From Escherichia coli (lineage in GTDB: Bacteria > Pseudomonadota > Gammaproteobacteria > Enterobacterales > Enterobacteriaceae), in NCBI RefSeq assembly GCF_003018255.1, contig NZ_CP027440.1: a stretch of DNA of 64,000 bases; one strand, 5' to 3'. The notes beneath the pieces were generated by a model that worked only from the letters and a program-made list of their open reading frames with translations, had not been told where the DNA came from and searched no databases. Position numbers and translations under genes: made by a program. This document shows positions 1 through 64,000 of this stretch, one piece after another; the first letter of the stretch is position 1; every line of letters begins with the position of its first letter.

Positions 1-1353
<1,353 letters not shown>

Positions 1354-1465
1354 ATAGCGCAATATTTCATCGTTGGTGCAAAAATGTAACGCACTGTGCA
1401 CTGTCATAGTGCGTTTTTGTTTTCAATCTTCTTAACTTCCTGCTCTCCTTCTCGTTTTTCATTTC

Positions 1466-1481
1466 TGGCACACCGCTTGCA
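1466..1481 (+). promoter_or_regulatory. sigma-54 (-24/-12) promoter TGGCAC-N5-TTGCA upstream of glnK; NtrC-like TGCA-rich dyads at about 1374-1420
   Basis: Sequence tggcacaccgcttgca read directly; glnK-amtB is a known NtrC/sigma-54 operon. Confidence 0.7.
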
Positions 1482-1533
1482 ATACCTTCTTCGTGTAGCA
1501 GAACCATTACCGAATTCTGACCGGAGGGGATCT

Positions 1534-1872
1534 ATGAAGCTGGTGACCGTGATAATCAAACCATTCAAGCTGGAAGACGTTCGTGAAGCGTTATCTTCCA
1601 TTGGTATTCAGGGCCTGACCGTCACCGAAGTGAAAGGTTTCGGGCGTCAGAAAGGGCATGCCGAGCTGTACCGGGGAGCGGAATACAGCGTCAACTTTCT
1701 GCCAAAAGTAAAAATTGATGTGGCGATTGCTGATGACCAACTCGATGAAGTGATCGATATCGTCAGTAAGGCGGCTTACACCGGAAAAATTGGCGACGGC
1801 AAAATCTTTGTCGCTGAATTGCAACGCGTCATTCGTATTCGTACCGGCGAAGCCGACGAAGCGGCGCTGTAA
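1534..1872 (+). CDS. glnK: Nitrogen regulatory protein PII-2
   Basis: 112-aa product MKLVTVIIKPFKLEDV...; internal start of ORF 1396..1872; immediately upstream of amtB. Confidence 0.95.
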   Translation: MKLVTVIIKPFKLEDVREALSSIGIQGLTVTEVKGFGRQKGHAELYRGAEYSVNFLPKVKIDVAIADDQLDEVIDIVSKAAYTGKIGDGKIFVAELQRVIRIRTGEADEAAL

Positions 1873-1901
1873 TCTCTGGCACACAGCAACAGGAACGAAA
1901 A

Positions 1902-3188
1902 ATGAAGATAGCGACGATAAAAACTGGGCTTGCTTCACTGGCGATGCTGCCGGGACTGGTAATGGCTGCACCTGCGGTGGCCGATAAAGCCGACAATGCG
2001 TTTATGATGATCTGTACTGCGCTGGTGCTGTTTATGACTATTCCGGGGATTGCCCTGTTTTACGGTGGGTTGATTCGCGGCAAAAACGTGCTGTCGATGC
2101 TGACGCAGGTGACGGTGACGTTTGCACTGGTCTGTATTCTCTGGGTGGTTTACGGTTACTCGCTGGCGTTTGGTGAGGGCAACAACTTCTTCGGCAACAT
2201 TAACTGGCTGATGCTGAAAAACATCGAACTGACGGCGGTGATGGGCAGCATTTATCAGTATATCCACGTAGCGTTTCAGGGATCGTTTGCCTGCATTACC
2301 GTAGGCTTGATAGTTGGGGCGCTGGCGGAACGAATCCGCTTCTCAGCTGTGTTGATTTTCGTGGTGGTATGGCTGACGCTCTCCTACATTCCGATTGCGC
2401 ATATGGTGTGGGGCGGTGGTTTGCTGGCTTCTCACGGTGCGCTGGATTTCGCGGGTGGCACGGTGGTGCACATTAACGCCGCAATCGCCGGTCTGGTGGG
2501 CGCATATCTGATAGGCAAACGCGTGGGCTTCGGTAAAGAGGCGTTTAAACCGCACAACCTGCCGATGGTCTTCACCGGGACTGCCATTCTCTATATCGGT
2601 TGGTTTGGCTTTAACGCCGGGTCAGCGGGCACGGCGAATGAAATCGCGGCACTGGCATTTGTGAATACTGTGGTCGCAACGGCGGCGGCAATTCTTGGCT
2701 GGATCTTCGGTGAATGGGCGCTGCGCGGAAAGCCTTCACTGCTGGGAGCGTGTTCTGGTGCGATTGCCGGTCTGGTCGGCGTGACGCCAGCGTGTGGCTA
2801 CATTGGTGTTGGCGGCGCGTTGATTATCGGCGTGGTAGCTGGTCTGGCGGGCTTGTGGGGCGTTACCATGCTCAAACGCTTGCTGCGGGTGGATGATCCC
2901 TGCGATGTCTTCGGTGTGCACGGCGTTTGTGGCATTGTCGGCTGTATCATGACCGGGATTTTTGCCGCCAGCTCGCTGGGCGGCGTGGGCTTCGCTGACG
3001 GTGTGACGATGGGCCATCAGTTGCTGGTACAGCTGGAAAGCATCGCCATTACGATCGTCTGGTCCGGTGTGGTGGCGTTTATTGGCTACAAACTGGCAGA
3101 TCTGACGGTTGGCCTGCGTGTGCCGGAAGAACAGGAGCGAGAAGGGCTGGATGTCAACAGCCATGGCGAGAATGCATATAACGCGTAA
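1902..3188 (+). CDS. amtB: Ammonium transporter
   Basis: 428-aa polytopic membrane protein with signal peptide, recognised AmtB sequence. Confidence 0.95.
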   Translation: MKIATIKTGLASLAMLPGLVMAAPAVADKADNAFMMICTALVLFMTIPGIALFYGGLIRGKNVLSMLTQVTVTFALVCILWVVYGYSLAFGEGNNFFGNINWLMLKNIELTAVMGSIYQYIHVAFQGSFACITVGLIVGALAERIRFSAVLIFVVVWLTLSYIPIAHMVWGGGLLASHGALDFAGGTVVHINAAIAGLVGAYLIGKRVGFGKEAFKPHNLPMVFTGTAILYIGWFGFNAGSAGTANEIAALAFVNTVVATAAAILGWIFGEWALRGKPSLLGACSGAIAGLVGVTPACGYIGVGGALIIGVVAGLAGLWGVTMLKRLLRVDDPCDVFGVHGVCGIVGCIMTGIFAASSLGGVGFADGVTMGHQLLVQLESIAITIVWSGVVAFIGYKLADLTVGLRVPEEQEREGLDVNSHGENAYNA

Positions 3189-3237
3189 CAAGCACTGCAA
3201 AAAAACAGCCGGACGGTTTTCACCTCCGGCTATTTTT

Positions 3238-4098
3238 TTAATTATGATTACGCATTACCCCTTCCTGAACGGTCGAGGCAACCAGCACGCCATCCTGGGT
3301 ATAAAACTCACCGCGCACAAAGCCGCGAGCGCTGGACGCCGAGGTGCTCTCCACGCTATACAGCAGCCATTCATTCAAATTAAACGGGCGATGGAACCAC
3401 ATGGAATGGTCAATGGTGGCAATCTGAATCCCCGGTTCGAGAAAACCGATGCCGTGCGGCTGTAAAGCTACCGGCAGGAAATTAAGATCAGAAGCGTAAC
3501 CGAGCAGATACTGATGAACGCGCAGATCATCCGGCACGTTACCATTTGCGCGGATCCACACCTGACGATGCGGTTCTGCGACGTGCCCTTTCAGTGGGTT
3601 ATGAAACTCCACCGGACGGACTTCAAGCGGACGATCGCAGATGAATTTATCTTTCAGCACTGGCGGCAGCAGGTGCGCCAGCGATTGGGCGATTTGCGTT
3701 TCCGAAGGCAGGCCATCAGGCGCTGGCGCGGACGGCATTGTTTTTTGATGTTCGAAACCCGCTTCTGGTGCCTGGAAAGAGGCAGTCATATAAAAAATCG
3801 GTTTGCCGTTTTGAATAGCAGCAACCCGGCGGGCGCTGAAGCTGTTACCGTCACGCAGCGTTTCGACATCATAAATAATCGGCTTCTTACTATCGCCTGG
3901 GCGAAGAAAGTAGCTGTGAAACGAATGTACCAGCCGCTCTTCAGGGACGGTCTCTTTTGCAGCATACAAGGCCTGACCCACGACCTGGCCGCCAAACACC
4001 TGGCGTAAACCTAAATCTTCACTCTGGCCGCGAAAGAGTCCTTCCTCAATTTTTTCCAGATTTAACAATGTCAGTAAATTTTTTAGCGCCTGACTCAT
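3238..4098 (-). CDS. tesB: Acyl-CoA thioesterase II
   Basis: Product [31 protein letters not shown]...; start taken at internal Met of ORF 3238..4182. Confidence 0.9.
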
Positions 4099-4315
4099 AT
4101 AACTCTCCAGTAACAAAGCTGCCGCAGCAAGCCAAAGTGAGTTGAGTATAACGCAAATTTGCCACTGGTCCGATGGGTGCAATGGTCTGAATTACGGGCT
4201 AATTACAGGCAGAAATGCGTGATGTGTGCCACACTTGTTGACGTTACTATTTTGTTAACCACTCTTCCGGCGAGGAAAGTTAGCCCGCTGGTGCATTGAT
4301 AATAAGGAGAAGTGA

Positions 4316-4885
4316 ATGAAACTCGTGCACATGGCCAGTGGTTTAGCGGTTGCGATTGCGTTGGCGGCTTGCGCAGATAAAAGCGCGGATATTCAGACGC
4401 CAGCACCGGCTGCAAATACGTCTATTTCAGCAACACAACCTGCTATCCAGCAACCGAATGTCTCCGGTACCGTCTGGATCCGTCAGAAAGTCGCACTGCC
4501 GCCTGATGCTGTGCTGACCGTGACACTTTCTGACGCGTCGTTAGCCGATGCGCCGTCAAAAGTGCTGGCGCAGAAAGCGGTGCGTACCGAAGGTAAACAG
4601 TCACCATTCAGCTTTGTTCTGCCATTTAACCCGGCAGATGTTCAGCCGAACGCGCGTATTCTATTGAGTGCGGCGATTACCGTGAATGACAAACTGGTAT
4701 TTATTACCGATACCGTTCAGCCGGTGATCAATCAGGGCGGAACTAAAGCCGACCTGACATTGGTGCCGGTGCAGCAAACCGCCGTGCCGGTTCAGGCCAG
4801 CGGTGGCGCAACGGCTACCGTACCTTCGACTTCACCAACTCAGGTGAATCCGTCTTCGGCAGTTCCAGCTCCTACGCAATATTAA
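4316..4885 (+). CDS. ybaY: Lipoprotein YbaY
   Basis: Signal peptide with lipobox LAAC, 189 aa, Pro/Thr-rich C-terminus. Confidence 0.85.
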   Translation: MKLVHMASGLAVAIALAACADKSADIQTPAPAANTSISATQPAIQQPNVSGTVWIRQKVALPPDAVLTVTLSDASLADAPSKVLAQKAVRTEGKQSPFSFVLPFNPADVQPNARILLSAAITVNDKLVFITDTVQPVINQGGTKADLTLVPVQQTAVPVQASGGATATVPSTSPTQVNPSSAVPAPTQY

Positions 4886-4915
4886 GCGCAGTTAACCCTC
4901 TCCGCCCGGAGAGGG

Positions 4916-5305
4916 TTAGTAGTTCCAGCGATAACGCTGCAAGTCGATTTGCCCGCTTCCCGATACCATCACACCTTCTGCCAGTAATGCCTGTCGTTGA
5001 CGCTGTAAATCCGGTCCGGTTAGCGAAATTGTGCCGTGGCGATTAACCACCCGGTGCCAGGGCAAGGTGCTGCCTTCGGGGAGACGCTTTAACACACCGC
5101 CTACCTGGCGCGCGGCGCGCGGCGATCCCGCCAGTTTCGCCACATCACCGTAAGTGGTGACATAGCCTTCGGGAATAGCGGCGACGATTTGCCAGACGCG
5201 TTGGGGAAATGAATCTTCTTTTTCCATCTTTTCTTCCTGAGGTAATTTTTCAGCATAATCTGGAAAAACGCCCGAGTGAAGCCGCATTGCGCAAGAAACC
5301 AGCAT
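4916..5305 (-). CDS. ybaZ: Alkyltransferase-like protein (Ogt-family DNA-binding domain, no catalytic Cys)
   Basis: Product ...YGDVAKLAGSPRAARQVGGVL...LPWHRVVN; start placed at internal Met (ORF 4916..5326). Confidence 0.8.
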   Translation of the reverse strand: MLVSCAMRLHSGVFPDYAEKLPQEEKMEKEDSFPQRVWQIVAAIPEGYVTTYGDVAKLAGSPRAARQVGGVLKRLPEGSTLPWHRVVNRHGTISLTGPDLQRQRQALLAEGVMVSGSGQIDLQRYRWNY

Positions 5306-5381
5306 CTGGCACGCAATGGGTTGCAATTAGCCGGGGCAGCAGTGATAATGCGCCTGCGCGTTGGTTCTCAACGCTCTCAAT

Positions 5382-5495
5382 GGGGGCTCTGTTGGTTCTC
5401 CCGCAACGCTACTCTGTTTACCAGGTCAGGTCCGGAAGGAAGCAGCCAAGGCAGATGACGCGTGTGCCGGGATGTAGCTGGCAGGGCCCCCACCC
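5382..5495 (+). ncRNA. ffs: 4.5S RNA (signal recognition particle RNA)
   Basis: 114-nt sequence gggggctctgttggttctcccgcaacgc...ggcagggcccccaccc matches the 4.5S RNA sequence recalled from memory; located between ybaZ and ybaA as in K-12. Confidence 0.95.
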
Positions 5496-5605
5496 ATTTC
5501 TGCCTCCCCCCGTTTCGTCAAAAAATCCCAACATGGCTAAACTTTAACCACAACTGACGTCGCAAGAATTGTCTGGCTGCGCAGTACGCTTCGGAGGTAT
5601 GTCTG

Positions 5606-5959
5606 ATGAAGTATGTTGATGGTTTTGTTGTTGCCGTTCCTGCCGATAAAAAGGATGCCTATCGGGAAATGGCCGCTAAGGCCGCGCCATTATTTAAAGA
5701 GTTCGGTGCGCTTCGTATTGTCGAATGCTGGGCCAGCGATGTACCGGATGGTAAAGTGACCGATTTTCGTATGGCGGTGAAAGCGGAAGAGAATGAAGAG
5801 GTTGTCTTTAGCTGGATTGAATACCCTTCAAAAGAGGTCCGCGACGCTGCTAATCAAAAGATGATGTCGGACCCACGGATGAAAGAGTTCGGCGAGTCCA
5901 TGCCGTTTGACGGCAAGCGAATGATCTATGGTGGATTCGAATCAATCATCGACGAGTAG
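5606..5959 (+). CDS. ybaA: DUF1428 family protein YbaA
   Basis: 117-aa ORF at the conserved position downstream of ffs. Confidence 0.8.
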   Translation: MKYVDGFVVAVPADKKDAYREMAAKAAPLFKEFGALRIVECWASDVPDGKVTDFRMAVKAEENEEVVFSWIEYPSKEVRDAANQKMMSDPRMKEFGESMPFDGKRMIYGGFESIIDE

Positions 5960-6000
5960 GTAGCGTGACGGGCTGTGCGGCGTGCCGTCAGCCCTAAAAT

Positions 6001-7557
6001 TCACAAATGTTGCTCGGCCCAGCGTAAGAAATCCTCTTTCGGTAATGCCTTGCTGTAGAGCCAGCCCTGACCGTAGTGCACGCCATGCTGGCGTAACCAC
6101 TCTTCTTGTTTACTGGTTTCGATTCCCTCCGCTACCATTTTCAGTTTCAGTGTTTTTGCCATTTCGATGATATGCGGCGTGACATTTTTATATTCCAGCG
6201 CATCAACGAAAGATTTATCGATCTTCAGAATGTCGACATCCAGATCCTGTAAATAACTTAAACTTGAATACCCCGTACCAAAATCATCGAGATAAATTTC
6301 ATGGCCCGCCTCCCGGTAGCGAGAAATTATCGGGGCGCTGGTTTTCGGATCGGCAAACTCGCGTTCAGTGAGTTCAAGCGCGATCTGTCTGGGATTAACC
6401 TGATAGTGATTGATCATTTCACGCAGCAATTGCGGGATTTTTTCCGAGGTGAGCACGGTGGATTCAAGATTGATCGAAATATGCTGCTGCGGATGCTGAC
6501 GCAGCCAGTCGCCCATATCTTCGAAGACGCTTCTTATGATCAGTAGCGTCAACGGCTCAGAAAGGCCCGTTTGCTGTGCCAGCGGAATAAAACTATCTGG
6601 TGACAACCAACTACCGTCTGTCTGCGGCCAGCGCGCCAGTGCCTCAGCACCGACAATTTTGCCATTGGCTAAGGAGACAATCGGCTGATAGTGCACGCAA
6701 ATATCACGATTTTCGATAGCATCCTGCAGCCGATGATGCGGTGACTGGATACGGCGCAAAATACGCAGCACAAACATCGCTGCCAGCAGGCCAATCACCA
6801 ACCCGAGCGGTAACCAAATAAAGACTTGCCGATGCCAGCCTTTCTGCAACATTTTCGTTGAAGACCAGGTGATGATCGAAATATTCATTTCCGGGAAGGG
6901 CAGGATATCGTAAATGATTCCATTATTTTCGATATGCTCACCGGGTGTTTTTTGTAGTCTGGTAATAATTCCCTGAGCAATTTCATCGCTGCTGGTTATC
7001 ACAACGTTATGGGCATTGCCAATAATGGCGGCATCAATTTGCCATGAGCTATAGGGAATGACATCAATAAAGGAAGCGGGGTCGATCATGACGACATAAT
7101 GTGCCGTTCCCATGGCAACCATGTAACGGATAATGCCTAAATCGTTATGCGATGTTAACCAGACACGATAACCATCTTTCGAAATTTTACCTGGCTCGGG
7201 GAAGGTATCGGGCGGGCTTTCATGCTCCAGAGACGAACACTGGGGAACGTTGTTATCGATATAAACCACTTCCTGAATATAGCGATAACTGTAAGATACC
7301 CGACGCATTTCCATGAGATGGGCTTCGCTACAGGCAGCGCCTTGCCATCTTTCCAGCTCTTGCAGCGCATCTTTCCCTTGTGTCGCCACCTTATTGGCCC
7401 GAATAGCGACGCGGGAGGAATACGTATTCAGCTCTTCAATAAATGATGTTTCTACCTGCTGATGGGCCAGCCAGATGCTTAAGCCGACAGGCAGCAATAC
7501 TGAAAGAATCAGTACTCCCGAAATAAGGCCGACCAGATGTCGTGTTCTCACCAGCAT
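6001..7557 (-). CDS. pdeB: c-di-GMP phosphodiesterase (CSS + EAL domains)
   Basis: 518-aa ORF with N-terminal TM/periplasmic region and C-terminal EAL motifs (EALARW, DDFGTGYSSL). Confidence 0.9.
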   Translation of the reverse strand: MLVRTRHLVGLISGVLILSVLLPVGLSIWLAHQQVETSFIEELNTYSSRVAIRANKVATQGKDALQELERWQGAACSEAHLMEMRRVSYSYRYIQEVVYIDNNVPQCSSLEHESPPDTFPEPGKISKDGYRVWLTSHNDLGIIRYMVAMGTAHYVVMIDPASFIDVIPYSSWQIDAAIIGNAHNVVITSSDEIAQGIITRLQKTPGEHIENNGIIYDILPFPEMNISIITWSSTKMLQKGWHRQVFIWLPLGLVIGLLAAMFVLRILRRIQSPHHRLQDAIENRDICVHYQPIVSLANGKIVGAEALARWPQTDGSWLSPDSFIPLAQQTGLSEPLTLLIIRSVFEDMGDWLRQHPQQHISINLESTVLTSEKIPQLLREMINHYQVNPRQIALELTEREFADPKTSAPIISRYREAGHEIYLDDFGTGYSSLSYLQDLDVDILKIDKSFVDALEYKNVTPHIIEMAKTLKLKMVAEGIETSKQEEWLRQHGVHYGQGWLYSKALPKEDFLRWAEQHL

Positions 7558-7714
7558 ATCCTTATTAACACAGTGTAGGGAAAGTATATCTGATTGTGGA
7601 AAAAGGCTGGCAGGAGATAAGGAGGTAGAGCCGGGATTTCATGAAGGGATGGGTGGAAACGAACGTTGTCATTTGACCAGGCGCAGAGCTTTACGCCTGG
7701 TATGTAACCCTAAC

Positions 7715-8185
7715 TTAAGATGTTGATTCGGCGCGAGCGAGGGTAAAAATATCGTAAAAAGATAGTTCACCTTTACGGACGATCATTTTTTGCAGTTGTT
7801 CTTTATGAACATCCGCGACACGCGGAGAGTTCAGGATGGCTTCAACTAGCGCGGCAGGTACAAAGCGCGTGTTGTACCATTCGCCGTTATAGCAAACGCG
7901 GAAATCCAGCACGTCGATATCTTCATAGCGGTAGCGTGGGTAGACATCGAAAAAGAAGAAACCATTAAGCAGGATAAATAATACAACCAGTAGCCAGACA
8001 GAGCCTGAAAGCGTTTCGGACTGCAACATCACTGCCAGGGTGGCAAAAAAAGCAACGTACATACCGATAAACAACCCCGGATGTTTACGGATAAAACTGA
8101 TACTAAAGCGGGGTTTGTTGTCGCGTTTTTCGCGGGTATTTAGAGACTCAATTGTTTCGGTCAGCAGGCGTTGTATTTCGGTCAT
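7715..8185 (-). CDS. ylaC: Inner membrane protein YlaC
   Basis: Product [22 protein letters not shown]... with two TM helices; internal start of ORF 7715..8224. Confidence 0.8.
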
Positions 8186-8300
8186 CGTTTGCCTTCGTGG
8201 TATCTGCAACTTTCCAGGGAACACCCTATTTTAACGTGGGAATAGTAGAGGGAAAGTAACAGATTTACCACAATTTTGCATAACAGTTGCGAAAAACCGA

Positions 8301-8852
8301 TTACAATTTTTTAATTATTCTGGCTGGATTACCGCCCACGACAACGTTGTCCGGGACATCTTTTGTGACAACTGCACCTGAGGCTACCACGACGTTATCA
8401 CCAATGGTCACACCAGGGTTAATGACCGCACGTCCGCCAATCCAGACGTTATTACCGATGGTGACGGGTTTCCCCAGTTCAGCACCGCTATTACGTGCTA
8501 CAGGGTCGATGGGATGTGTTGCCGTGTAGATATGAACGCCTGGTGCCAACATACAGTTATCACCAATGCGAATAGGGCAGACATCAAGCATCACGCAATC
8601 GAAGTTGGCGAAAAAATTATTGCCGAGAAAAATGTTATAACCATAGTCACAGCGAAACGTTGGCTCAATATAAGCCTCTGTCACCTGACCGAATAAATCA
8701 GCAAGAATTTGCTGGCGTAATGTGTGCTCTTCCGCCAGGGAATGATTGTATCGGTGAATAAGCCGACGAGCGCGCAGGCGATCGCGAGATAACGCCTCAT
8801 CTGCCGAGTGATACAACTCACCAGCAATCATCTTTTCTTTTTCTGTGCTCAT
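8301..8852 (-). CDS. maa: Maltose O-acetyltransferase (hexapeptide-repeat)
   Basis: 183-aa product with left-handed beta-helix hexapeptide repeats. Confidence 0.9.
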
Positions 8853-9024
8853 TACTGACCTCCGGTTGCTGAAAATGCGGCAACACAGTAAGACGAAAAG
8901 TCAGTGAAGAGAACGTTCCCATTACATCTGTGTGATGAAGATCACATAGGGTATGCCTTCATGGCGAAAGAATTATAAAACTCTTAATAAACAGCCGGTT
9001 ATAGCTCCGAAAGCGAGTTATTTA

Positions 9025-9243
9025 TTAGCGAATAAATTTCCATACTGAGGAAGGGATCTTGTCGTACAGTTTATTCATGGTCAATTCGGCGAGGCGGTGA
9101 TCTGCGGCTGAGTAAAATACCGCCAGTTCATTATCTGATAATTCGTATTTATTTTTCTCGATAACACGCTCCAGCGTGTCAATTGTCTGGCAACGACGTA
9201 AACGCATTAAATAATCGGTTTTTGTTAAAGGTTTTTCGGACAT
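9025..9243 (-). CDS. hha: Haemolysin expression-modulating protein Hha
   Basis: 72-aa product [72 protein letters not shown]; internal start of ORF 9025..9489. Confidence 0.95.
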
Positions 9244-9268
9244 ACTTCTACCCATGGTTGTAATAATT

Positions 9269-9643
9269 CTAACAAGATAAACTCGCAGGATTCTCTTTCG
9301 TCGCATTGACAAAACAACGGAATAGTCGATTACCTGACTTCCGCCATTTCTGAAGATCCTGCATATTAATACCATAACTACTGAACAACATAAAGGTGTC
9401 ATCCAGATATTCGTCGATCTGCTCAATGAGCTTATTGTCTTCATTATACTTAATTTTGTAATTAAGTGCGAAGGTCGCAATATGCTCAATCAGTTCATTC
9501 AACTGGAGGTTGATCGCCGAGGTTGGGTCGTTAACCCAGCCATGATTGCTTTCTTCAAGGTTTGCAAGACAGTCATGATACAGGGTTTCACAGAGAAACT
9601 TAAGCTGCGCGATATCATGTCTTTTGGGTGAGTATTCATCCAT
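9269..9643 (-). CDS. tomB: Hha toxicity modulator TomB
   Basis: 124-aa ORF directly upstream of hha, recognised TomB (YbaJ) sequence. Confidence 0.9.
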
Positions 9644-10149
9644 AACGCGTCCCCTTCTTAGCGGTTGAACTAACGGACACCTTTCGGGATGGAAAAAACT
9701 TACTGACCTGGACTTGCCCTCTCGTTTGTTAGCTTAACTATAAGCCACTCTTTGCAGGTTTTCATCGCATTATTACGAAAAATTACAATTAGGAAGGAAG
9801 CGGGACAGGACTCACTTTTTCATACTAGCACTAACCCGCAGCAGGTAAAAGCAGTTTGCTCGAACTGTTCATAACATTTCAGGATTATCGCCAGATGAAA
9901 TTGGTAACACTAATACCAGGATTGCTCTGAATATGACGTAATAACCGAGGAATGAATAAAGAATTACCGTAAATAATTAAGAATAGCCTCTAAATGATTA
10001 TGGATTATTAAATCTATTAGCGCTACTTAATATAAATTAACTAACAATCAGTATTTTTTATGAATTTTATACGTGTTTAATACTGGTTTTCGTATGAGAT
10101 CCTGAGTTGGTGGTTCAATGACTCCTTAATGTTCGTCGGTTATGCATAA

Positions 10150-10178
10150 AAAAGGCCGCTTGCGCGGCCTTAGTGATT
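10150..10178 (-). terminator. Rho-independent terminator downstream of acrB
   Basis: GC-rich hairpin ggccgcgcaagcggcc followed by T-run on the minus strand just after the acrB stop. Confidence 0.6.
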
Positions 10179-10188
10179 ACACGTTGTA

Positions 10189-13341
<3,153 letters not shown>

Positions 13342-13360
13342 TTAACGGCTCCTGTTTAAG

Positions 13361-14554
13361 TTAAGACTTGGACTGTTCAGGCTGAGCACCGCTTGCGGCT
13401 TGCTGGTTATTATCAGCGGTAACTTCTTGTGCTTTTACCTGGACACCAGGACGCACTTTCTGCAGCCCACTTATTACTACGCGATCGCCTGCTTTCAGAC
13501 CTTCTGTCACCAGCCACTTATCGCCGATAGCCTGGCTTGCAACGATCGGACGGGTTTCCACTTTGTCATCCGCGCCAACCACCAGTACGGTGGCATCGCC
13601 ACGCGGCGTACGGGTTACGCCCTGTTGCGGGACTAAAATAGCGTTTGGATTAAGCCCTTCTTCCAGACGTGCACGTACGAACATACCCGGCAGCAGAGTG
13701 TGATCCGGGTTCGGGAAGATAGCGCGTAGGGTGATAGACCCGGTGGTCTGATCAACGGTAACGTCAGAGAATTCCAGCGTACCGTCCTGCGGGAACTTAA
13801 TGCCGTCACTGGTGATCAGCGACACTTTGGCTTTGCCGTTCTCTTGTTTCAGCGTGCCATTTGCCAGTTCCTGTTTCAGGCGCAGGAAGTCGTTGCTGGA
13901 CTGGGTCACATCAACGTAGATCGGATCAAGTTGCTGCACGGTTGCCAGCGCAGTCGCCTGACCGTTCTGTACCAATGCGCCTTCTGTCACGTTCGACTTA
14001 CCAATGCGACCGCTAATCGGAGAGGTAACTTTGGTGTAAGCCAGATTGATTCGCGCAGTTTCAACGGCAGCTTTCGCCGCAGTTACCGCAGCATTCGCCT
14101 GTTGCGCATCAGCCAGAGCCTGATCGTACTCTTGTTTACTGATGTACTGAGTACCGAGCAGTTTCTGATAACGATTCACCGTCAATTGCGCGATATTTGC
14201 TGCAGCCTGGGCTTTCGCCAGATCACCTTTCGCACTGTCGTATGCCGCCTGATAGGTCGCAGGATCAATCTGATAGAGAGAGACACCTGCTTCGATGTCG
14301 CTACCTTCTTTGAAATTACGCTTCAGGATAATCCCGCTAACTTGAGGACGAACTTCTGCGATCCGGTAGGCACTGGTGCGACCCGGAAGCTCGGTTGTGA
14401 TCTGCAGAGGTTCAGTTTTGACTGTTACTACGCCAACGGCGGGCATCTGCTGGCCACCTTGTTGGGCCTGTTTGTCGTCACATCCTGTTAGGGCTAAGCT
14501 GCCTGAGAGCATCAGAACGACCGCCAGAGGCGTAAACCCTCTGTTTTTGTTCAT
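13361..14554 (-). CDS. acrA: Multidrug efflux periplasmic adaptor AcrA
   Basis: Product MNKNRGFTPLAVVLMLSGSLALTGC... (lipoprotein); internal start of ORF 13361..14590. Confidence 0.95.
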   Translation of the reverse strand: MNKNRGFTPLAVVLMLSGSLALTGCDDKQAQQGGQQMPAVGVVTVKTEPLQITTELPGRTSAYRIAEVRPQVSGIILKRNFKEGSDIEAGVSLYQIDPATYQAAYDSAKGDLAKAQAAANIAQLTVNRYQKLLGTQYISKQEYDQALADAQQANAAVTAAKAAVETARINLAYTKVTSPISGRIGKSNVTEGALVQNGQATALATVQQLDPIYVDVTQSSNDFLRLKQELANGTLKQENGKAKVSLITSDGIKFPQDGTLEFSDVTVDQTTGSITLRAIFPNPDHTLLPGMFVRARLEEGLNPNAILVPQQGVTRTPRGDATVLVVGADDKVETRPIVASQAIGDKWLVTEGLKAGDRVVISGLQKVRPGVQVKAQEVTADNNQQAASGAQPEQSKS

Positions 14555-14643
14555 ATGTAAACCTCGAGTGTCCGATTTCAAATTGGTCAATGGTCAAAAG
14601 TTAATAAACCCATTGCTGCGTTTATATTATCGTCGTGCTATGG

Positions 14644-14667
14644 TACATACATTCACAAATGTATGTA
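14644..14667. promoter_or_regulatory. AcrR operator, 24-bp palindrome in the acrR/acrAB divergent promoter region
   Basis: tacatacattcacaaatgtatgta read directly; perfect inverted repeat between acrA and acrR. Confidence 0.8.
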
Positions 14668-14695
14668 AATCTAACGCCTGTAAATTCACGAACAT

Positions 14696-15343
14696 ATGGC
14701 ACGAAAAACCAAACAAGAAGCGCAAGAAACGCGCCAACACATCCTCGATGTGGCTCTACGTCTTTTCTCACAGCAGGGGGTATCATCCACCTCGCTGGGC
14801 GAGATTGCAAAAGCAGCTGGCGTTACGCGCGGTGCAATCTACTGGCATTTTAAAGACAAGTCGGATTTGTTCAGTGAGATCTGGGAACTGTCAGAATCCA
14901 ATATTGGTGAACTCGAGCTTGAGTATCAGGCAAAATTCCCTGGCGATCCACTCTCAGTATTAAGAGAGATATTAATTCATGTTCTTGAATCCACGGTGAC
15001 AGAAGAACGGCGTCGATTATTGATGGAGATTATATTCCACAAATGCGAATTTGTCGGAGAAATGGCTGTTGTGCAACAGGCACAACGTAATCTCTGTCTG
15101 GAAAGTTATGACCGTATAGAACAAACGTTAAAACATTGTATTGAAGCGAAAATGTTGCCTGCGGATTTAATGACGCGTCGGGCAGCAATTATTATGCGCG
15201 GCTATATTTCCGGCCTGATGGAAAACTGGCTCTTTGCCCCGCAATCTTTTGATCTTAAAAAAGAAGCCCGCGATTACGTCGCCATCTTACTGGAGATGTA
15301 TCTCCTGTGTCCCACGCTTCGTAACCCTTCCATTACCGAATAA
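14696..15343 (+). CDS. acrR: TetR-family repressor of acrAB
   Basis: 215-aa TetR-like product with N-terminal HTH. Confidence 0.95.
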
Positions 15344-15470
15344 CCCTGAATCTGACTCCAGGATTTTTCCTGGACATTTTCGTCGTTGCTATTCTGGTTC
15401 ACTGCGTCGTGATATTCTTGCGGTTTGACTTTTTCAGGTCGTTCTTCAGGTTCAGAAACCTTCATTCATC

Positions 15471-18400
15471 ATGACTATGTTCCAGTATTACAAACGATCA
15501 CGGCATTTTGTTTTTTCAGCATTTATTGCTTTTGTTTTTGTCTTGTTATGCCAGAACACGGCGTTTGCGCGGGCGTCATCGAATGGTGATCTGCCGACAA
15601 AAGCGGACCTGCAGGCACAACTTGACTCACTGAATAAACAAAAAGATCTTTCTGCTCAGGACAAACTGGTGCAGCAGGATCTGACAGATACATTAGCTAC
15701 CCTCGATAAAATCGATCGCGTAAAAGAAGAGACAGTTCAGCTACGGCAAAAGGTTGCTGAAGCGCCGGAAAAAATGCGCCAGGCGACCGCGGCGTTAACT
15801 GCACTTAGCGATGTCGATAATGACGAAGAAACGCGCAAAATTCTGAGTACGCTTTCGTTGCGCCAGCTGGAAACTCGCGTTGCCCAGGCGCTGGACGATT
15901 TGCAAAACGCACAAAACGATCTGGCGTCTTATAACAGCCAGCTGGTTTCGTTACAGACGCAGCCCGAACGCGTGCAAAATGCGATGTATAACGCTTCGCA
16001 GCAGCTGCAACAAATTCGCAGTCGTCTGGATGGGACTGATGTCGGCGAGACTGCCTTACGTCCCAGCCAGAAAGTGTTAATGCAGGCTCAGCAGGCGTTG
16101 CTGAATGCCGAGATTGACCAGCAGCGTAAAAGCCTGGAAGGGAACACAGTCTTACAGGATACCTTGCAAAAGCAACGGGATTACGTGACGGCGAACAGCG
16201 CCCGTCTGGAGCACCAGTTGCAGCTGTTGCAAGAAGCAGTAAACAGCAAGCGTCTGACTTTAACCGAAAAAACGGCGCAGGAAGCCGTCTCCCCGGATGA
16301 AGCCGCGCGTATTCAGGCTAATCCGCTGGTGAAGCAGGAACTGGAAATTAACCAGCAGTTAAGTCAGCGTCTGATTACCGCGACTGAAAACGGTAATCAG
16401 TTGATGCAGCAAAACATTAAAGTCAAAAACTGGCTGGAGCGGGCGCTGCAATCGGAACGCAATATTAAAGAGCAGATTGCCGTCCTGAAGGGCAGCTTGC
16501 TGTTGTCTCGTATCCTTTACCAGCAACAACAAACGCTGCCCTCGGCGGATGAACTGGAAAACATGACCAACCGCATCGCGGATTTGCGTCTCGAACAGTT
16601 TGAAGTTAACCAGCAGCGTGATGCACTCTTCCAGAGCGATGCGTTCGTCAACAAACTGGAAGAAGGTCACACCAACGAAGTCAACAGCGAAGTTCACGAT
16701 GCATTATTGCAAGTGGTTGATATGCGTCGCGAATTGCTGGATCAGCTTAACAAACAGTTGGGTAACCAATTGATGATGGCCATTAACCTGCAAATCAACC
16801 AGCAGCAGTTAATGAGTGTGTCGAAAAACCTGAAATCCATCCTGACTCAGCAAATCTTTTGGGTGAACAGTAACCGTCCAATGGACTGGGACTGGATCAA
16901 AGCGTTCCCGCAAAGCCTGAAAGATGAATTTAAGTCGATGAAAATCACGGTGAACTGGGAAAAAGCCTGGCCTGCCGTTTTTATCGCTTTCCTCGCCGGT
17001 TTGCCGCTGCTGTTGATTGCCGGGCTGATCCACTGGCGTCTGGGCTGGCTGAAAGCGTATCAACAAAAACTGGCTTCCGCTGTGGGTTCCCTGCGTAACG
17101 ACAGCCAGCTCAACACACCAAAAGCGATCCTTATCGACCTGATCCGTGCGCTGCCGGTGTGCCTGATTATTCTCGCGGTTGGCCTGATTCTGTTGACCAT
17201 GCAGCTCAACATCAGCGAACTGCTATGGTCGTTCAGTAAAAAACTGGCGATTTTCTGGCTGGTGTTTGGCCTGTGCTGGAAGGTACTGGAGAAAAACGGC
17301 GTTGCCGTGCGTCACTTTGGTATGCCGGAACAGCAGACCAGCCACTGGCGTCGGCAAATTGTCCGCATCAGTCTCGCGTTGCTGCCTATCCATTTCTGGT
17401 CTGTGGTGGCAGAACTTTCCCCGCTGCATCTGATGGATGATGTGCTGGGGCAGGCGATGATTTTCTTCAACTTGCTGCTGATTGCCTTCCTGGTGTGGCC
17501 GATGTGCCGCGAAAGCTGGCGTGATAAAGAGTCGCACACCATGCGACTGGTCACCATTACCGTACTGTCGATTATCCCGATTGCGTTGATGGTGCTGACT
17601 GCCACGGGTTATTTCTACACCACGCTGCGCCTCTCCGGGCGTTGGATTGAAACCGTTTATTTGGTGATCATCTGGAACCTGCTGTACCAGACGGTATTGC
17701 GCGGCTTAAGCGTAGCGGCGCGGCGTATCGCCTGGCGTCGTGCGCTGGCGCGTCGGCAGAATCTGGTGAAAGAGGGCGCAGAAGGTGCTGAACCGCCGGA
17801 AGAACCCACCATTGCACTGGAGCAGGTTAACCAGCAGACGCTGCGTATTACCATGTTGCTGATGTTTGCGCTGTTCGGTGTCATGTTCTGGGCAATTTGG
17901 TCCGATTTGATCACCGTGTTCAGCTATCTGGACAGCATCACGCTCTGGCATTACAACGGCACTGAAGCTGGCGCTGCGGTGGTGAAAAACGTCACCATGG
18001 GCAGTCTGTTGTTTGCGATTATCGCCTCAATGGTGGCCTGGGCGTTGATTCGCAACCTGCCTGGTTTACTGGAAGTGCTGGTGCTCTCGCGACTGAATAT
18101 GCGCCAGGGCGCGTCGTATGCCATTACTACCATCCTTAACTACATCATTATTGCCGTTGGTGCGATGACGGTGTTCGGATCGCTGGGCGTCTCGTGGGAT
18201 AAACTCCAGTGGCTGGCGGCAGCATTATCCGTAGGTCTTGGTTTTGGTTTACAAGAGATCTTCGGTAACTTCGTTTCCGGTTTGATCATTCTGTTCGAAC
18301 GTCCGGTGCGCATAGGCGACACGGTAACCATTGGTAGCTTCTCGGGTACGGTCAGCAAGATCCGTATTCGTGCGACAACGATTACCGATTTCGATCGCAA

Positions 18401-18833
18401 AGAAGTGATTATCCCGAACAAAGCGTTTGTTACCGAGCGTCTGATCAACTGGTCGTTGACTGACACGACTACGCGTCTGGTGATCCGTCTCGGCGTAGCT
18501 TATGGCTCCGATCTGGAAAAAGTGCGTAAAGTGTTGCTGAAGGCGGCGACTGAGCACCCAAGGGTGATGCACGAACCAATGCCGGAAGTCTTCTTTACGG
18601 CATTTGGTGCCAGCACGTTGGATCATGAGCTGCGTCTGTATGTGCGTGAACTGCGTGACCGTAGCCGTACTGTCGATGAGCTGAACCGTACTATCGATCA
18701 GCTGTGCCGTGAAAACGACATCAACATTGCCTTTAACCAGCTTGAAGTGCATCTGCACAACGAGAAGGGCGATGAGGTGACGGAAGTCAAACGCGACTAC
18801 AAAGGCGACGATCCGACGCCAGCGGTAGGGTAA
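15471..18833 (+). CDS. mscK: Potassium-dependent mechanosensitive channel MscK
   Basis: 1120-aa product with signal peptide, long coiled-coil periplasmic domain and C-terminal MscS-like channel domain. Confidence 0.95.
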   Translation: MTMFQYYKRSRHFVFSAFIAFVFVLLCQNTAFARASSNGDLPTKADLQAQLDSLNKQKDLSAQDKLVQQDLTDTLATLDKIDRVKEETVQLRQKVAEAPEKMRQATAALTALSDVDNDEETRKILSTLSLRQLETRVAQALDDLQNAQNDLASYNSQLVSLQTQPERVQNAMYNASQQLQQIRSRLDGTDVGETALRPSQKVLMQAQQALLNAEIDQQRKSLEGNTVLQDTLQKQRDYVTANSARLEHQLQLLQEAVNSKRLTLTEKTAQEAVSPDEAARIQANPLVKQELEINQQLSQRLITATENGNQLMQQNIKVKNWLERALQSERNIKEQIAVLKGSLLLSRILYQQQQTLPSADELENMTNRIADLRLEQFEVNQQRDALFQSDAFVNKLEEGHTNEVNSEVHDALLQVVDMRRELLDQLNKQLGNQLMMAINLQINQQQLMSVSKNLKSILTQQIFWVNSNRPMDWDWIKAFPQSLKDEFKSMKITVNWEKAWPAVFIAFLAGLPLLLIAGLIHWRLGWLKAYQQKLASAVGSLRNDSQLNTPKAILIDLIRALPVCLIILAVGLILLTMQLNISELLWSFSKKLAIFWLVFGLCWKVLEKNGVAVRHFGMPEQQTSHWRRQIVRISLALLPIHFWSVVAELSPLHLMDDVLGQAMIFFNLLLIAFLVWPMCRESWRDKESHTMRLVTITVLSIIPIALMVLTATGYFYTTLRLSGRWIETVYLVIIWNLLYQTVLRGLSVAARRIAWRRALARRQNLVKEGAEGAEPPEEPTIALEQVNQQTLRITMLLMFALFGVMFWAIWSDLITVFSYLDSITLWHYNGTEAGAAVVKNVTMGSLLFAIIASMVAWALIRNLPGLLEVLVLSRLNMRQGASYAITTILNYIIIAVGAMTVFGSLGVSWDKLQWLAAALSVGLGFGLQEIFGNFVSGLIILFERPVRIGDTVTIGSFSGTVSKIRIRATTITDFDRKEVIIPNKAFVTERLINWSLTDTTTRLVIRLGVAYGSDLEKVRKVLLKAATEHPRVMHEPMPEVFFTAFGASTLDHELRLYVRELRDRSRTVDELNRTIDQLCRENDINIAFNQLEVHLHNEKGDEVTEVKRDYKGDDPTPAVG

Positions 18834-18889
18834 TAACCAAAGGGGGCGACATTTAGTTGCCCCGAGATTACTAACAAAGTGCGCGTTGT

Positions 18890-18995
18890 TCATGCCGGAT
18901 GCGGCGTGACCGCCTTATCCGGCCTACGAAACCGCAAGAATTCAATATATTGCAGGAGCGGTGTAGGCCTGATAAGCGTAGCGCATCAGGCAGTT
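18890..18995. repeat. REP/BIME element cluster (two REP units in opposite orientation)
   Basis: gccggatgcggcgtgaccgccttatccggcctac and gtaggcctgataagcgtagcgcatcaggc palindromic units. Confidence 0.8.
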
Positions 18996-19044
18996 TTGCG
19001 TTTGCCCACAATCTTAGGGGACATTTAGCGACCCCATTTATTTC

Positions 19045-19206
19045 TCACTTTTCCGCCTCATCATCGCGCGTTAATTTCTTTTCATAATCGCGTTTTACAA
19101 TATCCAGCGCGCGCAGTACGGTGCGGGCTGGGATCTGATTTTCTTCCAGCAGCACAATCAAATCGACGGCCAGTTTGACATCGTCAGGGGCATTTTCCAG
19201 TGACAT
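19045..19206 (-). CDS. ybaM: Small protein YbaM (DUF2496), 53 aa
   Basis: Hand-translated from the minus strand: [53 protein letters not shown]; below the ORF-track length cutoff. Confidence 0.8.
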
Positions 19207-19219
19207 ACTCTCTCCATTG

Positions 19220-19747
19220 CTAGCGGGTTAAACGCGCTAACCTGTTTTCGATTTTTTCCAGCGCATGGCGGCAGCGTGCCAGGCGCGCTTCATAGGCTTC
19301 CACTTCACGATGCAGCGTTTGCTGTTCCACGAGATCGGTCACCCGCGCCAGGCGGGCTCGACGTTCAGCAACCATCTCACTTAGCCGCCGCTCAAAATCC
19401 TGATGCTGAATACGTTTACGCTGCCAGCGGGCAATTTTCGGTGGCGCACTGTCCCACTCGCGTAGCGACCAGGCTGTGGCTTCACGCGCTATAGCCTCCA
19501 GTTGCGCCGCCAGATGTTCCGCCAGCCAGGCGACTTGCGGCAGCTGTTGCTGCTCAACCGCATGACGAAGCGCAGCCAGATTATCGCCCGCCTCATCGAG
19601 ACAAGCCTGCAGTGTTGTCGCACGAGTCTGAAAAAGATGCCTGTCAAAACGGGCGCTTAGCGTGGCAAATTGCGCTACCGGGGCACAACGCTGACGCAGC
19701 GTAGCGAGCTGTCCTTCCAGTTTTTCCAGCAGCAGGGCGGTTTTCAC
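19220..19747 (-). CDS. priC: Primosomal replication protein N''
   Basis: 175-aa basic helical protein at the conserved position. Confidence 0.85.
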
Positions 19748-19816
19748 GATAAGACCTCAATGAAAATGATAATTGTTATGCTAAAGTAGCAACTCTGTAA
19801 GCTGACAACACTCAAT

Positions 19817-20194
19817 ATGCAACGAATCATTTTAATCATCATTGGCTGGCTGGCGGTAGTGCTGGGTACGCTGGGCGTGGTATTACCGGTATTACCGACG
19901 ACGCCGTTTATCCTGCTGGCGGCCTGGTGCTTTGCCCGTTCTTCCCCGCGCTTTCACGCCTGGTTGCTGTACCGCTCATGGTTTGGCAGCTATCTACGTT
20001 TCTGGCAGAAACATCATGCGATGCCGCGCGGCGTCAAACCGCGGGCGATTTTGCTTATTTTGCTCACGTTTGCCATTTCTCTGTGGTTCGTCCAGATGCC
20101 ATGGGTGCGCATCATGTTGCTGGTAATTCTCGCCTGTTTGCTTTTTTATATGTGGCGAATTCCAGTGATTGATGAAAAGCAAGAAAAGCACTGA
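19817..20194 (+). CDS. ybaN: Inner membrane protein YbaN (DUF454)
   Basis: 125-aa hydrophobic product. Confidence 0.85.
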
Positions 20195-20346
20195 AGCACA
20201 ACAATCGCAGTTGCAATTATTGCGTACAGCCAGTACATTCTGGCGTTTTCGAGCACAGGCGCAGGCGGTCAAAGGTTAAACAACTGTTACTTTTGATACG
20301 TTTAAAACGCGCCGTGAGTACCACCGTAACAAGCAGGCATACACTT

Positions 20347-20898
20347 ATGACCGCGACTGCACAGCAGCTTGAGTATCTCAAAAATAGCATCAAAAGCATT
20401 CAGGACTACCCAAAACCCGGCATTCTTTTCCGCGATGTCACCAGCTTACTGGAAGACCCGAAAGCTTACGCTCTCAGCATCGACTTGCTGGTTGAGCGTT
20501 ACAAAAATGCGGGCATTACCAAAGTGGTCGGCACCGAAGCGCGTGGCTTCTTGTTTGGCGCTCCGGTAGCTCTGGGTCTGGGCGTTGGCTTTGTACCGGT
20601 CCGTAAACCGGGCAAACTGCCGCGTGAAACCATCAGTGAAACTTACGACCTGGAATACGGCACCGATCAGCTGGAAATCCACGTTGATGCCATCAAACCG
20701 GGCGACAAAGTTCTGGTGGTGGACGATTTGCTGGCAACCGGCGGCACTATCGAAGCGACCGTTAAACTGATCCGTCGTCTGGGTGGTGAAGTAGCTGACG
20801 CTGCGTTCATTATCAACCTGTTCGATCTTGGCGGCGAACAGCGTCTCGAAAAACAGGGCATTACCAGCTACAGCCTTGTCCCGTTCCCGGGCCATTAA
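20347..20898 (+). CDS. apt: Adenine phosphoribosyltransferase
   Basis: 183-aa product [32 protein letters not shown]... with PRPP-binding motif [13 protein letters not shown]; internal start of ORF 20293..20898. Confidence 0.95.
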
Positions 20899-21026
20899 TT
20901 ATCGTCAGTCTTGCGCTGCTCACGCTACGGGCAGCACAAGATGTGCATTCAGCCTCGCCGTTCTGACGGGGCTGTGTTAGCATTACCCCTTCGTGAATCC
21001 ACCTTCCAGCGTTTCAGAGCCTGCCA

Positions 21027-22958
21027 ATGAGTTATCAGGTCTTAGCCCGAAAATGGCGCCCACAAACCTTTGCTGACGTCGTCGGCCAGGAACATGTGCT
21101 GACCGCACTGGCGAACGGCTTGTCGTTAGGGCGTATTCATCATGCTTATCTTTTTTCCGGCACCCGTGGCGTCGGAAAAACCTCTATCGCCCGACTGCTG
21201 GCGAAGGGGCTAAACTGCGAAACCGGCATTACCGCGACGCCGTGCGGCGTGTGCGATAACTGTCGTGAAATCGAGCAGGGGCGCTTTGTCGATCTGATTG
21301 AAATCGACGCCGCCTCGCGCACTAAAGTTGAAGACACTCGCGACCTGCTGGATAACGTCCAGTACGCTCCGGCGCGTGGTCGTTTCAAAGTTTATCTCAT
21401 CGACGAAGTGCATATGCTGTCGCGTCACAGCTTTAACGCACTGTTAAAAACCCTTGAAGAGCCGCCAGAGCACGTTAAGTTTTTGCTGGCGACGACCGAT
21501 CCGCAGAAATTGCCGGTGACGATTTTGTCACGCTGTCTGCAATTTCATCTCAAGGCGCTGGATGTCGAGCAAATTCGCCATCAGCTTGAGCACATCCTCA
21601 ACGAAGAACATATCGCTCACGAGCCGCGGGCGCTGCAATTGTTGGCACGCGCCGCTGAAGGCAGCCTGCGAGATGCCTTAAGTCTGACCGACCAGGCGAT
21701 TGCCAGCGGTGACGGCCAGGTTTCAACCCAGGCGGTCAGTGCGATGCTGGGTACGCTTGACGACGATCAGGCGTTATCGCTGGTTGAAGCGATGGTCGAG
21801 GCCAACGGCGAGCGCGTAATGGCGCTGATTAATGAAGCTGCTGCCCGTGGTATCGAGTGGGAAGCGTTGCTGGTGGAAATGCTCGGTCTGTTGCATCGTA
21901 TTGCGATGGTACAACTTTCGCCTGCTGCTCTTGGCAACGACATGGCCGCCATTGAGCTGCGGATGCGTGAACTGGCGCGCACCATACCGCCGACGGATAT
22001 TCAGCTTTACTATCAGACGCTGTTGATTGGTCGCAAAGAATTACCGTATGCGCCAGACCGCCGTATGGGTGTTGAGATGACGCTGCTGCGCGCGCTGGCG
22101 TTCCATCCGCGTATGCCGCTGCCTGAGCCAGAAGTGCCACGCCAGTCCTTTGCGCCCGTCGCGCCAACGGCAGTAATGACGCCAACACAGGTGCCGCCGC
22201 AACCGCAATCAGCGCCGCAGCAGGCACCGACTGTACCGCTCCCGGAAACCACCAGCCAGGTGCTGGCGGCGCGCCAGCAGTTGCAGCGCGTGCAGGGAGC
22301 AACCAAAGCAAAAAAGAGTGAACCGGCAGCCGCTACCCGCGCGCGGCCGGTGAATAACGCTGCGCTGGAAAGACTGGCTTCGGTCACCGATCGTGTTCAG
22401 GCGCGCCCGGTGCCATCGGCGCTGGAAAAAGCGCCAGCTAAAAAAGAAGCGTATCGCTGGAAGGCGACCACTCCAGTGATGCAGCAAAAAGAAGTGGTCG
22501 CCACGCCGAAGGCGCTGAAAAAAGCGCTGGAACATGAAAAAACGCCGGAACTGGCGGCGAAGCTGGCGGCAGAAGCCATTGAGCGCGACCCGTGGGCGGC
22601 TCAGGTGAGTCAACTTTCGCTACCAAAACTGGTCGAACAGGTGGCGTTAAATGCCTGGAAAGAGGAGAACGGCAACACGGTGTGTCTGCATTTGCGCTCC
22701 TCTCAGCGTCATCTGAATAACAGTGGCGCACAGCAAAAACTGGCTGAAGCGTTGAGCACGTTAAAAGGTTCAACGGTTGAACTGACTATCGTTGAAGATG
22801 ATAATCCCGCGGTGCGTACGCCGCTGGAATGGCGTCAGGCGATATACGAAGAAAAACTTGCGCAGGCGCGCGAGTCCATTATTGCGGATAATAATATTCA
22901 GACCCTGCGTCGGTTCTTCGATGCGGAGCTGGATGAAGAAAGTATCCGCCCCATTTGA
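21027..22958 (+). CDS. dnaX: DNA polymerase III tau subunit (gamma subunit produced by -1 frameshift)
   Basis: 643-aa product with AAA+ Walker A GTRGVGKTS. Confidence 0.97.
   Translation: MSYQVLARKWRPQTFADVVGQEHVLTALANGLSLGRIHHAYLFSGTRGVGKTSIARLLAKGLNCETGITATPCGVCDNCREIEQGRFVDLIEIDAASRTKVEDTRDLLDNVQYAPARGRFKVYLIDEVHMLSRHSFNALLKTLEEPPEHVKFLLATTDPQKLPVTILSRCLQFHLKALDVEQIRHQLEHILNEEHIAHEPRALQLLARAAEGSLRDALSLTDQAIASGDGQVSTQAVSAMLGTLDDDQALSLVEAMVEANGERVMALINEAAARGIEWEALLVEMLGLLHRIAMVQLSPAALGNDMAAIELRMRELARTIPPTDIQLYYQTLLIGRKELPYAPDRRMGVEMTLLRALAFHPRMPLPEPEVPRQSFAPVAPTAVMTPTQVPPQPQSAPQQAPTVPLPETTSQVLAARQQLQRVQGATKAKKSEPAAATRARPVNNAALERLASVTDRVQARPVPSALEKAPAKKEAYRWKATTPVMQQKEVVATPKALKKALEHEKTPELAAKLAAEAIERDPWAAQVSQLSLPKLVEQVALNAWKEENGNTVCLHLRSSQRHLNNSGAQQKLAEALSTLKGSTVELTIVEDDNPAVRTPLEWRQAIYEEKLAQARESIIADNNIQTLRRFFDAELDEESIRPI
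22310..22350 (+). other. dnaX: dnaX programmed -1 ribosomal frameshift site: A AAA AAG heptamer, -1 frame stop UGA at 22319-22321, downstream stem-loop
   Basis: Heptamer at 22310-22316 in frame with dnaX codons; -1 frame reads AAA AAA GAG TGA; hairpin ccggcagccgctacccgcgcgcggccgg follows. Confidence 0.9.
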
Positions 22959-22995
22959 TCGTAAGCACAGCTTACGTTCGTCATCCTTAACGTGA

Positions 22996-23339
<344 letters not shown>

Positions 23340-23340
<1 letters not shown>

Positions 23341-23945
23341 TGCAAACCAGCCCGCTGTTAACACAGCTTATGGAAGCACTGCGCTGTCTGCCGGGCGTTG
23401 GCCCGAAGTCGGCGCAGCGTATGGCGTTCACGCTGCTTCAGCGCGATCGTAGCGGCGGGATGCGTCTGGCGCAGGCGCTCACCCGGGCGATGTCGGAAAT
23501 CGGCCACTGCGCCGATTGCCGCACCTTCACCGAACAGGAAGTCTGTAACATCTGTTCGAATCCGCGTCGTCAGGAAAACGGTCAAATCTGCGTGGTGGAG
23601 AGTCCGGCGGACATCTACGCCATTGAGCAGACGGGGCAGTTTTCAGGCCGTTATTTTGTGTTGATGGGACACCTGTCACCGCTGGACGGCATCGGTCCGG
23701 ATGATATCGGGCTTGATCGTCTGGAACAGCGTCTGGCAGAGGAAAAAATCACTGAAGTGATCCTCGCCACCAACCCCACGGTTGAAGGTGAAGCTACCGC
23801 TAACTACATTGCCGAGCTTTGCGCGCAATATGACGTGGAAGCCAGCCGAATCGCTCATGGCGTACCGGTTGGCGGCGAACTGGAAATGGTCGATGGCACC
23901 ACGCTGTCACACTCCCTTGCCGGGCGTCATAAGATTCGTTTTTAA
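23340..23945 (+). CDS. recR: Recombination protein RecR
   Basis: 201-aa product with C4 zinc finger (CADCRTF...CNIC) and Toprim domain. Confidence 0.95.
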
Positions 23946-24054
23946 GCAAACGAGAGCAGGATCACCTGCTCTCGCTTGAAATTATTCCCCCTTGTCCCCA
24001 TCTCTCCCTCATCCTGTTTTTAACCTTAAAATGGCATTATTGAGGTAGACCTAC

Positions 24055-25929
24055 ATGAAAGGACAAGAAACTCGTGGTTTTCAGTCAGAAGTGAAGCAGC
24101 TTCTGCACCTGATGATCCATTCTCTCTATTCCAATAAAGAAATCTTCCTGCGTGAGCTTATCTCTAACGCCTCCGATGCGGCGGACAAGCTGCGTTTCCG
24201 CGCGCTCTCTAACCCGGATCTGTACGAAGGTGATGGCGAACTGCGCGTTCGTGTCTCTTTCGATAAAGACAAGCGCACGCTGACCATCTCCGATAACGGC
24301 GTGGGGATGACCCGCGACGAAGTGATTGACCATCTGGGGACTATCGCTAAATCCGGCACCAAATCATTCCTCGAATCCCTGGGTTCTGACCAGGCGAAAG
24401 ACAGCCAGCTGATCGGTCAGTTTGGTGTTGGTTTCTACTCTGCGTTTATCGTGGCCGACAAAGTGACCGTGCGTACTCGCGCGGCAGGCGAAAAACCAGA
24501 AAACGGTGTTTTCTGGGAATCGGCTGGTGAAGGTGAATACACCGTTGCCGACATCACCAAAGAAGATCGTGGTACTGAAATCACCCTGCATCTGCGTGAA
24601 GGCGAAGACGAGTTCCTCGATGACTGGCGCGTGCGTTCCATCATCAGCAAATACTCCGACCATATCGCGCTGCCGGTAGAGATCGAAAAACGCGAAGAGA
24701 AAGATGGCGAAACCGTTATCTCCTGGGAGAAAATCAACAAAGCGCAGGCGCTGTGGACCCGTAACAAGTCGGAAATCACCGATGAAGAGTACAAAGAGTT
24801 CTACAAACACATCGCCCACGACTTTAACGATCCGCTGACCTGGAGCCACAACCGTGTTGAAGGTAAGCAGGAGTACACCAGCCTGCTGTACATTCCGTCC
24901 CAGGCTCCGTGGGATATGTGGAACCGCGATCATAAACATGGCCTGAAACTGTACGTCCAGCGTGTGTTCATCATGGACGACGCAGAACAGTTCATGCCGA
25001 ACTATCTGCGCTTCGTGCGTGGTCTGATTGACTCCAGCGATCTGCCGCTGAACGTTTCCCGTGAAATCCTCCAGGACAGCACGGTAACGCGTAACCTGCG
25101 CAATGCGCTGACCAAGCGTGTGCTGCAAATGCTGGAAAAACTGGCGAAAGACGACGCGGAAAAATACCAGACCTTCTGGCAACAGTTTGGCCTGGTACTG
25201 AAAGAAGGTCCGGCGGAAGATTTCGCTAACCAGGAAGCGATCGCCAAACTGCTGCGTTTTGCTTCTACCCATACCGATTCTTCTGCGCAGACCGTGTCTC
25301 TGGAAGACTACGTTTCCCGCATGAAAGAAGGGCAGGAGAAAATCTACTATATCACCGCAGACAGTTACGCGGCAGCGAAGAGCAGCCCGCACCTGGAACT
25401 GCTGCGTAAGAAAGGCATCGAAGTTCTGCTGCTTTCCGACCGCATCGATGAGTGGATGATGAACTATCTGACTGAGTTCGACGGTAAACCGTTCCAGTCT
25501 GTGTCTAAAGTTGACGAGTCGCTGGAAAAACTGGCTGACGAAGTTGATGAGAGCGCGAAAGAAGCGGAGAAAGCACTGACTCCGTTCATCGACCGTGTGA
25601 AAGCCCTGCTCGGCGAGCGCGTGAAAGATGTCCGTCTGACTCACCGTCTGACCGATACGCCAGCGATCGTTTCGACCGACGCGGACGAAATGAGCACTCA
25701 GATGGCGAAACTGTTCGCTGCGGCGGGCCAGAAAGTGCCAGAAGTGAAATACATCTTCGAACTGAACCCGGATCACGTACTGGTGAAACGTGCGGCGGAT
25801 ACTGAAGATGAAGCGAAGTTCAGCGAGTGGGTAGAACTGCTGCTGGATCAGGCGCTGCTGGCAGAACGCGGTACGCTGGAAGATCCGAACCTGTTTATTC
25901 GTCGTATGAACCAGCTGCTGGTTTCCTGA
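24055..25929 (+). CDS. htpG: Chaperone HtpG (Hsp90)
   Basis: 624-aa product [42 protein letters not shown]... Confidence 0.98.
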
Positions 25930-25933
25930 TGTC

Positions 25934-25975
25934 ATGCCGGATGACCTTCGTGTCATCCGGCATTTTTCTTTTCTT
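25934..25975 (+). terminator. Rho-independent terminator after htpG
   Basis: Hairpin atgccggatgac...gtcatccggcat followed by T-run. Confidence 0.8.
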
Positions 25976-26037
25976 CATCTGCACTTTCCGCAAATTATCT
26001 TGCCATTAACCGTTTCAGCCTCAGGTGCCTTTCTTGA

Positions 26038-26754
<717 letters not shown>

Positions 26755-26885
26755 TCAAGCCGCAGCAGATCTGCTTTCGGGCAGGTCTGCTCATCCTCCT
26801 CAGGCAATACCTCTCACAGCAATTAGTTCTTCTTCTTCACTTTTCCGCTACAATTATCAACAAGTTGAATCGATAAGAGGCGGTA

Positions 26886-27848
26886 ATGCGTCAGACTAAA
26901 ACCGGTATCCTGCTGGCAAACCTGGGGACGCCCGATGCCCCCACACCTGAAGCGGTAAAACGCTATCTGAAACAATTTTTAAGCGACAGACGTGTGGTTG
27001 ATACCTCACGGTTGTTATGGTGGCCATTGCTACGCGGCGTGATTTTGCCGCTGCGCTCGCCGCGTGTGGCGAAGCTGTATGCCTCTGTCTGGATGGAAGG
27101 TGGCTCGCCGCTGATGGTTTACAGCCGCCAGCAACAGCAGGCGCTGGCACAACGTTTACCGGAGACGCCCGTAGCGCTGGGAATGAGCTACGGCTCGCCA
27201 TCACTGGAAAGCGCCGTAGATGAACTACTGGCAGAGCATGTAGATCATATTGTGGTGCTGCCGCTTTATCCGCAATTCTCCTGTTCAACGGTCGGTGCGG
27301 TATGGGATGAACTGGCACGCATTCTGGCGCGCAAACGTAGCATTCCGGGGATATCGTTTATACGTGATTACGCCGATAACCACGATTACATTAATGCACT
27401 GGCGAACAGCGTACGCGCTTCTTTTGCCAAACATGGCGAACCGGATCTGCTGCTGCTCTCTTATCATGGCATTCCCCAGCGTTATGCAGATGAAGGCGAT
27501 GATTACCCGCAACGTTGTCGCACAACGACTCGCGAACTGGCTTCCGCACTGGGGATGGCACCGGAAAAAGTGATGATGACCTTTCAGTCGCGCTTTGGGC
27601 GGGAACCCTGGCTGATGCCTTATACCGACGAAACGCTGAAAATGCTCGGAGAAAAAGGTGTAGGTCATATTCAGGTGATGTGCCCGGGCTTTGCTGCGGA
27701 TTGTCTGGAGACGCTGGAAGAGATTGCCGAGCAAAACCGTGAGGTCTTCCTCGGTGCGGGCGGGAAAAAATACGAATATATTCCGGCGCTTAATGCCACG
27801 CCGGAACATATTGAAATGATGGCTAATCTTGTTGCCGCGTATCGCTAA
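26886..27848 (+). CDS. hemH: Ferrochelatase
   Basis: 320-aa product, recognised HemH. Confidence 0.95.
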
Positions 27849-28804
27849 AGCTGAGCGGTAAAGAATTGAGCGCCGTCGCGAAGAGCCTCGTCGGCGGTTT
27901 TCATCATCCGTGAATAATGCAAAAAGGCGTGCAGCGTGCCTGGGTAGAGTTTGAACTCACAGGGCTGCTGATGCGCCGCTAACGTCTGGTAAAGCAGACG
28001 GCTGTCATCCAGCAGCGGATCGAACTCCGCCCCGGCAATAAAACAGGGCGGAACTTCGCGAGTGAGATCATTATTAAACAGGCAGTAATACGGCGACTCG
28101 CGGTCCGCGTCGTTACTTAAATACGCCTCTTCATACATCTGTAAATCCTGTTGCGTTAAGCCATCCCAGACACCGCCCAACAGACGACGAGTCACGGAAT
28201 CCCGTAATCCGTAAAGCCCATACCACAGCAAAACGCCCGCAACTTTACCGCAATCGATCTGTTTATCACGCAACCACAACGCACTGGCGAGCGCCAGCAT
28301 GGCACCTGCGGAATCACCGGCAAAGCCAATGCGGGACATATTGATTTGATAATCTTCCGCCTGCTGGTGGAAATAACAACAGGCAGCCACAATTTCCTCT
28401 ATCGCTTGCGGAAAACACGCTTCAGGTGAAAGGGTGTAATCAATGCCAATCACCGTACATTGGCTGTAGCTTGCCAGCAGGCGCATGATGCGATCGTGGG
28501 TATCAAGATTGCCGAGAATAAAACCGCCGCCATGCAAATAAAATAGCGTCGCCGGGCTATCTGGCTGCGGACAAAAGAGACGTGTTTCCACCTGCCCATA
28601 TTTTGTTGGAACCATGTAAGCTCTGGTTGCCATTTCTGGAGCGCCCGCATTCCAGAATCGGCGCTCAAGCGTGTAATGCTGTCGTTGCTCAGCAATCGTT
28701 CCCGTTGCGGGCCAGGGCGGTAAATCCGGCTGAAGAGTATTCACAACGGTCTTCATTTCAGCAGAAATAAGGTCCAGAACGGGTAATTTGTTTTCCGGCT
28801 TCAT
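27845..28804 (-). CDS. aes: Acetyl esterase (alpha/beta hydrolase, HSL family)
   Basis: 319-aa product with HGGGF oxyanion motif and GDSAG catalytic serine motif. Confidence 0.95.
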
Positions 28805-28955
28805 GCAAAAACTCCTTTCAAATTACGTCATTGTAAGGAACCACTGCCATGAAAATGCGATCCCGCCTGCTGATATTGAAACTGGCTGCGTCTCGCGCGC
28901 TCCCGTCAGATTGTGTTAACATTCGCCGCTCAGTTAACCACCCGTAAAAACAACC

Positions 28956-30260
28956 ATGAAATTTCCCGGTAAACGTAAATCCAAACATTACTTCCCCGTA
29001 AATGCACGCGATCCGCTGCTTCAGCAATTCCAGCCAGAAAACGAAACCAGCGCTGCCTGGGTAGTGGGTATCGATCAAACGCTGGTCGATATTGAAGCGA
29101 AAGTGGATGATGAATTCATTGAGCGTTATGGATTAAGCGCCGGGCATTCACTGGTGATTGAGGATGACGTTGCCGAAGCGCTTTATCAGGAACTAAAACA
29201 GAAAAACCTGATTACCCATCAGTTTGCGGGTGGCACCATTGGTAACACCATGCACAACTACTCGGTGCTCGCGGACGACCGTTCGGTGCTGCTGGGCGTC
29301 ATGTGCAGCAATATTGAAATTGGCAGCTATGCCTATCGTTACCTGTGTAACACCTCCAGCCGTACCGATCTTAACTATCTACAAGGCGTGGATGGCCCGA
29401 TTGGTCGTTGCTTTACGCTGATTGGCGAGTCCGGGGAACGTACCTTTGCTATCAGCCCTGGCCACATGAACCAGCTGCGGGCTGAAAGTATTCCGGAAGA
29501 TGTGATTGCCGGAGCCTCGGCACTGGTTCTCACCTCTTATCTGGTGCGTTGCAAGCCGGGTGAACCCATGCCGGAAGCAACCATGAAAGCTATTGAGTAC
29601 GCGAAGAAATATAACGTACCGGTGGTGCTGACGCTGGGCACCAAGTTTGTCATTGCCGAGAATCCGCAGTGGTGGCAGCAATTCCTCAAAGACCACGTCT
29701 CTATCCTTGCGATGAACGAAGATGAAGCCGAAGCGTTGACCGGAGAAAGCGATCCGTTGTTGGCATCTGACAAGGCGCTGGACTGGGTTGATCTGGTGCT
29801 GTGTACCGCAGGGCCAATCGGCTTGTATATGGCGGGCTTTACCGAAGACGAAGCGAAACGTAAAACCCAGCATCCGCTGCTGCCGGGTGCTATAGCGGAA
29901 TTTAACCAGTATGAGTTTAGCCGCGCCATGCGCCACAAGGATTGCCAGAATCCGCTGCGTGTCTATTCGCACATTGCGCCGTACATGGGCGGGCCGGAAA
30001 AAATCATGAACACTAATGGAGCAGGGGATGGCGCACTGGCAGCGTTGCTGCATGACATTACCGCCAACAGCTACCACCGTAGCAACGTACCAAACTCCAG
30101 CAAACATAAATTCACCTGGTTAACTTATTCATCGTTAGCGCAGGTGTGTAAATATGCTAACCGTGTGAGCTATCAGGTACTGAACCAGCATTCACCTCGT
30201 TTAACGCGCGGCTTGCCGGAGCGTGAAGACAGCCTGGAAGAGTCTTACTGGGATCGTTAA
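28956..30260 (+). CDS. gsk: Inosine-guanosine kinase
   Basis: 434-aa PfkB-family product at the conserved position. Confidence 0.93.
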   Translation: MKFPGKRKSKHYFPVNARDPLLQQFQPENETSAAWVVGIDQTLVDIEAKVDDEFIERYGLSAGHSLVIEDDVAEALYQELKQKNLITHQFAGGTIGNTMHNYSVLADDRSVLLGVMCSNIEIGSYAYRYLCNTSSRTDLNYLQGVDGPIGRCFTLIGESGERTFAISPGHMNQLRAESIPEDVIAGASALVLTSYLVRCKPGEPMPEATMKAIEYAKKYNVPVVLTLGTKFVIAENPQWWQQFLKDHVSILAMNEDEAEALTGESDPLLASDKALDWVDLVLCTAGPIGLYMAGFTEDEAKRKTQHPLLPGAIAEFNQYEFSRAMRHKDCQNPLRVYSHIAPYMGGPEKIMNTNGAGDGALAALLHDITANSYHRSNVPNSSKHKFTWLTYSSLAQVCKYANRVSYQVLNQHSPRLTRGLPEREDSLEESYWDR

Positions 30261-30274
30261 GTTATCGACCAGAC

Positions 30275-30333
30275 CGGACGACGATGGCATCCGTAGGCCG
30301 GATAAGATGCGTCAGCATCGCATCCGGCAATGG
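30275..30333. repeat. REP-like palindromic element between gsk and ybaL
   Basis: ggcatccgtaggccggataagatgcgtcagcatcgcatccggc. Confidence 0.6.
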
Positions 30334-30343
30334 AATCAATGTT

Positions 30344-32020
30344 TTACCCCGTCACCACCTCACCCGCCGGTGGCGTTTCCAGCAGTTCCAGCATAGTACG
30401 AGCAATTTCACGCTCACCCATCACTACCTGATTCGCACCACGTTCGGTGATATACGCCACTTCATCGTCATAATGGGCGCGGGCAATAATCTCAATATCC
30501 GGATTTTTCGCGCGGGCAGATGCCACAATCTCGCCCGCTTCATAACCGTTGGGAATCGTCAGGATCAGCCATTTTGCACATTCCAGATGCGCCAGTTGCA
30601 TAATTTCTTCGTTCGCCGCATTGCCCAATACTGCGCGGACCCCGCGCTCTCGCAGTTCATCAACACGGGTTCGTGACGTCTCAATCACCACCAGCGGAAT
30701 ATCAGAGGCGAGCAATTTCTCCCCCAGCAGGCTGCCTACACGACCGTAACCTACCAGTAGCGCATGGTTGCAAATATCCACTGGGATCTGCTTCTCTTCT
30801 TCGATAGCCTCTTCCAGCGTCTGCTCTTCCAGCGTTTCGGTCTTCGCCAGATATTTCTCCAGCAGCGCAAACAGGACCGGGTTGAGCATAATCGACAAAA
30901 TCGCCCCTGCCAGTACCAGGTTCTGCCCGGCTTGCGGCAATAGATCCAGCGCCATGCCCAGTCCCGCCAGGATAAACGCGAACTCACCAATTTGCGCCAG
31001 GCTGGCGGCGATAGTTAATGCCGTACGTTGGGAGTGACCAAACAGTCGCACCAGGAAAAACGCGGCTAACGACTTACCAAACAGAATAATCGCCAGCGTC
31101 GCCAGCACTGCCAGCGGTTGCTGAATCAGAATTAACGGATCAAACAACATCCCGACGGAGACAAAAAACAGCACCGCAAACGCGTCGCGCAATGGCAGCG
31201 TATCGTGGGCGGCACGGTGACTCAGTTCAGACTCGTTCAGTACCATCCCGGCAAAGAACGCACCGAGTGCAAAGGAGACATCAAACAGCTCCACCGCACC
31301 AAAGGCAATCCCTAACGCCAGTGCCAGCACCGACAGGGTAAACAGCTCACGGGAACCGGTTGCTGCGCTACGTGCCATAATCCACGGCACCAGACGGCGA
31401 CCTACCAGCATCATAATGGCGATAAATGCGATCACCTTGCCGATGGTGATCCCCATATCGACAGCAAGAGTGGCAAAGCCCACATCGCCTTGTTCCATCA
31501 TTCCTGCCACTGCGGGCAGCAACACCAGCGTCAGAACCATGACCAGGTCTTCCACAATCAACCAACCGATGGCGATTTGCCCACGCTGACTGTCAATTAA
31601 TTGCCGTTCTTCAAGTGCGCGCAGTAACACCACGGTACTGGCGGTGGAAAGACATAAACCGAACACGATACCGGTCATTAACGACCAACCCAGCACGGCG
31701 GAGAGCGCCATACCCAGCAGCGTAGCCACGGCTATCTGGGCGATCGCGCCGGGAATGGCGATGGCCTTTACCGCCATCAAATCCTTGAGCGAAAAGTGCA
31801 AACCGACGCCAAACATCAACAGAATGACGCCCAGTTCAGCCAGTTCCGGCGCAAGCTTGGTATCGGCAACAAAGCCCGGAGTGAATGGTCCTGCCAGCAC
31901 ACCCGCTAACAGATATCCCACCAGAGGAGAAATACGTAGTTTATTGGCCAGCATGCCGAGGATAAAGGCGAGCACAAGGCCGCCAACAATGGTGGTGATA
32001 AGCGGGGTGGCGTGATGCAT
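30344..32020 (-). CDS. ybaL: CPA2-family cation/proton antiporter with C-terminal TrkA-N (KTN) domain
   Basis: 558-aa polytopic product with C-terminal Rossmann GYGRVG motif. Confidence 0.9.
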   Translation of the reverse strand: MHHATPLITTIVGGLVLAFILGMLANKLRISPLVGYLLAGVLAGPFTPGFVADTKLAPELAELGVILLMFGVGLHFSLKDLMAVKAIAIPGAIAQIAVATLLGMALSAVLGWSLMTGIVFGLCLSTASTVVLLRALEERQLIDSQRGQIAIGWLIVEDLVMVLTLVLLPAVAGMMEQGDVGFATLAVDMGITIGKVIAFIAIMMLVGRRLVPWIMARSAATGSRELFTLSVLALALGIAFGAVELFDVSFALGAFFAGMVLNESELSHRAAHDTLPLRDAFAVLFFVSVGMLFDPLILIQQPLAVLATLAIILFGKSLAAFFLVRLFGHSQRTALTIAASLAQIGEFAFILAGLGMALDLLPQAGQNLVLAGAILSIMLNPVLFALLEKYLAKTETLEEQTLEEAIEEEKQIPVDICNHALLVGYGRVGSLLGEKLLASDIPLVVIETSRTRVDELRERGVRAVLGNAANEEIMQLAHLECAKWLILTIPNGYEAGEIVASARAKNPDIEIIARAHYDDEVAYITERGANQVVMGEREIARTMLELLETPPAGEVVTG

Positions 32021-32257
32021 TCCGTCTCCTTTTCCTGGTGGTTATTGTCCATTTTTGGCCGGGAAAACCAAAATTACAGGTAATAGTTTATGACAATTTC
32101 ATTGATGATGTTTATGAATAATTGTTGAATTTTGCAGAAAAATGGAATTAGCTGCAAAAAAAGCACGGATCGGAAAACTGAAGGCGGTTTAACAGAGGAA
32201 AGGCTTATAGCGACTGTAAAACGATGCAGCCAAAGTTTGCCTTTGGCTGCAATGAAA

Positions 32258-33478
32258 TCAGTCTTTATGCCGGTTATCAGGCAGGAATATGGTCAACATC
32301 CCCAATAGTGGCAGGAAAGCACAGATTTTATAGACTAACTCTATGCTGGTGTGGTCGGCGATAAGCCCCAGAACTGCCGCCCCCAGACCTCCCATGCCAA
32401 AAGCAAAACCGAAAAAGAGTCCAGAAACCATACCGATACGTCCCGGAAGTAGCTCCTGAGCGTAGACCAGAATGGCAGAGAATGCCGAAGCGAGGATAAA
32501 TCCAATAATCACCGTTAAAACCCCCGTCCAGTGCAGGCTGGCGTAGGGTAAAATCAGCGTAAACGGCGCAACGCCGAGGATAGAGCCCCAAATCACATAT
32601 TTTCGCCCAATTTTATCCCCTACAGGCCCGCCGATCACCGTACCTGCCGCAACGGCAAACAGGAAGGCAAACAGATGAAGCTGGGCATTCTGGATAGATA
32701 ATCCGAATTTTTGCATCAGATAAAAGGTGTAATAGCTGCTGATGCTCGCCATATAGAAATATTTCGAGAAAATGAGGATTAACAGAATGCTGACCGCCAG
32801 TACCACTTTGTTGCGCGGCAGTGGATTGATAATCGTCGCTTTGGGTTTTCCTTTATTCATTCGGTGCTGTGCCGAGTACCAACGGCTAATTTGCGCCAGC
32901 ACCACGATCGCCAGCAGTGCCGCAAGCACAAACCAGGCAACGTTGCCTTTGCCATAAGGCGCGATAATCACCGCCGCCAGCAAGGGGCCCAGGGAACTGC
33001 CAAAGTTGCCGCCGACCTGAAAGATAGATTGTGCCAGGCCATGCCGCCCGCCGGACGCCATACGGGCCACGCGAGAAGATTCCGGATGAAAGACCGATGA
33101 ACCGGTACCGACCAGCGCCGCCGCCAGCAGAACTGCGCCAAAACTGCCCGCCAGCGCAAGCAGCACCAGACCACTTAAGGTAAAGCACATGCCAATTGGC
33201 AACGACCACGGCATCGGATATTTATCGGTCCAGTAACCGACCACCGGTTGCAGTAGCGAAGAGGCGAGCTGGAAGGTGAGGGTTATCATGCCAATCTGCA
33301 TAAATGTCAGAGAAAACTCTGACTGAAGCAGCGGATAAATCGCCAGAATCAGCGATTGGATCATGTCGTTCAGCAGATGTGAGAGGCTGATAGCACCTAA
33401 AATACCAAACGATGTTCGGGCCTTGGTCGTTGACGCAGCCGCGCCCGCCACAGGCTGGGTTTGTTCACTCATTGCCAT
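32258..33478 (-). CDS. fsr: Fosmidomycin resistance MFS transporter
   Basis: 406-aa 12-TM MFS product. Confidence 0.9.
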   Translation of the reverse strand: MAMSEQTQPVAGAAASTTKARTSFGILGAISLSHLLNDMIQSLILAIYPLLQSEFSLTFMQIGMITLTFQLASSLLQPVVGYWTDKYPMPWSLPIGMCFTLSGLVLLALAGSFGAVLLAAALVGTGSSVFHPESSRVARMASGGRHGLAQSIFQVGGNFGSSLGPLLAAVIIAPYGKGNVAWFVLAALLAIVVLAQISRWYSAQHRMNKGKPKATIINPLPRNKVVLAVSILLILIFSKYFYMASISSYYTFYLMQKFGLSIQNAQLHLFAFLFAVAAGTVIGGPVGDKIGRKYVIWGSILGVAPFTLILPYASLHWTGVLTVIIGFILASAFSAILVYAQELLPGRIGMVSGLFFGFAFGMGGLGAAVLGLIADHTSIELVYKICAFLPLLGMLTIFLPDNRHKD

Positions 33479-33695
33479 AGGAAAGTCACTTTTTCAGGGT
33501 TGCGATGTAAAGAATGATCTTATTTGTGATTATTACCCGACTAACATACCTGTATGCGTCGCCTGAAGGAAGTCTCAACGCTGAATACAGAATTTCTAAT
33601 CTGGATGCAGATTTATCTTCACCGGACGCAGACTTGTCTATGATGTCGCGTCATACTATTTTTCAACACGTTGAAATCAGGTCAGGGAGAGAAGT

Positions 33696-35348
33696 ATGAA
33701 ATTATTGCAGCGGGGCGTGGCGTTAGCACTGTTAACCACATTTACACTGGCGAGTGAAGCTGCTCTGGCGTATGAGCAGGATAAAACCTACAAAATTACA
33801 GTTCTGCATACCAATGATCATCATGGGCATTTTTGGCGCAATGAATATGGCGAATATGGTCTGGCGGCGCAAAAAACGCTGGTGGATGGTATCCGCAAAG
33901 AGGTTGCGGCTGAAGGCGGTAGCGTGCTGCTACTTTCCGGTGGCGACATTAACACTGGCGTGCCCGAGTCTGACTTACAGGATGCCGAACCTGATTTTCG
34001 CGGCATGAATCTGGTGGGCTACGATGCGATGGCAATCGGTAATCATGAATTTGATAACCCGCTCACCGTATTACGCCAGCAGGAAAAGTGGGCAAAGTTC
34101 CCGTTACTTTCTGCCAATATCTACCAGAAAAGTACCGGCGAGCGCCTGTTTAAACCATGGGCGCTGTTTAAGCGTCAGGATCTGAAAATTGCCGTTATTG
34201 GCCTGACGACGGATGACACAGCGAAGTTAGGCAACCCAGAAAACTTCACCGATATTGAGTTCCGTAAGCCCGCCGATGAAGCGAAGCTGGTGATTCAGGA
34301 GCTGCAACAGACAGAAAAGCCAGACATTATTATCGCGGCGACCCATATGGGGCATTACGACAATGGTGAGCACGGCTCTAATGCACCGGGCGATGTGGAG
34401 ATGGCACGCGCGCTGCCTGCCGGATCGCTGGCGATGATCGTCGGTGGTCACTCGCAAGATCCGGTCTGCATGGCGGCAGAAAACAAAAAACAGGTCGATT
34501 ACGTGCCGGGTACGCCATGTAAACCGGATCAACAAAACGGCATCTGGATTGTGCAGGCGCATGAGTGGGGCAAATACGTGGGGCGGGCCGACTTTGAGTT
34601 TCGTAATGGCGAAATGAAAATGGTTAACTACCAGCTGATTCCGGTGAACCTGAAGAAGAAAGTGACCTGGGAAGACGGGAAAAGCGAGCGTGTGCTTTAT
34701 ACCCCTGAAATCGCTGAAAACCAGCAAATGATCTCGCTGTTATCGCCGTTCCAGAACAAAGGCAAAGCGCAGCTGGAAGTGAAAATAGGCGAAACCAATG
34801 GTCGTCTGGAAGGCGATCGTGACAAAGTACGTTTTGTACAGACCAATATGGGGCGGTTGATTCTGGCAGCACAAATGGATCGCACTGGTGCCGACTTTGC
34901 GGTGATGAGCGGAGGCGGAATTCGTGATTCTATCGAAGCAGGTGATATCAGCTATAAAAACGTACTGAAAGTGCAGCCATTCGGCAATGTGGTGGTGTAT
35001 GCCGACATGACCGGTAAAGAGGTGATTGATTACCTGACCGCCGTCGCACAAATGAAGCCAGATTCAGGTGCCTACCCGCAATTTGCCAACGTTAGCTTTG
35101 TGGCGAAAGACGGCAAACTCAACGACCTGAAAATCAAAGGCGAACCGGTCGATCCGGCGAAAACTTACCGCATGGCGACATTAAACTTCAATGCCACCGG
35201 CGGGGATGGCTATCCGCGCCTTGATAACAAACCGGGCTATGTGAATACCGGCTTTATTGATGCCGAAGTGCTGAAAGCGTATATCCAGAAAAGCTCGCCG
35301 CTGGATGTGAGTGTTTATGAACCGAAAGGTGAGGTGAGCTGGCAGTAA
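33696..35348 (+). CDS. ushA: UDP-sugar hydrolase / 5'-nucleotidase (periplasmic)
   Basis: 550-aa product with signal peptide and metallophosphoesterase motifs (LHTNDHHGH, GNHEFD). Confidence 0.95.
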   Translation: MKLLQRGVALALLTTFTLASEAALAYEQDKTYKITVLHTNDHHGHFWRNEYGEYGLAAQKTLVDGIRKEVAAEGGSVLLLSGGDINTGVPESDLQDAEPDFRGMNLVGYDAMAIGNHEFDNPLTVLRQQEKWAKFPLLSANIYQKSTGERLFKPWALFKRQDLKIAVIGLTTDDTAKLGNPENFTDIEFRKPADEAKLVIQELQQTEKPDIIIAATHMGHYDNGEHGSNAPGDVEMARALPAGSLAMIVGGHSQDPVCMAAENKKQVDYVPGTPCKPDQQNGIWIVQAHEWGKYVGRADFEFRNGEMKMVNYQLIPVNLKKKVTWEDGKSERVLYTPEIAENQQMISLLSPFQNKGKAQLEVKIGETNGRLEGDRDKVRFVQTNMGRLILAAQMDRTGADFAVMSGGGIRDSIEAGDISYKNVLKVQPFGNVVVYADMTGKEVIDYLTAVAQMKPDSGAYPQFANVSFVAKDGKLNDLKIKGEPVDPAKTYRMATLNFNATGGDGYPRLDNKPGYVNTGFIDAEVLKAYIQKSSPLDVSVYEPKGEVSWQ

Positions 35349-35356
35349 TCCGAAAG

Positions 35357-35380
35357 TGCCGGATGTTCGCATCCGGCACA
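35357..35380. terminator. Bidirectional hairpin terminator between convergent ushA and ybaK
   Basis: gtgccggatgttcgcatccggcac perfect stem-loop. Confidence 0.7.
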
Positions 35381-35384
35381 ATGC

Positions 35385-35879
<495 letters not shown>

Positions 35880-35985
35880 TTAAACAAAAAAACGAAGCAA
35901 GCATACGCCTGATGGCGGTCCAAAAAAAAGAGTCATCTTGCCTAAGAGTATTGGCAGGATGGTGAGATTGAGCGACAATCGAGTT

Positions 35986-36069
35986 ACACCGTCGCTTAAA
36001 GTGACGGCATAATAATAAAAATATGAAATTCCTCTTTGACGGGCCAATAGCGATATTGGCCATTTTTTT
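35986..36069 (+). ncRNA. chiX: sRNA ChiX (MicM/SroB)
   Basis: acaccgtcgcttaaagtgacggcataataataaaaatatgaaattcctctttgacgggccaatagcgatattggccattttttt matches ChiX as recalled; lies between ybaK and ybaP as in K-12. Confidence 0.9.
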
Positions 36070-36862
36070 AGCGCAACATCTGCGGCAAATTCCCTTCTCC
36101 ATACAGGTGTAGTGCACCGACCGCGACCACATATCGCCCCGGCGGCATGGCGCGTAATTTGTCCCGCCAGGCGAGATTTCGCTGATGCATCAGCACATCG
36201 TACAGCGACTGACTGAACGTATTAGGCAGCGTTATTTCATTATTTTGTGGCGGTGTATTCAGCCACCAGCTCATCATTTGTTGCAGCAACCGTGCGTTGG
36301 TGTGCCAGTGGGTCAGCGTATCGTCCAGCAGCGCCAGTCCGTTGTCAGGGAGCTGGAGCAACATGGCAATCTGGTTTTCTGCCCCTTCCAGTTCAATCAC
36401 GGGTTTATGTTGTTGCTTCGCCGCCTGCAATAGCTGGTAATCGATACCGTATTCTGCCCGCAGCCCCAGTTTTTGTGCCTGCGTCGCCTGAAGAACCATC
36501 GCGATTTGCCACAGCGGTTGAGTAGAAAAGAGCGACGGAGAAATGCCCATCTCCTGGCTAATATGCTGCAGATTTTGGAGTTGCTCCTCGCTAATGCGCT
36601 CTTCCAGCGTCTCGCAGGCAGGCAAATTAGCAAAAGGCGTATCGCTGGTGGAAACATCCGCCTCGACGATCAGCGCATCGGCGTTTTTGAGCTTTTTGAG
36701 CAAACGGGTGGGCAGGGGAGCCATATCGTGGCTACCCATATGAATACTGCCAATCAGATGAAAATGGCGATTGCCGGGAAGAGAGATATCGATAGCAGGC
36801 CAGGTGTAATGATTACCGCGCAGCGCGGCCCAAAGCGTTTTTACCCGGTACAACAGATCCAT
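36068..36862 (-). CDS. ybaP: TraB/GumN-family protein YbaP
   Basis: 264-aa ORF at the conserved position. Confidence 0.85.
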   Translation of the reverse strand: MDLLYRVKTLWAALRGNHYTWPAIDISLPGNRHFHLIGSIHMGSHDMAPLPTRLLKKLKNADALIVEADVSTSDTPFANLPACETLEERISEEQLQNLQHISQEMGISPSLFSTQPLWQIAMVLQATQAQKLGLRAEYGIDYQLLQAAKQQHKPVIELEGAENQIAMLLQLPDNGLALLDDTLTHWHTNARLLQQMMSWWLNTPPQNNEITLPNTFSQSLYDVLMHQRNLAWRDKLRAMPPGRYVVAVGALHLYGEGNLPQMLR

Positions 36863-36994
36863 ACGACCTCCCTTTGTGAAATATCATGCTAGCGCGCGGG
36901 GAGGGATGGCGCAAATGGAGTTGATTGTTGCACTTGCGCACAGTGCTTGTGTGCATTACAATGATTAAATAATGGACAAGGAGATGAGAGAGGA

Positions 36995-37297
36995 ATGGCT
37001 CAAAAGAAAAATATAAGGAGTTTTCGTGATGCCTGGTTGGCTGATTTTTTTGTCCATTCAACGCCACATCGAAAGATCCCTGCTGAAATCCATACCACGT
37101 TATCACGAAAGTTGGACATCATTAATGCTGCCACTTCTCATCGGGATTTACGCTCCCCTCCGGGGAACCGATACGAAGAGTTATCCGGGAAATTACAGGA
37201 ATACTCCTCCATTAGAGTGAATAAACAGTACCGACTGATTTTTAAATGGGTTAATGGCAAGGCCGAAGAATTGTTTTTAGACCCACACAACTACTAA
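36995..37297 (+). CDS. HigB/RelE-family type II toxin (putative mRNA interferase)
   Basis: 100-aa product with HigB-like layout (...NRYEELSGKLQEYSSIRVNKQYRLIFKWVNGKAEELFLDPHNY); 35 bp upstream of HTH gene ybaQ. Confidence 0.7.
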   Translation: MAQKKNIRSFRDAWLADFFVHSTPHRKIPAEIHTTLSRKLDIINAATSHRDLRSPPGNRYEELSGKLQEYSSIRVNKQYRLIFKWVNGKAEELFLDPHNY

Positions 37298-37332
37298 AAC
37301 ATAGCTGTCGTATTGACGAGAAAGGTAAAACT

Positions 37333-37674
37333 ATGAAACAGGCAACAAGAAAACCGACGACACCCGGAGATATTCTTCTCTATGAATATCTGGAACCGCT
37401 CGATTTGAAAATCAATGAGTTAGCAGAGTTGCTGCATGTTCATCGTAATAGCGTCAGTGCACTGATCAATAACAATCGTAAACTCACCACTGAGATGGCA
37501 TTCCGTCTGGCGAAAGTTTTTGATACCACAGTCGATTTTTGGCTAAACCTCCAGGCGGCAGTTGATCTTTGGGAAGTTGAAAACAACATGCGTACCCAGG
37601 AAGAATTGGGACGGATTGAAACAGTGGCTGAATATTTGGCACGCCGTGAAGAGCGTGCAAAAAAGGTCGCGTAG
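37333..37674 (+). CDS. ybaQ: HigA-like HTH (XRE-family) DNA-binding protein, candidate antitoxin
   Basis: 113-aa product with HTH (INELAELLHVHRNSVSALINNNRKLTTEMAFRLAKVF). Confidence 0.85.
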   Translation: MKQATRKPTTPGDILLYEYLEPLDLKINELAELLHVHRNSVSALINNNRKLTTEMAFRLAKVFDTTVDFWLNLQAAVDLWEVENNMRTQEELGRIETVAEYLARREERAKKVA

Positions 37675-37731
37675 AATAATTTCCCTATAACGGATGCGCC
37701 ACCCTAAAGCAGTGCATCCGCAATGATGTAC

Positions 37732-40236
37732 TTATTCCTTCGGTTTAAACCGCAGCAACCGGTTGGCGTTACTCACTACGGTAATCGACGAGAGCGCCAT
37801 TGCCGCTCCGGCGACCACCGGGTTAAGCAGCGTACCGGTGAACGGCCACAAAATACCGGCGGCGACCGGAATACCAATGCTGTTGTAGATAAACGCACCG
37901 AGCAGGTTCTGCTTCATGTTGCGCAGCGTTGCGCGGGAAATTGCGAGCGCATCCGCAACACCCATCAGGCTATGGCGCATCAGGGTAATCGCCGCGGTTT
38001 CAATGGCAACATCACTGCCGCCACCCATCGCAATACCGACATCCGCCTGAGCCAGCGCTGGCGCATCGTTAATGCCGTCGCCCACCATTGCTACCTGACG
38101 TCCTTCACTTTGCAGACGTTTGATCGCTTCGGCTTTACCGTCTGGCAGCACGCCGGCTATCACCTCATCAATCCCTGCTTCTTTAGCGATCGCATTGGCG
38201 GTGGTCGGGTTATCCCCGGTTAGCATCACCAGGCGATATCCCGCTTTATGCAGGCGTTGCAGCGCCGCCACGCTATCACTACGCAACGGATCGCGTACAG
38301 CCAGCAGGGCTACCGCTTTCCCGTCAACCGCCAGCAGCACAGGCGTTGCCCCTTGCGATGCCTGAGCTGAAATATCTGCTTCAATTGCTTTGGTATCGAC
38401 CTGTTGGTCATTTAACAGCGCCTGATTACCCAGCAATACCGCATGACCTTCAGCTTCACCGCTCACACCCAGCCCGCGCAATGTGCGGAAACCGTTGACC
38501 TGCGGCAGCTGCATATCACCTGCTTTATCGAGGATCGCCCGTGCCAGCGGGTGGCTGGAACCTTGCTCCAGCGCCGCCGCCAGACGCAGCGCCTGCGCTT
38601 CATCAACATCAGCAAATGTTTTTACTGCGACAACCTGCGGCTTCCCTTCGGTCAGCGTCCCGGTTTTATCGAACACCACGGTGTCGAGCGTACTGGCGCG
38701 TTGCAGCGCGTCGGCGTCCCGCACCAGCACGCCAAACTCAGCCGCCCGCCCGACGCCCGAAATAATCGACATCGGCGTCGCCAGTCCCAGCGCACACGGA
38801 CAGGCGATAATCAGCACCGTGGTGGCAATCACCAGGGTATAAACAATTTGCGGTGCCGGGCCAAAGAAATACCAGATTGCCGCACTGACCAGCGCAATGA
38901 CTACCACCACCGGCACAAACACAGCGGAGATTTTATCCGCCAGTTGACCGATTTCTGGCTTGCTGCTCTGGGCCTGTCGCACCATGCGAATGATCCGTGA
39001 CAGCGTAGTATGGCTGCCGACCGCACTGGCGCGAAACAGCACACTGCCGTCCTGTACCACTGTCCCGGCATGGACGCTATCGCCTTCGCCTTTTTGCTGC
39101 GGGATTGGTTCGCCCGTCAGCATCGCTTCATCCAGCCACGCTTCGCCCTGGGTAATTTCACCATCTACCGGCACCCGATCACCCGTCGTCAGGCGCAGCA
39201 ACATACCTGGCTGAACATCTGCCAGCGGCACGTTTTTTTCACCTTCGTTGGTGACCAGGCGCGCCGTCGGTGGGGTTAAATCGAGTAATTTCTCCAGCGC
39301 CTTAGAAGAACGCTGACGTGCGCGCGCTTCCAGCATATGACCGAGATTAATCAGACCGATAATCATCGCACTGGCTTCATAGTAAAGATGTCGCGCTTCC
39401 ATCGGGAACCACTGCGGCCACAGGTTGACGCTCATTGAATAGAGCCACGCCACGCCCGTACCCAGCGCCACCAGCGTATCCATCGTCGCTGCACCGTTCA
39501 GCAGGCTTTTCCATGCGCTGCGGTAAAAATGGCCGCCGGCGAAAACCATTACCGCCAGGGTTATCAGGCCGATAACCAACCACAGGCTGCGGTTGTCGGC
39601 GGTGACCATCATGTTATCGCCGATCATCCCCCAGACCATCACCGGGATACCCACCGCCAGTGCGACAATCGCCTGCCAGCGGAAGCGCTTCATCGTAGCG
39701 ACGGCGGTTTCTTGCTGGCGCTCGCGGCGTTTAGCGTCATCTTCAATCGCTTCCGCGCCGTAGCCCGCTTTTTCCACCGCCTGCACTAAATCTTGTGGGG
39801 AGGCACTGCCCATCACCAGCGCAGTACGCTCCGCCAGGTTTACCCGTGCCTGAGTGACGCCCGGTACGCTTTGCAACGCATTTTGTACGCGGGTGACACA
39901 GCTGGCGCAGCTCATGCCGCTCAGCAGCAACTGCTGGCTGTCATCGTCATCGGCGGTCGCTGCCGGAAGCGCCTCAGAAACCGCTGTCAGTGCTTCCGAC
40001 GGGATTGATGACTCCGCCAGCGGTTTAGCCTTTGGGTGGCTTACAGATGCGTCATAACCCGCTTGTTTGATGGTTTCGATCAGCTGTTCTGCACTGGCAG
40101 TCCCGGTAACGTGCGCTTCAGTGACAGACACATCCGCCTGCTCAACATCCGGGCGCTGTTCGAGACTTTCTTTCACGCGTTTAACGCAGTGACCGCAGGA
40201 CAGGCCGTCCAGGGTCAGGTCGATAGTTTGTGACAT
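37732..40236 (-). CDS. copA: Copper-exporting P1B-type ATPase
   Basis: 834-aa product with two N-terminal GMSCASC/GLSCGHC metal-binding motifs, [18 protein letters not shown]. Confidence 0.98.
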
Positions 40237-40283
40237 AAAACACTCCTTTTAAGACAGTTTTGACTGGCTGTGATAAAGGTTAA

Positions 40284-40304
40284 ACCTTCCAGCAAGGGGA
40301 AGGT
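40284..40304. promoter_or_regulatory. CueR (MerR-family) operator dyad in the copA promoter
   Basis: accttccagcaaggggaaggt inverted repeat upstream of copA. Confidence 0.75.
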
Positions 40305-40498
40305 CAAGAAATTAATAAACCAGGCGGGTAAAAGTCCGTAAAGATTAAAAAATCGGCTCGATTTGCATCAGGATTAGACATTTATCTCTTTGTTTTCCTG
40401 TAGTTAAGTTGCGGGTGCTAAGTTAAATCAGGATGCCTGAAAATTGGCACCGGGGTGAGGAATTACCTCCCGCATCTATAAAAAGGAGTTAACAAAAG

Positions 40499-41431
40499 AT
40501 GTTAGATGCAAACAAATTACAGCAGGCAGTGGATCAGGCTTACACCCAATTTCACTCACTTAACGGCGGACAAAATGCCGACTACATTCCCTTTCTGGCG
40601 AATGTACCTGGTCAACTGGCAGCAGTGGCTATTGTGACCTGCGATGGCAACATCTATCGCGCGGGTGATAGTGATTACCGCTTTGCGCTAGAATCCATCT
40701 CGAAAGTCTGTACGTTAGCCCTTGCGTTAGAAGATGTCGGCCCGCAGGCGGTACAGGACAAAGTTGGCGCTGACCCGACCGGATTGCCCTTTAACTCAGT
40801 TATCGCCTTAGAGTTGCATGGCGGCAAACCGCTGTCGCCACTGGTAAATGCTGGCGCTATTGCCACCACCAGCCTGATTAACGCTGAAAATGCCGAACAA
40901 CGCTGGCAGCGAATTTTACATATCCAACAACAACTGGCTGGTGAGCAGGTAGCGCTCTCTGATGAAGTCAACCAGTCGGAACAAACAACCAACTTCCATA
41001 ACCGGGCCATTGCCTGGCTGCTGTACTCCGCCGGATATCTCTATTGTGATGCAATGGAAGCCTGTGACGTGTACACCCGTCAGTGCTCCACGCTCATCAA
41101 TACTGTTGAACTGGCAACGCTTGGCGCGACGCTGGCGGCGGGTGGTGTGAATCCGCTGACGCATAAACGCGTTCTTCAGGCCGACAACGTGCCGTACATT
41201 CTGGCTGAAATGATGATGGAAGGGCTGTATGGTCGCTCCGGTGACTGGGCGTATCGCGTTGGTTTACCGGGCAAAAGCGGTGTAGGTGGCGGTATTCTGG
41301 CGGTCGTCCCTGGCGTGATGGGAATTGCCGCGTTCTCACCACCGCTGGACGAAGAAGGCAACAGTGTTCGCGGTCAAAAAATGGTGGCATCGGTCGCTAA
41401 GCAACTCGGCTATAACGTGTTTAAGGGCTGA
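40499..41431 (+). CDS. glsA: Glutaminase 1
   Basis: 310-aa serine-dependent glutaminase-family product. Confidence 0.9.
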   Translation: MLDANKLQQAVDQAYTQFHSLNGGQNADYIPFLANVPGQLAAVAIVTCDGNIYRAGDSDYRFALESISKVCTLALALEDVGPQAVQDKVGADPTGLPFNSVIALELHGGKPLSPLVNAGAIATTSLINAENAEQRWQRILHIQQQLAGEQVALSDEVNQSEQTTNFHNRAIAWLLYSAGYLYCDAMEACDVYTRQCSTLINTVELATLGATLAAGGVNPLTHKRVLQADNVPYILAEMMMEGLYGRSGDWAYRVGLPGKSGVGGGILAVVPGVMGIAAFSPPLDEEGNSVRGQKMVASVAKQLGYNVFKG

Positions 41432-41433
41432 TC

Positions 41434-42726
41434 ATGATGAACACGGAAGGTAATAACGATAACAAACCCCTCGGTCTATGGAACGTCGTTTCCATCGGTA
41501 TTGGGGCAATGGTGGGGGCGGGGATCTTCGCGCTGCTGGGGCAGGCTGCGTTGCTAATGGAAGCCTCGACCTGGGTCGCCTTTGCTTTTGGCGGTATTGT
41601 GGCGATGTTTTCCGGTTATGCCTATGCGCGCCTAGGGGCGAGCTATCCCAGCAATGGCGGTATTATCGACTTCTTTCGTCGCGGATTAGGCAACGGCGTC
41701 TTTTCGCTGGCACTCTCGTTATTGTACCTGTTGACGCTGGCGGTGAGCATCGCCATGGTCGCCCGTGCTTTTGGCGCTTATGCCGTGCAGTTTTTGCATG
41801 AAGGCAGTCAGGAGGAGCACCTTATATTGCTCTACGCGTTGGGGATCATTGCGGTGATGACGCTTTTCAACTCCTTAAGCAACCATGCGGTAGGGCGGCT
41901 GGAAGTGATCCTCGTCGGCATTAAAATGATGATCCTGTTATTGCTGATCATTGCCGGTGTCTGGTCGCTGCAACCGGCGCATATTTCCGTCTCTGCGCCC
42001 CCCAGCTCCGGTGCGTTCTTCTCCTGTATCGGGATAACCTTCCTTGCCTATGCGGGCTTTGGCATGATGGCGAACGCGGCGGATAAAGTGAAAGATCCGC
42101 AGGTCATTATGCCACGGGCGTTTCTGGTGGCGATTGGCGTTACCACGTTGCTTTATATCTCGCTGGCGCTGGTTTTGCTTAGCGATGTATCGGCATTAGA
42201 GTTAGAAAAATATGCCGATACCGCCGTAGCGCAGGCTGCTTCTCCGCTGCTCGGGCATGTGGGTTATGTGATCGTCGTCATCGGCGCTTTACTGGCGACG
42301 GCTTCAGCCATAAACGCGAACCTGTTCGCCGTGTTTAACATCATGGACAACATGGGCAGCGAACGCGAACTGCCGAAGCTAATGAATAAATCCCTGTGGC
42401 GGCAGAGTACCTGGGGCAACATCATTGTCGTGGTGCTGATTATGCTGATGACGGCGGCGCTGAATTTAGGCTCACTCGCCAGCGTTGCCAGCGCCACCTT
42501 TTTGATCTGCTATCTGGCGGTGTTTGTGGTGGCGATCCGCCTGCGTCATGATATTCACGCCTCGTTGCCGATTCTTATCGTTGGTACGTTGGTTATGTTG
42601 TTGGTGATCGTTGGCTTTATCTACAGTCTCTGGTCCCAGGGCAGCCGTGCGCTGATATGGATTATTGGCGCACTCTTACTCAGCCTTATTGTGGCAATGG
42701 TCATGAAGCGCAATAAAACTGTATAA
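41434..42726 (+). CDS. ybaT: APC-family amino acid permease
   Basis: 430-aa 12-TM product immediately after glsA. Confidence 0.9.
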   Translation: MMNTEGNNDNKPLGLWNVVSIGIGAMVGAGIFALLGQAALLMEASTWVAFAFGGIVAMFSGYAYARLGASYPSNGGIIDFFRRGLGNGVFSLALSLLYLLTLAVSIAMVARAFGAYAVQFLHEGSQEEHLILLYALGIIAVMTLFNSLSNHAVGRLEVILVGIKMMILLLLIIAGVWSLQPAHISVSAPPSSGAFFSCIGITFLAYAGFGMMANAADKVKDPQVIMPRAFLVAIGVTTLLYISLALVLLSDVSALELEKYADTAVAQAASPLLGHVGYVIVVIGALLATASAINANLFAVFNIMDNMGSERELPKLMNKSLWRQSTWGNIIVVVLIMLMTAALNLGSLASVASATFLICYLAVFVVAIRLRHDIHASLPILIVGTLVMLLVIVGFIYSLWSQGSRALIWIIGALLLSLIVAMVMKRNKTV

Positions 42727-42850
42727 CATCTCTCTGTGCGCAGTACCTCCTGTATTATTGTGGTGGCGGTCGATATTCGCACTGGCAAAAAAACGTGCTT
42801 GAATATCTGTTGAAACCCTTTAACAAAGCACAGGAGGCGTTGCGCGAACG

Positions 42851-43258
42851 ATGAACATTAGCGATGTAGCAAAAATTACCGGCCTGACCAGCAAAGCCAT
42901 TCGCTTCTATGAAGAGAAGGGGCTGGTGACGCCGCCGATGCGCAGCGAAAACGGTTATCGCACCTACACGCAGCAGCATCTCAACGAACTGACCTTACTG
43001 CGCCAGGCACGCCAGGTGGGCTTTAACCTGGAGGAGAGCGGCGAACTGGTGAATCTGTTTAACGATCCGCAGCGTCACAGCGCCGACGTCAAACGTCGTA
43101 CGCTGGAGAAAGTGGCGGAGATCGAACAGCATATCGAAGAACTGCAATCCATGCGTAACCAGCTGCTGGCGCTGGCGAATGCCTGCCCCGGTGATGACAG
43201 CGCCGACTGCCCGATTATCGAAAATCTCTCCGGCTGCTGTCATCATCGGGCGGGGTGA
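42851..43258 (+). CDS. cueR: Copper-responsive MerR-family regulator
   Basis: 135-aa product [26 protein letters not shown]... with C-terminal metal-binding [10 protein letters not shown]. Confidence 0.97.
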
Positions 43259-43989
43259 TTAAGGCTTGCGAAAATAGTCGTCCATTATTTTCGTCAGCTC
43301 CGGACGTTCCCCGTCATCATTGATGGCAAAATCCAGAAAAAAAGCATCTGCTTGCGGCGTTCGGTTTTGCGCCATCAACCGGAAGGTGAGGGGGCCTGAC
43401 CAGGTTTCGGATGGGCTGATGTGCTTATCAGGGCCGAAACTCTCCCATGCGTTGGGCGGTAATGTTTTGCACGCGGTGAGTTTTGGTATGTGGTATTGCA
43501 GCTCTGTTTTGTGCAGACATTCCCCGCCAGGAAATACCAGGGTTTGTTGCTCATCATTAAAATGGGTTGCCGTGCTGAGCACCAGTGTTTTGAGCGGTCG
43601 CCCTTCCAGCGCGGCGGCAGTAGCCTTATGGTGTCCGTCGAGCAGAACGCAGAGATAGGAATCAGGGAGATACCAGGCCAGAGCGCGGGCGATTCCAGTT
43701 TTCGAGAGCAGACAAAAACCGGGCGGCTCCCTGTTCACCCTCCGCAAAACCGCTGTAGACAAATTCCGCACAGGTAGGGCAACCAGCCTCGGACCAGAAA
43801 CGTATTAACGGGACATCCTTGCCAGCAGAGCGAATGGATAAGACCGTGCGAGTGCGGATCGTAAATCACACATTGACGCAGAAATCCTTTCCCGGACTTC
43901 ACCGAAAAAATGACGCCCGCAGCGGTATTTTTCAGCAGACGTACTTCAGGTTTTCGAAAGGGGAAAAAGCATGGCCACTCCTTAGCCAA
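43259..43989 (-). pseudogene. Hypothetical gene split into two overlapping reading frames (43735..43989 then 43259..43804); apparent frameshift
   Basis: Two minus-strand ORFs in different frames overlap at 43738-43804; the downstream frame is open upstream of its first start codon; no recognisable family. Confidence 0.4.
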
Positions 43990-44060
43990 AATTTCAGTTC
44001 CCTGAACTGTGCCAGAAAATTACGCTGGTGACTATTGCTCTGGAAATGGAAACAGTGTCC

Positions 44061-44267
44061 TTACCCATTAATCCCCGTTTGTACCGAAAGAATATGTTGC
44101 AAACTTTCTACCATAATGCGCCCCGACTGAAATAAGCCTTCCTGGATTTCATTGTTAACATTCACAGCGTGAACCAGGGAGGCTAATAACACCACTTGCA
44201 AGAAGGCAAAAATAAACGCACCGATAATCATAATATGCGTCAGGGGGATTTTCCTTTGCTCCTTCAT
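44061..44267 (-). CDS. Small single-pass membrane protein (68 aa), hypothetical
   Basis: Start overlaps the upstream lipoprotein stop (ATGA); one hydrophobic helix IMIIGAFIFAFLQVVLLASLV. Confidence 0.5.
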   Translation of the reverse strand: MKEQRKIPLTHIMIIGAFIFAFLQVVLLASLVHAVNVNNEIQEGLFQSGRIMVESLQHILSVQTGING

Positions 44268-44686
44268 TTTAAATAACCCACAAACTGGCCTTCTTTCATT
44301 AAGGCGACTTTTCCTGTGTGATGATAAACAATGACATTATACAGACCCGACTGATAAACCGTGGCATCGGCATTATCTTCATCTATGGCACATAATGAAT
44401 CATTGAGATAAGCAAAATTCTTACTACTCATTCTAAAGGTCATGCCAAATCCTTTATAAATGGCTTTTTTTGCCGCCTGGGCATGTTGTGCGGCTTCTGC
44501 ATTTTTAAATGCCTGCGCTTCAGAAGCACTTAAAATAGCCGTCTGGCGCTGCTGTTCTGCGAGATAACAGGTGTCATGGCTGACGCCCTGCGCCTGACAA
44601 TCTGCGATGCGGGAAGCGGGTGAGCTACAGCCAGCCAGTAATATAACCGCCAGCAGGGAAAAGGATTTAATGGAGCTATTCATCAT
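44264..44686 (-). CDS. Putative lipoprotein (140 aa), hypothetical
   Basis: Signal peptide with lipobox LLAGC; 4 Cys; downstream of the autotransporter gene on the same strand. Confidence 0.6.
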   Translation of the reverse strand: MMNSSIKSFSLLAVILLAGCSSPASRIADCQAQGVSHDTCYLAEQQRQTAILSASEAQAFKNAEAAQHAQAAKKAIYKGFGMTFRMSSKNFAYLNDSLCAIDEDNADATVYQSGLYNVIVYHHTGKVALMKEGQFVGYLK

Positions 44687-44771
44687 TGTTAACCTTAAAT
44701 AATGTGCGAATTAATGAAGAGGTGAAACCCGGCAAGCTTCCTTGCTCTTATTTATATTGAGGATTGAAATA

Positions 44772-45788
44772 TTAGAACGAATATCCTACGCCGACACCTG
44801 CGCCGAAATCAGATTGCGTATCCGCAGAAATACCGGCTTTAAGTACCGTATGCGTTCCGGCATTAAAAGATGTTCCGACAGACACCGCAGATTCACCGTT
44901 GAAGGTTCCCGCTCCCGCTGACACCATCATCACGTCACCGGTTTTAACCTGTGGTTGTGAGGCGATAGCGATGGCAGATGCAGTTCCCGCATTGGCTTCT
45001 TTACGGTTGTCCTCAACTTCGTTTTTCAGCGAACTGTAATGGTTATTGAGCGTGTTAATTTGTTGGCTGTTATCTGCGACCCGTTTTTGCGTGTTGCTTA
45101 ACTGTTGCTGCGTTTGTGCGGAATCTTGTCTCAGACTTTCAATTTGCTCATGTGCCTGGACAGACTTCTGCGCCAGACTTTGCATTTGTTTATCGTATTG
45201 AGCCCTTTCTTTTTGCTGTTGTGCTGCCACATCGGTTGTCAGTGCATTCATTTTCTGCCCTTGTTCCGTGGTAGTGCGCTGATTAGCCTCATTTTGAGCC
45301 GCCAGTCTGGCATTAATCATCTCCTGATAATGCGCAGTATTTTGCGTATCTCCAGTCGCGGCGAGCGTTTTTTGTGTGGCTACGATCTGCGCCTGTTGCT
45401 CTGTAATTTGCGTTTGCTGGGCATCAGTTACCGCAGACTGTCGGGCGTTGATCATGCTCTGATAACGGGCAGGTGTCTGTGTATCACCTGTAGCGGCAAC
45501 GGTTTTTTGTCCTGCGTCAGGATCTGTCTGGACAGTGGGAGTCTGAGTGGTATCAGGTGTTTCAGAAGGGATGTAGTGATGTTCAGTCAAATAGGTATAC
45601 GCAGCGGGGCTGTTGTCTGTGCGTTCTAAAAAGCGGGTAATCTTCTGCTCAATCTCCGATTGCGACATGCCAGAGTTAATGGCTGAAAGCTCTGTTGCCG
45701 CCGCTTCAATGGTATCACCAGCTAAAACAACAGGGCTGGATGTTGCTGAAATTATGAGTGCCAGTAAAGCTACGTTTACAGTTTTCAT
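44772..45788 (-). CDS. Trimeric autotransporter adhesin-like protein (type Vc, YadA-like C-terminal anchor), 338 aa
   Basis: Signal peptide MKTVNVALLALIISATSSPVVLA; Gln-rich coiled-coil stalk with a tandem repeat (ATGDTQ..YQ.MINAR); C-terminal anchor ...AGTASAIAIASQPQ...GAGVGVGYSF ending in aromatic residue. Confidence 0.75.
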   Translation of the reverse strand: MKTVNVALLALIISATSSPVVLAGDTIEAAATELSAINSGMSQSEIEQKITRFLERTDNSPAAYTYLTEHHYIPSETPDTTQTPTVQTDPDAGQKTVAATGDTQTPARYQSMINARQSAVTDAQQTQITEQQAQIVATQKTLAATGDTQNTAHYQEMINARLAAQNEANQRTTTEQGQKMNALTTDVAAQQQKERAQYDKQMQSLAQKSVQAHEQIESLRQDSAQTQQQLSNTQKRVADNSQQINTLNNHYSSLKNEVEDNRKEANAGTASAIAIASQPQVKTGDVMMVSAGAGTFNGESAVSVGTSFNAGTHTVLKAGISADTQSDFGAGVGVGYSF

Positions 45789-46154
45789 TCATTTTCTCTT
45801 GTTCAAAATAAGTCGCATTAATGTTTCTATAAGAAACAAATAATATTATTTTAAGAAATAAACTGCGTTGCAATTTAATCGAAATCTACGCCGCCATTTG
45901 TGTGATGTAAAGCGCATTTTTGTCTGGTGTAAGCGTAAACACCACCAATAAGAAACAAAAAATGTTTCTTATATAAATAAAATCGAAAATCATTTTGTGC
46001 TCTTTCAATGTAAAAAAGAGTAAAGACTTGTTTTGATAAGCGAAATAAATTCTGTTTCTGGACTAAACGTGAAGCGGTTCCTGATGTGTGCTAAAATGCG
46101 TTTCTTTGATAAATCTCAATTTTTAAGAGGTTTACGCCAGGCAGGAAAATTTAA

Positions 46155-46517
46155 ATGAATGAATTTGAGAAGATTTTTAATGAAATGAATCTGGACCGGG
46201 CATTGTTACCGATCCTTTTTCGTTCGAACCGGTCGACAGTGTGGAAGTATTTAAGCGGCGATAGTACGGCTCCTGCCTCTGCCATGTCGCTGATCATGCT
46301 GTTGCAGTTGATCCAGAAACGAAACCCCGATCTGTTAGCCGAATGGTTAACGCTTTCTGATTTCACCATTCCGCCAGAAGTTTACCTGGACCAACCTGAT
46401 TACTGGAAAGGGTGGGTGTATACCCAACACAAGGTCAATAAAAACGTCCTGGAATATCTAAAAAAACACTATCCGGATGAAGACCAAAAAAGTATGGGTA
46501 AAGGCCGGGAAGAGTAA
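46155..46517 (+). CDS. Hypothetical protein (120 aa), divergent from the autotransporter operon
   Basis: ORF with ATG start after an AT-rich 365-bp intergenic region; no family recognised. Confidence 0.4.
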   Translation: MNEFEKIFNEMNLDRALLPILFRSNRSTVWKYLSGDSTAPASAMSLIMLLQLIQKRNPDLLAEWLTLSDFTIPPEVYLDQPDYWKGWVYTQHKVNKNVLEYLKKHYPDEDQKSMGKGREE

Positions 46518-46519
46518 TT

Positions 46520-46620
46520 TTGCCTCTACTCGGCTATATGCCGGATGCGGCGCAAGCGCCTTATCTGGCCTACGATTCGGGCATATTTTGTAGGCATGAT
46601 AAGACGCGCCAGCGTCGCAT
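46520..46620. repeat. REP/BIME elements (two inverted REP units) at the island/ybbJ junction
   Basis: gccggatgcggcgcaagcgccttatctggcctac ... gtaggcatgataagacgcgccagcgtcgcatcaggc. Confidence 0.75.
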
Positions 46621-47078
46621 CAGGCGATGACCGCACGGATAATCAGCGTTATCCCTTCTATCGCAATCACCTCAACATGCGTACCTGCACTGAGATCCTC
46701 GCTGGCGCTGACAGGCCATGAACTGTCACCGACGCGCATATGACCACGCCCGTTGACCAGCGGAGATTCCAGAACAAAACGTCGGCCAATCAACTGCTGC
46801 CCGCGCTGGTTTAAATGACTGTCGCTGTGCTTTTGTTCGCGCACCCGCCGCGACAACCATTTCCACCACAGCCAGGCGGCGAGCAGCGTCAGGACGGCAA
46901 ACATTACCCCTTGCCACTCCCAACCCAGCGGCAGCAACCAGACCACCAGACCGGTAATCACCGCTGCCACGCCGCTCCACAACAGATAACCATTGCCGCC
47001 CAACATCTCGGCTGCCAGCAGCAAACCGCCGAGACTTAGCCAGAAAATATGTGGATGAACGACCATTAACTCCATCAT
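46620..47078 (-). CDS. ybbJ: NfeD-family inner membrane protein
   Basis: 152-aa product overlapping qmcA by 4 nt. Confidence 0.85.
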
Positions 47079-47992
47079 GGCTGAGTCCGTTTGTTGGCGC
47101 TGTCTTTCACCAGCTCAGCAATCCCGGCAATCGACCCCATCAGGCTGCTGGCCTCTAATGGCATCATCACCACTTTGCTGTTACTGGACGAACCGATCTG
47201 CTGTAACGCTTCGGTGTATTTCTGTGCGACGAAGTAGTTCACCGCCTGAATATCACCGGAGGCAATGGCTTCAGACACCATTTTAGTGGCGCGGGCTTCT
47301 GCTTCAGCGGAACGTTCACGCGCTTCAGCCTGTAAAAACGCCGACTGACGTTCGCCTTCCGCTTTCAGGATTTGCGACTGTTTTTCACCTTCGGCTTTGA
47401 GGATTTCCGCCTGACGGATCCCTTCCGCTTCAAGGATGTAAGCGCGTTTGGTACGTTCCGCTTTCATCTGCGCGTTCATTGAAGAGATAAGCTCTGCCGG
47501 TGGGCGCACGTCGCGAATTTCAATACGGGTGACTTTAATCCCCCACGGGTTGGTGGCCTCATCGACAATACGCAGCAGGCGTGAGTTGATGCTGTCGCGC
47601 TGAGAGAGCATTTCGTCAAGTTCCATTGAACCCAGCACGGTACGGATGTTAGTCATGGTCAGGTTGATGATCGCCAGCTCCAGATTGCTGACTTCATAAG
47701 CCGCGCGCGGCGCGTCAATCACCTGAATAAAGCACACGGCGTCGATGGTAACGTTGGCGTTATCTTTCGAGATAACTTCCTGGGAAGGGATATCGAGCAC
47801 TTGCTCCATCATATTGATCTTGCGACCAATGCGATCCATAAACGGCACCACCAGACTGAGCCCCGGCTGTAACGTTTTGGTATAGCGACCAAAACGTTCT
47901 ACTGTCCACTGATAGCCCTGCGGCACGATTTTGACGCCCGCGCCGACAATGACCAGCGCGACAAAAATGAGAATCGGGATAAAGATAAGCAT
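47075..47992 (-). CDS. qmcA: SPFH/band-7 (stomatin-like) protein QmcA
   Basis: 305-aa product with N-terminal TM and PHB domain. Confidence 0.9.
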
Positions 47993-48137
47993 CGGAAAAA
48001 CCTCCTGTTGTACCGTCCATAATCAGCAAAATTGCTGCTTGATTAAACAAATTATACCTGATTACTGAAAGAGAGTTCCCCCTTATTCCTGCGAAGGATA
48101 AACTGTTTTTAGTAAAAATCAGAAAAAGGGAACAGTG

Positions 48138-48815
48138 ATGCAGGAAAATAGTCCTTTGCTTCAGCTACAAAACGTAGGATATCTGGCGGGTGATGCGAAG
48201 ATTCTTAATAACATCAATTTTTCGCTGCGTGCTGGCGAATTTAAGTTAATTACCGGTCCTTCTGGTTGTGGCAAAAGTACGCTGCTAAAAATAGTTGCTT
48301 CATTGATCAGCCCAACCAGCGGAACGTTACTGTTTGAAGGTGAGGATGTCAGCACACTAAAGCCAGAAATCTACCGCCAGCAAGTCTCTTATTGCGCCCA
48401 GACGCCGACGCTGTTTGGCGACACGGTATACGATAATCTGATCTTTCCCTGGCAGATCCGTAACCAGCAGCCTGACCCAGCCATTTTTCTCGATTTTCTC
48501 GAACGCTTCGCCTTACCGGACACCATTTTGACGAAGAATATCGCCGAGCTATCTGGTGGTGAAAAACAACGCATCTCATTGATTCGTAACCTGCAATTTA
48601 TGCCGAAGGTTTTATTGCTGGATGAAATAACCAGTGCGCTGGACGAAAGTAATAAACATAACGTTAATGAGATGATCCACCGTTATGTGCGCGAGCAAAA
48701 TATTGCCGTGCTGTGGGTGACACACGATAAAGACGAAATTAATCATGCGGATAAAGTGATTACACTGCAACCGCATGCCGGAGAAATGCAGGAAGCACGC
48801 TATGAACTCGCATAA
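48138..48815 (+). CDS. fetA: ABC transporter ATP-binding protein FetA (YbbL)
   Basis: Walker A GPSGCGKST, signature LSGGEKQR. Confidence 0.9.
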   Translation: MQENSPLLQLQNVGYLAGDAKILNNINFSLRAGEFKLITGPSGCGKSTLLKIVASLISPTSGTLLFEGEDVSTLKPEIYRQQVSYCAQTPTLFGDTVYDNLIFPWQIRNQQPDPAIFLDFLERFALPDTILTKNIAELSGGEKQRISLIRNLQFMPKVLLLDEITSALDESNKHNVNEMIHRYVREQNIAVLWVTHDKDEINHADKVITLQPHAGEMQEARYELA

Positions 48816-49581
48816 TATTACTAACGAATCATTAGCACTGGCATTGATGCTGGTGGTGGTGGCAATCTTAATTAGCCATAAAGAAAAACTGGCGCTGGAG
48901 AAAGATATTCTCTGGAGCGTCGGGCGCGCGATAATCCAGCTGATTATTGTCGGCTATGTGCTGAAGTATATTTTCAGCGTGGATGATGCCAGCCTGACAT
49001 TATTGATGGTGTTATTTATCTGCTTTAATGCGGCGTGGAACGCGCAAAAACGCAGTAAATATATTGCTAAAGCTTTTATCTCATCGTTTATTGCCATTAC
49101 GGTCGGGGCGGGAATTACCCTGGCGGTGCTGATTCTCTCAGGGTCGATTGAATTTATCCCGATGCAGGTGATCCCTATCGCCGGGATGATAGCCGGCAAC
49201 GCCATGGTAGCGGTGGGGTTGTGTTACAACAATTTAGGGCAACGGGTCATTAGCGAACAGCAACAGATTCAGGAGAAACTGAGTCTTGGCGCGACGCCGA
49301 AACAGGCTTCAGCGATATTGATTCGCGACAGTATTCGCGCGGCTTTAATTCCGACGGTCGATTCAGCAAAAACGGTAGGCTTAGTGAGTTTACCAGGAAT
49401 GATGTCCGGGCTGATATTTGCCGGGATTGATCCGGTGAAGGCGATTAAATATCAGATTATGGTGACCTTTATGCTGCTCTCAACCGCCAGCTTGTCGACC
49501 ATTATTGCCTGCTATTTAACCTATCGTAAGTTTTACAATTCGCGCCACCAATTGGTGGTGACGCAATTGAAGAAGAAATGA
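48802..49581 (+). CDS. fetB: ABC transporter permease FetB (YbbM)
   Basis: Product MNSHNITNESLALALMLVVVAIL...; internal start of ORF 48775..49581. Confidence 0.85.
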   Translation: MNSHNITNESLALALMLVVVAILISHKEKLALEKDILWSVGRAIIQLIIVGYVLKYIFSVDDASLTLLMVLFICFNAAWNAQKRSKYIAKAFISSFIAITVGAGITLAVLILSGSIEFIPMQVIPIAGMIAGNAMVAVGLCYNNLGQRVISEQQQIQEKLSLGATPKQASAILIRDSIRAALIPTVDSAKTVGLVSLPGMMSGLIFAGIDPVKAIKYQIMVTFMLLSTASLSTIIACYLTYRKFYNSRHQLVVTQLKKK

Positions 49582-49614
49582 TGCGATGCCGGACGCGCAG
49601 CATCGCATCCGGCG
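49580..49614. repeat. REP-like palindrome / bidirectional terminator between fetB and cnoX
   Basis: gatgcgatgccggacgcgcagcatcgcatccggcg. Confidence 0.6.
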
Positions 49615-49643
49615 TTGTGGTTCATGTGCCGATCAACGGAAAC

Positions 49644-50540
<897 letters not shown>

Positions 50541-50558
50541 TTAAGCGCGCGCTTCAAC

Positions 50559-51368
50559 TCACCCCTGCAATATTTTGTCCATCACGCGCCCCGGCAGCAG
50601 GCGCTTAAGCACCATTACCGCCCAGGTCACCAGCGTTACCGGATAGCGCATCTTCGGCTTCTCGCTAATAAAAGCATGGCGTACTTTGTCCACCACCGCT
50701 TCCGGTCCCAACGTAAAGCGGGCGGCGATGCCGGGATTTTCGACTGGTTTATCACTTTGCGTCTGGTTGACGTTGTCGGTGAAGCGAGTACGAATGGGAC
50801 CGGGTTCGATCAGGCTGACTTTAATTCCACAGTGGCGTAGCTCCATGCGCAGCGCGTCTGACCACGCCTCCAGCGCATATTTACTGGCCGCGTAAGCACC
50901 ACGACCCGGCGTGGAGATTAATCCCATCACCGATGAGGTCATCACAATACGCCCTTCACCGTGCGGTAACATCGCGGGTAACAGGCGCATGGTGAGCTGG
51001 TGTGCGCCGAAAAAGTTGGCGGAAAACTGCTGTTCCATCTGCGCACGGCTGATGGTGGAAAGGGGGCCATACATGCCGAATCCGGCATTGTTAAAGATCC
51101 CATACAGACAATTATCGGTCAGGGCGATCACCTCGTTGGCTGCGCGATCAACACTTTCTGGTGAATCCAGATCGATCAACACGCCGGTAAATCCCATGCT
51201 GTTCATGCGCTCAACATCATCCGGTTTCCGGCAACCTGCCAGCACATGAAAACCCTGGCGTTTTAATTCGAGCGCGCTTTCCAGGCCAATTCCACTGGAA
51301 CATCCGGTAATTAAGACCGATTTTTGCATAACTTTACCTGTCAGGATCTCCGTTGCTTTATGAGTCAT
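50559..51368 (-). CDS. ybbO: Short-chain dehydrogenase/reductase YbbO
   Basis: SDR motifs TGCSSGIG and YAASK. Confidence 0.9.
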   Translation of the reverse strand: MTHKATEILTGKVMQKSVLITGCSSGIGLESALELKRQGFHVLAGCRKPDDVERMNSMGFTGVLIDLDSPESVDRAANEVIALTDNCLYGIFNNAGFGMYGPLSTISRAQMEQQFSANFFGAHQLTMRLLPAMLPHGEGRIVMTSSVMGLISTPGRGAYAASKYALEAWSDALRMELRHCGIKVSLIEPGPIRTRFTDNVNQTQSDKPVENPGIAARFTLGPEAVVDKVRHAFISEKPKMRYPVTLVTWAVMVLKRLLPGRVMDKILQG

Positions 51369-51984
51369 GATTTACTAAAGGCTGCAACTGCTTCGCCATC
51401 CAGTCGGCAATAAACGGCTGGGCGTCGCGGTTGGGATGAATACCGTCATCCTGCATCCATTGTGGTTTGAGGTAGACCTCTTCCATAAAAAAGGGCAGCA
51501 GCGGAACATCAAACTCTTTGGCGAGTTTGGGGTAAATGGCGCTAAAGGCTTCATTATAACGGCGACCATAGTTTGCAGGCAGACGTATTTGCATTAACAA
51601 TGGTTCAGCGTTGGCGGCTTTGACATCCTGCAATATCTGGCGCAGCGTTTGCTCGGTTTGTTGTGGCTGAAAACCACGCAAACCGTCATTGCCGCCCAGT
51701 TCTACCAGCACCCAGCGCGGCTGATGCTGTTTCAGCAGAGCCGGAAGGCGCGCCAGCCCTTGTTGCGAGGTGTCGCCGCTGATGCTGGCATTGACTACCG
51801 ACGTTTTACTCTGCCACTTATCGTTCAACAAGGCAGGCCAGGCCGCGCTGGCAGACATTCGATACCCGGCGCTCAGGCTATCACCCAGAATCAATAACGT
51901 GTCCGCTGCGGCGGCACGGAAGGTTAACAGGACCAGGAACAGGAAGGGCAAATGCCAGCGGAAAACATTGTTGAAGTTCATCAT
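51358..51984 (-). CDS. tesA: Acyl-CoA thioesterase I / lysophospholipase L1 (SGNH hydrolase)
   Basis: Product MMNFNNVFRWHLPFLFLVLLTFRAAAADTLLILGDSLSAGY...; GDSL motif. Confidence 0.93.
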   Translation of the reverse strand: MMNFNNVFRWHLPFLFLVLLTFRAAAADTLLILGDSLSAGYRMSASAAWPALLNDKWQSKTSVVNASISGDTSQQGLARLPALLKQHQPRWVLVELGGNDGLRGFQPQQTEQTLRQILQDVKAANAEPLLMQIRLPANYGRRYNEAFSAIYPKLAKEFDVPLLPFFMEEVYLKPQWMQDDGIHPNRDAQPFIADWMAKQLQPLVNHDS

Positions 51985-52638
51985 CTTAAGAAGTCCGTCG
52001 GTCAGGGGGAGCATGAACTCTCCATCCTCACCGGAGTTGAGCTGGTTGTCAAACGTGGCGAGACCATCGCACTGGTGGGCGAGTCGGGATCGGGTAAGTC
52101 AACTTTGCTGGCGATCCTCGCCGGGCTGGATGACGGCAGCAGTGGCGAAGTGAGTCTGGTGGGACAACCGCTACATAATATGGACGAAGAAGCGCGGGCA
52201 AAGTTGCGCGCGAAGCACGTCGGCTTTGTTTTTCAGTCATTTATGTTAATTCCTACCCTTAACGCGCTGGAAAACGTCGAGCTTCCGGCGCTGCTGCGCG
52301 GTGAGAGTAGCGCGGAAAGTCGTAACGGGGCGAAAGCGTTGCTCGAACAGTTAGGGCTGGGTAAACGTCTGGATCATCTTCCGGCACAGCTTTCCGGCGG
52401 TGAACAGCAACGAGTGGCGCTGGCACGAGCCTTTAACGGTCGACCTGATGTGCTGTTTGCCGACGAACCCACCGGCAATCTTGACCGACAGACGGGCGAT
52501 AAAATTGCCGACCTGCTATTTTCCCTCAACCGTGAGCATGGCACCACGTTGATTATGGTGACCCACGACCTGCAACTGGCGGCACGCTGCGACCGCTGCT
52601 TACGGCTGGTGAACGGGCAATTGCAGGAGGAAGCATGA
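51952..52638 (+). CDS. ybbA: LolD-like ABC transporter ATP-binding protein YbbA
   Basis: Walker A GESGSGKST, signature LSGGEQQR. Confidence 0.9.
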   Translation: MPAENIVEVHHLKKSVGQGEHELSILTGVELVVKRGETIALVGESGSGKSTLLAILAGLDDGSSGEVSLVGQPLHNMDEEARAKLRAKHVGFVFQSFMLIPTLNALENVELPALLRGESSAESRNGAKALLEQLGLGKRLDHLPAQLSGGEQQRVALARAFNGRPDVLFADEPTGNLDRQTGDKIADLLFSLNREHGTTLIMVTHDLQLAARCDRCLRLVNGQLQEEA

Positions 52639-55049
52639 TTGCACGTTGGTTCTGGCGCGAATGGCGCTCGCCGTCGCTATTAATTGTCTGGCTGGCGCTA
52701 AGCCTGGCGGTGGCCTGCGTGCTGGCGCTGGGCAATATCAGCGATCGCATGGAGAAGGGCTTAAGCCAGCAAAGCCGGGAGTTTATGGCGGGCGATCGGG
52801 CGTTGCGCAGTTCACGCGAAGTGCCACAAGCGTGGCTGGAGGAAGCGCAAAAGCGCGGCCTGAAAGTCGGCAAGCAGCTGACTTTCGCCACAATGACCTT
52901 TGCAGGCGACACACCGCAGCTGGCGAACGTCAAAGCGGTGGATGATATCTACCCGATGTATGGCGATCTGCAAACTAATCCCCCTGGCCTGAAACCGCAG
53001 GCGGGCAGCGTATTGCTGGCCCCACGCCTGATGGCACTGCTTAACCTGAAAACAGGCGACACCATCGACGTGGGTGATGCCACCTTGCGGATTGCCGGAG
53101 AAGTGATTCAGGAACCGGATTCCGGTTTTAACCCCTTCCAGATGGCTCCGCGTCTGATGATGAATCTGGCGGATGTCGATAAAACCGGAGCCGTGCAGCC
53201 GGGGAGTCGGGTCACCTGGCGCTATAAATTCGGCGGCAGCGAGAACCAGCTCGACGGCTATGAGAAATGGTTGTTACCCCAGCTTAAACCTGAACAACGC
53301 TGGTACGGTCTGGAACAGGACGAAGGCGCGCTGGGGCGATCGATAGAACGTTCGCAACAGTTCCTGCTGCTTTCGGCGCTTCTGACCTTGCTGCTGGCGG
53401 TGGCGGCGGTTGCGGTGGCGATGAATCATTACTGTCGCAGTCGCTACGACTTGGTGGCGATCCTCAAGACGCTGGGGGCAGGGCGAGCGCAACTGCGTAA
53501 GTTAATCGTCGGTCAGTGGTTGATGGTGCTGGCGCTTTCAGCCGTTACCGGTGGTGCGATAGGCCTGTTGTTCGAAAACGTGTTGATGGTGCTGCTCAAG
53601 CCCGTTTTGCCTGCTGCACTACCGCCAGCCAGCCTCTGGCCGTGGTTGTGGGCGCTGGGCACCATGACGGTCATCTCGCTGCTGGTGGGGCTACGACCGT
53701 ACCGCTTGTTGCTGGCAACGCAGCCTTTACGCGTATTACGTAATGATGTGGTCGCGAACGTCTGGCCGCTGAAGTTTTATCTGCCGATTGTCAGTGTGGT
53801 GGTTGTGCTGCTGCTCGCCGGATTAATGGGTGGCAGCATGCTGCTTTGGGCGGTGCTGGCGGGCGCGGTAGTACTGGCTTTGCTGTGCGGTGTGCTGGGC
53901 TGGATGCTGCTGAATGTACTTCGCCGCATGACGCTGAAATCGCTACCTCTGCGCCTGGCGGTTAGCCGCCTGTTACGTCAGCCGTGGTCAACGTTAAGCC
54001 AGCTTTCGGCATTTTCGCTCTCCTTTATGCTGCTGGCGCTGTTGCTGGTATTGCGTGGCGATCTGCTCGACCGCTGGCAGCAGCAGCTACCTCCAGAAAG
54101 CCCGAACTACTTTTTAATTAACATCGCCACAGAACAGGTAGCACCGCTAAAAGCGTTCCTCGCGGAACATCAGATAGTCCCGGAATCGTTTTATCCGGTG
54201 GTGCGGGCGCGGCTGACGGCGATTAACGATAAGCCGACAGAAGGCAATGAAGATGAGGCGCTCAATCGCGAACTCAATCTTACCTGGCAAAATACGCGGC
54301 CCGATCATAATCCGATTGTCGCCGGTAACTGGCCGCCAAAAGCCGATGAAGTGTCGATGGAAGAGGGGCTGGCGAAACGCTTAAACGTTGCCCTCGGTGA
54401 TACCGTGACTTTTATGGGCGATACCCAGGAGTTCCGCGCTAAAGTGACCAGCCTGCGCAAAGTGGACTGGGAAAGTCTGCGGCCTAATTTCTATTTTATT
54501 TTCCCTGAAGGGGCATTAGACGGGCAACCGCAGAGCTGGCTTACCAGTTTCCGCTGGGAGAATGGCAACGGCATGTTGACGCAACTCAACCGCCAGTTCC
54601 CTACTATTAGCCTGTTAGACATTGGCGCGATTTTAAAACAGGTCGGTCAGGTGCTGGAGCAGGTAAGTCGGGCGCTGGAGGTGATGGTGGTGCTGGTCAC
54701 CGCCTGCGGTATGTTGCTGTTGCTGGCACAGGTGCAGGTGGGAATGCGTCAGCGTCATCAGGAGCTGGTGGTGTGGCGCACACTCGGTGCGGGGAAAAAA
54801 CTGCTGCGTACCACGTTGTGGTGTGAGTTCGCCATGCTTGGGTTTGTTTCTGGCCTGGTAGCCGCAATTGGTGCGGAAACGGCGCTGGCAGTGTTGCAGG
54901 CGAAAGTGTTTGATTTTCCGTGGGAGCCAGACTGGCGATTGTGGATTGTGCTGCCGTGCAGCGGTGCACTGCTGCTGTCGCTTTTCGGCGGCTGGCTGGG
55001 TGCGCGACTGGTTAAGGGTAAGGCGCTGTTCAGGCAGTTTGCGGGATGA
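52635..55049 (+). CDS. ybbP: FtsX-like ABC transporter permease YbbP
   Basis: 804-aa duplicated FtsX-type permease overlapping ybbA stop. Confidence 0.9.
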   Translation: MIARWFWREWRSPSLLIVWLALSLAVACVLALGNISDRMEKGLSQQSREFMAGDRALRSSREVPQAWLEEAQKRGLKVGKQLTFATMTFAGDTPQLANVKAVDDIYPMYGDLQTNPPGLKPQAGSVLLAPRLMALLNLKTGDTIDVGDATLRIAGEVIQEPDSGFNPFQMAPRLMMNLADVDKTGAVQPGSRVTWRYKFGGSENQLDGYEKWLLPQLKPEQRWYGLEQDEGALGRSIERSQQFLLLSALLTLLLAVAAVAVAMNHYCRSRYDLVAILKTLGAGRAQLRKLIVGQWLMVLALSAVTGGAIGLLFENVLMVLLKPVLPAALPPASLWPWLWALGTMTVISLLVGLRPYRLLLATQPLRVLRNDVVANVWPLKFYLPIVSVVVVLLLAGLMGGSMLLWAVLAGAVVLALLCGVLGWMLLNVLRRMTLKSLPLRLAVSRLLRQPWSTLSQLSAFSLSFMLLALLLVLRGDLLDRWQQQLPPESPNYFLINIATEQVAPLKAFLAEHQIVPESFYPVVRARLTAINDKPTEGNEDEALNRELNLTWQNTRPDHNPIVAGNWPPKADEVSMEEGLAKRLNVALGDTVTFMGDTQEFRAKVTSLRKVDWESLRPNFYFIFPEGALDGQPQSWLTSFRWENGNGMLTQLNRQFPTISLLDIGAILKQVGQVLEQVSRALEVMVVLVTACGMLLLLAQVQVGMRQRHQELVVWRTLGAGKKLLRTTLWCEFAMLGFVSGLVAAIGAETALAVLQAKVFDFPWEPDWRLWIVLPCSGALLLSLFGGWLGARLVKGKALFRQFAG

Positions 55050-55477
55050 TGAGAGTAAATAAGGGGCGTTCTGGTTGAATGGAACGCCTTGTTTAAATTA
55101 ATTCTACAATATGTTTCATTGATGATGTTATTGAATTGGTGATTTCCTATCTTTCTATTGCTGATATTAATCTGAATCGGTGGAGTTTAATGATTTTAAA
55201 TATAGCCCTACAAAAATAACTCAGACTAATAAAATCATAAATCATATGCGTTGAATGGATATTATCCATATAGTGAATTTGTTGATAATGAATTCATCTG
55301 TGCTAAAAATGTTAGTTTAATAAAATATTGAAAGTGACCTGTAATAACAGTTGTTGTTGATTGAGAACAAATAAGTTTATGTGAAAAATATATAAATACA
55401 TTAGCTGGTCTTGTGTGTCATTTTATTTTTTTGTTGCTAACACAGGGATATGAACAATAACTAAAAGGGCACTTTAT

Positions 55478-56933
55478 ATGAGCGGAAAACCAGCGGCGCG
55501 TCAGGGAGATATGACTCAGTATGGCGGTCCCATTGTCCAGGGTTCGGCAGGTGTAAGAATTGGCGCGCCCACCGGCGTGGCGTGCTCGGTGTGTCCGGGC
55601 GGGATGACCTCGGGCAACCCGGTAAATCCGCTGCTGGGGGCGAAGGTGCTGCCCGGCGAGACGGACCTTGCGCTGCCCGGCCCGCTGCCGTTCATTCTCT
55701 CCCGCACCTACAGCAGCTACCGGACGAAGACGCCTGCGCCGGTGGGGATTTTTGGCCCCGGCTGGAAAGCGCCTTCTGATATCCGCTTACAGATACGCGA
55801 TGATGTACTGGTACTCAACGACAACGGCGGACGGAGCATTCACTTTGAGCCGCTGCTGCCGGGTGAGGCGGTGTACAGCCGCAGCGAGTCCCTGTGGCTG
55901 GTGCGTGGCGGTAAGGCAACGCAGCCGGACGGCCACACGCTGGCACGGCTGTGGGCGTCGCTGCCGCCGGATATCCGGTTAAGCCCGCATCTTTACCTGG
56001 CGACCAGCAGCGCACAGGGGCCGTGGTGGATACTGGGGTGGTCTGAGCGGGTGCCGGGTGCTGAGGACGTACTGCCAGCGCCGCTGCCGCCGTACCGGAT
56101 GCTTACCGGGCTGGCGGACCGCTTCGGGCAGACGCTGACGTACCGGCGTGAGGCCGCCGGTGACCTGGCCGGGGAAATCACCGGCGTGACGGACGGTGCC
56201 GGGCGGGAGTTCCGTCTGGTGCTGACCACGCAGGCGCAGCGGGCGGAAGAGGCCCGTAAACAGCACACCGCTTCCTTATTTTCCCCTGACACCCCCCGCC
56301 CTCTTTCAGACTCTGCGTTCCCCGACACACTGCCCGGTACGGAATACGGCCCCGACAGGGGCATCCGTCTTTCGGCGGTGTGGCTGATGCACGACCCGGC
56401 ATACCCGGAAAGCCTGCCCGGTGCGCCACTGGCGCGGTACACGTATACGGAAGCCGGTGAACTGCTGGCGGTATATGACCGCAGCAATACGCAGGTGCGC
56501 GCTTTCACGTATGACGCGCAGCACCCGGGCCGGATGGTGGGGCACCGTTATGCGGGAAGGCCGGAGATGCGCTACCGCTACGACGATGCGGGGCGGGTGG
56601 TGGAGCAGCTGAACCCGACAGGCCTGAGTTACCGCTACCAGTATGAGCAGGACCGCATCACCATCACGGACAGCCTGAACCGGCGAGAGGTGCTGCATAC
56701 AGAAGGCGGGGCCGGGCTGAAGCGGGTGGTGAAAAAAGAACTGGCGGACGGCAGCGTCACGCACAGCGGGTATGACGCGGCAGGAAGGCTCACGGCACAG
56801 ACGGACGCGGCGGGACGGCGGACAGAGTACGGCCTGAATGTGGTGTCCGGCGATATCACGGATATCACCACGCCGGACGGGCGGGAGACGAAATTTTACT
56901 ATAACGACGGGAACCAGTTAACGGCGGTGGTGT
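55478..56933 (+). pseudogene. rhsD: Rhs protein, N-terminal part (PAAR-like N-terminus and start of YD-repeat core), interrupted by an IS element
   Basis: Product MSGKPAARQGDMTQYGGPIVQGSAGVRIGAPTGVACSVCPGG...; reading frame runs into IS sequence and stops at 56971. Confidence 0.85.
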
Positions 56934-56967
56934 CCTTGACCCACGATATTCAGACAGTCGTTGTATC

Positions 56968-57849
56968 TTAAGTTGACGTTACCCGCTGACGTCGATATTC
57001 CCTTGGTGAGAGATAACCTAACGCACTATGCGGATGGGTTTCATTGTAATGCTCGATCGCCACTGCAAGGTTATGCAATGCCGTTCTTACATTCGGTTTC
57101 GGCATGAACGCGATGTAGTCTTCTTTCATCGTTTTCACGAACCTTTCTGCCATTCCATTGCTCTGAGGGCTACTGACTGCCGTTGTGCAGGGCTCCAGAT
57201 TCAACTCTCTGGCGAACTGCCGTGTTTCATGAGCTGTATAAGCCGAACCGTTATCAGTCAGCCACTGGATTGGCCGTTCCGCTCCTTTATCGCCAAAGCG
57301 TTTTTCTATTGCTCCTAACATGACATCCTGCACCGTTGCTTTGTCATAACCTCCCGTGCTTGCGGCCCAGTCTATGGCTTCACGATCGCAACAGTCCAGT
57401 GCGAACGTGACACGCAGTTTTGCGCCATCATCACAACCGAACTCAAAGCCATCGGAACACCAGCGCTGGTCGCTTTCCTTCACCGATATTCGGCCTTTAT
57501 GTTCCCGCTGCGGCCGTGAAGGTTTGTCATGTAACAACAACAGGTTATTTTCGCTCATTATCCGATAAACGCGCTTTGCATTCACGAACGGCACTCCTTT
57601 GTTACGGGACTGTCGTCTGAGAATGGCCCAGACACGACGATAGCCATATGTCGGCATATCGCTGATGATATCAAGGATACGTGCTAACACTTCCGCATCC
57701 GCAGCCTCATCACATCTGCGACGACGTTTATTCGGCTTATTACCAGATGTTTTCATCCGTTGTGCCAGTTGCGCACGCGACACGCCCAGAATACGGCTTA
57801 CCAGGGTTATTCCTTGTCCGTTGGCAACAAGGGCGCATGCGCTATCCAT
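56968..57849 (-). CDS. IS3-family transposase OrfB (DDE integrase core)
   Basis: Product contains ...WCSDGFEF...[12 protein letters not shown]...WLTDNGSAY...HPHSALGY..., IS2 InsD-like. Confidence 0.85.
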
Positions 57850-58232
57850 TTTCGCGACTGACCATACTCCACCGCTTCTTTGAGGATCTCAACTTCCATG
57901 GTTTTCTTACCCAGCAAGCGCTGTAACTCTTTTATTTGTTTTATAGCGGCAGCCAGTTCTGAGGCAGGAACGACATCCTCTCCGGCAGCAACAGCAGTGA
58001 GACTTCCTTCCAGATATTGTTTTTTCCACTTAAACAACAGGCTGGGCTGAATACCATGCAAACGCGCCACATGGGACACCGTCATACCGGGTTCCATTGT
58101 CTGCTGAATAATGGCGATTTTTTCCTGAGGAGTTTTACGTTTACGAAGCTCCTGCCCCAGCAAAATTCCAGTCATCTCAAAATTAGCACTAGTAGACATA
58201 TATCCAAGCCTATCTCTTATTTTAAGATACAT
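57807..58232 (-). CDS. IS3-family transposase OrfA (HTH)
   Basis: Product contains ...[43 protein letters not shown]..., IS2 InsC-like. Confidence 0.85.
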
Positions 58233-58263
58233 CCACTGTCTGGCGTTTCAAGGGGCCGGTTCA

Positions 58264-64000: not shown

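Follow-up and report, generated by a model that had tools for sequence, protein, structure and literature searches.

An A_AAA tetranucleotide as the probable −1 frameshift site of an ISEc48-like insertion sequence of the IS2 group in Escherichia coli

Introduction

In IS2 itself, OrfAB is produced from an A6G signal "at a low frequency", and the active transposase is this OrfAB fusion (PMC3219604). Sharma et al. derived empirical rules for the flanking stimulators of such signals from 271 IS3-family members and tested all 16 tetramers in a reporter (PMC4066793). Combined with the IS3 pseudoknot, A_AAA supported 0.256% frameshifting against a background of ~0.064%, an increase of about 4-fold, and A_AAG supported 5.64%, 22 times the value of A_AAA (PMC4066793). 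The usual signal of the IS3 family is the heptamer A AAA AAG or A AAA AAA; A_AAA is a recognised, weak −1 tetranucleotide motif on which a minority of the family relies. The IS1 and IS3 families in ISfinder include 87 tetramer users versus 403 heptamer users, and A_AA.A was called "well represented" among their motifs (PMC4066793). Low-efficiency motifs were argued to be a way of holding transposase low, the frameshift output of the tetranucleotide-using IS3-family elements being deliberately low (PMC4066793).

A second property by which these elements are described is the length of the target-site duplication. The IS3 family has been called conservative in this respect, with 3, 4 or 5 bp according to the subgroup (PMC10045372). 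For IS481, IS1202 and IS481EU, discrete lengths separated by about one helical turn, ~5, ~15–17 and ~25 bp, have been reported (PMC10045372).

Here, we analysed an insertion sequence of the IS2 group in a 64,000-nt window, by which we mean the whole stretch of E. coli DNA under study, with respect to its orfA/orfB overlap, its mobility and its target-site duplication.

Results

A complete element interrupts an rhs gene

The element resides in the ybbA-ybbP-rhsD locus of E. coli, where it disrupts the Rhs core-protein gene (Table 1). Compared with the consensus of the 1336-bp copies, the copy in the window carries a 3-nt deletion upstream of the coding sequence and one synonymous SNP, and nothing else. 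The terminal inverted repeats are imperfect and have the TG...CA tips seen in the IS3 family (IRL, TGAACCGG...; IRR, ...AAGGACA). Un-named 'IS3 family' copies in E. coli match the element at 99% identity or more, and its DNA identity to ISEc48 is ~88% (87–89% against copies annotated as ISEc48). No second copy was found inside the window, and this particular rhs insertion was present in none of 5,426 complete E. coli genomes, the best coverage of the IS with its flanks (86%) corresponding to the IS alone. The element is common on plasmids of E. coli and Klebsiella, including an mcr-8 plasmid; the mcr-8-linked Klebsiella relative may be ISEcl1.

Table 1. Positions of the element, its genes, the candidate recoding signals and the insertion site in the window
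Feature	Position	Strand	Description
IS2-group insertion sequence, complete	56931..58263	minus	1333 bp; boundaries from megablast and from copies elsewhere
Left inverted repeat (IRL)	58222..58263	minus	~42 nt; starts 5'-TGAACCGGCCCC; from alignment of the two element ends
Right inverted repeat (IRR)	56931..56971	minus	~41 nt; terminates ...GGGTCAAGGACA-3'
Target-site duplication beside IRL	58264..58279		16 bp, CCACCGCCGTTAACTG on the minus strand
Target-site duplication beside IRR	56915..56930		exact 16-bp repeat abutting the element
Rhs core protein gene	55478..61038	plus	interrupted by the insertion, leaving 55478..56971 and 58276..61038
orfA	58175..57807	minus	122 aa, HTH_Tnp_1; TAA stop at 57809..57807
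orfB	57849..56968	minus	293 aa; HTH_21, rve and rve_3 (integrase core); −1 frame relative to orfA
Open −1 frame within orfA	57807..57891	minus	82 nt, after the stop codon at 57891..57889
A_AAA tetranucleotide, candidate slippery motif	57849..57852	minus	final A of CGA and the Lys codon AAA
ATG in the −1 frame	57849..57847	minus	first codon after the proposed slip; mechanically listed orfB start
SD-like GGAG, candidate upstream stimulator	57867..57870	minus	14 nt before the tetramer
Branched hairpin, predicted	57771..57842	minus	72 nt, starts 6 nt past the motif; inner 7-bp hairpin
Closing stem, predicted	57842..57834 paired with 57779..57771	minus	9 bp, GC-rich

The two frames overlap in part and orfB is shifted by −1 against orfA, as in the IS3-family layout. 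For orfA we adopted the ATG chosen by NCBI in identical copies, although further in-frame ATGs exist at 58199 and 58232. Joining the two frames gives a conceptual OrfAB of 402 aa, which matches the 'IS3 family transposase' model NF033516 with 278.8 bits (cutoff 160) over model positions 2–369 of 369. The top-scoring specific NCBIfam models for the fused protein are IS2 TnpB (410.2 bits, below its cutoff of 597) and IS2 TnpA (171.5 bits, below its cutoff of 229). Because the best specific models are those of IS2 and both scores fall under the cutoffs, the element is, by similarity, a member of the IS2 group without being IS2.

The exact 402-aa sequence was absent from the protein collection in an exact look-up. 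The NCBI pipeline already treats the site as a programmed frameshift: ISEc48, which has the same site, is annotated in this way, as is the product WP_085948812.1 of a copy from strain SCU-171 that is 99.5% identical and also has the same site. Yet the junction is placed inconsistently, the residues differing between records (SPK, SKK, SRKL), even between those of near-identical products (SPK, SKK). This disagreement shows that the NCBI junctions are model-based rather than experimental and that the join is placed arbitrarily. We also considered whether a Klebsiella product reading ...SRKLDSA could reflect a naturally fused frame. The DNA behind this product was not found by exact look-up, and two Klebsiella plasmid copies both show the ordinary CGAAAATGG, so the leucine is an annotation artefact.

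The overlap contains a single in-frame tetramer

The minus-strand sequence of the overlap is GGT CAG TCG CGA AAA TGG ATA GCG in frame 0, with TCG...TGG at 57857–57846, and GCG AAA ATG GAT AGC in frame −1. As the initial annotation had noticed, the A6G signal is lacking, only four A's are present and orfB opens with an ATG inside this stretch. The ATG begins at the last of the four A's. Alignment with IS2A of E. coli K-12 placed GCA AAA AAG TGG at the homologous position, followed in the −1 frame by the GTG that is the annotated start of insD1. A productive −1 shift is possible only within the 82-nt open −1 frame. We searched this whole interval for a slippery heptamer that might have been missed, and no X_XXZ_ZZN sequence was found; it contains exactly one in-frame Z_ZZN tetramer, namely A_AAA. 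A run of four A's is by itself not beyond chance, but the conservation of the site is.

We consider it likely that the transposase is produced as the 402-aa OrfAB through low-frequency programmed −1 ribosomal frameshifting on this A_AAA. The tRNA-Lys on AAA would re-pair one base back, onto the overlapping identical AAA, and reading would resume with AUG GAU AGC, giving the junction ...GQSRK-MDSAC.... Anti-SD pairing with the GGAG, which lies 14 nt before the tetramer, and a hairpin positioned at the mRNA entry channel would aid the slip. The non-slipping ribosomes, presumably the majority, would stop at the UAA and yield OrfA as a DNA-binding regulator.

The site is fixed in one of three branches

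The relatives, comprising 80 loci from one genome per species together with annotated E. coli and Klebsiella copies, were sorted into three branches by OrfB identity. Branch A comprises the element of the window, ISEc48 and elements of Yersinia, Rahnella, Citrobacter, Pantoea, Enterobacter, Klebsiella and Ca. Sodalis endolongispinus. Its intact copies have TC[G/A] CGA AAA TGG without exception across sampled relatives spanning nine genera, and CGAAAATGG is fixed in ISEc48 and every branch-A member sampled. Branch B (Aeromonas, Lonsdalea, Pluralibacter, Entomohabitans and Trabulsiella) has GCA AAA AAA TGG, and branch C (IS2 and its relatives in Klebsiella, Raoultella, Superficieibacter and Erwinia) has A AAA AAG TGG. 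OrfB identity between the branches is 62–69%, and 62–66% between the window element and IS2. Relatives within branch A that have the identical site show 73–80% OrfB identity, and the branch, which diverges by up to ~27% in OrfB sequence, retains the site throughout.

The codons surrounding the site are also unusually constant. In 11 branch-A sequences, CGA, AAA, GTG and GAG are invariant, while 44 of the 62 remaining codons whose amino acid is conserved (71%) differ in their third base. The invariant CGA is one of six arginine codons; as the −1 frame is untranslated upstream of the site, slipping is all that its A can affect.

These observations bear on the suggestion of the initial annotation that OrfB may be translated on its own from the ATG. 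In all three branches the frame-0 codons at the junction are Lys-Trp, which forces [A/G]TG on the −1 frame: branches A and B have ATG there, and IS2 has GTG. The ATG is what Lys (AAA) and Trp (TGG) happen to spell in the −1 frame and would not be a dedicated start codon, and its presence does not by itself argue for a start of OrfB. The SD-like sequence closest to this ATG is the GGAG, 17 nt upstream. Such a distance between an SD-like sequence and a start codon is too long for efficient initiation.

Separate OrfB products are known from IS911, IS150 and IS3 within the IS3 family. One could thus suppose that a separately made OrfB, arising through initiation at the ATG or re-initiation once orfA has been read, works together with OrfA in trans and makes the fusion unnecessary, the more so as every branch keeps an ATG or GTG here and OrfB possesses an HTH_21 of its own. 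We regard this as unlikely; some OrfB may be made separately, but none of the observations calls for it. The frame-0 Lys-Trp fully accounts for the retained ATG/GTG, the −1 frame stays open for 42 nt 5' of the ATG, and the synonymous A of CGA is invariant although it is relevant only to slipping. Moreover, the active transposase of IS2 is the OrfAB fusion (PMC3219604).

Candidate stimulators flank the tetramer

According to the rule set of Sharma et al., an in-frame Z_ZZN is accompanied by an SD-like sequence 6–17 nt upstream and by a hairpin of 17–140 nt that begins 4–10 nt downstream with a G-C pair and at least 3 more pairs and takes at least 7.6 kcal/mol to unfold (PMC4066793). Every component was found in the cassette: the A_AAA tetramer, GGAG at 14 nt, and a predicted 72-nt hairpin after a 6-nt spacer, with a minimum free energy (MFE) of −28.8 kcal/mol and first pairs G-C, C-G, G-C and C-G. 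The upstream sequence GTGGAG is invariant in the branches with A_AAA (A) and A7 (B). The most efficient heptamer is that of branch C, and there GTTGAA, GTTGAG or GTCGAT takes the place of GTGGAG.

RNAalifold recovered the 9-bp closing stem from 23 non-redundant relatives representing all three branches. The pairing holds in 98.6% of cells and collapses when the register is slid. In 5 sequences, including ISEc48, both partners of one pair have changed, C-G becoming U-A, and another pair alternates between U-G and C-G. However, the MFE of the hairpin was no better than that of shuffled sequence (z = −0.77), and the stem sits in doubly coding, highly conserved sequence in which only one pair is informative. 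For these two reasons the structural evidence for the predicted hairpin is moderate, and its support comes from conservation, spacing and one compensatory pair, not from thermodynamics.

Copies with A_AAA have moved recently

Copies at least 99% identical to the element were found at no fewer than eight distinct chromosomal and plasmid sites, and the flanking duplication differs from site to site. In strain SCU-171, three copies, one on the chromosome and two on plasmids, have a private SNP in common and are flanked by three different duplications, which indicates transposition inside the SCU-171 lineage. The IS3 family transposes by copy-out/paste-in via a figure-of-eight and a minicircle, and the multiple new insertions with their duplications show the outcome of transposition. 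In Ca. Sodalis endolongispinus, the A_AAA site recurs at more than 50 loci. One near-identical copy, annotated as a frameshifted pseudogene, has lost 1 nt elsewhere, at IS position 912.

The initial annotation had read the overlap as a degenerate signal and the element as possibly transposition-impaired. Part of this holds, since the signal is shorter and weaker than A AAA AAG (0.26% versus 5.6% for A_AAG in the reporter; PMC4066793), but the site is fixed branch-wide. If the signal had decayed, OrfB alone would be made from the ATG, with little or no OrfAB, and the element would be impaired. The overlap without any heptamer, the 22 times weaker A_AAA and the annotated pseudogene could all be cited for such decay. 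Nevertheless, we judge it very unlikely: the site has persisted through the divergence of branch A, copies that bear it moved often and recently, the pseudogene was broken by the deletion at position 912 and not by the A_AAA site, and the ATG is both forced by frame 0 and out of working distance of the GGAG. The only in-frame tetramer, conserved in branch A and set among the stimulators described above, also speaks against degeneration. The evidence says that the element is intact as judged from its sequence and belongs to a recently mobile lineage that does not appear impaired.

Slippage by RNA polymerase is known from runs far longer than four A's. That the fusion arises in this manner, by the polymerase deleting or adding an A, is scarcely credible here: such realignment is reported for some IS3-family elements (PMC6211511), and the A7 and A8 runs found in the sister branch would be candidates for it, but the conserved SD-like sequence and hairpin at ribosomal spacing favour a translational event.

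The insertion duplicated 16 bp

The element is flanked by a 16-bp direct repeat. The uninterrupted rhsD of DH5alpha has one slightly diverged copy of this 16-bp sequence, with the left flank mapping to 101–237 and the right flank to 222–312; the 16 bp present once in the empty site were therefore duplicated on insertion. This length lies outside the IS3-family norm of 3–5 bp and above the 5 bp given for the IS2 subgroup (PMC10045372).

The long duplication recurs throughout branch A. It measured 15–16 bp in 17 of 17 informative branch-A copies of the genome-contig sample and 16 bp for the copy on the Klebsiella mcr-8 plasmid. Among the E. coli copies at least 99% identical, including that of the window, exact duplications of 15–16 bp flank 7 of 11, an eighth having 15 bp with one mismatch. 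ISEc48-like copies, six of them annotated as ISEc48, have 15–17 bp in 5 of 8 cases. All 12 informative copies of branches B and C have 5 bp. This pattern of lengths across the branches is solid.

A short duplication also occurs within the ISEc48-like elements. The ISEc48 copy on p3R-1 is flanked by the 5-bp GTATC, and since more than 540 plasmids contain the reconstructed empty site with 100% identity, this insertion is a true 5-bp event. For a second short-duplication candidate (ATAG), a search for the empty site found none. We further considered a preferred TTAAC target or a longer element end, as alignments extended 6–8 nt past IRL (gttaactg). The flanks of ~30 copies had no common target sequence, and the extension was a chance match. 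We found no description of long duplications for the IS3 family, ISEc48 or ISEcl1 in the literature, although the ISfinder entry of ISEc48 may record them.

Discussion

The absence of the A AAA AAG heptamer from this overlap appears to be a normal trait of the lineage and not a defect. A missing heptamer does not make an IS3-family element defective, and in this regard the initial annotation over-read the sequence. For annotators, Z_ZZN tetramers with flanking stimulators are also worth seeking. As plasmids of E. coli and Klebsiella often carry the element, its activity matters for the reading of plasmid rearrangements.

The 15–16-bp duplication of branch A is more unusual than the frameshift site and is the item that merits specialist attention. 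A plausible, still tentative reading is that the ISEc48-like branch changed its target-capture geometry to duplications of 15–16 bp, longer by about one helical turn than the 5 bp of IS2, with an occasional 5-bp event, and that transposase dose and transpososome were re-tuned in a coordinated manner. Such coordination is suggested by the joint occurrence of the 15–16-bp duplication, A_AAA replacing A6G or A7, and TG at both ends. A functional link between these traits is uncertain, as is a prior record of them in ISfinder or the specialist literature. Related transposases with 62–69% OrfB identity that differ in generating 5 or 15–16 bp offer a tractable pair for studying strand-transfer spacing.

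ISEc48 has the identical cassette, TCG CGA AAA TGG ATA GCG CA, and the same 9-bp stem, there with the compensating U-A pair. Its ORF lengths (CDS of 1208 nt), its ends (TGA...ACA) and its duplications of 15–17 bp also agree with the window element. In contrast, DNA identity to ISEc48 is only ~88%, under the ~95% usually applied as the isoform threshold, and NCBI names the ISEc48 product 'IS3-like element ISEc48 family transposase' but the window element only generically, 'IS3 family transposase'.

IS2 is similar in size (1331 versus 1333 bp), in its ORFs in frames 0 and −1, in having the junction at the same codon and in the downstream 9-bp stem. It differs in using A AAA AAG followed by GTG, whereas the window element has A_AAA followed by ATG, and in having GTT GAA in place of the SD-like GGAG. 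Furthermore, IRL of IS2 starts with TA (TAGACTGGCCCCC) instead of TG, its duplication is 5 bp as opposed to 16 bp, and its OrfB has 301 aa compared with 293 aa.

With IS3 and other tetranucleotide users (A_AAG, A_AAA, U_UUY), the window element shares a one-tRNA Z_ZZN site followed by RNA structure. IS3 itself pairs a pseudoknot with A_AAG, a much more efficient motif, while the window element would rely on A_AAA, a predicted branched hairpin and an upstream SD-like sequence. Finally, the duplication lengths recall IS481, IS1202 and IS481EU, in which they also jump by about one helical turn, as between the 5 and 15–16 bp observed here and even within ISEc48, although those are one-ORF elements of other families.

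Insertion site and recent mobility

The IS2-group element of the window is inserted at the ybbA-ybbP-rhsD locus, inside an Rhs core-protein gene. This rhs insertion was absent from all 5,426 complete E. coli genomes that were searched, and it therefore looks confined to the strain and recent.

Coordinates of features associated with the element
Feature	Position	Strand or basis
Rhs core-protein gene, split by the element	55478-56971 and 58276-61038	+
SD-like GTGGAG	57867-57872	upstream of slip site
Target-site duplication	58264-58279 and 56915-56930	empty-site comparison
Polymorphic sites	IS positions 70 and 722-724 (window ~58193 and ~57540)	

Direct evidence for recent transposition within a lineage is provided by E. 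coli SCU-171, which bears three copies on the chromosome and two plasmids (L004, L087 and L088). An A at IS position 852, a private SNP, is common to all three, and each is flanked by a different duplication of 15-16 bp, a combination that indicates recent transposition in the SCU-171 lineage. An element of the branch with the A_AAA slip motif has also massively expanded in Ca. Sodalis endolongispinus, where its copies make up over 50 of all 80 loci retrieved (L011-L062, L065, L072 and L078). Many of these copies are truncated or lack matching duplications, which is what recombination and decay would be expected to produce in the genome of a young endosymbiont.

Among the copies with an identity of at least 99%, three lengths occur: 1332, 1333 and 1336 bp. 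Two changes cause the variation: an indel of three nucleotides (AAC) ahead of the CDS, the AAC being missing from the window copy, and the in-frame loss of TGT from some of the plasmid copies.

Sequence and annotation of the proposed frameshift junction

In the alignment of relatives, the two branches with the weaker motifs, A_AAA and A7, have an SD-like GTGGAG without variation ahead of the slip site, and the A6G (IS2) branch has GTTGAA, GTTGAG or GTCGAT in its place. Such a distribution would fit a compensation between motif strength and stimulators.

The NCBI conceptual translations that we compared (P0001, P0005, P0028 and P0104; locus L001) place the frameshift junction inconsistently, as SPK, SKK or SRKL, and as GKK for IS2, including residues that are not encoded in the DNA. 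Copies of identical sequence are labelled 'programmed frameshift' in some records and left unnamed in others.

Target-site duplications

Duplications of 15-16 bp, verified for the window copy against the empty site, flank the entire A_AAA branch (L001, L004, L005, L010, L017, L086-L090, L094-L099, L101 and many Sodalis loci), a length unusual for the IS3 family; the sister branches A7 and A6G (IS2) have 5 bp. The relative at L101 (CP044391.1, K. pneumoniae plasmid p2018N17-066-2_MCR8) has a 16-bp duplication. It carries the same CGAAAATGG site, adjoins the mcr-8-associated response-regulator gene, and may be the ISEcl1 of the literature.

One ISEc48 copy, L095 (NZ_CP049349.1, plasmid p3R-1), has a genuine 5-bp duplication, GTATC, and more than 540 plasmids contain its reconstructed empty site with 100% identity. 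Two discrete duplication lengths, approximately one helical turn apart, are therefore produced by this lineage, as has been reported for IS481EU and IS1202 (PMC10045372).
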